Assembly: GCA_035438745.1 (NCBI GenBank)
Contig: DAORIX010000004.1
Location: 1 to 53,721, forward strand
Source: Minisyncoccota bacterium
Lineage (GTDB): Bacteria; Patescibacteriota; Minisyncoccia; Phycocordibacterales; UBA6065
Length of the DNA: 53,721 nt
Direction: 5' to 3'
Within the stretch, counting starts at the first letter, position 1; each line of letters starts with the position of its first letter. Shown in pieces: positions 1-53,721 of the stretch. The translations under genes were made by a program, and so were the position numbers. A model generated the notes under the pieces. That model searched no databases. It saw only the letters and a program-made list of their open reading frames with translations, and was not told the origin of the DNA.

Positions 1-130
1 ACCGAAGGGAGCGTGCGAGGCGCAAGTATCATTCGTCAAAATCCTGCGGATTTTGCCCGAAATACATTCGAACTTCGTCCAATACACACCGCCAACTTAA
101 AATCCCGCCCTTTTGGGCGGTGATTTTGTT

Positions 131-266
131 TGGTGGAGAGGAGCAGGGACGGGTGTGCCTGCGTGGGAGATTCGAAGCCCGGTTGAGTATATTTTATGAG
201 CAAAGCGAAATAAAATATCCAACCGTGGGTACTGGTCCTGTAAGGACCGAATCTCTCACCCTCCGC
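131..266. repeat. Palindromic structured element with inverted tRNA-3'-end-like termini (tRNA-associated REP/MITE-like or att remnant)
   Basis: Left end TGGTGGAGAGG...GGGAGATTCGAA is the reverse complement of a tRNA-like 3' end. Right end CGAATCTCTCACCCTCCGC resembles a tRNA-Ser 3' end. Nested inverted repeats: GAGATTCG/CGAATCTC, CGGTTG/CAACCG, ATATTTTAT/ATAAAATAT, GGTCCT/AGGACC. Confidence 0.5.
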
Positions 267-274
267 GTTGTATC

Positions 275-306
275 AAAAAAGCCTGTCACGCATGGTGACA
301 GGCTTT
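275..306 (-). terminator. Rho-independent terminator of the minus-strand ncRNA
   Basis: AAAAAAGCCTGTCAC-GCATG-GTGACAGGCTTT; U6 tract on the minus strand. Confidence 0.85.
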
Positions 307-307
307 A

Positions 308-510
308 GGTAACAAACCTCAATTCAATCAGCAGAGAGTGGTATTTCACATTGTCGCCTCTTCTTTTTCTAGCGAAAAAGCCTCAACAGCTCCCACGTAT
401 TCTACACATTTGCTTTTCTCTTATTGGTCCAGTTTCGGGCATCGAACCCGACTACTCGTCCAGTTTTTGGCCGAGGTGTCGCCACCATGACAAACCGTTG
501 TTACTTACCC
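308..510 (-). ncRNA. Candidate ~200-nt structured RNA: tRNA-like domain fused to a 23S rRNA L1-stalk (H76-H78) homolog
   Basis: Minus strand contains UGUGUAGAAUACGUGGGAGCUGUUGAGGCUUUUUC-GCUA-GAAAAAGAAGAGGCGACAAUGUGAAAUACCACUCU, which aligns by eye with E. coli 23S ~2109-2181. An upstream cloverleaf has a UUCGAUG loop and ends in ACCA. The 5' GUAACAA pairs with the 3' UUGUUAC. Flanked by a promoter and a terminator. Confidence 0.75.
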
Positions 511-517
511 AAATGAG

Positions 518-545
518 ATACTAGTTTATTTTAATCTTAAGTCAA
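518..545 (-). promoter_or_regulatory. Sigma70 promoter for the ncRNA
   Basis: TTGACT (545-540), 16 bp, TAGTAT (523-518); predicted TSS ~510. Confidence 0.7.
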
Positions 546-555
546 GGACTATTTT

Positions 556-585
556 TTGACCCTTGCTTGTAAAGGTTTGTATAAT
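556..585 (+). promoter_or_regulatory. Divergent sigma70-like promoter with no plus-strand gene downstream
   Basis: TTGACC (556-561), 18 bp, TATAAT (580-585). Confidence 0.45.
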
Positions 586-601
586 TAATTTCCAATACAA
601 T

Positions 602-636
602 AAAAAATGCCAACGAGGGTTCGTCGTTGGCATTTT
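602..636 (-). terminator. Terminator of the 654-998 gene
   Basis: AAAATGCCAACGA...TCGTTGGCATTTT 13-bp stem, U-tract on the minus strand. Confidence 0.8.
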
Positions 637-653
637 GGGGTAGGGTTCAGACG

Positions 654-998
654 CTATAGTTTCAAAATCCTGCGTTCTGCACGAGACAGTTTTGCAAGGG
701 CTTTTTCCTTTACCTTTACGAGTTCAGATTCATCACTGAAGATGGTTACGGGTTCTACTTCTGTGATGTTGTACCCCACAGTTCCATCAGTGAGAACTAG
801 TATCTTTTTTGTGTGGTGCCAGTCTGCACCTGTCTGAACTCCTGCAAACGCTTGTGCGACATCTTGATTCTTGAAGACTCCAATTGATTCTGATTTCCGT
901 CCATCATCATCAACACGATACACTTCGGTCATCTCGATAATCCTGAATCCTTTGAGGTCTTTGTCGACTAATTTTTTAATTTCGGCATATTTAGCCAT
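654..998 (-). CDS. Hypothetical protein (114 aa), phage/accessory-like, C-terminal ALAKLSxxERxxL motif
   Basis: ORF with AAGGAG SD (1010-1005) before ATG at 998, own promoter TAGACT-17-TAGTAT (1063-1035) and own terminator. Confidence 0.75.
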   Translation of the reverse strand: MAKYAEIKKLVDKDLKGFRIIEMTEVYRVDDDGRKSESIGVFKNQDVAQAFAGVQTGADWHHTKKILVLTDGTVGYNITEVEPVTIFSDESELVKVKEKALAKLSRAERRILKL

Positions 999-1076
999 GT
1001 GCATCTCCTTGGTTTGATTTTGCTTTCTGGGGAGATACTACCTGAGACAGGGAAACAAGTCTAGATTTTTTATTTC

Positions 1077-1442
1077 TTACTCTCCCAACTCACATCCTGT
1101 TATTTCTGCGAGACCTTTGAGACCTTGTTCTCCGGTAAATTTATTTCCTTGAGCATCTATCCATGTAGGGTAACCCTCAATTCCTTTTTCGAGACAGATT
1201 TGTTGATTTTCCGGACATTCAACGTAAGGAACGTGCTTGAAAGCATCACCGAAATGTGATTTTTCATTTTGGCAGTGTGAGCACCATGAGGCTCCATACA
1301 TTGTCATGTTTTTTGATGCGAGGCATTGTGCAAAAGCAACAATGTTTTCTCTTGGAGCTTCTCCTGCTTGTTTCTTTGAGGTGAGGTAGAGGCCTCCGAG
1401 TATGAGAGCGATGAGGAGGGTATAAGAAATTATTTTTTTCAT
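1077..1442 (-). CDS. Membrane-anchored thioredoxin-fold protein (VKOR-associated Trx-like)
   Basis: N-terminal TM segment; GASWCSHC; YVECPE...CLEKGIEGYPTW. Confidence 0.85.
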   Translation of the reverse strand: MKKIISYTLLIALILGGLYLTSKKQAGEAPRENIVAFAQCLASKNMTMYGASWCSHCQNEKSHFGDAFKHVPYVECPENQQICLEKGIEGYPTWIDAQGNKFTGEQGLKGLAEITGCELGE

Positions 1443-1445
1443 AGG

Positions 1446-1946
1446 TTATTCTTTACAACAATTTACAAGATTTTTCATAATGTCGTCATAGGTCATAGGT
1501 TTTTCGCTTTCCATGGTTTTGATTACATCAGGACCACTTACAATTTTTAGCCTCAGTGCGAAAAAGAGATTGAATGTTTTGTATGCAAAAGCAAACATCT
1601 CCTGGGAGTCTTTTTTCTTTCCATCCGATTGGAGCTTGGTACCCACTTCCATGAGTCGCATGGTTGTAGAGAGGAGGTGTTTTGAAATGCACCAGCTTTC
1701 ACCTTCAGTTTTAGGTATCATGCGCGCAAGGAGAGTTTTTCGCATCTCTCTGATTTCGTGTACGAGATCGTAGTATTCTGTTTTGTCTGTTTTTGCACCG
1801 GTAAAGAAAAAGTGCTCTTCGAGACTGATGAGATTCATGACGGCAATCGCCAAATCTTCTTCGGTTGAGAGGTCAACACCGCTTTTTTTTGCTTGTTCAA
1901 CTTTTTTTGTGAGCTCCTCAATGCTCATGATGTTTTTGTTGATCAT
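1446..1946 (-). CDS. Conserved hypothetical helical protein with WCISKH and C-terminal CC motifs
   Basis: Long ORF tightly packed (3-4 nt gaps) in an operon between ccdA-like and trx-like genes. Confidence 0.8.
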   Translation of the reverse strand: MINKNIMSIEELTKKVEQAKKSGVDLSTEEDLAIAVMNLISLEEHFFFTGAKTDKTEYYDLVHEIREMRKTLLARMIPKTEGESWCISKHLLSTTMRLMEVGTKLQSDGKKKDSQEMFAFAYKTFNLFFALRLKIVSGPDVIKTMESEKPMTYDDIMKNLVNCCKE

Positions 1947-1950
1947 GGTC

Positions 1951-2646
1951 TTATACTACTAGTAAGAACAAACCTACTGCAAGTAGTGCGATATTGAGGA
2001 ATACTCGTGATTTTTTGGTTTCGAGACGACGTAGGGCGTCTACTTTTGTGAGAACTGTTTTGTTTGTTGAGATGAGTAGTATGACAATGAGGGGCAAAAC
2101 AAAAATAATATTGTATATCACGAGGTAGGCGAACCCTGTCCAGAATGTCGTTTGGTCGTGGAGAAGTGACAGTACAAAGAGGTATGGTCCTCCGGTGCAC
2201 GGGAATTCAAAAAGTCCTACGAGAATACCGAGAACGAACGCTGTCGGTATGGTGGCCTTGTGGAGAGTTTTCCCGAGAGTCTCATGGCTTTTTGCGGGGA
2301 TCTTGAGCTTGATGGGAAAATTCGGGAAAAATTCGTTAATGATTCCGATTGTGCTGTATGCAACAAGTATCCACGCCCCAACAACCCCAATAACATTTGG
2401 TATAGAAAAGAAAGAAAGTACTTTGAGTATTCCGACACCAATAAGGGTGTAGACGAGCGCGATTCCAAAAATGTAGAGACCCCCTGCGGTGAGAATGAAT
2501 TTTCTGTCTTTACCGAGAGACATGAGAAAGGCGATAGACAAAAAGAGTATAGAAAAAGCACATGGGTTCAGGCTGTCAGCGATTGCTGCGCCTGCGATGA
2601 CGGGTAGGAACCAGTTTCCTGCGGTCTCAATAAGGTGTGTTTCCAT
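1951..2646 (-). CDS. Cytochrome c biogenesis CcdA/DsbD-type transmembrane electron transporter
   Basis: Six TM segments; DSLNPCAF and FPCTGGPY redox Cys motifs. Confidence 0.85.
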   Translation of the reverse strand: METHLIETAGNWFLPVIAGAAIADSLNPCAFSILFLSIAFLMSLGKDRKFILTAGGLYIFGIALVYTLIGVGILKVLSFFSIPNVIGVVGAWILVAYSTIGIINEFFPNFPIKLKIPAKSHETLGKTLHKATIPTAFVLGILVGLFEFPCTGGPYLFVLSLLHDQTTFWTGFAYLVIYNIIFVLPLIVILLISTNKTVLTKVDALRRLETKKSRVFLNIALLAVGLFLLVV

Positions 2647-2703
2647 GGATGTTATAGTAGCACTTTATCTATGAGATGCTATCTGAACTATCGAGGCGCG
2701 ATT

Positions 2704-3180
2704 TTAGTTGAGTATCCAAATACTGTAATTCAAATATCCCGCAAAGCTTACCCAGAGAATGTAGGGCACAAGGAGGTATGCTGATGTTTTTGAGAGTGGC
2801 CAGAATTTTTTTATGGTCAAAAAGAGCACGAGCCAGAGTACTACTATTTCTGCAAATGCTAATCCCGGATTGCGTGCTCCAAAAAAGAGGAGGGACCAGA
2901 GTAGATTGAGTATGAGTTGAGCGCCATACAAAGAGAGAGCGATGCGTACGTCGCGCCTCTCATATCCTTTTTGGAAAATGAGAAAAGAGGCGATACCCAT
3001 GAGAATAAAGAGTAATGTCCATACGGGGCCAAAAACCCAGTTTGGCGGAGCGAGCTCCGGTCTGGTGAGTGTTGCATACCATGTGGGTATAGATGCGCTT
3101 GTGAAAAGGGCGCCGGTGAGTCCTATGATTTGGGGAATGAGAAGTGCTCCCGCAAGGGTCAAAATGTTCTTTGTTTTCAT
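2704..3180 (-). CDS. tspO: TspO/MBR tryptophan-rich sensory protein
   Basis: WYATLTRPELAPPNWVFGPVW; LLVPYILWVSFAGYLN. Confidence 0.93.
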   Translation of the reverse strand: MKTKNILTLAGALLIPQIIGLTGALFTSASIPTWYATLTRPELAPPNWVFGPVWTLLFILMGIASFLIFQKGYERRDVRIALSLYGAQLILNLLWSLLFFGARNPGLAFAEIVVLWLVLFLTIKKFWPLSKTSAYLLVPYILWVSFAGYLNYSIWILN

Positions 3181-3233
3181 GATACTATGAAGTGTAACGT
3201 AGATTATTTTTTTATCATAATCTTAAAAAACAT

Positions 3234-3626
3234 ATGAAAGGATATATATCAAATATAGAAAAGAGCACGCTCGAGAATTCTCACTTTAGAAAGGTGCTTT
3301 ATACCACAACACAGAGCCAGCTCGTGCTCATGTCGCTTTTGCCGGGCGAAGAGATTGGGGAGGAGATACATGATGTTGATCAGTTTTTGCGTATCGAGCA
3401 GGGTACAGGCATGGCAGTACTTGATGACGTTCCTCATCCTATCGAAGACGGTAGTGCTATCGTGGTACCAATTGGTACAAAGCATAATGTGGTGAATACA
3501 GGAAAGGATTCAATGAAGCTCTATAGTTTGTATATGCCACCACACCATAAGGACGGCACCGTACACGAGACAAAGGCTCAGGCCGAATCAGATGACGAGC
3601 ATTTTGATGGTGTAACGTCGGCGTAG
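3234..3626 (+). CDS. Cupin domain protein
   Basis: EIGEEIHDVDQFLRIEQG...VPIGTKHNVVN cupin motifs. Confidence 0.9.
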   Translation: MKGYISNIEKSTLENSHFRKVLYTTTQSQLVLMSLLPGEEIGEEIHDVDQFLRIEQGTGMAVLDDVPHPIEDGSAIVVPIGTKHNVVNTGKDSMKLYSLYMPPHHKDGTVHETKAQAESDDEHFDGVTSA

Positions 3627-3709
3627 TCTTTTTAGTTGTAAAGTAGAGAGAGAAGCAGTAATGTGTGGAGTATATCTTTAGGTAGTAGTTTAATTTTTAA
3701 AAAACAAAT

Positions 3710-4261
3710 ATGAAAAAATGGATTGTAATAATCGGAATTGTAGTGGTGTTGGTGCTTTGGGGTATGAGCTCATATAACACGCTCGTTTCTTTGAACGAGT
3801 CAGTTGATGGTCAGTGGGCGCAAGTCGAAACTCAGTATCAAAGACGCTTTGATCTCATTCCAAATCTCGTTGAGTCTGTAAAGGGTGTGATGGCTCAGGA
3901 GGTTGAGATTTTCACAGCGATCGCAGAAGCCCGAACTCGCTACTCAGGAGCAATGACTGTTGATGAAAAAGCGCAAGCAGCAGGACAGGTTGAGAGCGCT
4001 CTCGGACGCTTGCTCGTTATTACTGAAAATTATCCGCAATTGAAATCATCAGACGCTGTACAGACACTTATGGTTCAAATAGAGGGAACAGAAAACCGTG
4101 TGAGCGTTGAGCGTGGTCGCTTTAACGAATTTGTAAGACAGTACAATGTGCTTACAAAACGTGTTCCTGGAGTGATTGTGGCAAAACTATTTGGTTTTGG
4201 TGAGCGCGAATACTTTGAAAGCGCAGAAGGATCAGAAGAGGCTCCAAAGGTTTCATTCTAA
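3710..4261 (+). CDS. lemA: LemA family protein
   Basis: N-terminal TM segment; QYQRRFDLIPNLV; ENYPQLKS; GTENRVSVERGRFN. Confidence 0.95.
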   Translation: MKKWIVIIGIVVVLVLWGMSSYNTLVSLNESVDGQWAQVETQYQRRFDLIPNLVESVKGVMAQEVEIFTAIAEARTRYSGAMTVDEKAQAAGQVESALGRLLVITENYPQLKSSDAVQTLMVQIEGTENRVSVERGRFNEFVRQYNVLTKRVPGVIVAKLFGFGEREYFESAEGSEEAPKVSF

Positions 4262-4273
4262 CGAACGTTCACT

Positions 4274-5128
4274 ATGAAGTGGTTACTCTCTTTTGTGGCG
4301 ATATGGTGCGCACCTCTCTTTGTGTACGCATATACAAGTCCCGGTACTCCTACAGGGTTTGTTAATGATTTCAGTGGGTTGCTACAAGTAGAAGAGAGAT
4401 CATCTCTCGAGGCAACGCTCAGTACCTTTGAAAAGGAAACAGGCAACGAAATCACTGTTGTTACCATAGAGAGTCTCGGAGACGAAACGGTTGAGACGTA
4501 TGCGGTAAAACTTTTTGAGGAATGGAAAATAGGAAAAGAAAAGTACGATAACGGCATTCTTTTTCTCATTGTTCCGACGGAGCGTCAGATGAGGCTTGAG
4601 GTTGGGTACGGTCTTGAGGGTGCTCTGCCGGACGCTCTCACATCTCAGATTATGAGGACTATTACCACTCCGGATTTCCAGAAGGGTGACTATGCGGGAG
4701 GTATAGCGCGCACTGTTGATGCTCTCATGTCCGCGACTCGTGGTGAGTATCAGGTTACGGAACAAAAGGAGTCTCGAGGTTTTCCGCTGGAGTTTTTCTT
4801 TTTTCTTTTTTTCATACTACCGACATGGCTTGGTAGTATACTCGGTCGTTCGAAATCATGGTGGGCGGGAGGTGTAATCGGAGGTATTGCGGGAATTATT
4901 CTCTCTGTTGTTTTTGGTTTTTTCTATATCGGTATCGCGTCTCTCGTTGTACTCATTCCTCTGGGATTGTTTTTTGATTACATAGTTTCTCGTTCGTATA
5001 GCAAGGCGCTCGCTTCGGGACTTCACGCGCCATGGTGGACAGGTGGAGGCAAGGGAGGTATGGGAGGAGGCTTTGGTGGATTTGGAGGCGGAGGATCAGG
5101 TGGAGGAGGTTCATCAGGACGATGGTAA
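4274..5128 (+). CDS. TPM domain (YgcG-like) membrane protein with Gly-rich tail
   Basis: VNDFSGLL; DNGILFLI...RLEVGYGLEGALPD; GGFGGFGGGGSGGGG; follows lemA. Confidence 0.92.
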   Translation: MKWLLSFVAIWCAPLFVYAYTSPGTPTGFVNDFSGLLQVEERSSLEATLSTFEKETGNEITVVTIESLGDETVETYAVKLFEEWKIGKEKYDNGILFLIVPTERQMRLEVGYGLEGALPDALTSQIMRTITTPDFQKGDYAGGIARTVDALMSATRGEYQVTEQKESRGFPLEFFFFLFFILPTWLGSILGRSKSWWAGGVIGGIAGIILSVVFGFFYIGIASLVVLIPLGLFFDYIVSRSYSKALASGLHAPWWTGGGKGGMGGGFGGFGGGGSGGGGSSGRW

Positions 5129-5132
5129 TTCT

Positions 5133-6251
5133 ATGAGACCAGAAAAAGCACGTACGTGGGTGGAGATAGATACTGAGGCGTTGAAACACAATTTCAATAT
5201 GCTTTCGCGCGGACTTGCTCCTCATGTTTTGAAAATGTCTGTGGTTAAATCAAATGCATATGGCCATGGCATGGTCTCGTGTGCTCGTGTCTTTCGCGAC
5301 GCTGGAACAGATTTTTTTGCAGTCGATTCTTTTGAGGAAGCTCTCGAGCTTCGTGAAGGTGGACTCGCGCAACCTATTTTAGTTTTAGGGTATACACCCG
5401 TGCATTATTTTAATCAGGCATCTCTCCTTGGTATTTCTCTCACCATTTCAAATCGTGAATCCTTGAACGACGCAAGTATTTTGTCTTTGTTCCTCAAGGT
5501 TCATATCAAAATAGACACAGGTCTGCATCGGCAAGGTTTCCAAGAGACAGATCGTGATTTTGTTTTTTCTATTCTCAAGAAATCTCCTCACCTCATGATT
5601 GAGGGTGTCTATACACATCTTGCTGCTGCAGAAACACCACGCTACAAAAAACATACACAGGCTCAGATAACACTCTTTTCTTCGTGGGTTTCTGATTTCA
5701 AAAGCCGAGGATATACTCCACTTGCTCACGTGAGTGCTTCTGCTGCGTCCATGCTCTACAAACACATGCATTTTGATATGGTTCGTTTTGGGATAGCTCT
5801 CTATGGATTGTGGCCTTCACTTGAAACAAAAGCGCGAGCCAGGGGTGTGCGCCTGATACCTGCTCTATCGTGGAAGGCTGTTGTTTCTGAAGTAAAAAAT
5901 GTTCCTCGAGGGGAACCTGTAGGTTATGACCTGACACAAAAAACAAAACGTAATTCGCTTTTGGCTGTTGTTCCGGTGGGGTATTGGCATGGATATCCAC
6001 GCAACCTTTCAAGTGTGGGGGAGGTGCTCATCAAAGGTAAAAAGGCAAAGGTTTTTGGACGTGTGTCTATGGATATGATGGTTGTAGATGTAACTGGTAA
6101 TAAGGGAGTGAGACAAGGGAGTGAGGTGGTACTTATTGGAGGGGTAGGTAAAAAGTCTGTTTCTGCGTATGACGTGGCTACCAAAGCAGATACCATTAAC
6201 TATGAGATAGTGACACGAATAAACCCTTTTATTCCACGGGTGTACTCTTAA
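5133..6251 (+). CDS. alr: Alanine racemase
   Basis: VKSNAYGHG PLP lysine motif; HIKIDTGLHRQG; GRVSMD. Start moved to the ATG at 5133, after the TPM stop. Confidence 0.95.
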   Translation: MRPEKARTWVEIDTEALKHNFNMLSRGLAPHVLKMSVVKSNAYGHGMVSCARVFRDAGTDFFAVDSFEEALELREGGLAQPILVLGYTPVHYFNQASLLGISLTISNRESLNDASILSLFLKVHIKIDTGLHRQGFQETDRDFVFSILKKSPHLMIEGVYTHLAAAETPRYKKHTQAQITLFSSWVSDFKSRGYTPLAHVSASAASMLYKHMHFDMVRFGIALYGLWPSLETKARARGVRLIPALSWKAVVSEVKNVPRGEPVGYDLTQKTKRNSLLAVVPVGYWHGYPRNLSSVGEVLIKGKKAKVFGRVSMDMMVVDVTGNKGVRQGSEVVLIGGVGKKSVSAYDVATKADTINYEIVTRINPFIPRVYS

Positions 6252-6315
6252 AAGGCCGTGTATATTGCTTATTTTATAGGTTGTGCTACTATCTCAAGAC
6301 ATTTAAAAAACACGT

Positions 6316-6471
6316 ATGTCGCAAGATAATTTGGTTATCATAAAGAATAAAGAGACGGGAGAGGTATACTATACTCGCAAAAACAAGCGAAAGGTTGAGC
6401 GCAAACTTGAGCTCAAGAAATACTCAAAGACGTTGAGAAAGCGTGTAGTTTTCAAGGAAGCAAAGAAATAA
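6316..6471 (+). CDS. rpmG: 50S ribosomal protein bL33 (Zn-free type); not in the ORF track
   Basis: Translated manually: MSQDNLVIIKNKETGEVYYTRKNKRKVERKLELKKYSKTLRKRVVFKEAKK. Confidence 0.93.
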   Translation: MSQDNLVIIKNKETGEVYYTRKNKRKVERKLELKKYSKTLRKRVVFKEAKK

Positions 6472-6472
6472 T

Positions 6473-6498
6473 AAAAAACCACCGCAAGGTGGTTTTTT
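6473..6498. terminator. Bidirectional terminator (AAAACCACC family)
   Basis: AAAAAACCACC-GCAA-GGTGGTTTTTT between convergent rpmG and tRNA-Trp. Confidence 0.85.
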
Positions 6499-6506
6499 AT
6501 TTTGTG

Positions 6507-6581
6507 TGGCGGGCCCACCAGGACTTGCACCTGGAACCTCGCGTTTGGAGTGCGATGTTTTACTATTGAAACTATAGGCCC
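6507..6581 (-). tRNA. trnW: tRNA-Trp(CCA)
   Basis: GGGCCUA acceptor; anticodon loop CU-CCA-AA; T arm CCAGG-UGCAAGU-CCUGG; G73; encoded CCA. Confidence 0.92.
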
Positions 6582-6615
6582 TTCTAAGCTACCTGTGTAG
6601 TTGCAGGTTACTCTA

Positions 6616-7515
6616 TCAGTTTTTGAGAAATTTTTCTACTGCTTCTTGTATAGCTTTGTTTTCTCCTGGTGCAAACCAGAGAATGTTTTTGTTTCTTCTA
6701 AACCACTGCATTTGTCGTTTTGCATAGTGAACAATTTCTTGTTCAAGTCGTGCAAGCATTTCTTCTTTGTCCATCTTTTTTTGTAGATAGAGAGATACGT
6801 AGCGGTACTCAAGACCAAAAGAGTAAAGTCTTTTCCAAGAAACCCCTTCTTTATGTAGTCTTGCAACTTCTTTTTCCATGGCATTGCTCTCGTTTCTTTT
6901 TAAAAGTCGTGTGTGTATTTTTTCACGGAGTATGTGTGGATCGAGAGTAAGACCAATAAAAAGAGTGTCATAGCGTTTGTTTTTCTTTACGCGGGGCACA
7001 TATCCAAGCGCTGTGGCTATTTCAATTGCTCGGATAATGCGTACTCTGTTCTGAAGATCTAGTTTAGATGCTCTCTGTGTATCGAGGAGTTTTATTTTTT
7101 TTACGAGCGTTTCAGTCGACATTTTTTCAAGTTGAGCTCGAAGTTTTTTGTTCGGTGGAACTGCAGGAAATTCTTCACCTGATATGAGCGCGTCGATATA
7201 GAAACCCGTTCCTCCCGCTATGATGGGCACTTTTTTATTTTTTAGAATGGCCACGATTGCTTTACGTGCATCGTTTTTGAAATGTTCTACAGAGTACACT
7301 TTTTTTGGAGAAAACACGTCGAGTAGGTGGTGAGGGATACCTCGCATTTCATCCGCGGTTATTTTGCCTGAGCCGATATCAAGCCCTCGATAGACCTGAC
7401 GAGAATCAGCAGAGACTATTTCTCCTTGTATTTTTTGTGCAATATACACCGCCAGGTCGCTTTTTCCTGTGGCTGTTGGTCCTACAATCGCAATGACTTT
7501 GGGCTTACTACTCAT
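6616..7515 (-). CDS. miaA: tRNA dimethylallyltransferase
   Basis: GPTATGKS; SADSRQVYRGLDIGSGK; GGTGFY; HYAKRQMQWF. Start moved to 7515. Confidence 0.96.
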   Translation of the reverse strand: MSSKPKVIAIVGPTATGKSDLAVYIAQKIQGEIVSADSRQVYRGLDIGSGKITADEMRGIPHHLLDVFSPKKVYSVEHFKNDARKAIVAILKNKKVPIIAGGTGFYIDALISGEEFPAVPPNKKLRAQLEKMSTETLVKKIKLLDTQRASKLDLQNRVRIIRAIEIATALGYVPRVKKNKRYDTLFIGLTLDPHILREKIHTRLLKRNESNAMEKEVARLHKEGVSWKRLYSFGLEYRYVSLYLQKKMDKEEMLARLEQEIVHYAKRQMQWFRRNKNILWFAPGENKAIQEAVEKFLKN

Positions 7516-7583
7516 GTGCACACACGTTACCAGAAGGAGAAAGCCCGTACAACTATGGATTGAGTTGTACGGGCTTGAAGCCA

Positions 7584-7937
7584 TCACTTACGCATCTTAC
7601 TTACCGTGCTTTTTTCAGGTCGTACTATCTGTGCATTGTGTCCTCGAGAGGTGGAGACAATGTCTTTGATCAGTACCCAATCACCAGTTTGTGGGGGTTG
7701 TTCCTGTTTCCAAGCGCACAAAGACTTTTTTGAGCCGTTATGCGTATTTGAAAAAGAAAAAGTTACGGGTTTTTTTAGTTCAGGGCAGTAAACAAAAGCG
7801 TAACCGATGTCTCCCTTGCGGTCGATACGGTTTACCTTTGCTCTGTACCACTGAGTTTTTTTGGGAGGCGTAGTGACGGAGTGCTGTTGAGGCTCTCTTT
7901 TGAAAAAGAGCTCTCTGATTCTGCTTAACCATCTCAT
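7584..7937 (-). CDS. Hypothetical protein with cold-shock/OB-fold-like C-terminal domain
   Basis: AAAGGAGG SD 5 nt before ATG at 7937; AKVNRIDRKGDIGYAFV...VTFSFS...GDWVLI...SRGHNAQIV resembles CSD beta strands. Confidence 0.65.
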   Translation of the reverse strand: MRWLSRIRELFFKREPQQHSVTTPPKKTQWYRAKVNRIDRKGDIGYAFVYCPELKKPVTFSFSNTHNGSKKSLCAWKQEQPPQTGDWVLIKDIVSTSRGHNAQIVRPEKSTVSKMRK

Positions 7938-8046
7938 AACGTCCTCCTTTGTTGGTCCACATGCAACGTACCACATATTTGCACAATTGCAATATGTAGT
8001 TTGGTTCTCTCACGCAAAGTCTCCCAGACTTTGCTCTCCGGCACGC

Positions 8047-8071
8047 AAAAAGACGCTTTCGCGTCTTTTTT
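8047..8071 (-). terminator. Terminator after tRNA-Leu
   Basis: AAAAAGACGC-TTTC-GCGTCTTTTT. Confidence 0.8.
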
Positions 8072-8155
8072 TGGTGCCGGAGGAGAGACTTGAACTCTCA
8101 CATCTTGCGATACGCGATTTTGAGTCGCGCGTGTCTACCATTCCACCACTCCGGC
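8072..8155 (-). tRNA. trnL: tRNA-Leu(CAA)
   Basis: GCCGGAG acceptor; anticodon arm CGCGA-CUCAAAA-UCGCG; long variable arm; GAGAG-UUCAAGU-CUCUC; ACCA. Confidence 0.95.
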
Positions 8156-8268
8156 TTTTTTATCCTCTAACCACCGTGTATGTAACTTACACTAAAAAAC
8201 AACTTTTCTCAATTTTTGCGGTAATAGTACTACATGGTAAAATAGAGAGACACTCATCATATATTCAT

Positions 8269-9249
8269 ATGTCTAACATCGTAGGAGATTCAGTTTTTTG
8301 GATAGAAACAGAAAAAATACACCCAAATCCCTATCAGCCGAGGAGGGATTTTGATCCTGCTGCACTCAAAGATCTTTCTGAGTCTATTCGTATGTACGGT
8401 GTGCTTCAACCGCTTGTGGTTACTCGTCAGGAAACACAAAAAGAAGACGGTGGTTTGGTTGTTGAGTATGAACTCATCTCTGGAGAGCGTAGACTTCGAG
8501 CGTCGCGTCTCGCCGGACTTCTCACGGTGCCTGCAATTATCAGAAGCGATGCTCAGGATGCACGTCTCAAGCTCGAGCTCGCTATTATAGAAAACCTTCA
8601 GCGTGAAGATCTCAATCCTGTTGATCGCGCACGTTCATTTGATCGATTGGTTACTGAGTTTGATATGAAGCATGCTCAGGTTGCGCTCAAAATAGGAAAG
8701 AGTAGGGAATACGTTTCAAATAGTTTGCGTCTTTTGGGATTGCCCGAGTATATTCTCCAAGCCTTATCTGAAGGAAAAATTACTGAGGGTCATGCTCGTC
8801 CTCTGATGATGTTGTGTGATAGACCCGATGAACAATCAACGTTGTTTAAAGAAATTGTTTTCAAGAAACTTACCGTTCGTGAGACCGAAGGTATTGCCCG
8901 TAGGATTGCGGTTGAGAAAGTGCGAAAGGTAGAGCGCAAATTTGATCCTGAAATAGTTGAGCTTGAAAACAAAGTGTCTCAATCTCTTGGTACGAGAGTT
9001 GCAATCGAGCACAAGCAACAGGGAGGTAAAATCACCATTAGTTTCTTTTCAGATGATGATTTGAAAAACTTGCTTGGTATTATCACCTCTACGTCTGTTT
9101 CAAAAGCAGAAAAAGACAGCGCAAAAGCCATGGCGGAAGTGAGTGCTATAAACGAGAGCGCTACTCCACTGGATGATCGTCCAAAAGAAGAACAAAAGGC
9201 TGACGAGGATGACGGCGAACTCTATTCCCTCAAAAATTTCACTGTTTAA
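8269..9249 (+). CDS. parB: ParB/Spo0J chromosome partitioning protein
   Basis: NPYQPRRDF; GVLQPLVV; ISGERRLRAS; IIENLQREDLN; HTH. Start moved to 8269. Confidence 0.95.
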   Translation: MSNIVGDSVFWIETEKIHPNPYQPRRDFDPAALKDLSESIRMYGVLQPLVVTRQETQKEDGGLVVEYELISGERRLRASRLAGLLTVPAIIRSDAQDARLKLELAIIENLQREDLNPVDRARSFDRLVTEFDMKHAQVALKIGKSREYVSNSLRLLGLPEYILQALSEGKITEGHARPLMMLCDRPDEQSTLFKEIVFKKLTVRETEGIARRIAVEKVRKVERKFDPEIVELENKVSQSLGTRVAIEHKQQGGKITISFFSDDDLKNLLGIITSTSVSKAEKDSAKAMAEVSAINESATPLDDRPKEEQKADEDDGELYSLKNFTV

Positions 9250-9252
9250 ATA

Positions 9253-9278
9253 TAAAACCACCCGAGAGGGTGGTTTTA
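9253..9278. terminator. Bidirectional terminator (AAAACCACC family)
   Basis: TAAAACCACCC-GAGA-GGGTGGTTTTA between convergent parB and topA. Confidence 0.85.
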
Positions 9279-9280
9279 TC

Positions 9281-11521
9281 TTATTCCGCTTTTTTCTTTT
9301 TGGTGAAGCCTCTTGGTTTTTTTGGCTCTTTGATTATTTCGAGTGCTCGGTTGAGTTCGATTGTATATACGTCGTCTGGTTTTTTTACTGATCTAAAATC
9401 TTTGTCATGCACAACGTAGGGACCAAATCTTCCTATGTTTGCGGTAATGGTCTTTCCTGTGTCAGGGTGCGTTCCGAGGGTGCGAGGGAGTGTGAGAAGG
9501 TGTACAGACTGTTCTAGTGTTATTTGCGCAGGGTCTATCTCTTTTGGAATAGACGCCATTTTTGCTTTTTGTGGCTGAACCTCTTCTGTTGGTTCTACTC
9601 CTTCTGTCTTTTTCTTTTTTCGTTTTGGAGGGGCTTTGACGGTTTCTCCCATTTGTACATACGGACCATAGCGTCCCGTCTTTACCGTGATAGGCAGACC
9701 TGTTTCTGGGTGATTTCCAATAACTCGGTCTTTCGGAACCTCACTTCCATCGAGCATAAGCGCTCCGTCACAATCAGGATAACGAGAGCAGGAGAGAAAC
9801 TTTCCAGCACGTCCCAGTTTGATCACCATAGAGCTTCCACACTTTGGACACGTCATGTGTGCGGGGGCATCTCCGAGCGTTGTTGCTTTGTCGAGTTTGT
9901 CTTTGAGTTTTACTTCTTTGAGGAAAGGTTTATAAAATTCTGAAAGTGTTTTTTCGTATGTTCGTTTTCCTTCTGCGATAGCATCGAGCTTGTCTTCCAT
10001 TTCTGCCGTAAAGGTGTCGCTGATGTAGTCTTTGAAGTTATCTTCGAGGAATGAAGAAACCACATCACCTGTGTCTGTTGGTTTGAGTGAACGTCCTTCT
10101 TTCTCTACATACCCGCGTGTTTCAATAGTGCGAATAATAGAAGCGTAGGTCGAAGGTCGTCCGATACCTCGTGTTTCAAGTTCTTTTACAAGACCGGCTT
10201 CAGTGTATCGTGGTGGTGGTTCAGTTTGTTTTTCTTCGGTGCGTACATCAAGCACATGCAGTTTTTCTCCTTTTGTTACTTTTGGAAGTTCTACTTCTTC
10301 GCCTCGTGAGAGGGGATCGGCAGAAAGCCATCCTAAAGAGATCATGCGTGAACCATTTGCTTGAAATGATGGAATAGTTTCTTTTTCTGTCGAAGCGGTG
10401 ATTTTTGTTCGGAGTATTTTCGCATCAGCCATCTGAGAAGAAATAGTGCGTGCCCAGATGAGAGCATAGAGTTTTTGTTGTTCAGGATTTGCTCCTGCTT
10501 TTTCTACTTCTGCGTGTGTTGGACGAATGGCTTCGTGTGCCTCTTGTGCGTTTTTTGATTTGGTTGCGTATGTCTGAAGCGCTACGAGCTCTTTACCGTA
10601 TTTTTTTGTAATTACACTCGCGATGCTCGTTACTGCTTGTGCGCTGAGGTTTGTCGAGTCTGTACGCATGTAGGTAATGAGACCGGCCTCGTAGAGGCGC
10701 TGTGCAACCTGCATGGTTCGTGAAGGTGAAAAGCCAAGGCGAGAGCTCGCTGTTTGTTGTAGTGTTGATGTGGTAAAAGGCGCACGAGGAGATCTCTTTG
10801 TTTCACTTTCTTCAACGCTGGTGACTATCCATGATTCTTTTTTTCCGCGTAACACAATGTCGTCTACTTGTTTTTTATCACGAGGCTCAACCGAACATTC
10901 GAGAGGAAGAGAATCTTTTTTCTGTGTTTTGGTGTCTGCGGTAATACGCCAAAATGTCTCTGGTTTGAATGCTCTGATTTCACGCTCGCGTTCCATGATG
11001 ATACGTAGAGCAGGGGACTGCACACGACCTGCTGAGAGGCCGTAGCGTACTTTTTTCCATATAATCCCCGAAAGGTCATAACCTACGAGCCTATCGAGCA
11101 CACGGCGGGCTTCCTGTGCTTCCTTGAGGTTTTCATCGATAGCACGAGGATGTTTGAGCGCCTCAATAATGGCGTCTTTGGTGATTTCGTGGAATGCAAC
11201 GCGCTTTACATTTTTACCTTTGAAACCACAGGCCTCAGCAATATGCCATGCGATTGCTTCTCCTTCTCGGTCGGGGTCGGTTGCGAGGAGTACTTCGTCC
11301 GCCTTTTTTGCTAGCGACATAATTTCGGCGAGTACCTTTTCTTTTCCTGCGGACACTTCGTAGTGTGGAACAAAACCTGCCTCTATATCAATTGCTTTTT
11401 TGTTTGACTTTGGTAGGTCACGCACATGTCCTATGGATGCGACGACGGTGTATTCGCCACCGAGGTATTTGCCGATTGTTTTTGCTTTTGCTGGCGACTC
11501 AACGATGAGTAGTTTTGACAT
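9281..11521 (-). CDS. topA: DNA topoisomerase I with zinc ribbon and C-terminal Topo_C repeats
   Basis: LIVESPAKAK; ATDPDREGEAI; SAGRVQS; LITYMRTDS; CPKCG; GRYGPY/GRFGPY repeats. Start moved to 11521. Confidence 0.97.
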   Translation of the reverse strand: MSKLLIVESPAKAKTIGKYLGGEYTVVASIGHVRDLPKSNKKAIDIEAGFVPHYEVSAGKEKVLAEIMSLAKKADEVLLATDPDREGEAIAWHIAEACGFKGKNVKRVAFHEITKDAIIEALKHPRAIDENLKEAQEARRVLDRLVGYDLSGIIWKKVRYGLSAGRVQSPALRIIMEREREIRAFKPETFWRITADTKTQKKDSLPLECSVEPRDKKQVDDIVLRGKKESWIVTSVEESETKRSPRAPFTTSTLQQTASSRLGFSPSRTMQVAQRLYEAGLITYMRTDSTNLSAQAVTSIASVITKKYGKELVALQTYATKSKNAQEAHEAIRPTHAEVEKAGANPEQQKLYALIWARTISSQMADAKILRTKITASTEKETIPSFQANGSRMISLGWLSADPLSRGEEVELPKVTKGEKLHVLDVRTEEKQTEPPPRYTEAGLVKELETRGIGRPSTYASIIRTIETRGYVEKEGRSLKPTDTGDVVSSFLEDNFKDYISDTFTAEMEDKLDAIAEGKRTYEKTLSEFYKPFLKEVKLKDKLDKATTLGDAPAHMTCPKCGSSMVIKLGRAGKFLSCSRYPDCDGALMLDGSEVPKDRVIGNHPETGLPITVKTGRYGPYVQMGETVKAPPKRKKKKTEGVEPTEEVQPQKAKMASIPKEIDPAQITLEQSVHLLTLPRTLGTHPDTGKTITANIGRFGPYVVHDKDFRSVKKPDDVYTIELNRALEIIKEPKKPRGFTKKKKAE

Positions 11522-11585
11522 AGTGTTGTAGTGAGTATTACACGAAAGGTTTTTTCTTTGCAAACTGTGGACTATTTTTTGTAAT

Positions 11586-11618
11586 AAAAAAGACCGAGAT
11601 TTTATGTCTCGGTCTTTT
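11586..11618 (-). terminator. Terminator of the 11622-12044 gene
   Basis: AAAAAAGACCGAGAT...GTCTCGGTCTTTT. Confidence 0.75.
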
Positions 11619-11621
11619 GAA

Positions 11622-12044
11622 TTACGCAGGCTTTTTTATGATGGCAAAGCCTAATAGTTCACGATCTTTTTTCTGGTACTCGATAACCGCTGGTTTGTTA
11701 TCGATAATTACCACAACTGAGGTGAACGGATTGAGAAGGCTCGGATCAATTGCAAGTGCTTTGTCCAGCTCTTCTTTTGATATAGGTCTTGAGCCTGTGC
11801 GTTTGAGTTTGTTCACCAGGTTTTCTATTTCCTTAGGTTTATCTTTCGATAGTGCCCTAGTAGGATCATAGAGAACGTAGAGTACAGTTTTTTCATCTAA
11901 GAGTACACAACGGAATTCTGGCAAATAATAGAATGCGTCTCTTTGGCTGATTGAGATGTATCCGATAACGAAAATTAACAGGATGATAAGTCCGCAAACG
12001 AGGAACAACTTAGGTTCCATGAAGGCGAGGATGTGAGTGTGCAT
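11622..12044 (-). CDS. Hypothetical membrane-anchored protein
   Basis: 140-aa ORF with an N-terminal TM helix, followed by a terminator. Confidence 0.65.
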   Translation of the reverse strand: MHTHILAFMEPKLFLVCGLIILLIFVIGYISISQRDAFYYLPEFRCVLLDEKTVLYVLYDPTRALSKDKPKEIENLVNKLKRTGSRPISKEELDKALAIDPSLLNPFTSVVVIIDNKPAVIEYQKKDRELLGFAIIKKPA

Positions 12045-12086
12045 ACTTCACATACAATACAACTCTTATTTAATATAGTCAATATC

Positions 12087-12944
12087 CTATGCTCTGTAGA
12101 TTTTTCCTAAGGATTCATAAACAATTCCTTTTATTTCGAGAAGGGAAATGGTTGATGCAAGCTCGCTTGGTTCAAGCGAGGTTTTATTAGAGAGTTCTTC
12201 GCGTGCCAGAGGTAATTCGAGCGCTTCGATCACCATTCTCTCGGCTTCTGAGAAGGTTTGTAAGTCGAGGTAACTATTTTTTTCTTGCGCATCAAAACCG
12301 AGTGCTTGTATGAGGTCGTCGGGACTAGTGATAGGAGTTGCGCCGAGACGTATGAGCATGTGAGGACCTGCTGAACTTGAAGAAAAAATAGAACCGGGTA
12401 CTGCGTACACATCGCGATTGAAATCTGTTGCGTATTTTGACGTTATGAGTGTTCCTGATTTTATTTCTGCTTCGATGACGAGTACGGCATGTGAAAGTCC
12501 TGCCATGATTCTGTTACGTTGAGGAAAGCTCCACGGCGTCGCTTTGAATGTCGGCTCAAATTCAGAGATGAGACATCCACCGGATTCGATAATGCGTCTC
12601 GCGAGTTGTCTGTGATTTCGAGGGTAGAGGACGCTATCATCAAGTCCTGATCCAGGAACCGCAACGGTAGGTATGTTTTGTGCGAGAGCTTCTTCGTGCG
12701 CTATTGAGTCTATACCAAAGGCGAGTCCTGAGACGATAACAACAGGGAGTCCACGCAGTCCGCGTATGAGTGTTTGGCAAACGTTTTTGCCATAGGGTGT
12801 GTATGATCTCGACCCGACAATAGTGAGAAAACGATGCTCCTGCGAGGGTAGAGTTCCTCGTATGTATATTTTTTTGGGCGGTTCAGGTATTTCCTTCAGT
12901 CGTTCCGGAAAATCGTGCTGTCCGATTTCTCGTATGGAATTCAT
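12087..12944 (-). CDS. dprA: DNA-processing protein DprA
   Basis: IVGSRSYTPYG; VSGLAFGIDS; FPQRNRIMAGLS; SGTLIT; C-terminal winged helix. Confidence 0.96.
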   Translation of the reverse strand: MNSIREIGQHDFPERLKEIPEPPKKIYIRGTLPSQEHRFLTIVGSRSYTPYGKNVCQTLIRGLRGLPVVIVSGLAFGIDSIAHEEALAQNIPTVAVPGSGLDDSVLYPRNHRQLARRIIESGGCLISEFEPTFKATPWSFPQRNRIMAGLSHAVLVIEAEIKSGTLITSKYATDFNRDVYAVPGSIFSSSSAGPHMLIRLGATPITSPDDLIQALGFDAQEKNSYLDLQTFSEAERMVIEALELPLAREELSNKTSLEPSELASTISLLEIKGIVYESLGKIYRA

Positions 12945-13023
12945 GTCAAAGTCATTGTATCATGTGTATTAGTCCAATCATTCGGTCGCAGAAAGGTTTG
13001 CTTTTCATGTAATCTATATATGT

Positions 13024-14280
13024 ATGCTTGATATTAAATTTATTCGAGACAACAAAGACATTATTGCCCTCGGTGCAAAAAAGAAGCACGTCGTTTTTGA
13101 CGTAAATGTACTCATTGGTGTTGATGATAAACGTAAGGAGTTGCTTACTTCGATTGAGAAAAAGAGAGCTGAACAAAACAAAGTAAGCGAAACCATCGCG
13201 ACCTCTCCTAATAAGGGTGAGATTTTGGACACCATGAGGGTTCTCAAAGCTGAGCTTCAGAAAGAAGAGGAAGAATTGAAAACCGTTATGAAAGAATGGC
13301 AGACACTTATGCTTCAGGTTCCTAATATTCCTGATATGTCTGTTCCCGACGGTGCGAGTGATGCCGAAAATCTCGAAGTCAAAACATGGGGAGATAAAAC
13401 TGCGTTTCCTTTTGAACCAAAGGATCATCTCGAAATCATGCAAAATCTCGGTATGGTTGATTTTGAGCGTGGCGCAAAGGTGCATGGTTTTCGTGGATAT
13501 TTTTTGACAGGTGCGGGCGCACAACTTTCTTTTGCTATTTGGAGCTATGCAATGCAATTTTTCTCAGCGCGTGGATTTGTTCCTGTTATCCCTCCTGTGA
13601 TTGTTCGTAAGCAAAATCTCTACGGCACAGCGCATCTTCCGGGTGATGTTGAGGATTTTTATACTACTCAGGACGGTGATGTGCTCGCTGGTACTGCTGA
13701 GGTTCCTCTTATGGCTCTCCACTCCGAAGAAACTCTCGATGCAAAAAAATTCCCTATAAAGTATTTAGGTTTTTCTCCGTGTTTTAGACGTGAGGCAGGA
13801 AGTCATAGTAAAGACGTCAAAGGCCTCATTCGTGTTCATGAGTTTTATAAACTCGAACAGGTTATTTTGTGCGAAGCGAGTCATGAGACATCGGTACGTC
13901 TCCATGATGAGCTCAACAAAAATACCGAAGAGTTTATCGAGTCTCTCGGTATTCCATATCATACCGTTATAAATTGTGGTGGTGACTTGGGATTGGGTCA
14001 GGTCAAAAAATACGATATTGAATTATGGGTCCCTAAAGAGGGTCGTTATCGAGAAATTTCTTCAGCATCTTATTTCCACGATTTTCAGACTCGCCGTTTT
14101 AACATCCGCTACAAAGATGCAGAGGGTAAACTTCGCTACGCGCACTCTCTCAACTGCACCGCTATCCCAACACCACGTATCCTCGTTTCTCTCGTTGAAA
14201 ATAATCAACAGGCAGATGGATCGGTTATCGTTCCTCCTGTTTTGCGTCCATTTTTCGGCAGTGATGTTATAAAGAAATAA
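13024..14280 (+). CDS. serS: Serine-tRNA ligase
   Basis: MLDIKFIR; GTAEVPL; CFRREAGS; RVHEFYKLEQ; EISSAS. Confidence 0.97.
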   Translation: MLDIKFIRDNKDIIALGAKKKHVVFDVNVLIGVDDKRKELLTSIEKKRAEQNKVSETIATSPNKGEILDTMRVLKAELQKEEEELKTVMKEWQTLMLQVPNIPDMSVPDGASDAENLEVKTWGDKTAFPFEPKDHLEIMQNLGMVDFERGAKVHGFRGYFLTGAGAQLSFAIWSYAMQFFSARGFVPVIPPVIVRKQNLYGTAHLPGDVEDFYTTQDGDVLAGTAEVPLMALHSEETLDAKKFPIKYLGFSPCFRREAGSHSKDVKGLIRVHEFYKLEQVILCEASHETSVRLHDELNKNTEEFIESLGIPYHTVINCGGDLGLGQVKKYDIELWVPKEGRYREISSASYFHDFQTRRFNIRYKDAEGKLRYAHSLNCTAIPTPRILVSLVENNQQADGSVIVPPVLRPFFGSDVIKK

Positions 14281-14287
14281 ATAGTCT

Positions 14288-15118
14288 ATGGCTCGCTCCC
14301 ACGTACGAGTGCATGGTCAGCAAAAAATAAAAGCACGCAGAAACAAGAAACGCTTACTTGTTTCGCTTTTGGTTTTTGCACTGGTTGGCGTGAGCGTTTC
14401 TGGTATTTCTTTTCTTTCTTTTTTGCCGAGCATGACGATTCGTACAGTCACGGTGTCTTCGGTATTTGATTCTCACGAAAAGATTCGCTCATATGTCGAG
14501 GAACAGCTCGCAAAAAATAGAGCATGGTTTTTTTCTGGTAAGAACTCTTTTTTGTATGCTGGTTCGGCATTGCGAGAGGGAATTGCAGAGGCGTTTCCCG
14601 AAGTGCGTGACGTTTCAATAAAACGTTCTGGCCTCGGAGCACTCGTTATTTCTGGTGTACCTCGTACGCCTCATGCTCTCTGGTGCGCTGACACTGATAC
14701 CTGTGTTGGGCTTGATGAGTCAGGTTTTGCTTTTGCTTTGTCTTCTCGTGATGATGATTCGTATGTTCATTTTTATACCCAAGGTTCCACTACACCCGAG
14801 GCAGGTTTCTACATCACGCAATCAAGTGATTTCAAGACAACGCTCTTTTTTGTTCAAGAGCTCAAAACGCTCGGTTTATCTGTTCATAAGGTGATATACA
14901 AGAATGATTCAGAACTTCACATAGTATTTAGTGAAGGAGGCACACTTATTATTGATCCTCGAGATGATTTGTCGCGCATAAAAGTACGTATCGAAGCTTT
15001 GATAGAAGATAGAGATATTGCTTTCTCGACACCTACCTTTATGAAGGCACTCGATTATATTGATATGCGCTACGGTTCAAAACTGGTCTACAGAATGAAA
15101 GATGGAACTATTCGATAG
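14288..15118 (+). CDS. FtsQ/DivIB-like bitopic protein (POTRA domain)
   Basis: Basic N-terminus, single TM segment, POTRA-like region; C-terminal DYIDMRYGSKLVY. Confidence 0.7.
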   Translation: MARSHVRVHGQQKIKARRNKKRLLVSLLVFALVGVSVSGISFLSFLPSMTIRTVTVSSVFDSHEKIRSYVEEQLAKNRAWFFSGKNSFLYAGSALREGIAEAFPEVRDVSIKRSGLGALVISGVPRTPHALWCADTDTCVGLDESGFAFALSSRDDDSYVHFYTQGSTTPEAGFYITQSSDFKTTLFFVQELKTLGLSVHKVIYKNDSELHIVFSEGGTLIIDPRDDLSRIKVRIEALIEDRDIAFSTPTFMKALDYIDMRYGSKLVYRMKDGTIR

Positions 15119-15153
15119 AAACATTTGTGGGTGTGTGTTAGTCTAACGTGTCT

Positions 15154-16122
15154 ATGTCTTCTTTTTGGAAAAAACTCAATAAGCCCTTTTTTGTTTTGGC
15201 GCCGATGGCCGATGTCACCGATGCTGCTTTTAGGCGTGTTATTGCCGAGCATGGAAAGCCTGATGTTACTTGGACTGAATTTGTCTCGGCAGATGGACTC
15301 GTGTCTCCGGGGAGGGCAGTACTTCAAAAGGATTTGATGTATACAGAGGGCGAGCGACCGATTGTTGCTCAGCTCTTTGGTTCACATCCAGAAAAAATGC
15401 GGGAAGCATCTCGTCTTGTCGCAGAGCTTGGCTTCGATGGTATTGATATCAACATGGGATGTCCTGATCGTAGTATCGAAAAGCAGGGTGCGGGCGCTGC
15501 CATGATAAAGAATCCAAAGAAGGCACGTGAGATTATTCGTGCTGCACGGGAGGGAAGTATCATCGCTGGGCGACCTCTGCCTATTTCAGTCAAAACACGT
15601 ATTGGTTATTCAAAAAATGAAATAGCCACATGGATACCCGAGCTCCTCTCTGAAGACATCGCCGCACTCACCATACATTGTCGTACACGCAAGGAGATGT
15701 CTCTCGTGCCCGCACGCTGGGAACATGTCCGTGAGGTTGTTGCTCTCCGCGACGCCATGAAAAAAGATACGCTCATTATTGGAAACGGTGATGCTGTGAG
15801 TATTGCTGACGCACGTATCAAAGCAGAGGAGAGTGGTGCGGATGGTGTGATGCTTGGCCGAGCAATTTTCGGTAACCCATGGTTGTTTAGTGAAAAAGTT
15901 GTTTCGGTAAAAGAAAAATTACTCACCATGGCAAACCACACAGAGCTTTTTGAGAAACTCCTCGGTGGTACAAAGAGTTTTGCGATCATGAAGAAACATT
16001 ACAAGGCGTATGTGAATGGTTTTGATGGGGCAAAAGAATTACGTGTTCGTCTCATGGAGACAGAAAATGCACAGCAGGTGCGAGCTATTGTAGAGGATTA
16101 TATTAAGAACATTCACCTCTAA
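15154..16122 (+). CDS. dus: tRNA-dihydrouridine synthase
   Basis: LAPMADVTD; DINMGCP; VKTRIG; IGNGD; DGVMLGRAIFGNPW. Confidence 0.95.
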   Translation: MSSFWKKLNKPFFVLAPMADVTDAAFRRVIAEHGKPDVTWTEFVSADGLVSPGRAVLQKDLMYTEGERPIVAQLFGSHPEKMREASRLVAELGFDGIDINMGCPDRSIEKQGAGAAMIKNPKKAREIIRAAREGSIIAGRPLPISVKTRIGYSKNEIATWIPELLSEDIAALTIHCRTRKEMSLVPARWEHVREVVALRDAMKKDTLIIGNGDAVSIADARIKAEESGADGVMLGRAIFGNPWLFSEKVVSVKEKLLTMANHTELFEKLLGGTKSFAIMKKHYKAYVNGFDGAKELRVRLMETENAQQVRAIVEDYIKNIHL

Positions 16123-16192
16123 AGACACTTGTTAAAAATCCTTGAAATATAAGGGTTTTTTATAGATAGAGGTATTTTCTAGGTAGAGATTG

Positions 16193-16220
16193 TTGACAAT
16201 ATTTTTGGATGTGCTATAAT
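16193..16220 (+). promoter_or_regulatory. Consensus sigma70 promoter (extended -10)
   Basis: TTGACA, 16 bp, TATAAT preceded by TGc. Confidence 0.8.
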
Positions 16221-16260
16221 TACATAGTAAACATTTAGTCATGTCATGTGACTAAATGAT

Positions 16261-16347
16261 ATGCTCATCACAAGAACCCGACCCAAAAAGAAAGGAGAAT
16301 TGTTTGCCGGTGCACCCGTGAAAAACTCGAAACATCGTTTCGAATAA
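16261..16347 (+). CDS. Possible 28-aa basic small protein MLITRTRPKKKGELFAGAPVKNSKHRFE
   Basis: First ATG after the 5' hairpin of the 16227 transcript. Confidence 0.3.
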   Translation: MLITRTRPKKKGELFAGAPVKNSKHRFE

Positions 16348-16523
16348 GTAATGGGCTCGTAGCTACTAAATTACCCATCGGAACCTTCACCAGATAAAAT
16401 ACGCCCCAAACCCATTTCGGCCTTCCAAATACTCAGAACCCGTTTTATAGGAAAGAAATTTCTAAGGAAAACGGGCTGGTAAAATCAAGTAAAAAATTTT
16501 AGGGTGACGGAGTTTTCACACCC

Positions 16524-16558
16524 GAACATCTTGCTTAGGCAAGATGTTCTTTTTTTTT
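16524..16558 (+). terminator. Rho-independent terminator
   Basis: GAACATCTTGC-TTAG-GCAAGATGTTC followed by T9. Confidence 0.9.
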
Positions 16559-16567
16559 GTCAGAATA

Positions 16568-16595
16568 TTGACATTATTATATTTCGTGTTAATGT
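16568..16595 (+). promoter_or_regulatory. Sigma70 promoter for the 12-aa peptide unit
   Basis: TTGACA, 16 bp, TAATGT. Confidence 0.6.
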
Positions 16596-16649
16596 CACTT
16601 TTAGGAGCCGGTCGCTGTTGTGACTGGCCGTAAACCATAGAAAGGAATT

Positions 16650-16688
16650 ATGCCAAGGAAAAAAAAGAGAGCCACTAAGAAAAAGTGA
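16650..16688 (+). CDS. 12-aa polybasic peptide MPRKKKRATKKK
   Basis: GAAAGGA SD-like motif just upstream; only ATG-initiated ORF seen between the promoter at 16568 and the hairpin at 16706. Confidence 0.5.
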   Translation: MPRKKKRATKKK

Positions 16689-16705
16689 CGATTTCTCGGC
16701 GGCAA

Positions 16706-16745
16706 GAGCCTGTCTCCGTACGGAGACAGGCTCGATTTATTTTTT
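16706..16745 (+). terminator. Terminator-like hairpin
   Basis: GAGCCTGTCTCC-GTAC-GGAGACAGGCTC then GATTTATTTTTT. Confidence 0.65.
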
Positions 16746-16785
16746 CTGCAGAAACGGTGTAGAGTACATGGTGAAAGTACATTTT

Positions 16786-17169
16786 ATGGCTACTAAAAAA
16801 ATAATCCCCCTGAAAGAGACGTGGTATATCTACGCAATCAGTTCGAATTTGATTGCTGAACTGTCTGGTGATTCGGTAGAGGCAGCAGAACGTTACAACA
16901 TGGAATGTCTGCACCGAGGTAATGTTCGGGTCAGGAAAAATCTCTATGAGGTTCCTGAGCATGTTGCAAATGCTGTGTATACAAGGCGAAATGATTTTCA
17001 TTTTATCTTGTACAAGCAGGTAGAAGGGTCACTCCCTCGTTTTGTGTATGAAAATTTTCCTCGTCCGCCCAAGAACCCTTTCAAGAAACACGTGAGAAAT
17101 CTCAAGAAGGGTGTTATCAAAGGATCTTCGCTTCTTAGGCGACAGAATCGAGAGAAAGCCCGAAGGTAA
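16786..17169 (+). CDS. Hypothetical basic protein (~127 aa)
   Basis: ORF ending just before a terminator; Lys/Arg-rich C-terminus; start uncertain (16768 or 16786). Confidence 0.65.
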   Translation: MATKKIIPLKETWYIYAISSNLIAELSGDSVEAAERYNMECLHRGNVRVRKNLYEVPEHVANAVYTRRNDFHFILYKQVEGSLPRFVYENFPRPPKNPFKKHVRNLKKGVIKGSSLLRRQNREKARR

Positions 17170-17174
17170 GTGTC

Positions 17175-17202
17175 AGGCCCCGTCAAAGACGGGGCCTTTT
17201 TT
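17175..17202 (+). terminator. Rho-independent terminator
   Basis: AGGCCCCGTC-AAA-GACGGGGCCT plus T-tract. Confidence 0.85.
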
Positions 17203-17259
17203 ATTTTTAGGGGATATATGTTGCCATTTTTGACTCTTTAGGTTATGATGGTTTTTACT

Positions 17260-17493
17260 ATGGTTATACGAATGAGACATACCCGTGCGCATACAGCCAA
17301 CAGGCGATCGCACCATGCATTAAAGAATCCTGCTCTTGTGCGTGATACTGAATCAGGAATTGCTCGTCTCTCGCACCATGCGTCAAAAGAGACTGGCATG
17401 TATAATGGACGTGTAGTAAAGAGCCTCCAGAAAAAGATAGACAGAAAGCTCAAACGCATCCAGGCAAAATCAAAGGATACACAAGGCAAATAA
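17260..17493 (+). CDS. rpmF: 50S ribosomal protein bL32 (Zn-free, C-terminally extended)
   Basis: MVIRMRHTRAHTANRRSHHAL...HHASKETGMYNGRVV; upstream of nusB. Confidence 0.85.
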   Translation: MVIRMRHTRAHTANRRSHHALKNPALVRDTESGIARLSHHASKETGMYNGRVVKSLQKKIDRKLKRIQAKSKDTQGK

Positions 17494-17538
17494 GTAAGAC
17501 GGTTGGTAGGTAACGGTTCTTTAAATAAATCAAAATTT

Positions 17539-18468
17539 ATGGCAAACAGGCACCTTGCACGATCAGTAGTACTCCAGACACTCTTTGAGTGGGACTTTAG
17601 GGGTCTTTCTGACCTTGAGGTGCCTGTTGTCGTAAAGAGAGACGCGCTCGAATTTGCACCAGGTGTTTCTGATATTTCCTTTATGGAAGATTTGGCGCAG
17701 AGTGTTCTCAAAAAGCGCCCAGAACTCGATTTGATTATTACAAAAGCTGCTCCAGATTGGCCTCTTGATAAGATATCAGTGGTTGATCGAAATATTCTCC
17801 GTATAGGTCTCTACGAACTTCTCTTTGCAGATAAGGGTGAAGTGCCGGCAAAGGTTGCTATAAACGAAGCTATCGAACTTGCAAAAAGCTTTGGAGGTGA
17901 AAACTCTGGAAAGTTTGTAAACGGCGTACTCGGATCGGTATACAAAGAAATGGGCGAGCCAGGAAAGGATGCTGTATCAAAACGTAAAGACGATAAGTTT
18001 AATCTTCCTTTTGAAAAAATGCCGGTGGTAAAGCTCGGAGGCGCTGTCATTTATGCACGCGAAAAAGGAGTACTTTATTTTGCTCTCGTACATGATGTGT
18101 TCGGTCATTGGACATTATCTAAGGGTGGACTTGAGGAGGGCGAGGATGTTGTTTCTGGAACCAAACGCAGAGTACAAGAAGAAATCGGTATTGAAATTTC
18201 TATACAAGAAGAGCTCGCTCAGAACGAATATGTTGCAACTCACCCAGAGAAAGGTAAGATGCGTAAGCAGGTAACCTACTTTTTGGCAGAAGCTACGTAC
18301 GAACCGCTCAAACTTGCTGTAAGCGGTGGTTTGGACAAAGCAGAATGGTTTCCTGTTGAGAATCTTGCTGACTTGAACTTCTATGACGATATGTTGCCTA
18401 TTATTACCAAGGCCGTCGGTATTCTTTCAAAGAAAGACACATCAAAAAAATCAAAGTCTAAAAGCTAA
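17539..18468 (+). CDS. nusB: NusB fused to a C-terminal Nudix hydrolase domain
   Basis: RHLARSVVLQTLFEWDF; VDRNILRIG; VAINEAIELAKSFG; KFVNGVLG; then WTLSKGGLEEGEDVVSGTKRRVQEEIGI. Confidence 0.93.
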   Translation: MANRHLARSVVLQTLFEWDFRGLSDLEVPVVVKRDALEFAPGVSDISFMEDLAQSVLKKRPELDLIITKAAPDWPLDKISVVDRNILRIGLYELLFADKGEVPAKVAINEAIELAKSFGGENSGKFVNGVLGSVYKEMGEPGKDAVSKRKDDKFNLPFEKMPVVKLGGAVIYAREKGVLYFALVHDVFGHWTLSKGGLEEGEDVVSGTKRRVQEEIGIEISIQEELAQNEYVATHPEKGKMRKQVTYFLAEATYEPLKLAVSGGLDKAEWFPVENLADLNFYDDMLPIITKAVGILSKKDTSKKSKSKS

Positions 18469-18493
18469 CCTCTAATTCCTAATCCCTAATTCT

Positions 18494-19192
18494 ATGTCCG
18501 ACATCAACTTTTCACTGTTCGAGAAAAAAGCAGGAGTAACATTTAAAACGAAGTCTTTTTTGAGACAGGCATTCACACACAGATCATATATTAACGAAAA
18601 CAAAACTCTGAAGCTTGAGCACAATGAGCGCCTCGAGTTTTTGGGAGATGCAGTCCTCGAACTTGTGGTGACTGATTTTTTGTATAAAAAATATCAAGGT
18701 GAAGACGAGGGAGTTCTCACTACCTATCGCTCTGCGCTCGTAAACGCTGTCACGTTGTCAGAAATAGCTTCAAATCTTTTTATGAATGACTTTCTCTTGC
18801 TCTCAAAAGGGGAGATGAAAGACGTTGGACGTGCACGACAGTACATTCTCGCTAATACATTTGAGGCGGTCGTAGGAGCGCTCTATATGGATCTAGGATA
18901 TGACGCCGCAAAAGCGTTTATCGACAAGCATCTCTTGTCTTTTGCTGACAAGCTCATTGCCAAGGGAAATCTCGTTGATGCAAAGAGTTTGTTTCAAGAA
19001 AAAGCACAGGAAAAAGTAAGCATTACTCCGGCATATAAGTCTCTCAAAGAAACAGGTCCCGATCATGACAAGTTTTTTACAGTTGGTGTGTATCTCGGAA
19101 AAGAACTCGTTGCTGAAGGCAGTGGAAAATCAAAACAGGAAGCAGAACAGAGCGCGGCTCAAAAAGCTCTTGAAGCAAAGTCTTGGAACTAA
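18494..19192 (+). CDS. rnc: Ribonuclease III
   Basis: HNERLEFLGDAVLEL; ANTFEAVVGALY; dsRBD. Confidence 0.97.
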   Translation: MSDINFSLFEKKAGVTFKTKSFLRQAFTHRSYINENKTLKLEHNERLEFLGDAVLELVVTDFLYKKYQGEDEGVLTTYRSALVNAVTLSEIASNLFMNDFLLLSKGEMKDVGRARQYILANTFEAVVGALYMDLGYDAAKAFIDKHLLSFADKLIAKGNLVDAKSLFQEKAQEKVSITPAYKSLKETGPDHDKFFTVGVYLGKELVAEGSGKSKQEAEQSAAQKALEAKSWN

Positions 19193-19212
19193 GATTGTTA
19201 GAAAGAAAGGAC

Positions 19213-19239
19213 AAAAGCCACACAATTTGTGTGGCTTTT
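19213..19239 (+). terminator. Terminator-like hairpin between rnc and smc
   Basis: AAAAGCCACAC-AATTT-GTGTGGCTTTT. Confidence 0.65.
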
Positions 19240-19297
19240 GTGTGAGGCTTTGAAATGGTATATTGGTGAGGTCTGTTTTAGTCTCGTTTTCTCATTT

Positions 19298-21589
19298 ATG
19301 TATTTGAAATCCCTTGAGTTGTCGGGCTTTAAATCTTTTGCAAAAAAAGCAGAGCTTACTTTTAACGCGCCTATTTCTGCGATAGTAGGTCCCAATGGTT
19401 CTGGAAAATCAAATGTCGCAGAGGCGTTTCGTTTTGTGCTTGGCGAGCAGTCGATCAAGTCTATGCGTGGGAAAAAAACCGAAGATTTGATTTTCAATGG
19501 AGGTGAAGCATCCGCGAGAGGTAATCGAGCATCTGTTAAGCTTGTTTTCGATAACACGAAACGTGTCCTCAATGTTGATTTTGATGAAGTGTCTATCGAG
19601 CGCATTATTCATCGCGATGCACTATCAGAGTATTTTATTAACGGAACACAGGTACGTCTCAAAGACATCATAGAGCTCCTCGCGGGTGCACGTATCGGCT
19701 CATCAGGACATCATATTATTTCTCAAGGAGAGGCTGATTGTATTTTGAATGCCAATGCGCGTGAACGCAGGGAGATGATAGAGGACGCTCTTGGTCTCAA
19801 AATATTTCAATACAAGAGAGAGGAGAGTAAGCGTAAACTCGAAAAGACAAAGGAAAATATGTCACAGGTGGAGTCTCTTCGAAAGGAGATTGCTCCTCAT
19901 ATAAAGTTTCTGAAAAAACAAGTTGAAAAGGTCGAGAAGACTATCGCTCTGCGCGAAGAGCTCAAGCGGGGGTATGCAGAATACTTGTCACGAGAACGTG
20001 TGTACCTCGAGCATACTGAAAAGGTTATTAATTCTGAAAAGAATATGCCACAACGTGAGCTTGAACGTTTGGAACATGAATTAAAAAACGCACGACATAT
20101 TCTCGAATCATCAAAAAAGAGCGACGCAAAAAGTGCAGAGGTGGTAGATCTTGAGCATAAGATTACCCTCATTCGCCAGACAAAAGACTCTCTCGGTAGA
20201 GACATTGGGCGTATTGAGGGTGAGGTTACCAGTCTTCTCCGTATACGAGCACGTGAAGAGGCTCTCGTTCAAACAAAGAGTGCTCAGACAATTCCTTTTT
20301 CAACCGTTGAAGAAATGGTGCGTGATATTGAATCGCTTATTGAATCGAGTGCCAAAGAGTCTGATGTTCTAGGCCTCAAAGCTATTTTCAAGACTATACA
20401 AAAAGCCCTTTCTCGCTTTGTTGAAACCCATCAGTCAAAAGAGCTCGAAACAAATACAAAAGAAATTGATAGCGAAATAGAAAAGCTTTCTACAAAGAAA
20501 AAGAGTATTGAGGAAAAACTCGCAGAGCTTGCCGAAGAAGAGGTCGCACTTAATGAGGCGCATATCCGTCTTCGTAGCGATATCGAAAAAGAAAAAGACT
20601 CCTCTCGTGATGCTGAAAAAGCACTTTTCAGAATAATGGCATCTCAAAATGAGCTTCGAGGAACGTTGTCACTCATTGCTGTTCGCGAAGAAAAACTACG
20701 GCTTGAAAAAGAAGATTTTAAAAGGGAGGTGGAGGAGGGAATGATTCTCGTTGGTAGAGAACTCTATGCGTTTGAAACGTATGTGCCTGTAAATGAAGCA
20801 GGTGTACCCTTGGGTGCGGGTGAAATCGCTTCTGAAAACAGATCATTTCAGGAAGAGCGCAGAAAGAATATCGAAAAGATAAAAGTACGCATTGAAGACT
20901 CGGGCGCACTGTCTGCTTCTGAGGTTATGCGCGAGTACAAGGAGGTTTCTGAACGAGATGATTTTCTTGCGCGTGAGCTCGTTGACCTAGAAAAGTCAGC
21001 AGAATCTCTCGTCGTTCTCATTGCGGATCTCGAGTCAAAACTCGACACTCTTTTCTCTGAGGGCGTAGAAAAAATTAATCGACAGTTCAAGGAATTTTTT
21101 GCCCTCATGTTTGGTGGCGGTACCGCGTCTTTGTCGGTGCTTCGGGAAAAGAAGGTAAAGCGTGTGAGCGCAGAAGAATTGCTTTCTCTTGGAGAGTCAG
21201 TGTCTCATGAGGAAGACGAAGAAGAGGAAGCCGAAGTCGGAGTACATATCGAAGTGAATCTCCCTCGAAAGAAAATCAAAGCTCTTGAAATGCTTTCTGG
21301 CGGTGAACGTGCTCTTACTTCTATTGCACTGCTTTTTGCGATGTCACAGGTCAATCCACCTCCATTTATTATTCTTGATGAAACTGACGCGGCTCTCGAT
21401 GAGGCAAATTCAAAAAAATATGGAGATATGGTTGAAAACTTATCTAAGTATTCACAACTTATCGTCATTACTCACAATAGAGAGACGATGTCTCGAGCGG
21501 GTGTACTCTATGGAGTTACTATGGGACGCGAGGGATATTCAAAGCTTCTTTCTATCGCATTTAATGAGGCGGTCGCTGTTGCAAAGTAG
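19298..21589 (+). CDS. smc: SMC-family ATPase, short (763 aa), no recognisable hinge
   Basis: GFKSF; GPNGSGKSN; ISQG; LSGGE; ILDETDAALDEAN; ITHN; follows rnc. Start moved to 19298. Confidence 0.88.
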   Translation: MYLKSLELSGFKSFAKKAELTFNAPISAIVGPNGSGKSNVAEAFRFVLGEQSIKSMRGKKTEDLIFNGGEASARGNRASVKLVFDNTKRVLNVDFDEVSIERIIHRDALSEYFINGTQVRLKDIIELLAGARIGSSGHHIISQGEADCILNANARERREMIEDALGLKIFQYKREESKRKLEKTKENMSQVESLRKEIAPHIKFLKKQVEKVEKTIALREELKRGYAEYLSRERVYLEHTEKVINSEKNMPQRELERLEHELKNARHILESSKKSDAKSAEVVDLEHKITLIRQTKDSLGRDIGRIEGEVTSLLRIRAREEALVQTKSAQTIPFSTVEEMVRDIESLIESSAKESDVLGLKAIFKTIQKALSRFVETHQSKELETNTKEIDSEIEKLSTKKKSIEEKLAELAEEEVALNEAHIRLRSDIEKEKDSSRDAEKALFRIMASQNELRGTLSLIAVREEKLRLEKEDFKREVEEGMILVGRELYAFETYVPVNEAGVPLGAGEIASENRSFQEERRKNIEKIKVRIEDSGALSASEVMREYKEVSERDDFLARELVDLEKSAESLVVLIADLESKLDTLFSEGVEKINRQFKEFFALMFGGGTASLSVLREKKVKRVSAEELLSLGESVSHEEDEEEEAEVGVHIEVNLPRKKIKALEMLSGGERALTSIALLFAMSQVNPPPFIILDETDAALDEANSKKYGDMVENLSKYSQLIVITHNRETMSRAGVLYGVTMGREGYSKLLSIAFNEAVAVAK

Positions 21590-21630
21590 ACATCTTGCAA
21601 TAATTGTTTTTTTGTATACAGTGGTGGAGT

Positions 21631-21864
21631 ATGACCTTTAAGCATATTTCACCTGGTGCTACGTTTTGGATGCGCACTGTGAGGTATATCAAAACACAGA
21701 AGGTTGTTGTTTCTGATATACCATACAATGCTGTTTGCTTTGGTACAGGAGCGCATACTTTTGTTGGTGAGGACGTTCCTGTGCTCGCTGATCATAGTGA
21801 GCTTTATTGTCCGGTACATAGAGAAGAGGAGACTCCTTCGTCCATGCATGTGAGCTCACTCTAA
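21631..21864 (+). CDS. Small hypothetical protein, phage-like beta-barrel (MTFKHISPGATF...YNAV)
   Basis: GGTGGAG upstream of ATG 21631; ends immediately before a terminator. Confidence 0.6.
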   Translation: MTFKHISPGATFWMRTVRYIKTQKVVVSDIPYNAVCFGTGAHTFVGEDVPVLADHSELYCPVHREEETPSSMHVSSL

Positions 21865-21866
21865 GT

Positions 21867-21892
21867 AAAACCACCCGTAAGGGTGGTTTTTT
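21867..21892 (+). terminator. Terminator (AAAACCACC family)
   Basis: AAAACCACCC-GTAA-GGGTGGTTTTTT. Confidence 0.85.
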
Positions 21893-21920
21893 GACAAAGT
21901 TTTTATTTTTCATATAGTAT
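21891..21920 (+). promoter_or_regulatory. Sigma70 promoter overlapping the terminator U-tract
   Basis: TTGACA, 18 bp, TAGTAT. Confidence 0.55.
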
Positions 21921-21958
21921 TCTTCTCTAGTTCTTTAACGTCAAAAGGTGGTTTTACT

Positions 21959-22327
21959 ATGAAAGAAACACTCGAGTCTGTCAGAGTTTGTTGCGCACGG
22001 TATGAAGCGGGCATTGACCCTTCTCATATTGTTTCTACACTACACGCTGTACATGCGGGATTTATAAAATTATCTTCGCAAAATTCTCTCTGGGCTGAGA
22101 CCATTGATGCGGAGGCGTTCAATCATATGAATCCGGTCGATGTGTTTTTGGGACCGGAAAAGTACAATCATTTGAAATCCACCGTGCAGGAAGAACAACG
22201 CATACAGCTCGGTTATGTGCCGATTCGGTACACTGAGCCGTACAAGACATACCTGAGAGAGGTATGGAAGTGCTTGTTTCTTCTGAGAAAGAAACTACAC
22301 ACACGCACAGCAATCGTCGCGTGCTAG
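21959..22327 (+). CDS. Hypothetical protein (122 aa)
   Basis: AAGGTGG SD-like motif 7 nt upstream; own promoter; followed by a terminator. Confidence 0.65.
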   Translation: MKETLESVRVCCARYEAGIDPSHIVSTLHAVHAGFIKLSSQNSLWAETIDAEAFNHMNPVDVFLGPEKYNHLKSTVQEEQRIQLGYVPIRYTEPYKTYLREVWKCLFLLRKKLHTRTAIVAC

Positions 22328-22329
22328 AC

Positions 22330-22362
22330 AAAACTGCGCCCCTTAGAGGGACGCAGTTTTTT
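22330..22362. terminator. Bidirectional terminator
   Basis: AAAACTGCGCCC...GGGACGCAGTTTT. Confidence 0.75.
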
Positions 22363-22372
22363 ATCTCGTTTT

Positions 22373-24331
22373 TTAAGGGACAAGTGCGTAGTCGAGCGTT
22401 TTCTTTTCGATGTCAGCGTTTACTATCTTGAAACGTACCGTGTCACCGAGGCGGAATTTCTTTTTTGTTTTCTCGCCAATAACAGTATAGTTTTTTGCAT
22501 CGAGTTTAAAAAAGTCGTCACCGAGATCTCGCAGTCGTATCATTCCTTCTGACCGTGTTTCTTTGTCCTCTACATAGATACCCCATTCTGTTACGCCAGA
22601 TATGGTGCCATCAAATGTTTTACCGATACGGTCTTTCATGTACTCTACTTGTTTGTATTTTATAGAGGCTCGCTCTGCTTCTGCTGCACGCACTTCTTTT
22701 TCTGAGGATTCCTCAGTGAGTTTTTTGTAGAGAGACCATTCACCCTGCGAAATGGCGCCATGAGTGAGTTCTCTGTAAAGAAGTCGATGAACAAGTAGGT
22801 CTGCGTATCTACGAATAGGGGACGTAAAATGTGTGTAGTACTCAAAAGCTAAACCAAAGTGACCAATATTTTCTGTTGAATATATTGCTTTTGCCATTGA
22901 TCGTACTGCTGCTGTTTTTATGAGGGATTCCTCGGCCTTGCCCTCAACTTGCTTCATAAGAACCTGAAGGTCTTTTACCTTGATACCTTTTGGACTGATA
23001 GGGAGTTCGTAGCCGAGCGCACGAACGAATATTGCCAAGTCAGCAACACGGTCTTTGTCTGGTGCGTCATGGATACGATAGACAAATGAGCCTGCTTTTT
23101 TAGAGAGAGCTCGTGCCATGTAGAGTGCTACTTCGCGGTTAGCGAGAAGCATGTATTCTTCAACGAGCTTGTGCGCATCGAATCTTTTTTTCTTGAATAC
23201 GCGTATAGGTTTGCCTGTTTCATCAAGCTCGAACTTTATTTCATCTTGCTCAAAATCAATAGCGCCGGCTTTTTCTTTTTCGAGACGCATCTTTTTTGCG
23301 ATAGCATTCAGTATGGTGAGCTCCTCTCGATACTCTTGTGAGTTTCCAAGAATAGATTCTTGGGCTGCTTCATAGGTGAATCGTTTGTTTGAGTTAATGA
23401 TTGTTTTTCCAAACCATCGGTCATGTATTTTTCCTGCATCGTCCATAATAAATACAGATGAAAACGCAAGTTTGTCTTCGTGTGGATTGAGGCTACAGAG
23501 ATCGTTTGAGAGCACTTCGGGGAGCATAGGTATGGTGCGATCGACGAGGTATACAGAGAAACCGCGAGAGCGTGCTTCTTTGTCGAGCGCTGTCCCTTCG
23601 CGTACATAGTGGGAGACATCGGCTATATGTACTCCTATTTCGTATTTTCCATCAGGCATTTTTTTAAATGAGATGGCGTCATCGAAGTCCTTTGCATCAA
23701 TAGGGTCTATGGTAAATGTTGTGGTCGAACGAAAGTCTTTGCGTAAGGCAATTTCTTTGTCGCTTATTGTTTTTTCTTTTTTTCCAATTTCTTCGGCTTC
23801 ACGTACAACCGCTTCTGGGTAATCATACGCAATACCGCGCTCAAGTACGATTGCTCGCATCTCTGTATTATGTTCGCCGTGAATACCGATTATCTCTAGA
23901 ACCTTTCCAATAGGGTATTTTTCGCCACTGTCCCAATTGAGTATCTGAACAAGCACTTTGTCTCCTGGAACAGCATTGTTTATGTTTGCCTGAGGAATAT
24001 GTATGTCAGAGTAAAGTCTCTTGTCATCTGGCACGAGCGCATAGCCGAGACCATGCCTCTCTACAACTCCGACAAAATTTGTTTTCGCTCGTTTGTGTAT
24101 AGCAACAACCTCGCCTTGTACGCGGTCACGTTCCTTGTTTGGAAGCACTTTGATTTCTACTTCATCGTTATGAAGTGCTGTGTGGAGACGAGGGGTCTGT
24201 ATTTCGATGTCATCGTCATCTTTTTTCTCTGATTTTTTGAAAAAACCGATGCCTTTTGAGTTGACGCTGAGGGTTCCTGTAAGGGTTTTTGCGACTTTGC
24301 CCTCTGTTTTATGAGAATGTGTTGGAGTCAT
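22373..24331 (-). CDS. rnr: Ribonuclease R
   Basis: CSD domains; TIDPIDAKDFDDAIS; VEEYMLLAN; YTHFTSPIRRYADLLVHR; S1 domain. Start moved to 24331. Confidence 0.96.
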   Translation of the reverse strand: MTPTHSHKTEGKVAKTLTGTLSVNSKGIGFFKKSEKKDDDDIEIQTPRLHTALHNDEVEIKVLPNKERDRVQGEVVAIHKRAKTNFVGVVERHGLGYALVPDDKRLYSDIHIPQANINNAVPGDKVLVQILNWDSGEKYPIGKVLEIIGIHGEHNTEMRAIVLERGIAYDYPEAVVREAEEIGKKEKTISDKEIALRKDFRSTTTFTIDPIDAKDFDDAISFKKMPDGKYEIGVHIADVSHYVREGTALDKEARSRGFSVYLVDRTIPMLPEVLSNDLCSLNPHEDKLAFSSVFIMDDAGKIHDRWFGKTIINSNKRFTYEAAQESILGNSQEYREELTILNAIAKKMRLEKEKAGAIDFEQDEIKFELDETGKPIRVFKKKRFDAHKLVEEYMLLANREVALYMARALSKKAGSFVYRIHDAPDKDRVADLAIFVRALGYELPISPKGIKVKDLQVLMKQVEGKAEESLIKTAAVRSMAKAIYSTENIGHFGLAFEYYTHFTSPIRRYADLLVHRLLYRELTHGAISQGEWSLYKKLTEESSEKEVRAAEAERASIKYKQVEYMKDRIGKTFDGTISGVTEWGIYVEDKETRSEGMIRLRDLGDDFFKLDAKNYTVIGEKTKKKFRLGDTVRFKIVNADIEKKTLDYALVP

Positions 24332-24371
24332 GGTATTCACTATAACAGAAAGGGCTTTAAAACACAGCATG

Positions 24372-24400
24372 TTGACCTGTTGTTTTAATTCTGCTAGTAT
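24372..24400 (+). promoter_or_regulatory. rpsP promoter (predicted leaderless)
   Basis: TTGACC, 17 bp, TAGTAT with TG extension; ATG 7 nt downstream. Confidence 0.7.
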
Positions 24401-24407
24401 CCATTCC

Positions 24408-24740
24408 ATGTTAAAAATCAGACTTCAGCGCGTAGGACGCAAGAATATAGCTACATTTCGAGTGGTTCTCACCGACTCAAAAAACAGCACCAAAAGCGGT
24501 AAGTTTTTGGAAGTACTCGGTTCATTTGATCCAGTAAACGATATTAAAACTGTAAACGGTGATCGTATTAAGTATTGGGTTTCAAAAGGCGCTCAGCTTT
24601 CTGACACACTTCATAACTACCTCATAGACAAGAAAATTATTCCAGGGAAAAAGATTAATGCATTGCCAAAGAAGAAGCCTATAAAGAAAGAAGGCGAGGC
24701 AAAACCAGCAACCCCAGCAACTCCTGCTCAGACTGCATAG
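24408..24740 (+). CDS. rpsP: 30S ribosomal protein bS16
   Basis: MLKIRLQRVGRK...FRVVLTDS...EVLGSFDP...WVSKGAQLSDT. Confidence 0.96.
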   Translation: MLKIRLQRVGRKNIATFRVVLTDSKNSTKSGKFLEVLGSFDPVNDIKTVNGDRIKYWVSKGAQLSDTLHNYLIDKKIIPGKKINALPKKKPIKKEGEAKPATPATPAQTA

Positions 24741-24742
24741 TC

Positions 24743-24779
24743 AAAAAGAAAACCACTATCAACAGGTGGTTTTCTTTTT
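24743..24779 (+). terminator. Terminator (AAAACCAC variant)
   Basis: AAAAAGAAAACCAC...GTGGTTTCTTTTT. Confidence 0.7.
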
Positions 24780-24852
24780 GACTATGTTTTTGGTACACTA
24801 AAGAGCGAGCAGTACAACGTCGCTTACTGCCTTATCTGTATAATTAAACATC

Positions 24853-25164
24853 ATGGAAAAAGACGCACAGTTTCTTGAGTCACTTATAAAAGCTCTTGTT
24901 GATAATCCTAACGACGTAAAAATAAATCGAACAGTAGATGAGATGGGTGTCCTCCTTACGCTTGATGTTAATCCAAGCGACATGGGTAAAATCATTGGAC
25001 GCGAGGGTAACACCGCAAAGGCAATACGTACACTTTTGCGTATTGTAGGGATGAAAAATAATTCTCGTGTAAATCTTAAAATTAGTGAGCCTGTAGGCGG
25101 AATTCCTCGAGAGACTCGAACAGCAAAGACCGTAGACGAGGCAATGGCAGATCTCAAGTTGTAG
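24853..25164 (+). CDS. khpA: KH-domain RNA-binding protein KhpA/YlqC
   Basis: LVDNPNDV; DMGKIIGREGNTAKAIRTLL. Confidence 0.93.
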   Translation: MEKDAQFLESLIKALVDNPNDVKINRTVDEMGVLLTLDVNPSDMGKIIGREGNTAKAIRTLLRIVGMKNNSRVNLKISEPVGGIPRETRTAKTVDEAMADLKL

Positions 25165-25197
25165 AATTCTCACTAGTGAATCTTGAGCCGTAAACAT

Positions 25198-25221
25198 AAA
25201 AACCGCACTCATGCGGTTTTT
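25198..25221 (+). terminator. Rho-independent terminator
   Basis: AAAAACCGCA-CTCA-TGCGGTTTTT. Confidence 0.75.
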
Positions 25222-25269
25222 ATGTTTCTCTTGCTCAAAAATACAAAAAGGGTAGTCTAAGGTATACCT

Positions 25270-25965
25270 ATGCATTTTCATATCATTTCACTTTTTCCGG
25301 GGGCATTTGACTCATATCTCGGTGAGTCGATTTTGAAGCGTGCCATTTTCGATAAAAAAATAAAAGTCTCTTTTTATAATCCTCGAGATTATGCTGACAA
25401 TGAGTACAAGAGAATAGATCAAAAGCCGTATGGCGGTGGTCCTGGAATGGTCATTCAAGCATTGCCAGTGATTAAGGCAATAAGCAAGGCAGTATCTAGT
25501 ATAGAGAAGCTCGAATCTAGAAAATCAAAAGGCACGAGCTCCAAGATTCATGGTTCACGATACAAGATTCTATTCTTTAATCCTGACGGAAAGCAATTTG
25601 ATACACACTACGCAAAAGATTCAGCAAAGAAATACGATCACATTATTTTGGTGTGCGGACGATATGAAGGAATCGATGCTCGTATAAAAAAAGCGTTTAA
25701 GATGGAGGATGTGTCTGTCGGACCTTTTGTTCTTACAGGAGGGGAGTTGCCAGCCATGATAGTAATCGACTCGGTTTCTCGTCAGGTAGAGGGGGTTTTG
25801 GGTAATTTTGATTCACGAGAAGAAGAGCGTGTTTCGAGTCCTGATGTGTATACCCGACCAGAAGTTTTTGTGTACAAAAACAAAAAACTACGTGTTCCCA
25901 AGGTTTTGCTCTCAGGAAATCACGCGGAAATAGATGCGTGGAGAGAGTCGAGAAAAAGAGTGTAA
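25270..25965 (+). CDS. trmD: tRNA (guanine-N1)-methyltransferase
   Basis: DQKPYGGGPGMV; CGRYEGIDAR; GPFVLTGGELPAM; YTRP; VPKVLLSGNH. Confidence 0.97.
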   Translation: MHFHIISLFPGAFDSYLGESILKRAIFDKKIKVSFYNPRDYADNEYKRIDQKPYGGGPGMVIQALPVIKAISKAVSSIEKLESRKSKGTSSKIHGSRYKILFFNPDGKQFDTHYAKDSAKKYDHIILVCGRYEGIDARIKKAFKMEDVSVGPFVLTGGELPAMIVIDSVSRQVEGVLGNFDSREEERVSSPDVYTRPEVFVYKNKKLRVPKVLLSGNHAEIDAWRESRKRV

Positions 25966-25994
25966 CCTTTTAGAAAAGAGTATACTTATAATAC

Positions 25995-26585
25995 GTGAAG
26001 ATATCATATATGTTAGATGTGCTGAGTGAATACCGCACAAAGACTGACGAAGAGGTGCTGGCAAAATCCTACGATGTGCCACGCCTTTTCGAGTTATTGG
26101 TCATGCGTCATGAGGAAGCTTTTTTGAGAAAAGCAAAACATATTTTAAAAAGTCCTGAAGCAGCACAAGACGTTGTTCAAGACACGTTTGTTAAAATTTA
26201 TATGTATGGACGGAATTTTAAACCTGTAGAGGGGGCTCGTTTTACTTCATGGGCATACCGCATTCTTATAAATACCTGTTTTCTTTGGTACAAAAAGAAT
26301 AAGCGAGATAGAGAATTTTCTACACTTATAGATGAAGAGCTCGAGGCGGTATTGCCTCACGATGACAAGGATGAACGGGCGCATATGCTTGATCGTGACT
26401 ATCTTGAATCATTGTTTGCTGAATTGCCTGAAACGTTTGCTCGTATTTTGAGATTGTATGTAATTGATAATAAGGATTATGGAGAAATAGCCGCGATTGA
26501 AAAGGTGAGTGAAGGGGCAATAAAAACTCGTATGCATCGAGCTCGCGAAATGATGAAAGAACTCACTAAAAAAATTAAATATTAA
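25995..26585 (+). CDS. ECF RNA polymerase sigma factor
   Basis: AQDVVQDTFVKIY; FTSWAYRILIN; YGEIAAIEKVSEGAIKTRMHRARE; start may be 26010. Confidence 0.9.
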   Translation: MKISYMLDVLSEYRTKTDEEVLAKSYDVPRLFELLVMRHEEAFLRKAKHILKSPEAAQDVVQDTFVKIYMYGRNFKPVEGARFTSWAYRILINTCFLWYKKNKRDREFSTLIDEELEAVLPHDDKDERAHMLDRDYLESLFAELPETFARILRLYVIDNKDYGEIAAIEKVSEGAIKTRMHRAREMMKELTKKIKY

Positions 26586-26604
26586 TTAATGTAATACAGA
26601 GTAT

Positions 26605-26901
26605 ATGTCACACATAACACAAAACGTAATGCATCGCGTGAATACAATCTATACTGTACACAAAGTAAAAATTATTGCTTTCAAAGCCGTGTTTGCTTTG
26701 GGCGCTTTGGCCCTTGTTGCTTCTGCTGTGTCGTTTACTCAAGTGTTTGAAAATAGTAAACATACAGATAATATCCTTGCTTTCGTGATGAGCGCGGTTA
26801 TATCTACAGAATTTCCAGTGCAGGTGCTTTTTGTTGCGCTCTGTATTTTTGCGTATTTCTCAGTGCGAGACCTCATCGATATCATTCGTGTTCGTCGCTA
26901 G
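26605..26901 (+). CDS. Small membrane protein, putative anti-sigma partner
   Basis: Hydrophobic segments; directly downstream of the ECF gene. Confidence 0.65.
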   Translation: MSHITQNVMHRVNTIYTVHKVKIIAFKAVFALGALALVASAVSFTQVFENSKHTDNILAFVMSAVISTEFPVQVLFVALCIFAYFSVRDLIDIIRVRR

Positions 26902-26945
26902 AAAGGATCCATTCTCGGGCTCGCGGGGCGTACAGGGGGCATTTC

Positions 26946-26974
26946 TTGACTTAGGAGGCCTTATCATATAGTAT
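26946..26974 (+). promoter_or_regulatory. rpoB promoter
   Basis: TTGACT, 17 bp, TAGTAT. Confidence 0.7.
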
Positions 26975-26980
26975 CTATCT

Positions 26981-27163
26981 CAACTTCAGGCAAGATTGTG
27001 TAACAGGGGAATCCGAAGGATTAATAAAGGTTTAGTGGTCCTTTTCTTGCTTACGACAAACTAAAACAACTACAACGTGGCAGAGACCCTTTTATCGAGG
27101 GGACTTTTTGCGTTTTTGATGTCTATGCAAGGCGAGGAGAGATAAGTAGCAGTATCTCAATAT
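26981..27163 (+). promoter_or_regulatory. Long structured 5' leader of rpoBC
   Basis: ~180 nt; AGGCAAGA/TCTTGCTT, AATCC-GAA-GGATT, CCCT/AGGG followed by T5, GAGATA/TATCTC. Confidence 0.45.
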
Positions 27164-30100
27164 ATGAAAAGAGAAAAAAAATATTTCGGACGTTTCAAGG
27201 AAGCGCTTACCGAGATGCCGAATCTCGTAGAGTCTCAAATCCAGTCTTTCAACTGGCTCATTGAGAAAGGTCTCGGTGATTTGTTCGCTGAGTTTACACA
27301 ACTCAAAGATTATTCAGAAAAAAAGTTTGAACTTTCGTTTACCGGTTTTGAGCTTGCCCAGCCAAAGTATGATGAGCACTATGCAAAGGCAAACAAGATG
27401 TCATACGAAGCGCCTCTCAAGGTTCGTGTGAAGCTCAAGAACAAAATGTTCGATTCCACAAAGGAGCAGGAAATCTTTCTTGCCGATTTTCCTCTCATGA
27501 CCTCTCATGGTACGTTCATTATCAATGGTATTGAACGTGTTATTGTCCCTCAACTCGCTCGTTCTTTCGGTGTTTTCTTTACATCTCAAGAAATTAAAGG
27601 AAAAACAGTATTCGGTGCAAAAATTATTCCAGCTCGTGGCGTGTGGATTGAAATCGAAACTGATACCGACGGTACACTCTATGCTCGTATCGATCGCAAG
27701 AGAAAGTTTCCTATTTCTTCTCTCATTCGTGTTCTTGCTCCAAAGGGTCAAGAAGACATTCTTTCGTATTTCAAGGCTGATCCAAAAGCAAAGGCTGTTA
27801 TGGAGGCTACTCTTGCAAAGGACACAGCAAAAACTCTCGGTGAATCATATATAGAGATTCACAAGCGTCTTCGTGATGGCGATCTCGCTACCGCTGACAA
27901 CGCACGTGAATTTGTGAGCGGACTCTTTACTCCTGAACGATACGATATTTCTCGTGTTGGACGTTTCCGTTTTAACAAGCGCTTCGTTAAGGCGATGGAA
28001 GAAAAGGATCTCGAGCGTAAAACAATTTCTGCAGACGATATTGCTACTATCGTTTCTCACATTGTTCACCTCAACAATGAACCAGATGCACTCGAAGATG
28101 ATATCGATCACCTCGGTTCTCGACGTGTGCGTTATGTTGGTGAGCTCATGCAACAGAAACTCCGTGTTGGTATGTCACAGATAAAGCGAAACATTCAGGA
28201 TCGTATGTCTACTATCGAGCCAGATGTAACTCTACCTGTGCAATTTATTTCTCCTCGCCCTCTTCAGGCACGTCTCAAGGAATTCTTTACAACAAACCAG
28301 CTTTCTCAATTCATGCAACAGGAGAACATTCTCTCTGAGATTGAACACTTGAGAACTCTCTCGGCTCTCGGACCAGGCGGACTTACTCGTGAACGAGCAG
28401 GTTTTGAAGTTCGTGACGTACACCCATCTCACTATGGTCGTCTCTGTCCGATCCACACTCCTGAAGGTCCAAACATCGGTCTTATCTTGCGTCTCTCATG
28501 TTACGCACGTATCAACAACTTTGGAATGATTGAAACTCCGTACGCTAAAGTAAAAAACGGAAAGGTTACCAAAGAAATTGTGTACCTCAACGCTCTTGAA
28601 GAAGAAAACTTCAAGATTGCTCATGCTGCTACTAACTATGATGAGAACGGAAAAATTAACGACGCAGAAGTAGAGGTTCGTGAAAACGGAAAGCCTATTG
28701 TGGTAAAGAGAGAAGAAGTGGATTTTATTGACGTCGCTACTAATCAGGCATTCTCTATTGCAACGTCGATGATCCCATTCCTCAACCATGACGACGCAAA
28801 CCGAGCACTCATGGGTTCGAACATGCAGAAGCAGGCTACTCCATGTATTATTCCAGAAGCTCCACTCGTTGCTACAGGTATTGAGGCAAAAGCAGCTGCT
28901 GACACAGGACGTATTGTTCTTGCTCCAGAAGAAGGAACGATTTCATATGTTGACGCTGCAAAAGTTACATTCAAAAGCACAAAAGGAAAGGAAACAACAT
29001 ACAATCTCGTTTCATTCCAGCGAACAAACGGATTTACCGCTTTTCACCAGAGACCAGTGGTATCTCTCGGAGACAAAGTAAAGAAGGGAGACGTTCTCGT
29101 CGACACATCAACATCTGATGGTGGACAAATGGCACTCGGACAGAACATGCTCGTTGCCTTTATGTCATGGTCTGGTAGTAACTACGAAGACGCGATTATT
29201 CTCTCAGAGCGCCTCGTAAAGGAATCAAAGTTTACTTCTATTCATATCGAAGAGTTTGTTGTGAATGTTCGTGATACAAAGCTCGGTCCTGAAGTAACCA
29301 CTCACGATATTCCAAACGTAAGTGAAGTGAAACTCCGCAACCTTGATGAAGAGGGTGTAATTCGTATCGGTGCAGAAGTTCGTTCTGGAGATATCCTCGT
29401 TGGTAAAATTACACCAAAGGGTGAAACACAACTCACTGCTGAAGAGCGTCTCCTTCGTTCTATCTTCGGTGAAAAAGCTCGAGATGTTAAAGACACCTCA
29501 AAGCGTATGGAAGGAGGAAAGAGAGGTCGTGTTATCGGCGTAAAAGTATTCTCTCGTGAAAAGGGAGATAAACTCGAGTCGGGTATCATCAAACGTATTC
29601 ACGTTGAAGTTGCTCAACTTCGAAATGTTTCAGTGGGTGACAAGCTTGCTGGACGACACGGAAACAAGGGAGTTATCTCAAAGATTCTTCCTGAAGAAGA
29701 TATGCCATTTATGGCAGACGGAAAGCCTGTGGATGTGATTCTCACACCACTCGGTGTTCCTTCTCGTATGAACCTCGGTCAGATCCTTGAACTTCACTTG
29801 GGTCTTGCTGCTCACACGCTCGGTTATCAGGCTGTCGTTCCTCCATTTGCAGGAGCATCTGATAAGGAAATCAAAGCAGAGCTTGTAAAAGCAAATATTC
29901 CTCAAAACGGAAAGGTTACCCTCTATGACGGTAGAACAGGAGAAAAATTTGATAAGGATATTGCTGTTGGATACATGTACATTCTCAAGCTTCACCACAT
30001 GGTTGAGGACAAGATCCACATGCGTTCAATCGGTCCGTACTCTCTCATTACTCAACAGCCACTCGGAGGAAAGGCACAGGGAGGAGGTCAGAGATTTGGA

Positions 30101-30334
30101 GAAATGGAAGTCTGGGCACTTTTGGGTCATGGTTCAGCACACACATTGCGAGAAATCCTTACGGTAAAGTCTGACGATATTGTCGGTAGATCAGCTACAT
30201 TTGATTCGATTGTGAAGGGGGAAAAGATGAAGGAGCCAAATATCCCTGCTTCGTTCAATGTACTTCTTAATAGCTTGAGAGGCCTAGCGCTTGATGTCGA
30301 ACTCAAGAAAAAAGGAGATAAGAAAAATAAATAA
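27164..30334 (+). CDS. rpoB: RNA polymerase beta subunit
   Basis: FIINGIERV; HYGRLCPIHTPEGPNIGL; ANRALMGSNMQKQA; GDKLAGRHGNKG; GGQRFGEMEVWAL. Confidence 0.99.
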   Translation: MKREKKYFGRFKEALTEMPNLVESQIQSFNWLIEKGLGDLFAEFTQLKDYSEKKFELSFTGFELAQPKYDEHYAKANKMSYEAPLKVRVKLKNKMFDSTKEQEIFLADFPLMTSHGTFIINGIERVIVPQLARSFGVFFTSQEIKGKTVFGAKIIPARGVWIEIETDTDGTLYARIDRKRKFPISSLIRVLAPKGQEDILSYFKADPKAKAVMEATLAKDTAKTLGESYIEIHKRLRDGDLATADNAREFVSGLFTPERYDISRVGRFRFNKRFVKAMEEKDLERKTISADDIATIVSHIVHLNNEPDALEDDIDHLGSRRVRYVGELMQQKLRVGMSQIKRNIQDRMSTIEPDVTLPVQFISPRPLQARLKEFFTTNQLSQFMQQENILSEIEHLRTLSALGPGGLTRERAGFEVRDVHPSHYGRLCPIHTPEGPNIGLILRLSCYARINNFGMIETPYAKVKNGKVTKEIVYLNALEEENFKIAHAATNYDENGKINDAEVEVRENGKPIVVKREEVDFIDVATNQAFSIATSMIPFLNHDDANRALMGSNMQKQATPCIIPEAPLVATGIEAKAAADTGRIVLAPEEGTISYVDAAKVTFKSTKGKETTYNLVSFQRTNGFTAFHQRPVVSLGDKVKKGDVLVDTSTSDGGQMALGQNMLVAFMSWSGSNYEDAIILSERLVKESKFTSIHIEEFVVNVRDTKLGPEVTTHDIPNVSEVKLRNLDEEGVIRIGAEVRSGDILVGKITPKGETQLTAEERLLRSIFGEKARDVKDTSKRMEGGKRGRVIGVKVFSREKGDKLESGIIKRIHVEVAQLRNVSVGDKLAGRHGNKGVISKILPEEDMPFMADGKPVDVILTPLGVPSRMNLGQILELHLGLAAHTLGYQAVVPPFAGASDKEIKAELVKANIPQNGKVTLYDGRTGEKFDKDIAVGYMYILKLHHMVEDKIHMRSIGPYSLITQQPLGGKAQGGGQRFGEMEVWALLGHGSAHTLREILTVKSDDIVGRSATFDSIVKGEKMKEPNIPASFNVLLNSLRGLALDVELKKKGDKKNK

Positions 30335-30408
30335 CAATTAACAACCAACGATTAATCTTTAACTAGAGAAAAAAGAAAAAGTTAATTGTTAATAATTTTC
30401 TAAAACAT

Positions 30409-33400
30409 ATGTCATACACACCAAAACAAAAAGCAGGAGAACTCAATGATTTCGATACGGTACTTCTCCGTGTCGCATCTCCTGAGCGTATTAAAGAATG
30501 GTCATTCGGTGAAGTTACCAAGCCTGAGACAATCAACTACCGTACTCAGCGTAGCGAAAAGAATGGTCTTTTCGATGAAAAGATATTCGGTCCAGACAAG
30601 GATTATGAATGTTACTGTGGAAAATACCGCGGTATTCGTTACAAGGGTATTGTCTGTGAAAAATGTGGAGTTGAAATAACTCGTTCTATCGTTAGGCGCG
30701 ATCGTATGGGACACATTGAGCTTGCGACACCGGTTTCTCATATCTGGTTCCTTCGTTCTATGCCGTCACGTCTCGGTCTCGTTCTCGGAATGACAACTGC
30801 TGATCTCGAAAAGGTTATTTACTTTGCGGGATATATTGTTACTAAGGTTCATGAGAATGAACGCGTTCAGATTCTCAAAGATCTCGAGTCTGAATTCAAG
30901 GCAAAAGTAAAAACTGCTCAAGACGAAAAAACAAAAGAGGCGCTCAAGGAAATGTACTCAAGCGCAAAGAAAGAAATTGATGGAATCATGGAAGGCGTTG
31001 TAATCGACGAAGTCCACTACCACAAGTTCTCAATGAAATACTCAACTCTCTTTGAGGCGGGTATTGGAGCTGAGGCTATCTTTGAGATTTGTAAAAATCT
31101 TGATTTGAAAAAACTCGAGGAACAGATCGTTAATACTATCGACAATGCAAACTCAATCGATAGGGAAAAGATGAACAAGAGGCTTTCAACCGTGCGCGCT
31201 ATGATGCGATCAGGTGTTCGCCCTGAGTGGATGTTCCTCTCTCGTATTCCTGTTATTCCACCAGCACTTCGTCCTATGGTTCCTCTCGATGGAGGTCGTT
31301 ATGCAACATCAGATGTAAACGATTTGTATCGACGCGTTATCAACAGAAATAATCGTCTTGCAAAACTCAAGGAGATTCATGCTCCTGATGTGATCCTCAG
31401 AAATGAAAAGCGTATTCTTCAGGAAGCGGTAGACGCTCTTGTTGATAACTCGATTCGTCACGGCAACTCAACGGTTAATGCTGGAGCACAATCACAGAAA
31501 CGAGCGCTCAAGTCTCTCGCGGACAACCTCAAGGGTAAGAGAGGTCTCCTCCGTGGAAACCTTCTTGGAAAGCGTGTTGACTATTCAGGACGATCGGTGA
31601 TTGTCGTAGGTCCTGAGCTCGCACTCAATGAATGTGGTTTGCCAAAACACATGGCACTTGAACTCTTTAAACCATTTGTTATTGGCGCACTTCTCAAGCG
31701 AGAACTCGCATACAACATTCGTGGAGCATCTCGTCTCATTGACGATGGTATTCCTGAAGTATGGGCAATACTCGAAGAGGTGATTGATGGAAAGTACGTA
31801 CTTCTCAACCGTGCCCCTACTCTTCACCGTCTCGGTATACAGGCCTTTAAGCCAACACTCATCGAAGGAAACGCTATTCAAGTACACCCACTCGTATGTA
31901 CTGCCTTTAACGCAGACTTCGACGGTGACCAGATGGCGGTACACGTACCACTTTCAGAAGAAGCTCAGGCAGAAGCTCGAGAAATCATGGCGTCTGACAA
32001 GAACATTTTGAAACCTGGTTCTGGAGATCCTGTGGTGTCAGCAAAAATGCTCGACATTGTTCTCGGTTGTTACTGGATGACAAAGATTGTGAGCGGAGAA
32101 AAGGGAGAAGGAAAAGTATTCTCATCACCTGAAGACGCAGTACTCGCATCAGACTTCGGTGAAGTTTCATTTAGAGCTGCGATTAAAGTACTCGCTCCAA
32201 CAACTCCAAAGTATAAAGACTTTGAAGGAAAGATTTTCGACACTACCGTAGGACGTATTCTCTTTAACGCTATATTGCCAGCAGAATATGCCTTCATTAA
32301 CAAAGAAATTGAGCGTAAAACTATGGCGGGTATCGTTGATGATCTTCTCACACGATATGGAATGGCGTCTGTTCCGCCAATTCTCGACAAGGTAAAGAAG
32401 TTCGGATTCAAGTACACAACATACTCAGGTACATCATGGGGTATTGATGACGTACTCACACCTACTGGAAAGGACGAAGTGGTAAAGCGCGCAAAGTCAG
32501 AGTCTGACAAAGTTGTTGAGCACTATCACGAAGGTCTCCTTTCTGAGGAAGAAAAAATCCGAAAGAACGTTGAGATTTGGCACAAAGCAAAGAGCGAGGT
32601 TGAGAAATTGATTCCAGCAACACTCGACAAAAATGGTTCTGTGAGCGACATGATTCAGTCCGGAGCTCGAGGATCTATCGGTAACATTACACAGATGGCG
32701 GGAATGAAGGGTTTGATTACCAACACTGCCGGAGAAACTATTGAGTTCCCAATTATTTCAGGAATGAAGGAAGGACTTACTCCAATTGAGTACTTCATTA
32801 CTACTCACGGTGCTCGAAAGGGTCTTACTGACACCGCTCTCAACACTGCTCGTGCGGGTTACCTCACTCGTCGTTTGTTCGATGTGGCTCAGGACGTTAT
32901 GGTTACTGAGACTGATTGTGGTACCAAAGAATCTATTGTTATTAAAAAAGATAGCGCATCAGGTATTGATGTTGCTCTCGCAAAGAATATTCGTGGACGC
33001 GTGCTCGCTGAGGACGTTGTCGACAAAGATGGCAAAGTTGTATTCAAGAAGGGTCATCTCATTAGCAAAACTGACGCTCAGAAAGTTGAGGCTTCAGGAG
33101 CTATGGAAATTCGTGTTCGTTCTCCTCTCACCTGTAAGACACTTCACGGTGTATGTCAGCAGTGTTACGGAATCGATCTCGGAAAGAATCATCTCATTGA
33201 TATTGGTGAGGCTGTTGGAACTGTTGCTGCTCAGGCTATCGGTGAGCCGGGAACACAGCTTACTATGCGTACATTCCACGCCGGAGGTACTGCGTCTGTC
33301 GGAGGAGACATCACACAAGGTCTTCCTCGTGTTGAAGAAGTGTTTGAAAAGCGTAAGCCAAAGAACTCTGCAGTTATCTCACACGTAAGTGGTACTGTCT

Positions 33401-34095
33401 CTTCTGTAAAAGATATGGGCAAGGAAAAGATTATTACAGTAATGCCTGATATTGAAGATCTTGCAAAGGGTGCAAAGAAGGCACAAGAAGTTGAGTATGT
33501 TTTCAACTACAAACGTATGCCACTCGTTAAGATGGGTGACAAGGTAAAGAAGGGAGATATGCTCACTGACGGTTCTGCTGATATTGATGAGGTGTTTAAA
33601 TTCGCAGGTAAAGACAAGGCGATGGATTACATCATCAAAGAAATCGGCAAGATCTATGAGTTGCAAGGAGAAACAGTGTCACGTAAACACATTGAAATTA
33701 TCGTGAAGCAAATGTTCTCTCGTAAGAGAGTAAAAGATGCGGCTGATACCAAGTTCTCTGTGGAAGACATTGTTGATGTGTACGATCTTAATATTGAGAA
33801 TGATCGCGTTAAGGAAGCAGGTAAGACTGTTGCAACAGGCGAGCCTGTTGTGATGGGTATCACTGAAGTTTCTCTTTCTCGTCAGAGCTTCTTGTCTGCT
33901 GCATCGTTCCAGCACACCACTCGAATCTTTATTAACGCTGCTATTAGAGGCACAGAAGACAGCCTCGTTGGTCTCAAGGAGAATGTTATTATCGGTAGAC
34001 TTATTCCTGCAGGTACTGGCTACAAAGGTAGCGTAAAGCAAAAGATGATTGAAGCGAGCGTACCACCTCGTACTGACGAACAAACTGGTAGATAG
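30409..34095 (+). CDS. rpoC: RNA polymerase beta' subunit
   Basis: CYCGK..CEKC; NADFDGDQM; GARKG; GEPGTQLTMRTFH. Confidence 0.99.
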   Translation: MSYTPKQKAGELNDFDTVLLRVASPERIKEWSFGEVTKPETINYRTQRSEKNGLFDEKIFGPDKDYECYCGKYRGIRYKGIVCEKCGVEITRSIVRRDRMGHIELATPVSHIWFLRSMPSRLGLVLGMTTADLEKVIYFAGYIVTKVHENERVQILKDLESEFKAKVKTAQDEKTKEALKEMYSSAKKEIDGIMEGVVIDEVHYHKFSMKYSTLFEAGIGAEAIFEICKNLDLKKLEEQIVNTIDNANSIDREKMNKRLSTVRAMMRSGVRPEWMFLSRIPVIPPALRPMVPLDGGRYATSDVNDLYRRVINRNNRLAKLKEIHAPDVILRNEKRILQEAVDALVDNSIRHGNSTVNAGAQSQKRALKSLADNLKGKRGLLRGNLLGKRVDYSGRSVIVVGPELALNECGLPKHMALELFKPFVIGALLKRELAYNIRGASRLIDDGIPEVWAILEEVIDGKYVLLNRAPTLHRLGIQAFKPTLIEGNAIQVHPLVCTAFNADFDGDQMAVHVPLSEEAQAEAREIMASDKNILKPGSGDPVVSAKMLDIVLGCYWMTKIVSGEKGEGKVFSSPEDAVLASDFGEVSFRAAIKVLAPTTPKYKDFEGKIFDTTVGRILFNAILPAEYAFINKEIERKTMAGIVDDLLTRYGMASVPPILDKVKKFGFKYTTYSGTSWGIDDVLTPTGKDEVVKRAKSESDKVVEHYHEGLLSEEEKIRKNVEIWHKAKSEVEKLIPATLDKNGSVSDMIQSGARGSIGNITQMAGMKGLITNTAGETIEFPIISGMKEGLTPIEYFITTHGARKGLTDTALNTARAGYLTRRLFDVAQDVMVTETDCGTKESIVIKKDSASGIDVALAKNIRGRVLAEDVVDKDGKVVFKKGHLISKTDAQKVEASGAMEIRVRSPLTCKTLHGVCQQCYGIDLGKNHLIDIGEAVGTVAAQAIGEPGTQLTMRTFHAGGTASVGGDITQGLPRVEEVFEKRKPKNSAVISHVSGTVSSVKDMGKEKIITVMPDIEDLAKGAKKAQEVEYVFNYKRMPLVKMGDKVKKGDMLTDGSADIDEVFKFAGKDKAMDYIIKEIGKIYELQGETVSRKHIEIIVKQMFSRKRVKDAADTKFSVEDIVDVYDLNIENDRVKEAGKTVATGEPVVMGITEVSLSRQSFLSAASFQHTTRIFINAAIRGTEDSLVGLKENVIIGRLIPAGTGYKGSVKQKMIEASVPPRTDEQTGR

Positions 34096-34138
34096 TGCGC
34101 CGTATAGTGCCTGAGGCGCCAGGCACCTCTCTCGTGTT

Positions 34139-35878
34139 ATGAAAAAAGATCACGTTCAGGAGATAAAAGATCGCCTCGCGATTCAAGACGTCATTAGTTC
34201 GTATATAAAGATTGAAAAGGCCGGGTCTAATTTTAAGGCTCGTTGTCCTTTTCATAATGAAAAAACACCATCGTTCTTTATTAGTCCCGATAGGGGAACG
34301 TACTACTGTTTTGGGTGTGGTGAAAAAGGCGACGCGTTTTCTTTTGTTGAAAAGTTCGAAGGATTAGATTTCAAAGGCGCACTCAAGGTGCTTGCTCAAA
34401 AGGCCGGTGTCGAGCTCACTCCTGTTTCTTCGGGAGGTGTGCGTGATGACAAAGAGCGACTCTACAAAATAGTTGAAGATGCGACGGTGTTCTTTGAGGA
34501 ACAGCTCAAGGCTCATCCAGAGGCACAAGTATATGTAGCTTCTCGAGGTATCACCGACAAGACGGTTCGACATATGCGCATAGGATATGCACCTTCGGAT
34601 TGGAGACAGCTTCGTGCGTATTTAGCAAGAAAAAAATACACCGACGCAGAGGTGTTGTCTGTCGGGCTCATCAAGAAAACAGATAAAAAAACAGACGATC
34701 CGTACTACGATGTTTTCCGTGGTCGCATTATGTTTCCTATTGCTGATTCTTCCGGTCGGGTAGTCGCGTTTTCTGGGAGAATTGTAGTTGATGATGAGAA
34801 GTCTCCAAAATATCTCAATAGTCCAGAAACCGTACTCTTTACTAAATCAAAAGTATTGTATGGTTTAGATAAAGCAAAGCAATCAATACGCACCAGTAAT
34901 TACGCCATACTTGTTGAGGGACAAATGGATTTGGTTATGTCTCATCAGGCAGGATTTACGAATACAGTTGCGGCCTCGGGCACAGCATTTTCGGAAGACG
35001 AACATGCTGACGGAAATGTTTCGGGTATTGGTCTGGTAACACGACTTTCAAAGAACATTATCATTGCTTTCGACAGTGACGATGCTGGATATAAGGCAAC
35101 GCTTCGTGCTGGCAAGATTGCACTCGGGATGGGTATGGATGTAAAGATCACTACTATTGTGGGAGGCAAAGACCCTGCTGATATTATCAAAGCAAATCCA
35201 AGTCACTGGGCGGATGTGATAAAGAGTGCAACTCCTATCGTGCCTTTTATTTTGAAAAGGATTATGAGGCAAGTAGCTGATCCAAAAAAGGTGGGTATTT
35301 CGATTCGTACAGAGTTACTACCGTATGTTGCTCTACACGAGAGTTCTATTGAGCAGGCGCGACTTATAGAGTATATTTCAGGAGAAACAGGTATTAAATC
35401 AGATGCGCTGTGGGGCGATATCTCAAAGATCACTGTTCAGACAACTCAAGCTCCTTCCACGAGTGCGGTATCACAAAGTGCACTTTCTCGTCTCGAACAG
35501 ATTGAAAGAAAAATTTTTGGCATTCTCAATTTGTACAAAGACAAAAAGACACTCGAGCTCCAGCATAGCCGTATTCGTGATATTGTTGGGGATAAGGCGT
35601 TTGGTTGGTATGAGTCATTACCACCAACGGAGATATCGACCCTTATTACTCCGATTGAGGTTATGTATGGAGAAAAAGGGGTCGGGCAAAAGGAGTTTGA
35701 TGAACTCATTTTATTACTAGAAAAAGAGTATATAAAGAAAAAAAGGGAAGAAGTCGGGGCGTCTATCAAAAAAGCTCAAACAGAAAAGAATGGTGTACGA
35801 GAGCAGGCGCTTCTCAAGGAACATCACGTGCTATCAAAAAAGATGAATGAGATTGATATAATACTTAGTAAAAAATAA
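34139..35878 (+). CDS. dnaG: DNA primase
   Basis: [11 protein letters not shown]...CFGC; FRGRIMFPI; KYLNSPET; EGQMD; FDSDDAG. Confidence 0.97.
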
Positions 35879-35880
35879 TT

Positions 35881-37095
35881 ATGGCAACTAAAAAAACAAC
35901 AAAAAAAGTAAAGTCTGTAGCTAAACGGTCGGTTGCTCAAAAGAAAACCAAAGCCGTAAAGAGTAAGGCTGTCAAAAAACCAAAGGCATCAAAAGCGCCA
36001 GTAGTTAAAGTTTCTAAAAAGGCAAAGGATCTCGATACCAAAGCAAACAAACTCATTCACAAAGGTAAGGAGCGTGGATTCGTTACGTTTGATGAAATTT
36101 TGAAAGAGTTTCCAACAATTGAGGACGACATTATTTTCCTTGATGAGTTGTATACAAAATTTACTGTTGCCGGCATCGATGTGCTTGAGAGTGGTGGCAT
36201 GCTTGACATCGAACAGGAGGAACCTACAAAACGTTATGGTGGAGGAAAAACAGGCGAATCTTCATATGACTCTATTCAGATGTACTTGAAGGAAATTGGT
36301 CAGTATCCTCTCGTATCCGCAGCGATGGAAAAAGAGCTCGCTCGTCGCATTGAGGCAGGAGATGATGAGGCAAAGAATTTGCTCGCAAAAGCGAACCTCC
36401 GTCTCGTTGTGTCTATTGCAAAAAAGTATGTTGGACGAAGTGCAGACCTCACTCTCCTCGACTTGATTCAAGAGGGAAATCTCGGTTTGTTCAAGGCCGT
36501 AGACAAGTTTGACTGGACCAAGGGGTACAAATTTTCAACATATGCAACATGGTGGATTCGTCAGGCTATCACTCGCGCACTCGCTGATCAGTCTCGAACC
36601 ATTCGTGTGCCAGTACACATGGTTGAAACCATTGCAAAATACAAACAGGTAGTACGTCGTCTCTCTCAGGATTTGGGACGTGATCCTTTACCTGATGAAA
36701 TTGCGGTTGAAATGGGTCTTGATGTAGACAAGGTGTATCAGATTGAAAAAATTGATCAGGATACAGTTTCTCTCGAAAGCCCTGTGGGTGATGATGGAGA
36801 TGATGGAAAATCAACTCTCGGAGATTTTCTTTCAGACGACAAAATTTTGTCTCCCGATCAAGAATCGTCTCGTCGTATTCTCACTGATCAGGTCAAGGAA
36901 ATACTTGATGATCTCTCTCCAAAAGAACGAAAGATTTTGGAAATGAGACATGGGCTCATGGACGGTATTACTCACACCCTCGAAGAAGTAGGCAAGGAGT
37001 TTGGCGTCACTCGTGAACGTATCAGACAGATTGAAGCAAAGGCACACGAAAAGATACGACAGCATGAAAAAATAAATAGACTTAAAAATTATTAA
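35881..37095 (+). CDS. rpoD: Primary sigma factor with Lys-rich N-terminus
   Basis: [11 protein letters not shown]; [13 protein letters not shown]; [10 protein letters not shown]; [13 protein letters not shown]; TRERIRQIE. Confidence 0.97.
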
Positions 37096-37098
37096 GAT

Positions 37099-37130
37099 AA
37101 AAACCGGAGTCACTGTGGACTCCGGTTTTT
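37099..37130. terminator. Bidirectional terminator
   Basis: AAAAACCGGAGTC-ACTGTG-GACTCCGGTTTTT. Confidence 0.85.
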
Positions 37131-37134
37131 GTTT

Positions 37135-37530
37135 TTAATGGTGAAGAACTTTGTAGGGCATGTAACGGGGAATGTAGTGCGCAACAAAAGGAGTTACGTA
37201 ATACAAGTGAGTGAGGTACGTTTGCTGATCCAGAATTATTGGATTCAGTGTTCGACCTCCATCGATTACCACTTCAAAATGATGTTCTCTTGTAAAAGAA
37301 CACACGTCAAGTGCAAGGAGTATTTCCCAAAGCGCATCGTCTTTTTTCCCTGCCATGTATTCCCATGATAGGTAGACGTGTTTTTTGTTTTTTTGATCGT
37401 AGCGAGGGTTGAGACGAAGATAATGATCTTCGAATAGGTGCAGTATCCTTTTTTTACGGTTTGGGTGAGCCTTGAGGGCGATCCCACGACAATAGAAGGT
37501 GACTTCTTCGAATATGTCTGTGCGGTGCAT
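37135..37530 (-). CDS. Hypothetical protein (131 aa)
   Basis: Fills the rpoD-helicase gap and ends at the terminator. Confidence 0.6.
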   Translation of the reverse strand: MHRTDIFEEVTFYCRGIALKAHPNRKKRILHLFEDHYLRLNPRYDQKNKKHVYLSWEYMAGKKDDALWEILLALDVCSFTREHHFEVVIDGGRTLNPIILDQQTYLTHLYYVTPFVAHYIPRYMPYKVLHH

Positions 37531-37606
37531 GTAATGTGAAATGTTCCTCTAGTACACTAGCATATATGTTCATGAAGGCTAGTGCTCCTGATGCTATACT
37601 GTCTTT

Positions 37607-40528
37607 ATGACGTCACTATTCGACACCCAGTACAAAAGGCTCAATAAGGGCCAAAAAGAGGCGGTAGACGCTATTGAGGGGCCTGTAATGGTCATTGCAG
37701 GCCCTGGAACGGGTAAAACAACGATTCTAACGCTTCGTATTGCCCGTATACTTCAAAAGACCGATACACCTCCATCGGGTCTTTTAGCGCTTACTTTTAC
37801 CGATTCTGGTGTAAAAGCCATGAAGACAAAGCTTCGAGGTCTCATAGGAAGTCGCGCCGATGAGGTGGGTATTTTTACCTATCATAGTTTTGCGTCCTCT
37901 ATCATCACACAGTACAGAGAACACTTTCCTCATTGTGCTCAGGCTGAACAGCTCTCAGATATCGAAGCCGAACTCTACATCAGAGATATACTTCGCACCA
38001 AAGAGTATGCACCGCTACGACCGCTCGGAGAGCCTGATTTGTATATTGGTGTGATTTTAAAAACGATTAGTGAGGCAAAGAGGGAGGCGTGGACGCCCCT
38101 CATGATTAAAGGTTTTGCCACTGAAGAAATAAAACGTATCAAAGAAGATCCCGCATCTCTGTCTACTCGTGGTACCACAAAAGGTCAGCTCAAGGCCGAG
38201 GTTTTGAAGAGAATTGAACGCTGTGAAAAAACAATACTCTTTTCTTCTGTGTACGAAGCCTATGAACAAAAGAAAAAAGAAGAAAAAAAGTTGGATTTCG
38301 ATGATCTTATCTTTGAACTCATGCTCGGTATAAAGCATGACAGTCTGCTCAAAAGTTTGGTGCAAGAAAAGTATCTCTACGTGCTCGTTGATGAACATCA
38401 GGATACCAACAATTCACAAAACGAGATTATTCAGTCTATTGTCGATTTTTTTGATACTCCAAATCTTTTTGTTGTAGGAGATGAGAAGCAGGCTATTTAT
38501 CGTTTTCAAGGAGCTTCTGTTGCTAACTTTGTCCGTTTTGAACATATGTGGGGAGGTATGAAAGTTATATCACTCACCGACAATTATCGTTCTCATCAGA
38601 GTATCTTGGACGCAAGTTTTTCAATGATTGAACATAACTACACTGATACTGAGCATGCTCCTGCGCGCATTCGTTTGGTCTCGGGAACATCGAACGCTTC
38701 GCGACCTCTCGAAGTAATATCGGCAGGAAACATGTGGGCATTGGAAGAGCGTCTCGTACGCGAATTACAGTCGATCGTGGAGCATCATCCGCACAAAACA
38801 GTAGCTATCATTGTTCGTACAAACAAGAATGTAGAGCGTGTACTTGCACTCTGTGAAGAGCAAGGTATTCCTGTATCCGCCGAACGAGGAATCAATATAT
38901 TCAAACACCCAGTAGGGATACTTTTTTTCGATCTCGCTCTCTACTTTTCTGATATTTCACAGGTAGAATCGCTTGCTCGCACAATTGCTCTGGGCTTGTG
39001 GGATATGTCATTCGACACGCGCACTGCGCTCATTCAGAAAATTCGAAGTGGCGCTGTTTCAGAATGCGTAAAAGAAATTCCGGTACTTGATGTGTTGTGG
39101 AAAGAGTTGCTACAGAGCACTCCTCTCGGCTTTATTGTTCGTCTGGGTGCATTATCTGGACTTGTCTCAAAAACAACAGACGATCCTGTTTCCTCCGAAG
39201 TCTGGCGCTCAATTGTCTCTCTCGCAAGTGATATTGCTTCTCGCAAAAACATACAGGACGTCGGTACTCTTCTTGTTGAGTTGTGTGCATACAAAAAATC
39301 AGCCGATACTCGCACTATCAAAGTTGCAACAGGAAAAGTCTCTGCGCAGATAGAGGTAATGACCGCTCACTCTGCAAAGGGTCTCGAGTATGATTATGTA
39401 TTCATTCCGTATGCCACTGAGGAATCATGGATGTCTCGTGTACACGGTCCATCTTTTGTATTACCTCAAGAAAAAAATGAAGGAGACGAAGTGAGAGATG
39501 CGCGCAGACTGTTTTATGTTGCTATTACTCGCGCACGTGAGCATGTGTGCATTCTTATTCCGCAAACTCGAGAAACAGGACAGGAGCTCACACCGCTTCG
39601 TTTTGTAAGCGAGCTTCACAGTGACCATGTTTCAACAGTTGAAATCCCTTCTGTGCAGAATGTTCCAACGGCACGAAACCTCGAGACTCTTTTTTCTGAT
39701 AGAAAGACCGCTTTACAGGAATATGCAAAGCGAATACTTCTCGAAAAAGGTTTGTCGGTAACAGCTCTCAATCATTTTATGAAATGTCCTCAGACATTTT
39801 TTTACAAGAGTATACTCAAAGTACCCGAAGCTCCTCACCCAAGTTCTGAAAAGGGTAACGCTATGCACAAGGCTTTTTCTGCGGTGTGGAATAGTACCGA
39901 TAGATCTATTCAAGCAATAACCGATACTATTGTGCTCTCTGTGCAAGAGTACTTTGCACATTCTCTCTTACCTGTGTTTGAAAAGGAAATGGCGTCACTT
40001 GAACTTACAAAAAATGCTCCGATTGTGGCAAAGGCTCTCCATGAACATTTTGCTTCGGTAGAGAAAGCGCTTTCCGAAAATTGGTATGAACGAATTCTTG
40101 AGGTGATCTATGACGGGGCAGTGATACCGTTGAAACTTCACGGAAGGATGGATGCAGTTGTCGAAATGGGAAATAGTGTTTTTGTCTATGATTATAAAAC
40201 ACGAGAGGCAATGAGTCCTACGGCGATTCGAGGTGAAACAAAGAATTCAGACGGCGCTTATTTTAGGCAACTTGTTTTCTACAAGATTCTCCTTGCTTCA
40301 CACCCATCGTATATTTCGAAATCTATCGAGCCGGCTCTAGTTTTTGTTAAACCTGACGACAAGGGACGTTGTCCTATTATTTCTTTGCCTATTGAAAAAG
40401 CTGATGTATTAGTAGCTCTCTCTGAGATTGAGTCACTCGTGAGGGCTGTCTGGTCGGGAACACTTTTTGACTCTCATTGTGATGATGCCGAATGTGAATG
40501 GTGTTCATTTAAAAAACATCTCGCATAA
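37607..40528 (+). CDS. UvrD/PcrA-type SF1 helicase with C-terminal PD-(D/E)XK nuclease domain
   Basis: AGPGTGKT; LVDEHQDTN; VGDEKQAIYRFQGA; MTAHSAKGLEY; RRLFYVAITRA; HGRMDAV...VYDYKT; QLVFY. Confidence 0.92.
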   Translation: MTSLFDTQYKRLNKGQKEAVDAIEGPVMVIAGPGTGKTTILTLRIARILQKTDTPPSGLLALTFTDSGVKAMKTKLRGLIGSRADEVGIFTYHSFASSIITQYREHFPHCAQAEQLSDIEAELYIRDILRTKEYAPLRPLGEPDLYIGVILKTISEAKREAWTPLMIKGFATEEIKRIKEDPASLSTRGTTKGQLKAEVLKRIERCEKTILFSSVYEAYEQKKKEEKKLDFDDLIFELMLGIKHDSLLKSLVQEKYLYVLVDEHQDTNNSQNEIIQSIVDFFDTPNLFVVGDEKQAIYRFQGASVANFVRFEHMWGGMKVISLTDNYRSHQSILDASFSMIEHNYTDTEHAPARIRLVSGTSNASRPLEVISAGNMWALEERLVRELQSIVEHHPHKTVAIIVRTNKNVERVLALCEEQGIPVSAERGINIFKHPVGILFFDLALYFSDISQVESLARTIALGLWDMSFDTRTALIQKIRSGAVSECVKEIPVLDVLWKELLQSTPLGFIVRLGALSGLVSKTTDDPVSSEVWRSIVSLASDIASRKNIQDVGTLLVELCAYKKSADTRTIKVATGKVSAQIEVMTAHSAKGLEYDYVFIPYATEESWMSRVHGPSFVLPQEKNEGDEVRDARRLFYVAITRAREHVCILIPQTRETGQELTPLRFVSELHSDHVSTVEIPSVQNVPTARNLETLFSDRKTALQEYAKRILLEKGLSVTALNHFMKCPQTFFYKSILKVPEAPHPSSEKGNAMHKAFSAVWNSTDRSIQAITDTIVLSVQEYFAHSLLPVFEKEMASLELTKNAPIVAKALHEHFASVEKALSENWYERILEVIYDGAVIPLKLHGRMDAVVEMGNSVFVYDYKTREAMSPTAIRGETKNSDGAYFRQLVFYKILLASHPSYISKSIEPALVFVKPDDKGRCPIISLPIEKADVLVALSEIESLVRAVWSGTLFDSHCDDAECEWCSFKKHLA

Positions 40529-40560
40529 AAAAACAGAGCGCCTTCTGGAGCTCTGTTTTT
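40527..40560. terminator. Bidirectional terminator
   Basis: AAAAAAACAGAGC...GCTCTGTTTTT. Confidence 0.75.
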
Positions 40561-40568
40561 AGGGATGA

Positions 40569-41273
40569 CTATTTATTGTTGAGGAGTGCGTCAATGATTT
40601 GTTTCATATCGGCATAGGGGAGAGCGCCCTGTGTGATTGGTATGTTCTGATCTTTTGTAACGATGACGCTAAAAGGAGTTCCTCTTCCTCCTCCTTTGAT
40701 TGCGTCTTGTACCTGAGCTTCAACTTTTGATGCGTACTTACCGCTGGTAAAGCAGGTTTCGAAAGCTGTTTTGTCTATACCGAGAGATGCTGCGATCTTA
40801 GAAAGCTCTGCAACACTGTTGGTATCGTTTGCCGTCGTGCTATTTGAAAGGGTATCAAGGTATGCCCAAAACTTTGTGCTTCCACCGAGTTCTGCAACGC
40901 ATTCAGTTGCTTCTGCTTTTTTGCGTGCGTTTGGATGGAGACTGTCGAGAGGGAAATGACGATATACCCACGCTACTTTTCCGGTGCTTCCGTACTCATC
41001 AATGATTTGATGAAGTGTGGTATGAAAACGTTTACAGAAGGGACAATCAATATCAGAAAATTCAACAATTTTTATCGTAGCATCAGGGTTACCAAGGATG
41101 TGATCATCTCCTGTAATTTTTTTGATATCTCCTCCTGTTGTTGTGGTTGGTGTAGAGTCTGTGTTTGCTGGCGCCTGTCCTCGTCCGCTCCAGTATACGG
41201 CTCCTGCAATGAGTATGCCTGCGATAACAATCGCGGCCGGCACTCCAAAAGCTGGTTTTTGTGATGGTTCCAT
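40569..41273 (-). CDS. DsbA/BdbD-family thiol-disulfide oxidoreductase
   Basis: N-terminal TM segment; EFSDIDCPFC; YRHFPL; GTP; GALPY. Confidence 0.92.
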   Translation of the reverse strand: MEPSQKPAFGVPAAIVIAGILIAGAVYWSGRGQAPANTDSTPTTTTGGDIKKITGDDHILGNPDATIKIVEFSDIDCPFCKRFHTTLHQIIDEYGSTGKVAWVYRHFPLDSLHPNARKKAEATECVAELGGSTKFWAYLDTLSNSTTANDTNSVAELSKIAASLGIDKTAFETCFTSGKYASKVEAQVQDAIKGGGRGTPFSVIVTKDQNIPITQGALPYADMKQIIDALLNNK

Positions 41274-41329
41274 AAATGTTATTATTTAATACAGCGTGTA
41301 TTATACACTATGCACTATTTCTTATCATT

Positions 41330-42133
41330 ATGAATTTTTTTGATGCGATTGTTTTAGGTATTGTTCAAGGGCTCACGGAATTTATTCCTGTTTCATCCTC
41401 GGCTCATCTGATTATTGTGCGTGATTTTTTGGGCATACGGCCTGAGGGCGGACTCGCTTTTGATGCGATATTGCAATTAGCTACCATTCTCGCTGTTGCG
41501 GTTTATTTTTATAAAGACATATATACTTTGTGTCGCTCTCTGTTGTTGTGGGTTTTAAAAAAAGAGGTGACTCCCGAGCACAAGACACTCATTATTTCTA
41601 TTGCTGTCGGTACGGTACCCGCGGTGGTGTTGGGACTATTTCTCGAATCGTATATGGATACGGTTTTTCGGACGGTGATACTCACATCGGTGACTCTCAT
41701 ACTGGGAAGCTGTATTTTTTTCCTAGCAGAGAAGTATGCTCGTTATAATCAAACACTGTCACCAAAAAAAGGTTTCATTATTGGCTTCTTTCAAGCGCTC
41801 GCACTCATTCCGGGAATGTCTCGTTCGGGCATGACCATATCAGGAGGATTGTTTTTAGGACTGTCTCGTGAGATGGCAACGCGGTTTAGTTTTCTCCTTT
41901 CTCTACCTATTATTACCGGATCTGGTTTAAAAAAAGTGTATGACCTTTTTTCACAAGGGGAGATGGGTGGTGTTGGCGGGCAGGTGCTCGTGGCTTCTTT
42001 TTTTGCTTTTTGTGTGGGACTCATGGCTATTCATTTTTTGATAACCTACCTTAAAAAGCACTCACTCTCTATTTTTGCGTGGTATCGCATTGTTTTGGCG
42101 CTTGCATTGATTGCCTTCAGTTTTTGGAAATAA
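41330..42133 (+). CDS. uppP: Undecaprenyl-diphosphate phosphatase
   Basis: LGIVQGLTEFIPVSSSAH; PGMSRSGMTI; RFSFLLSLP. Start moved to 41330. Confidence 0.96.
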   Translation: MNFFDAIVLGIVQGLTEFIPVSSSAHLIIVRDFLGIRPEGGLAFDAILQLATILAVAVYFYKDIYTLCRSLLLWVLKKEVTPEHKTLIISIAVGTVPAVVLGLFLESYMDTVFRTVILTSVTLILGSCIFFLAEKYARYNQTLSPKKGFIIGFFQALALIPGMSRSGMTISGGLFLGLSREMATRFSFLLSLPIITGSGLKKVYDLFSQGEMGGVGGQVLVASFFAFCVGLMAIHFLITYLKKHSLSIFAWYRIVLALALIAFSFWK

Positions 42134-42177
42134 AAAGAACCACACGATTTCTCGTGTGGTTCGAAGGGAAGAGGCGA

Positions 42178-42657
42178 TTAGTTCTCTTCTACTAGTTCTA
42201 TGTTTTTTTCTGATCTTTTTCCTGCTTCGATGAAGTCGATCAGCTCTCCTCTACTGCCAATTTGGTAGTGTTTACCGACCGCTATGATTCCATGGGATCT
42301 TATGGGTATTTCCACGAATTTAGCTTTGGCGGTAAGAATGCTTTTAAGTATGGTATAATCACGGTACTTGTCTGTCGCCATGACTTTTACTATCTCTCCA
42401 ACTTCGAAGACGTCTTCAGTAGGAACTGCCAGACCTTTTTGCTTGTTGATTTTGTCGCTAAAATACTTATCTTGTTTTTTAGCTAGGTAATATAAGGCAG
42501 AAAATGCGAGGAGGATGACTCCGGAGGATAACCACATCGTTGTGGTGAAGTCCCATTCGTGGTCCCTAAATTCAAACCCGACTCTGAGGGAAGCTAAGCA
42601 CATGACAATGAACGTGATAATGGTCATTGTCAGCGTCTGTAACGTACAAGAGTACAT
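42178..42657 (-). CDS. Hypothetical protein, two TM helices plus a beta-barrel-like C-terminus
   Basis: AAAGGAAAGG SD 7 nt before ATG 42657; own consensus promoter. Confidence 0.7.
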   Translation of the reverse strand: MYSCTLQTLTMTIITFIVMCLASLRVGFEFRDHEWDFTTTMWLSSGVILLAFSALYYLAKKQDKYFSDKINKQKGLAVPTEDVFEVGEIVKVMATDKYRDYTILKSILTAKAKFVEIPIRSHGIIAVGKHYQIGSRGELIDFIEAGKRSEKNIELVEEN

Positions 42658-42758
42658 TTGGTAACCTTTCCTTTGTTGTGAACGAGCAGAGTAGTGTGTT
42701 CTTTTTGAAAGCTCCGTGCCGAAGCACGCGTTCAAAAAGACTACCCTTTACATAATTA

Positions 42759-42787
42759 ATTATACACCCTTTATAGGTGTTTGTCAA
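42759..42787 (-). promoter_or_regulatory. Perfect sigma70 promoter with a palindromic spacer
   Basis: TTGACA, 17 bp, TATAAT; ACACC-TATAAAG-GGTGT inverted repeat in the spacer. Confidence 0.8.
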
Positions 42788-42811
42788 TTGTTTAGTAGGG
42801 CGGGTAGAGGG

Positions 42812-43387
42812 CTAAAAACCTAGTGTGAAGGTCTCTTTTTTTTCGTCTTTCTTTTCCCAGTTCGAAGGGTCAATGGGTATGTCTTTTGCTACGCCCATGT
42901 CTTTGTATTTGAGGTGTTTGTTCTTGAGAGCGTATTCGTAGAGCTCTTTGGTGATTCGTACGTCTTCGGTACAGTATTTAATTATCTTGTCTACTTCTCC
43001 TGTTTTCCACCAGCCGATAGCCTCGAGTCCGTGTCCGGATTTGTTTCTACCGAGAGTTGCCTCTGCGATTGAATCTAGTTTTATTCTTTTCCCGAGTGAG
43101 TTTTTGACTTCTTTGAGGAGATCAATAGATTTTATGTGTTTTAAATCTTTTTTGTAGTATTTTTCGAGGAGAGGAATATCAAAATGGTCTCCATTAAATG
43201 TAATGAGTATGTCTGCTTGTTCAATAAGAGGCCAGAGTTTTGAGTAGTCAGGATCCACAAAGCTCGAGTAGGTGTCGGTTAGAGAATCGTGTATACAGAC
43301 AACAGAAATATCAAGGTCAGCGGGATTGTTAGATCCAACATCCTGAAAGAGGTTTTTGGTTTCAATATCAAATGTTATTTTTCTCAT
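42812..43387 (-). CDS. RNase H-like (YprB/DEDD) 3'-5' exonuclease domain protein
   Basis: TFDIET; TFNGDHFDIP; YCTEDV. Confidence 0.88.
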   Translation of the reverse strand: MRKITFDIETKNLFQDVGSNNPADLDISVVCIHDSLTDTYSSFVDPDYSKLWPLIEQADILITFNGDHFDIPLLEKYYKKDLKHIKSIDLLKEVKNSLGKRIKLDSIAEATLGRNKSGHGLEAIGWWKTGEVDKIIKYCTEDVRITKELYEYALKNKHLKYKDMGVAKDIPIDPSNWEKKDEKKETFTLGF

Positions 43388-43411
43388 GTATTCGTGGAAG
43401 CGAGATAGGTC

Positions 43412-44728
43412 TTATTCTTCTTTTGGAGCGAGTGCGCTTATGAGGTTTTCTTCTGTTACCTCGATTTCTTTTCCTGTGGGGAGGTGTTTTATTTTAAATT
43501 TCTTTCCTTTTATCTCATCTTCTCCGATAACGACAATAAAAGGTATTTTTCTCTTATCTGCACCTTTTATCTGGTCACTTATTTTTTTGTTTGAGAAATC
43601 AATACTTACTGATGCGCCTTCGCCTCGGATTTTTTGTGCTACATCGTGTGCGTAGGGTAGGGCGTCGGGAGAAACTACACAGAGCGCTATTTCGGCAGGT
43701 GCTTTGTACGCAGGTAGCTTTCCATAGGTTTCGAGTACGTCTCGTAGTGTTACATCTCCCATACCAAAACCAACAGCCGGCACTTTGTCTGTATTGAATA
43801 TAGAGAGGAGGTCGTCATAGCGTCCACCTCCAAAGAGTGCGCGTCTGTTTTTCTCGTTTTTATCAAATATTTCGAAAACGATGCCGGTATAGTAGTCAAA
43901 ACCACGCATGAGCGTTTGATCAAAGACTACATTGGTAACGCCGAGTTCTTCGAGTCGAGCTATTACTGTTTTGATTTCCTTGAGTAGGCCGTCAGCTTCC
44001 TTGAGCTTCATGCTCTCTGTGAATTCTTCGAGATTTTTTGAGTTGAGGAGGGTGAGAAACGCGGTTGTGTGTGCACCTGCGAGCTCGCTTACTTTGTTTT
44101 TGAAATCTTCCGCACTCATCTTGTCTTTTTTGTCGATGAGTTTGCCGAGAGCGTGAGCTGTTTCGCTCGGGAAGGAGAAGAGATCGTGAAGGACGAGGTT
44201 TATGATTTTTCTACTATTGATACGAATTTCAAACTCATTGTCTTCGATACCAAAATTACGCATGAGGGTATGCGCGAGGGATATGATTTCTATTTCTGCT
44301 TCGTTTGATTCTACGCCGAATATGTCCACGTTGAGTTGCCAGTGTTCTCGTAGGCGTCCACGTTGAGGTTTCTCATAGCGAAAAAGGTTCGGTATTGAAT
44401 ACCATCTCAAAGGAAAGACGAGCTCTCTCTTCTTTTGGGCAACCATGCGTGCCACGGTAGGGGTCATTTCTGGCCGTAGAGTTACTTCTCGATCACCGCG
44501 GTCTTTGAATGTATAGGTTTGTTCGTTTACTATTTCTTCGCCTGATTTTGCGCGATAGAGCTCTGCGGGCTCGAGTACGGATGCGTCATACTCTTCGTAG
44601 CCAAAAGAACGTACTGTTTTTTTCCAGACTTCCTTAATATAGTTTTGAATATACTGATCCTCGGGGTAGAAGTCTCTCACACCCTTGTAGCTTTCTGTTT
44701 CGAGGACATGTGTTTTTTTCTCTGGCAT
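43412..44728 (-). CDS. hisS: Histidine-tRNA ligase
   Basis: KGVRDFYP; LRPEMTP; FRYEKPQRGRLREHWQ; RGFDYYTG; GGGRYD. Confidence 0.97.
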   Translation of the reverse strand: MPEKKTHVLETESYKGVRDFYPEDQYIQNYIKEVWKKTVRSFGYEEYDASVLEPAELYRAKSGEEIVNEQTYTFKDRGDREVTLRPEMTPTVARMVAQKKRELVFPLRWYSIPNLFRYEKPQRGRLREHWQLNVDIFGVESNEAEIEIISLAHTLMRNFGIEDNEFEIRINSRKIINLVLHDLFSFPSETAHALGKLIDKKDKMSAEDFKNKVSELAGAHTTAFLTLLNSKNLEEFTESMKLKEADGLLKEIKTVIARLEELGVTNVVFDQTLMRGFDYYTGIVFEIFDKNEKNRRALFGGGRYDDLLSIFNTDKVPAVGFGMGDVTLRDVLETYGKLPAYKAPAEIALCVVSPDALPYAHDVAQKIRGEGASVSIDFSNKKISDQIKGADKRKIPFIVVIGEDEIKGKKFKIKHLPTGKEIEVTEENLISALAPKEE

Positions 44729-44791
44729 ATAGTTTCTAGTATTGTAGCCGAAAAAGTAGTCTTGAACAAATGATGTGTTAGTATCAAAGTA

Positions 44792-45532
44792 ATGCTCAAT
44801 CTGTACAAAAAAATCGGTGAGACGCCTCTCGAGTGTCTGAATAGATTTCGTATTTTTAATCCTGCGTATAAAAACACGACCTTGTCGTATGCAGGGAGGC
44901 TCGACCCTATGGCTGAAGGAGTGCTTTTGGTTATGGAAGGGGATGAAAACAAGCGTAGGGACACGTATCTCAATTTCGACAAAGAATATGAGACAGAAAT
45001 AGTGTTTGGTGTTTCAACCGATACTTTTGATGTGCTCGGACTTGTTTCCTCGTGCGTAGGTTCTGCATTCGATGCATCTTATGCGCGCACACTCATAGAT
45101 GGTATGCCACGTTCTTTTGATCAGGAGTATCCACCGTATTCTTCGAAGACGGTGGGGGGTGTGCCTCTTTTTGAACTAGCTCGCAAGGGCGTGTCTTTTA
45201 TTCTTCCAAAGAAACACGTTTCTTTGTCGAGAAGCATCGTTCTCAGTGTGAGGTCGCTTTCTTTTGTCGAATTACTTAATTGTGTTGAGGGGAAAATAGC
45301 TCTCGTAAAGGGTGATTTTCGACAGGAAGCTATTGGTGCACGTTGGAGAGAGGTTTTGAGTAAGGATTATTCTTTTGTTGTTTTGAAACTATCTTTGGTT
45401 GCTTCAAGTGGTTTTTATGTTCGCACATTTGCGGATGTGCTTGGTAAAAAGGTGGGGTGCGGAGCTACCGTGCTTTCAATAAAGAGAATGCGCGCGGGTA
45501 CGTATACCGTTGGAGATTCGCTTGTCTTTTAA
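44792..45532 (+). CDS. truB: tRNA pseudouridine synthase TruB-like (short form)
   Basis: YAGRLDPMAEGVL; KEYE...FGVSTDTFD; QEYPPYSSK; SSGFYVR. Confidence 0.85.
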   Translation: MLNLYKKIGETPLECLNRFRIFNPAYKNTTLSYAGRLDPMAEGVLLVMEGDENKRRDTYLNFDKEYETEIVFGVSTDTFDVLGLVSSCVGSAFDASYARTLIDGMPRSFDQEYPPYSSKTVGGVPLFELARKGVSFILPKKHVSLSRSIVLSVRSLSFVELLNCVEGKIALVKGDFRQEAIGARWREVLSKDYSFVVLKLSLVASSGFYVRTFADVLGKKVGCGATVLSIKRMRAGTYTVGDSLVF

Positions 45533-46002
45533 ATCCTGCCGTTGAGATAGTGGTCTTCGATAAAGCTTCGGAGTTCGTCTTGGCTTGCAACGTAGCGCAC
45601 GAGATCATCCATGACAACAATGGCGCTGATGCTTCCTATCACAAAAAGCGAGATGGTCGCGAAACGTATGTGCCATGACCATGTGTCATGTTTTTTCCAT
45701 ACTTGATAGAGGAGAAAGACCGCGTAGAGAGATAGAGTAAAGGGGAGTATGAGGGTGAGTATAAAGAGAATCCCCCAAAACAGGTGTGAAATAGAGAGTA
45801 ATACCGTAGAGGTAACAACGGTATAAAAAATATATTTAAATGCCAAGTATACGTTCTCTGTATAGTAGAGCGCTGTGTACGAATAGACGATTGCGTAGAG
45901 TATGGTGATTACAGAGCGGAGTCGTGGTGCAAAGTAAAAATGAATAAGTTCCACCATATAATCGTTAACGCCTGAGCGGGGAGCTGGTTTTTTGTCTGCC
46001 AT
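45529..46002 (-). CDS. Hypothetical membrane protein
   Basis: Four predicted hydrophobic segments. Confidence 0.7.
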   Translation of the reverse strand: MADKKPAPRSGVNDYMVELIHFYFAPRLRSVITILYAIVYSYTALYYTENVYLAFKYIFYTVVTSTVLLSISHLFWGILFILTLILPFTLSLYAVFLLYQVWKKHDTWSWHIRFATISLFVIGSISAIVVMDDLVRYVASQDELRSFIEDHYLNGRI

Positions 46003-46057
46003 AGTTTTCACTCTTTATCATTTTGGAGCTTTTGTCAATGGAGGCTCAAAATCTGCC

Positions 46058-46085
46058 TTGACATCACGCTTTTTATCTGTATACT
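46058..46085 (+). promoter_or_regulatory. Sigma70 promoter of the RRM gene
   Basis: TTGACA, 16 bp, TATACT with TG upstream. Confidence 0.7.
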
Positions 46086-46165
46086 AATAGGGTCGTCAGT
46101 TCTCAGAGGTTTGAAGCCAAAGGGGATAGGGTCGGACGATAGTTTATAACTAGAACCAAAACACA

Positions 46166-46471
46166 ATGGCTAAGAAATTGTACGTTGGTAATCTCTCATA
46201 TAGCACCACAAATGACAGCCTCAAAGCTGCATTTGAGAAAGCAGGATCTGTTGTTTCAGCTTCTGTTCTCATGGACAAGATGACCGGCCGCTCACGCGGA
46301 TTCGGATTCGTCGAAATGGAAGATGCCGATGCAGAGAAGGCTATCGCTATGTTTGACGGAAAGGAGCTCGATGGCCGAAACGTCAAAGTAAACGAAGCAC
46401 GTCCTATGGAGGACCGTCCTCGCCGCACTTTTGATCGTGGAAACGATCGAGGAGAGCGCCGAAGCTTCTAA
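46166..46471 (+). CDS. RRM (RNP-1) RNA-binding protein
   Basis: LYVGNLSY (RNP2); RSRGFGFVEM (RNP1); LDGRNVKVNEAR. Confidence 0.95.
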   Translation: MAKKLYVGNLSYSTTNDSLKAAFEKAGSVVSASVLMDKMTGRSRGFGFVEMEDADAEKAIAMFDGKELDGRNVKVNEARPMEDRPRRTFDRGNDRGERRSF

Positions 46472-46502
46472 TACAGTACGGATTACATCCGTCCTCTATA
46501 AC

Positions 46503-46528
46503 AAAAAACCACCTTTGGGTGGTTTTTT
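46503..46528. terminator. Bidirectional terminator (AAAACCACC family)
   Basis: AAAAAACCACC-TTTG-GGTGGTTTTTT. Confidence 0.85.
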
Positions 46529-46547
46529 GTTTGTGTGGAAAGAAGGA

Positions 46548-48332
46548 TTATTTCTTTTTTACTGCTTTGTCTCGGTCTGATTTTGTAAGAAATTGTTTTC
46601 TCAAGCGTACGCTTTCAGGAGTAATTTCGAGATAGTCGTCGTCCTTCATGATTTCGAGACCGCGTTCAATAGAGAGTATAAAAGGCGGGATGAGCATGAT
46701 TGCATCGTCTTTACCTGCTGAGCGGTAGTTTGAGAGCACCTTTCCTTTCGCAGGATTCACTTCGAGGTCTTCACCCTTTGAGGTATTCCCCACAACCATT
46801 CCTGCATAGACTTCGGTTCCAGGGCCAATGTAGAGAGTTCCTCGTTCCTGAAGATTCCAAAGGGCAAATCCGGCAGCTTTTGCTGTTTCCATAGAGATCA
46901 TTGATCCGAACTCATGCTTTTCTATCATTCCTACGTGTGGACGGAATTCAACAAAGCGAGAAGAAATAAGTCCTTCACCTTTTGTGTCTACAACGAATTC
47001 ACCTCGGTAACCCAAAAGTCCTCGTGTGGGTATTTCGAAAGTGAGACGAGAGATACCCTCGTGTTCTTTGAGATTGGTGAGGATACCCTTACGTGCAGAA
47101 AGTTTTTTGATTACTTCTCCTGAGTGTTCGGTACGTACATCAACAGTTACTTCTTCAAAAGGTTCACAGCGTGCTCCATCAATGGTTTTTTCAATAACCT
47201 GTGGTTGTGATACTTGGAGTTCATATCCCTCTCTACGCATATTTTCTAGGAGAATAGAGACGTGGAGTTCTCCTCGGCCGTATACCTTGAAGATGTCGCC
47301 ACCAGAAAAATCAATACGGAGACCTACGTTTATTTCGAGTTCTTTTTCGAGGCGCTCTCTGATCTGTCGTGATGTCACAAATTTACCTTCTCGTCCTGCA
47401 AAAGGAGAGTTGTTTACGAGGAAGTTGAGGGCGATTGTCGGCTCGTCTACTTTGATAGCAGGGAGGGGAAGCTGGTCTTCTTTTTCACAAATAGTTTCGC
47501 CGATATAGATGTCAGAGAGTCCTGCAACCATAACAATGTCACCTGCGTGAGCTTCTTCTACGTCTTCGCGGTCGAGACCTTTGAATGTTGAAAGTTTGGT
47601 AACCTTACCCGTGCGTGTCTCTCCTGTAGGGGTTTTAATAAAGACGTTTTGTCCCATTTTAATTTTTCCTTCGTATATACGTCCAATAGCGAGTCGTCCT
47701 GTAAAGTTGTCATATCCGAGGTTGAACGGTTGCATACGGAGAGGAATGCTCGTGTCTGCTTGTGCTTGAGGAACAAGCTCGAGTATAGAGTCGAGGAGTG
47801 GTGTGAGGTCTTTTGATTCATCCTCGAGTTTCTTCTTTGCAATACCTTGGCGTCCAATTGAGTAGATCGTATGGAAATCAAGTTGTTCATCAGTAGCTCC
47901 GAGCTCAATAAAGAGTTCGAGAATTTCGTCGAGCACTTCTTTTGGTCGTGCTGCGGGTTTGTCGATTTTGTTGATGAGTACTATTGGCTTCATTCCAAGC
48001 TCGAGAGACTTTTTGAGTACAAAACGAGTTTGAGGCATAGGGCCTTCTTGTGCATCTACAAGGAGAAGCACGGTGTCGATTGATCTGAGTACGCGTTCTA
48101 CTTCTGAACCGAAGTCAGCGTGTCCAGGGGTATCAACGATGTTAATTTTTGTACCTTTGTATTCAATAGAGGCGTTTTTTGCATAAATCGTGATACCGCG
48201 CTCCTGTTCGAGTGCGTTTGAGTCCATGGAGAACCCTTCTTTTGCAGCACCAGTCTGTCTCATGATTGAGTCCATGAGTGTCGTCTTTCCGTGGTCTACG
48301 TGTGCAATAATCGCAATGTTTCGAATTTCCAT
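46548..48332 (-). CDS. typA: Translational GTPase TypA/BipA
   Basis: [10 protein letters not shown]; ERGITIYAK; [14 protein letters not shown]; GRGELH; PTRGLLG. Confidence 0.97.
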
Positions 48333-48481
48333 ATAAAAATATAAATAAAAAGGGGAGCCCTATGGCTCTAGTAGGCGTTAATTAAAACAAATAATAGGCA
48401 AAAAGTAAAGGGGCATCTTTTTTGGGTGGGGAATAAAAAAGCACACATATATAATGTGTGCTTGAAGGGGTTTTGGGGCGC

Positions 48482-49072
48482 TTATGCCGCTACGGCTTGG
48501 GACTGTGTGAGTTTGAGATTTCTTAGGAGATACGTTCGTACTTCCTGAATGCTCAACTCACTGTTGTCGACGGAGATCCATAACGATGATTTGTGCCTAA
48601 GGAGTGCTTTCATGGGCTCCGTGAACTCAGCGAAATCTTTCATTCGCTTGATGGCCTTCTCGGGGCTATCATCCTCACGACCGTCGCGCGCGTCTCGTGA
48701 GAGACATACGCTCGCCGGTGTTTCAAACCAGATGGTCGTTACTTTGAAGCCTTGATGCTTCATGAACGCACAGATGGTTTTGGTCTGGGCGATGTTGCGG
48801 GGTACGCCATCGAGGATGAGGAGCGGGCTTTTGAGTTTACCAACAAGCCAACCTTTCAGTTCCTTGATGACAAACGCATCAGGTGAAAGACCTGTGTCTT
48901 TCAGCGACTGAAGAGCGGGGTTTTCTGAACCTGAGGCCTTGAGGGTTCTCAAGTGTGCTCCCATATCAATATACGGAGCGCCTGTGATGCTCGACAGGTA
49001 CTCGAGGTGGGTTTTTTTGCCACATCGAGGACGACCAACACCGATTACTACCCGTTTTTGATTTTTTTTCAA
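48482..49072 (-). CDS. Adenylate kinase-like nucleoside monophosphate kinase (divergent P-loop)
   Basis: GRPRCGKKT; DMGAHLR; LDGVPRNIAQ; REDDSPE; TTG start with AAAGGA 8 nt upstream. Confidence 0.8.
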   Translation of the reverse strand: MKKNQKRVVIGVGRPRCGKKTHLEYLSSITGAPYIDMGAHLRTLKASGSENPALQSLKDTGLSPDAFVIKELKGWLVGKLKSPLLILDGVPRNIAQTKTICAFMKHQGFKVTTIWFETPASVCLSRDARDGREDDSPEKAIKRMKDFAEFTEPMKALLRHKSSLWISVDNSELSIQEVRTYLLRNLKLTQSQAVAA

Positions 49073-49243
49073 AACGCGTATCCTTTGTTGTTTTTTGAGG
49101 TTTTTTGTCCTTCTTTCGCCATATGGAAAGAACAGGTCAGGTCACATAATCGCATACTTTATAGAAATGGTCAAATGGGCTCTTTGTCGGCTTTTTGAGG
49201 TATACTAGAAAGTATCGTTTTATTTGTATATCCTTATATATCT

Positions 49244-50380
49244 ATGAGAAAAAGCATTATTGGAATTTGTGTTGTTTTTTGTTTCTTCGGCTCTTACGCC
49301 TCTGCTGAGGCTGGTCTTTTTGTAACAAAAGATACCTATGTACTTCCTACGAATGAATCTGTAAAGGAAAATCTCTATGTCGCGTCAGACTCTATCTCAC
49401 TAGAGGGCAAGGTGGGTGGTGATGTATTTGGTCTCGGTAATTCTATTACCGTACTAGGGCCTGTTACGGGCGATATCTTTTTAGCGGGGTCAGAGCTTGA
49501 TGTTGTTTTTCCAACACAAGGGGATGTCCGTGTGCTGGGAGAGCATGTCTTTGTAGCGTCTTCGACAGCTGGTGATGTTATTGCTTTTGGTGACACTGTT
49601 CATATTGGGCAGGGTGTTACGGTAGGGGGCGATGTGTTTGTGCTTGCGAGCAAGACGAATATGCAGGGAGTTTTCAAGGGCGATGTTTCTGTTCAGGGAG
49701 ATAGCGTTGTTCTCGAAGGTTTGTTTAAGGGTGATGTTTCTGTAAAGGCTCGAGATGTACTTATAAAAAAAGGTACTGTCATTGACGGTGTTTTTAGTTA
49801 TCGTTCAACAAAACCCGCTGTTATGGAAGAGGAGGTGAATATCAAAACTATTGATTTCGTACCTTTCGAGGTTAGGCCTATGACATGGGGAATCTTGTCG
49901 TTCGTAGGGGTGTTCTTTTTGTTGAAAACACTCATGTGCTTTTTTGCAGGTCTGGTGTTGTTTGTTCTCTTTCGTAGATTTATTGAAGCATGTGCAACCG
50001 AAGCCACACTTCGGCCCGTCGCTCTATTTGGATGGGGACTACTCTTTGTTGTTGGGGTGCCGGTTATTATAGTTCTCTCGTTTGTAACCGTTGTGGGTTC
50101 TATGATTGGAGGAAGCCTAGCGTCTTTTTATATTGCTTTCATCGTTCTCTCAAAGATTTTAAGTTCAATTGTTGTTGGTATATGGTCATTCTCTCTCTTC
50201 AATAGAGACCGTGCAGTTATTGAGTATATGTCGTGGAAGGTCGTCGCTGTTGGTGCCATACTCTCAACTCTTCTTATGTTTATACCTATTATTGGTTGGT
50301 TGATTATGGGTGCGAGTTTCTTTGTGGCAACGGGAACACTACTTCGATTATTTCACGATCGTATTTGGCTCAATCGTTAA
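49244..50380 (+). CDS. Bactofilin-like beta-helix repeat protein with C-terminal multi-TM domain
   Basis: Signal peptide; repeated VxGDVxxxG units; five hydrophobic C-terminal segments. Confidence 0.75.
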   Translation: MRKSIIGICVVFCFFGSYASAEAGLFVTKDTYVLPTNESVKENLYVASDSISLEGKVGGDVFGLGNSITVLGPVTGDIFLAGSELDVVFPTQGDVRVLGEHVFVASSTAGDVIAFGDTVHIGQGVTVGGDVFVLASKTNMQGVFKGDVSVQGDSVVLEGLFKGDVSVKARDVLIKKGTVIDGVFSYRSTKPAVMEEEVNIKTIDFVPFEVRPMTWGILSFVGVFFLLKTLMCFFAGLVLFVLFRRFIEACATEATLRPVALFGWGLLFVVGVPVIIVLSFVTVVGSMIGGSLASFYIAFIVLSKILSSIVVGIWSFSLFNRDRAVIEYMSWKVVAVGAILSTLLMFIPIIGWLIMGASFFVATGTLLRLFHDRIWLNR

Positions 50381-50389
50381 AAAAGATAC

Positions 50390-50968
50390 ATGCGCCTTAA
50401 AAACATCATATTAAGTTGGGGTACTGAGTTCGGGCCTATCTTCGTGTTCTTTGTATCTTCTGAGCTTCTTGGTTTCATACCAGCGACAGCGCTCTTTGTT
50501 GCACTTACTTTTGTTGCGCTGATTGTTGCATATGTGCGAGAGAGGAGAGTGGCACTCTTTCCTCTTGTTGCTGGATTTTCTGTGATACTTTTTGGCTTAC
50601 TCACCGTACTCCTGAACAACCCTATTTTTTTGATAGTAAAAGATACTATATATAATGGCTTGTTCGGCGTCGCTCTCTACATAGGCCTCTATTTTTACAA
50701 AGAGCCTCTTCTCAAGGATTTGTTCGGTTCTCTTTTCAAAATGACGGATAAGGGGTGGACTATTTTGTCATTTAGGTGGATGATCGCTTTTTTTATTTTA
50801 GCCATTTCTAATGAGATAGTGTGGAGGCACTTTACGCCTGATGAGTGGTTGTATTATAAAATGCTCGCTACATTTGCTACTATTGTCTTTGGTTTCTATC
50901 AGTTGACGCTTTCTCGGCGTGAGCGTTTGCCAAATTCTAACCGTTGGGGAATGAACGTCGGTGAGTAG
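50390..50968 (+). CDS. YciB/IspZ-family inner membrane protein
   Basis: EFGPIFVFF; FLIVKDTI; W..LSFRW..FF..LA..NE.VWR. Confidence 0.88.
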   Translation: MRLKNIILSWGTEFGPIFVFFVSSELLGFIPATALFVALTFVALIVAYVRERRVALFPLVAGFSVILFGLLTVLLNNPIFLIVKDTIYNGLFGVALYIGLYFYKEPLLKDLFGSLFKMTDKGWTILSFRWMIAFFILAISNEIVWRHFTPDEWLYYKMLATFATIVFGFYQLTLSRRERLPNSNRWGMNVGE

Positions 50969-50992
50969 ATTTATTAGTTAAGTATAAAAACC

Positions 50993-51769
50993 ATGATTGA
51001 TATTGTTGTTTATTCAGCATTGGTCATTTTTGCATACATGACCATACTCTTTTTTGTAAGTCTTATAAAAAAGAATAATGGGCTGGTTGATATTGGGTAT
51101 GGTATGGGTTTTATTATCATTGCTCTTTTCTCTTATGCGTATGGTAAATCTTTTGCTCTGGCACAGACGGTTGCCACGGTACTCGTTTTGGTTTGGGGCA
51201 TACGATTGTCATACCGAATTGGTCGTAGAAATATAGGCAAGGAAGAGGATTTTCGATACAAGAAATGGCGTGAAGAGTGGGGTAAGTGGGTCATTCCGCG
51301 TAGTTTCTTTCAGATCTTTATGCTCCAAGGTCTCATTATTGTGATCATTTCTACGCCAGTTCTTTTGCTTAATGTGCTCGATATGGCGCAATGGACAGGT
51401 CAGCCACTTTTCTTTATTGGGGTAGCTTTATGGGTAGTAGGTTTTATTTTCGAAGCCCTGGGAGACGCACAGCTTGATCGTTTTATACGAAAGCCAGAGA
51501 ATAGAGGGCTCATTATGGACACAGGGCTCTGGAGATATACACGACATCCAAATTATTTCGGAGAGGCTCTCATGTGGTGGTCTCTATGGCTTGTTGCGGT
51601 GAGTGTGGGTGTCAGTGTGTATACGGTAATAAGCCCAATCCTCATAACCTTTCTTCTTTTGAAGGTGTCCGGTATTCCGCTCCTTGAAAAACGGTGGGCG
51701 GGCGATCCTGCATACGAAGAATATAAACGAAAGACATCAGTTTTTATTCCATGGTTTGTTAAGAAATAG
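50993..51769 (+). CDS. DUF1295 (steroid 5-alpha-reductase-like) membrane protein
   Basis: EDFRY; DAQLDRF; GLWRYTRHPNYFGE; SGIPLLEK. Confidence 0.92.
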   Translation: MIDIVVYSALVIFAYMTILFFVSLIKKNNGLVDIGYGMGFIIIALFSYAYGKSFALAQTVATVLVLVWGIRLSYRIGRRNIGKEEDFRYKKWREEWGKWVIPRSFFQIFMLQGLIIVIISTPVLLLNVLDMAQWTGQPLFFIGVALWVVGFIFEALGDAQLDRFIRKPENRGLIMDTGLWRYTRHPNYFGEALMWWSLWLVAVSVGVSVYTVISPILITFLLLKVSGIPLLEKRWAGDPAYEEYKRKTSVFIPWFVKK

Positions 51770-51776
51770 TTTCTTT

Positions 51777-51823
51777 AATAATAAAAAATACCCGTAACGA
51801 TGTTACGGGTATTTTTTATTATT
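51777..51823. terminator. Long bidirectional terminator
   Basis: TAATAATAAAAAATACCCGTAAC-GAT-GTTACGGGTATTTTTTATTATTA. Confidence 0.9.
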
Positions 51824-51839
51824 AAATGCGTAGTTTCTG

Positions 51840-52565
51840 TTAGAGTGTCTTTTTGCTGAGAAGTAAGAACTCCTTGTTCCCTTTACCTCCGAGGATAGGG
51901 GACTCGATAACTCCCAACACTTCACACCCATTCTTTTCAAAGGTAGACGTTACCTCGGTAACAACCTTGATATGAAGATCTTCATTTTTGACGATCCCTT
52001 TGGTTTTGTGAATATGGGGTCCAATTTCAAATTGAGGTTTTATGAGCGCGATAATCGTCCCGTGGGGTTTCAAAAGTGACACTACGGTAGGTATGACATG
52101 TGAGAGGGAAATGAACGACACATCGATGACTGCAATGTCGATTGGCTCTGGTAGGGATGACACCGTGCGTATGTCAGTTTTTTCAAAGAGTGTGATGTGT
52201 GGATTTTTTTTGAGTTCACTATCAAACTGATCTGTTCCGACATCGATTGCGTATACATGGCGTGCACCAGATTTGAGGGAGCAGTCAGTGAATCCTCCAG
52301 TAGAAGAACCAACATCGAGAATCACGGAATCTTTCAGTGAGATGTTCCATGTTTTTATTGCGTGCTCAAGTTTCTCTCCGCCACGACTTACAAAAGGACT
52401 TGTCTTGAGAAGGGTGAGCGTATCGGTAGGGAGAACATCTGTGTTTGCTTTTAGGATTATTTTTCCATTCATCAAAACATCTCCATTTTCTATGAGCGCT
52501 TGTGAGTGAGTTCGGCTCTTCGATAAGCCTCGTTTGTGTAGTTCTTTGTCGAGTCGTTCTTTCAT
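51840..52565 (-). CDS. tlyA: TlyA-family rRNA 2'-O-methyltransferase
   Basis: S4 domain; FVSRGGEKL; DVGSSTGGFTD; DVSFISL; LIKPQFE; GNKEFL. Start moved to 52565. Confidence 0.95.
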   Translation of the reverse strand: MKERLDKELHKRGLSKSRTHSQALIENGDVLMNGKIILKANTDVLPTDTLTLLKTSPFVSRGGEKLEHAIKTWNISLKDSVILDVGSSTGGFTDCSLKSGARHVYAIDVGTDQFDSELKKNPHITLFEKTDIRTVSSLPEPIDIAVIDVSFISLSHVIPTVVSLLKPHGTIIALIKPQFEIGPHIHKTKGIVKNEDLHIKVVTEVTSTFEKNGCEVLGVIESPILGGKGNKEFLLLSKKTL

Positions 52566-53012
52566 GTTTTTTTGTGGTAAGTAGTCTGAATAGGGAGATT
52601 TAAAAATTATGTCATAAAAAATGAATTTAAGCAAAAACGAGAAGAGGTCATTTTTAAAAAGAAGGATTTTTTAAATAGAGGATGTTTTTGATCGGGGAAC
52701 GCTTAAAAGGATGGGCTTTTTGCTGGTAGATGGGGGTTTATTCTTATTAAAAACCGTGGCTTTAATACGTTGATTATCTAGTAATGTTTATAAAAGTTTA
52801 AAAAACAAGATTAATATTTTTTATACTTAGAACTGCTTTGTTTTTGTATTAAAAAAATGAAGCTATTTTTATTAAAATTGGCAGTAGGGAATGCTTTGAA
52901 TTTTTAACATTCCAGTACAAAAAATAAAAATGTAAAGGAAAAGATTAAATAAGGAGTTTTTCCCCATATATGGAGGAGTTTATTCTACCCATAGACGATA
53001 TACTTTATACCA

Positions 53013-53721
53013 ATGACTGGCGATCTTTATTTTGATGGAAAAAAGTATATCTCGTCGAGGCGAGCTGCCGAGATTTTTCGCTATTCTAATGACTACATTG
53101 GGCAACTTGCTCGTGACAAAAAAATCGATGCTCGTATGGTGGGACGATCATGGTTCGTTTCTCACGAGTCTCTAGCGCAGTATTCCTTGGAAACAAAGGA
53201 TATAATCCGATCCCAACAAGACAAGTTTGTAAAAGAAAACAAAATTGAAGCAGTTCAGGTTTATCAAAAAAACGAGGAAAAAGAGCCAATCTCGGCTGGA
53301 AAACCAGAGGTTGCCCAGGAGAATTTCTTGCCATCTCTAAAAAAACTCAAAACACCTGAACCAAAGAAAGTGTTGAACGTCGCTTCAGCTCTCAATGCTT
53401 CCTACGTAGATGTTGATGCTCCTAAGGCTCTCTCAGTACAGGAGGTTCTCTCTCCGTACGTAGGTAAAATCTCAAAGAGCGATATATCGAAAAAGGCGAT
53501 GAGTCTTGCTCTCGCTGTTGTTATGGTTTTTGGATCATATTTTTCTTTCACCAATCCACACATAGCTTCAGCGCTACAGCAGACAGGAAAAAATATTTCA
53601 CGAGTGAGCGGTTCTTTTGTCGCTTCTCTTTCTCGTGCGTTTGAAATCGGAAAGGGTAACAGCGTTGCTCTCGCTTCTTCTTTTTCAGAATTAAATGTTT
53701 TTGAAAAAACAGCCGTATCTG
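53013..53721 (+). CDS. 5' part of a probably large protein: N-terminal excisionase/HTH_17-like domain, linker, TM helix (runs off the window; not in the ORF track)
   Basis: Translated manually: MTGDLYFDGKKYISSRRAAEIFRYSNDYIGQLARDKKIDARMVGRSWFV...AMSLALAVVMVFGSYFSF; no stop codon to the window end. Confidence 0.85.
   Translation, partial: MTGDLYFDGKKYISSRRAAEIFRYSNDYIGQLARDKKIDARMVGRSWFVSHESLAQYSLETKDIIRSQQDKFVKENKIEAVQVYQKNEEKEPISAGKPEVAQENFLPSLKKLKTPEPKKVLNVASALNASYVDVDAPKALSVQEVLSPYVGKISKSDISKKAMSLALAVVMVFGSYFSFTNPHIASALQQTGKNISRVSGSFVASLSRAFEIGKGNSVALASSFSELNVFEKTAVS

Follow-up and report, generated by a model that had tools for sequence, protein, structure and literature searches.

An expressed small RNA gene with a homologue of the 23S rRNA L1 stalk in a Parcubacteria-type bacterium

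In the ribosome, in RNase P and in T-box leaders, a common type of RNA platform contacts the tRNA elbow by stacking on its G19-C56 face. Outside the ribosome, such interdigitated double T-loop platforms are known from T-box Stem I and from the S-domain of RNase P (Lehmann et al. 2013, PMC3664808; PMC4810234). OD1-L1, a large Parcubacteria group, lacks uL1 altogether (PMC5220378, PMC9297842), and loss of H78 is reported in Parcubacteria 1, Microgenomates, WWE3 and Berkelbacteria (PMC9297842).

We analysed a stretch of 53,721 nt from a Minisyncoccota bacterium (contig DAORIX010000004.1, hereafter the window), for which a preliminary description had proposed an L1-stalk homologue that stands free, is served by a promoter and a terminator of its own, and is unlike any described family. 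The 23S alignment, the Rfam model RF02541 and the gene signals uphold this proposal, and searches of Rfam 15 and of the literature found no family or paper describing such an RNA. The family, present in Parcubacteria-type (CPR) bacteria and large viruses, is apparently undescribed.

The L1-stalk homologue and its gene

The minus strand of the window carries a real small RNA gene, about 200 nt long and expressed (table 1), in which a homologue of 23S H76-H78 occupies positions of about 414-330. Indeed, when the small RNA was aligned with the entire E. coli 23S rRNA by the Smith-Waterman method, the top match was 2107-2180, with a score of 60 against 39.8 ± 4.6 (maximum 53) for 200 shuffles. The Rfam model LSU_rRNA_bacteria (RF02541), run locally as the preliminary description had suggested, aligns 335-408(-) with model positions 2135-2206 (31.8 bits; E 2.2e-8 for a search space of 300-520 only, the match being filtered out once the search space is 700 nt or the entire window). 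A blastn comparison of the small RNA with E. coli genomes gave no match; Smith-Waterman alignment and a covariance model were needed to reveal the similarity.

Judged by sequence and structure, the window copy possesses H76-H77-H78 with two interdigitated T-loops. The base of H78 reads GCU/GGC, versus GGC/GCC in E. coli: one G-C pair is kept, another G-C becomes C-G and a C-G becomes U-G. These compensatory changes had been noticed before and reappear in the RF02541 alignment; the E. coli 23S sequence then quoted proves correct on comparison with 23S. The string formerly given as 420->325 is present as well, although its true span, 414->330, is slightly shifted. In keeping with the earlier statement that no flanking H75/H79 or further rRNA accompanies the stalk, an Rfam scan of the window and of the homologue loci gave no further match to LSU: there is no embedding in 23S and no H75/H79, and the L1-stalk copies are flanked by promoter, tRNA-like arm, terminator and protein genes.

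Table 1. Features of the small RNA gene and its immediate surroundings, in the order of transcription (positions of the window).
Feature	Position	Strand	Remarks
Sigma70-like promoter	518..545	-	-35 TTGACT 545-540; 16-nt spacer; -10 TAGTAT 523-518
Whole small RNA transcript	275..513	-	body of ~200 nt plus terminator
P1 5' strand UUUGGGUAAGUAACA	499..513	-	helix search; permutation test
P2 5' strand CGGUU	493..497	-	pairs with AACUG 434-430; acceptor-like stem
Variable hairpin GGUG-GCGA-CACC	475..486	-	GNRA-type loop, tRNA D-arm position; sequence and MFE fold
T-arm	435..451	-	stem UCGGG/CCCGA, tRNA-type T-loop UUCGAUG; read from sequence
P2 3' strand AACUG	430..434	-	straight after the T-stem, as in tRNA
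H76 5' strand AGAGA	417..421	-	pairs with UCUCU 337-333
L1-stalk homologue	330..414	-	E. coli 23S alignment; RF02541 local match; RNAalifold on 34 family members
T-loop 1 GUAGAAUAC	405-397	-	within the L1-stalk homologue
H77	396-393 / 341-338	-	GUGG / CCAC
H78 base	390-388 / 358-356	-	GCU / GGC
H78 distal stem	380-374 / 369-363	-	loop GCUA 373-370
T-loop 2 UGAAAUA	348-342	-	
H76 3' strand UCUCU	337-333	-	
Junction GAAUUGAGG and P1 3' strand UUUGUUACCUAAA	304..325	-	junction 325-317; P1 3' strand 316-304
Intrinsic terminator	275..303	-	stem 303-295 / 289-281, loop CAUGC, U-tract 280-275
tRNA-Ser(GGA) 3' fragment and downstream flank	248..285	+	convergent; outside the RNA, whose context it defines

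A consensus scan recovered the promoter already proposed at 545-518 (score 9/12), with a predicted transcription start near 511, and alignments place TTGAC-type boxes at the equivalent position in many homologues. The terminator, read directly from the sequence as GCCUGUCAC-CAUGC-GUGACAGGC followed by U6, exists as announced and lies at 303-275; its stem gives a local match to the terminator stem of Rfam Thr_leader. Homologues have comparable promoters and likewise end in a hairpin and a U-tract. The fold of the small RNA is more stable than that of shuffled sequences (MFE z = -3.8).

The absence of a downstream gene, stated earlier, needs to be qualified: a convergent tRNA-Ser(GGA) comes next, reduced to a 3' fragment here and intact in sister assemblies. 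Positions 248-285 show 97% identity to 10978-11015 of locus L007 (loci are cited by their L numbers), where the tRNA is intact, and in six runs the loose ends CACCGAGAGTT / GACTGTGTGTCGGAAACGGCACCGAGAGTT at position 248 reveal an intact tRNA in sister strains. The contig is chimeric or variable below position 248, a point missed in the preliminary description. Separately, window 1-270 was considered as a 16S 3' end and rejected, its similarity being not above that of shuffles and Rfam giving no match.

This variability just past the gene, together with the known tendency of rRNA fragments to mis-assemble, could suggest a decaying, functionless rRNA fragment or an assembly artefact. However, the order 116-aa gene, RNA, tRNA-Ser recurs in independent assemblies from other studies, compensatory changes extend across about 38 distinct homologues, and the RNA has its own promoter and terminator and no flanking 23S. 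Covariation and the independent assemblies refute this explanation, including the misassembly that the preliminary description had raised as a possibility.

The RNA is a three-way junction with a tRNA-like arm

The CPR-type RNA is a three-way junction of P1, a tRNA-like acceptor/T-arm minihelix and the L1-stalk arm. These elements are common to at least 18 curated homologues, and the window copy has P1, the P2/T-arm minihelix and the L1-stalk arm in addition to its promoter and terminator. In P1, the paired ends noticed previously are present as GUAACA 504-499 and UGUUAC 314-309, and on the other side of a bulge UUUGG and CUAAA are paired; the junction at 325-317 has the family consensus UUGARGG.

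The second arm is a degenerate tRNA, in which P2 stacks directly on the T-arm, the D and anticodon arms having given way to variable hairpins. This 5' half of the small RNA, an acceptor/T-arm minihelix with the canonical T-loop GUUCGAUGC, had escaped the preliminary description. Its P2 5' strand is the conserved ‘AACRG’ box of the family, and the GACCA that follows the P2 3' strand resembles the remnant of a tRNA 3' end; at this position L016 has GGCUG-G-CCA, and in L033/L035 a true tRNA is found, with GCCA as its end. Genuine tRNAs replace the tRNA-like arm in L017/L057 and L033/L035/L041, and the hairpin at the D-arm position differs in length and sequence among homologues. The third arm has the two interdigitated T-loops from which the flat platform of the stalk head is built; its H76 is short (5-11 bp) and ends at the junction with P1 and the tRNA-like arm.

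Selection on structure rather than decay, as originally suggested, is supported by the H78 covariation and by strand-permutation tests. In the stalk, RNAalifold on 34 family members found compensatory changes in 10 of 15 pairs, with strong covariation of H78 and covariation of its base; this provides the related homologues with conserved pairing that had been called for. As MAFFT and RNAalifold mis-aligned P1 and P2 on full-length sequences because of length variation, P1, P2 and H76 were tested by permuting own versus swapped strands. The strands of P1 pair better with each other than with swapped ones, none of 5000 permutations reaching the observed mean; H76 likewise gave 0/5000, and P2, anchored on both sides, 0/20000. 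Covariation also extends to the T-stems, whose 18 sequences comprise 15 distinct duplexes. The motif GGUUCRAnnCC occurs in all CPR-type homologues, part of it having been demanded by the search pattern. Similarly, the conservation of both T-loops of the stalk was imposed by the search patterns and therefore holds no information on which ligand is selected.

Two further readings of the sequence were discarded. ‘CUGG’ after the T-arm, considered as pairing with tRNA NCCA in the manner of a T-box, forms an internal helix with the 5' AACRG box, with which it covaries; strings behind the L1 arm like AGGAUUCCAUG, considered as CR-I of RNase P, are the P1 3' strand and come with no Rfam RNase P match. 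RNA duplexfold applied between the flanks gave long duplexes devoid of meaning.

Distribution, genomic context and expression

Pattern scans yielded about 38 distinct homologues, approximately 30 of them in CPR genomes and metagenomes and approximately 8 in large-phage or giant-virus contigs, often within tRNA gene arrays. The strict pattern was positive in 7 of 185,579 species genomes, which is a lower bound, and the distribution is patchy, like that of an accessory gene. Long contigs with the RNA include Ga0214473_10000001 (846 kb), Ga0207952_1000017, JABHSK010000007.1 and JABJNO010000017.1, as well as the bin of the window organism in JGI 3300014059. Free-standing copies in L009, L010, L012, L016, L042, L050 and L052 reach the RF02541 gathering score with 53.7-63.1 bits, at model positions of about 2126-2215. 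The viral copies, which lie in or beside tRNA arrays and lack the T-arm, extend the family in a direction missed by the preliminary description. One of them, L060, shows 89% identity to the E. coli L1 stalk; a blastn search with a viral copy against cultured phage genomes yielded contaminating 23S only.

Among CPR loci, the association with tRNA-related genes is modest: in approximately 5 of 27, a gene for a tRNA or for RNase P RNA lies no more than about 600 nt away. L013, L016 and L023 have tRNAs nearby, tRNA-Ser borders the window copy, and L042 is 135 nt from an RNase P RNA, a genuine separate gene. Pfam scans of neighbouring genes identified no conserved protein neighbour, the genes differing between loci, and tblastn with E. 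coli uL1 and uL11 found neither rplA nor rplK in the window and the 67 loci.

This context bears on the hypothesis of a cis-regulatory leader, either a T-box-like tRNA sensor or a ribosomal protein L1 leader of a downstream gene. T-box Stem I does share the double T-loop platform (PMC3664808), and the viral copy L054 has an SD-ATG about 35 nt behind the element. Yet the window copy and most CPR copies end in a strong terminator that no gene follows, and in the window the convergent tRNA comes next; no specifier loop, T-box sequence or antiterminator alternative is seen, and the downstream genes are mutually unrelated, with no rplK/rplA nearby. We regard such a leader as highly improbable.

Expression, another point to be verified after the preliminary description, is confirmed by the presence of the small RNA in RNA-seq assemblies from at least six studies, wastewater metatranscriptomes among them, with contigs spanning 317-476, 363-530, 248-446 and 248-556. 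In three low-depth runs, the small RNA, with or without the adjacent tRNA, was all that was recovered of window 1-1600. In metatranscriptome X6, the small-RNA contig has a depth of 8x and neighbouring genes 12-25x; as this is not above the neighbours, high abundance is not proven. A related strain differs by 2 changes in the 203 nt of the small RNA (1%) and by 8-9 changes in the 108-nt spacer 546-653 (about 8%), the flanking genes differing by 1.4-1.9%.

Homologues of the 116-aa protein indicate a Nomurabacteria/Paceibacteria-like organism, which supports the Parcubacteria-type host proposed initially. The same protein led to syntenic relatives (L004-L008 and L063-L067), in which the RNA is absent at the site; none of their contigs has a copy. 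This absence is difficult to reconcile with a trans-encoded stalk (split 23S), the first interpretation offered in the preliminary description, whereby the RNA would supply the H76-78 missing from the 23S of the organism. True H76-78 homology (23S alignment, RF02541) and the existence of CPR ribosomes with reduced L1 stalks or without uL1 (PMC9297842) speak for it. Nevertheless, the ends of the RNA pair with each other in P1 and H76 ends in an internal junction, leaving no free strand to form H76 or H75/H79 with 23S; the strict pattern is found in very few species genomes, even if their number is a lower bound, and phage and giant-virus contigs carry the RNA, i.e. entities without ribosomes of their own. 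Moreover, H78 loss is reported in CPR lineages other than the uL1-lacking group (PMC9297842), and the depth in X6 is similar to that of mRNAs. With a self-closed fold, a patchy distribution and copies in phages, the trans stalk is very unlikely.

Proposed role and comparison with known RNAs

Considering that the platform is known to stack on the tRNA elbow, we propose an elbow-docking module for tRNA or pre-tRNA: the small RNA would be an extraribosomal platform acting in trans, on which tRNA elbows dock, possibly with uL1 as a partner. We give this reading a probability of roughly 0.4. The tRNA-like arm, the genuine tRNAs in its place at some loci and the position of viral copies in tRNA arrays speak for it; the modest association with tRNA genes among CPR loci and the unremarkable depth in X6 speak against it. 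The RNA, seen as separate from the ribosome and not as one of its pieces, would bind tRNA or pre-tRNA in trans via its double T-loop platform, and where uL1 exists it would probably bind this protein too, because the uL1 site in H77/H78 looks retained. The tRNA-like minihelix may have been left over from a dicistron of tRNA and L1 RNA, and it may also act as an internal ligand or give tRNA-binding enzymes a handle. An isolated stacking platform binds tRNA weakly without a second contact, and no second tRNA contact was identified in the small RNA.

The apparently retained uL1 site is also the basis of the main rival explanation, in which the free RNA offers a high-affinity H77/H78 site and titrates free uL1. 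Such a sponge or regulator would alter autoregulation of the L11 operon or the uL1 content of ribosomes, and phages would in this way manipulate host ribosome synthesis. The nucleotides conserved in 23S near H77/H78 (GUGGGAG, the UGAA/GGAG internal loop and GNC) are kept throughout the family, H78 is constant in length with any stable tetraloop, and the mRNA target of uL1 itself mimics rRNA. The phage copy L060 is almost identical to a gamma-proteobacterial L1 stalk, and from its sequence it would fit a host-specific partner (e.g. uL1) or a recent capture better than a universal tRNA ligand. However, H77/H78 suffices for a sponge, as in mRNA leaders, so that both T-loops, H76, the tRNA-like arm and the placement in tRNA arrays would be superfluous; without rplA or rplK in any locus examined, there is no link through genomic context. 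In addition, the window organism is Nomurabacteria/Paceibacteria-like and the large Parcubacteria group OD1-L1 is devoid of uL1: if the window lineage belongs to this group, it has no uL1 to sponge. Overall, we consider titration of uL1 improbable.

Beyond tRNA docking and uL1 binding, the RNA could be a decoy that mimics the complex of E-site tRNA and L1 stalk and diverts a factor recognizing this ribosomal surface, for example a toxin or immune nuclease directed against tRNA or the stalk, or an E-site-binding factor of the ABCF type. A tRNA-like minihelix and the L1 head do share one closed fold, the distribution is that of an accessory gene, and the element occurs in phage tRNA arrays, extra phage tRNAs being a means to counter tRNA-targeting defences. 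Conversely, defence or toxin genes are not consistently found next to the RNA, whose neighbours are housekeeping genes, viral copies lack the T-arm, the intramolecular docking geometry is hypothetical, and we are aware of no factor directed against the L1 stalk. Such a decoy seems to us quite unlikely.

A broader and more speculative scenario, which we hold to be unlikely in its entirety, would see the L1-stalk head repeatedly exapted as a free trans-acting module that moves between viral tRNA arrays and CPR chromosomes. In CPR bacteria it may have been fused to a degenerate tRNA, giving an RNA of about 200 nt that would recreate the E-site contact outside the ribosome and either capture and present tRNAs or divert factors reading that contact.

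Should this picture hold, the small RNA would bring to four the natural contexts of the elbow-docking platform, the others being the ribosome, RNase P and T-box leaders, and would, as far as we are aware, be the first small RNA of a bacterium or virus to copy a functional rRNA domain and act outside the ribosome. It would offer a compact, self-contained model of about 200 nt for recognition of tRNA and of uL1 by the L1 stalk, would bear on the question of why many Parcubacteria can do without uL1, and would open an unexplored route by which large phages and giant viruses could disturb the tRNA and ribosome biology of their hosts. Such genes also pose an annotation problem, being overlooked or mis-called ‘23S fragments’.

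Compared with known RNAs, the small RNA resembles the 23S L1 stalk itself (RF02541 positions of about 2126-2215), with which it is homologous in sequence and secondary structure and by whose LSU model it is scored. Both have the T-loops GUAGnAUA and UGAAAUA, the GUGG/CCAC helix H77, and H78 with a tetraloop and a conserved internal loop. Unlike the stalk, the small RNA lies outside 23S, without H75/H79, has its own promoter and terminator, and occurs in viruses too. With the rplK-rplA (L11 operon) mRNA leader it shares the status of extraribosomal rRNA mimic with a uL1 site of the H77/H78 type. However, the leader is a minimal helix with an asymmetric loop in a 5' UTR, whereas the small RNA is a complete head with T-loops and H76, is terminated and is unlinked to rplKA.

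As in T-box Stem I and the RNase P S-domain, a helical arm of an RNA outside the ribosome ends in a module of the elbow-docking type. These platforms are analogous, with another topology and sequence, whereas the small RNA is a sequence homologue of rRNA, H78 included. In contrast to T-boxes it has no specifier or antiterminator, and Rfam gave no T-box match in the window, where the terminator is followed by the convergent tRNA with no gene behind; in contrast to RNase P it lacks the catalytic core CR-I to CR-V, and no RF00010/RF00011 match was found in the window or in the loci with CR-I-like strings.

The tRNA-like arm recalls YrlA, the tRNA-like domain of tmRNA and mascRNA, larger non-coding RNAs with an acceptor/T-arm-type minihelix and canonical T-loop, none of which carries an L1 stalk. 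ARAGORN detected no tRNA or tmRNA at 308-510 and none in 34 of 39 family extracts, and the Rfam match to tmRNA_permuted (E 4.4) is not significant; unlike tmRNA, the small RNA has no free CCA end or tag ORF. Unlike YrlA, it apparently has no Ro-binding stem motif; Rfam gave no YrlA match, and neither rsr nor a TROVE domain occurs among the approximately 45 annotated neighbours. As in Y RNAs, the 5' and 3' ends form a closing stem (PMC4201824). Finally, like GOLLD and ROOL, it is a structured non-coding RNA of bacteria and phages located near tRNA genes; it has no Rfam match to them, is far smaller (approx. 200-300 nt) and, unlike them, contains a recognizable rRNA domain.

An L1-stalk head and a tRNA-like T-loop in one three-armed RNA

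Local alignment of the whole RNA with all 2,904 nt of the E. coli 23S rRNA returned the L1 stalk (2107–2180) as the best match, with a score of 60 against 39.8 ± 4.6 for shuffled sequences (maximum 53, n = 200). With 300–520 searched alone, positions 2135–2206 of the Rfam bacterial LSU model, within the L1 stalk, matched window positions 335–408 (31.8 bits, E = 2.2e-8), a match that is masked by Infernal filters when larger spans are searched. The E. coli sequence quoted in the preliminary description agrees with the real 23S, and the stretch that it had read as an L1 stalk is present on the minus strand as quoted, although its coordinates were about 5 nt out. As had also been claimed, no rRNA sequence beyond the stalk portion is present at this RNA.

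The RNA is three-armed: the L1-stalk head tips one arm, whereas a tRNA-like T-loop tips another (table). In this CPR type of the RNA, P2 lies directly on the T-arm, forming a tRNA-like acceptor/T minihelix in which the D-arm and anticodon-arm positions are filled by variable hairpins. The P2 duplex itself varies, from CGGUU/AACUG in the window to CGGCU/AGCCG, CAGC/GCUG, CAACG/CGUUG, CGACAUU/GGUGUCG and ACAUACU/AGUGUGU in other members. The sequence past its 3′ strand often resembles a tRNA 3′ end (G-CCA in the comparison locus L016, GACCA in the window); the order there is a short linker, H76 (AGAGA/UCUCU in the window), the stalk head, a junction of consensus UUGARGG and the 3′ strand of P1.

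Features of the RNA gene and its surroundings, in window coordinates
Feature	Positions	Sequence	Remark
116-aa protein gene	654–1004 (minus)		
Promoter	545–518	TTGACT-16-TAGTAT	sigma70-like, upstream of RNA
P1		GUAACA/UGUUAC + UUUGG/CUAAA	pairs the RNA 5′ and 3′ ends
P1, other members		GGCAUGGAA/UUCCGUGCC, GAUGUGGAA/UUCCACGUC, GCUCGAAAG/UUUUCGAGC	
P2, 5′ strand	497–493		conserved AACRG box, 1–2 A past P1
T-arm	451–435	UCGGG-UUCGAUG-CCCGA	canonical tRNA-type T-loop
P2, 3′ strand	434–430		begins 0–3 nt past T-stem
L1-stalk stretch	414–330 (minus)	UGUGUAGAAUACGUGGGAGCUGUUGAGG-CUUUUUC-GCUA-GAAAAAG-AAGAGGCGACAAUGUGAAAUACCACUCUCU	direct reading
Terminator	303–275		GC-rich 9-bp hairpin + U6
tRNA-Ser(GGA) remnant	248–285 (tRNA part 248–270)		last 23 nt and flank only

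These helices were assessed by permutation, in which 5′ strands were matched to 3′ strands taken from other family members. The observed complementarity was reached in none of 5000 permutations for P1, which bears out the paired ends described previously, in none of 5000 for H76, and in none of 20000 for P2 with both sides anchored; with one side anchored the P2 signal is weak (271/5000), its sequence being semi-conserved. A stretch of 246 nt folds 3.8 sd better than shuffled sequences.

Relatives in bacteria and viruses

A T-loop hairpin followed by both L1 T-loops was found at seven loci in 185,579 species genomes, six of them labelled Parcubacteria or Saccharibacteria and one a ‘Gammaproteobacteria’ bin. 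A similar pattern yielded 32 metagenomic loci, including one real 23S (L027) and several duplicates, and the pattern without the T-loop hairpin matched 15 viral contigs, four of which are 23S pieces. Approximately eight are free-standing viral copies, on viral contigs of 58–153 kb and in one giant-virus MAG; they possess no T-arm, and their P1 is of similar flavour (GGGUGGAA/UUCCAUCC and GGAAACGU/ACGUUUCC). Free-standing copies at the LSU gathering score reached 53.7–63.1 bits, over model positions approximately 2126–2215 only.

In an alignment of 34 members, RNAalifold recovered H77 and H78 with compensatory changes in 10 of 15 pairs, so that homologues with conserved pairing do exist. Up to 18 sequences are altered on both sides in the seven-pair distal H78 stem, and the second pair at the H78 base is A-U in 19 members, G-C in 12 and C-G in three. 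The invariance of GUAGnAUAnGUGG and GAAAUACC(AC) was set by the search patterns and is therefore not counted as evidence. Together, covariation and independent assemblies exclude an artefact, including the misassembled rRNA fragment that the preliminary description had considered.

Several elements lie within or beside tRNA gene arrays (L050, L059, L052, L055, L057). Genuine tRNA genes (Phe, anticodon AAA; Asp-GUC, with encoded CCA) stand immediately 5′ of the element and replace the tRNA-like arm in the giant-virus MAG GVMAG-M-3300009182-46 (L017, the same as L057) and in the Tara Oceans contigs L033, L035 and L041; L033 has it embedded in a series of four tRNA genes. Elsewhere, a copy adjoins a large terminase (L054) or lies near a phage-type ligase (L052). 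As a separate observation, zinc-ribbon ORFs of 85–88 aa (CxxC...CxxC) are found after the RNA at two CPR loci related to each other (L009, 5547–5804; L036, 563–820) and, from an unrelated family, in the phage locus L054 (1882–2148), where the ORF begins at a strong SD-ATG approximately 35 nt past the element; the recurrence may be coincidence. On a 277-kb CPR contig (L042), the L1-stalk RNA is followed on the same strand, after 135 nt and a terminator, by a complete RNase P RNA of class A (175 bits; spans 9875–10265 and 10400–10519, minus).

In one viral copy (L060; IMGVR_UViG_3300000032_000059, 12–77, minus), the stalk head shares 89% identity with the E. coli one, against 64–82% for other family members; the copy is free-standing, and a long unrelated hairpin precedes it in place of 23S sequence. 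This suggests recent capture from gamma-proteobacterial host rRNA and, more broadly, either repeated capture of this kind or a host-specific partner. The uL1 site is the H77/H78 junction. L060 keeps alive the idea that the RNA binds uL1; a pure uL1 sponge seems on the unlikely side.

Expression and genomic setting

The promoter and terminator previously attributed to the gene were both found. The window contig has a near-identical JGI twin (Ga0119868_1000081, L002), and the order 116-aa gene/RNA/tRNA-Ser recurs in independent Logan assemblies from other studies. A sister strain differs by two substitutions over 203 nt of RNA versus 8–9 over 108 nt of spacer (546–653), its flanking genes diverging by 1.4–1.9%. 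The RNA is expressed, being present in RNA-seq assemblies of more than eight runs from at least six studies; in three low-depth runs, 1–1600 is represented solely by contigs that span the RNA, either by itself or together with the neighbouring tRNA-Ser. In the metatranscriptome run X6 its contig is no deeper than its neighbours, contig depth being a poor proxy for abundance; we thus consider the RNA probably stable and claim no high abundance.

Flanking genes vary between loci (among them LigA, GatA, PGK, TopA, DnaE, UvrC, LysRS, MurC-like, aminotransferases), and hence no protein partner is implied. The distribution of the RNA gene is patchy: it is absent from ten contigs carrying homologues of the 116-aa protein (at most 87% identical), including the fully syntenic L007; of the ten, L006 and L063 stop just beyond that gene and are uninformative. 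The protein itself has no Pfam domain, is kept at 45–94% identity in Nomurabacteria/Paceibacterota-type contigs and is usually encoded downstream of a DsbD-TM/hypothetical/thioredoxin-like trio. Source names of its homologues point to a Parcubacterium with Nomurabacteria/Paceibacterota as relatives as the organism of the window. Near one homologue lies a diversity-generating retroelement unrelated to the RNA (L064, 3242–4622; bAvd-like gene and reverse transcriptase). A near-consensus promoter (TTGACC-18-TATAAT, 11/12; 556–585, plus) is directed away from the RNA gene towards the 3′ end of the 116-aa gene, and could give rise to an antisense transcript or be a chance match.

The RNA gene is convergent with tRNA-Ser(GGA), truncated in the window. 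Since sister assemblies run on into an intact tRNA-Ser, the sequence below 248 is a different join, and L002 departs from the window again at approximately 16; the first 250 nt or so are thus a strain-variable or chimeric join at the tRNA T-loop, possibly an integration site. Within it, 1–108 (core 60–95) resembles a conserved, strongly expressed RNA or repeat: word depth is 300–3000x in four metatranscriptome assemblies, versus 8–43x for 248–1600 and zero for 109–216, and many short contigs branch into differing continuations at 3, 9, 16, 55–60 and 93–95. The core occurs once in the window and matches nothing in Rfam; its similarity to L004 10472–10524, downstream of the homologous gene in a Nomurabacteria genome, is 77%. 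At 105–120, between this element and the tRNA remnant, CCGCCC-UUUU-GGGCGG makes up a perfect hairpin resembling a bidirectional terminator, with U-tracts on both strands.

A possible role at the tRNA elbow

The trans-encoded ribosomal stalk (split 23S) proposed in the preliminary description appears most improbable, as P1 closes the fold, leaving a 23S fragment no strand with which to re-form H76 or H75/H79, the distribution of the gene is patchy, viruses carry copies, and published surveys assign H78 loss in CPR to lineages outside the Parcubacteria that lack uL1 (PMC9297842). Neither uL1 nor uL11 genes were found by tblastn in the window or the 67 comparison loci. T-box, RNase P RNA, tmRNA, tRNA and L1 leader were each excluded by membership tests.

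Stacking on the tRNA elbow is established for the L1-stalk head as well as for its counterparts in RNase P and T-box Stem I (PMC3664808, PMC4810234). Our tentative reading, with a probability of roughly 0.4, is that the RNA would dock the elbow of tRNA or pre-tRNA outside the ribosome, and would also bind uL1 where that protein exists. Its tRNA-like arm could be left over from a tRNA–L1 RNA dicistron such as viral arrays still contain, perhaps with later recruitment as a handle or internal ligand. A decoy role, in which the RNA would instead mimic the surface formed by E-site tRNA and stalk, is improbable.

The preliminary description knew of no such family, and indeed Rfam 15 holds none apart from the partial LSU match, nor was a description found in the searchable full-text literature. 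Judged on that literature, which leaves subscription titles aside, we regard it as a novel type of small RNA assembled from familiar modules.
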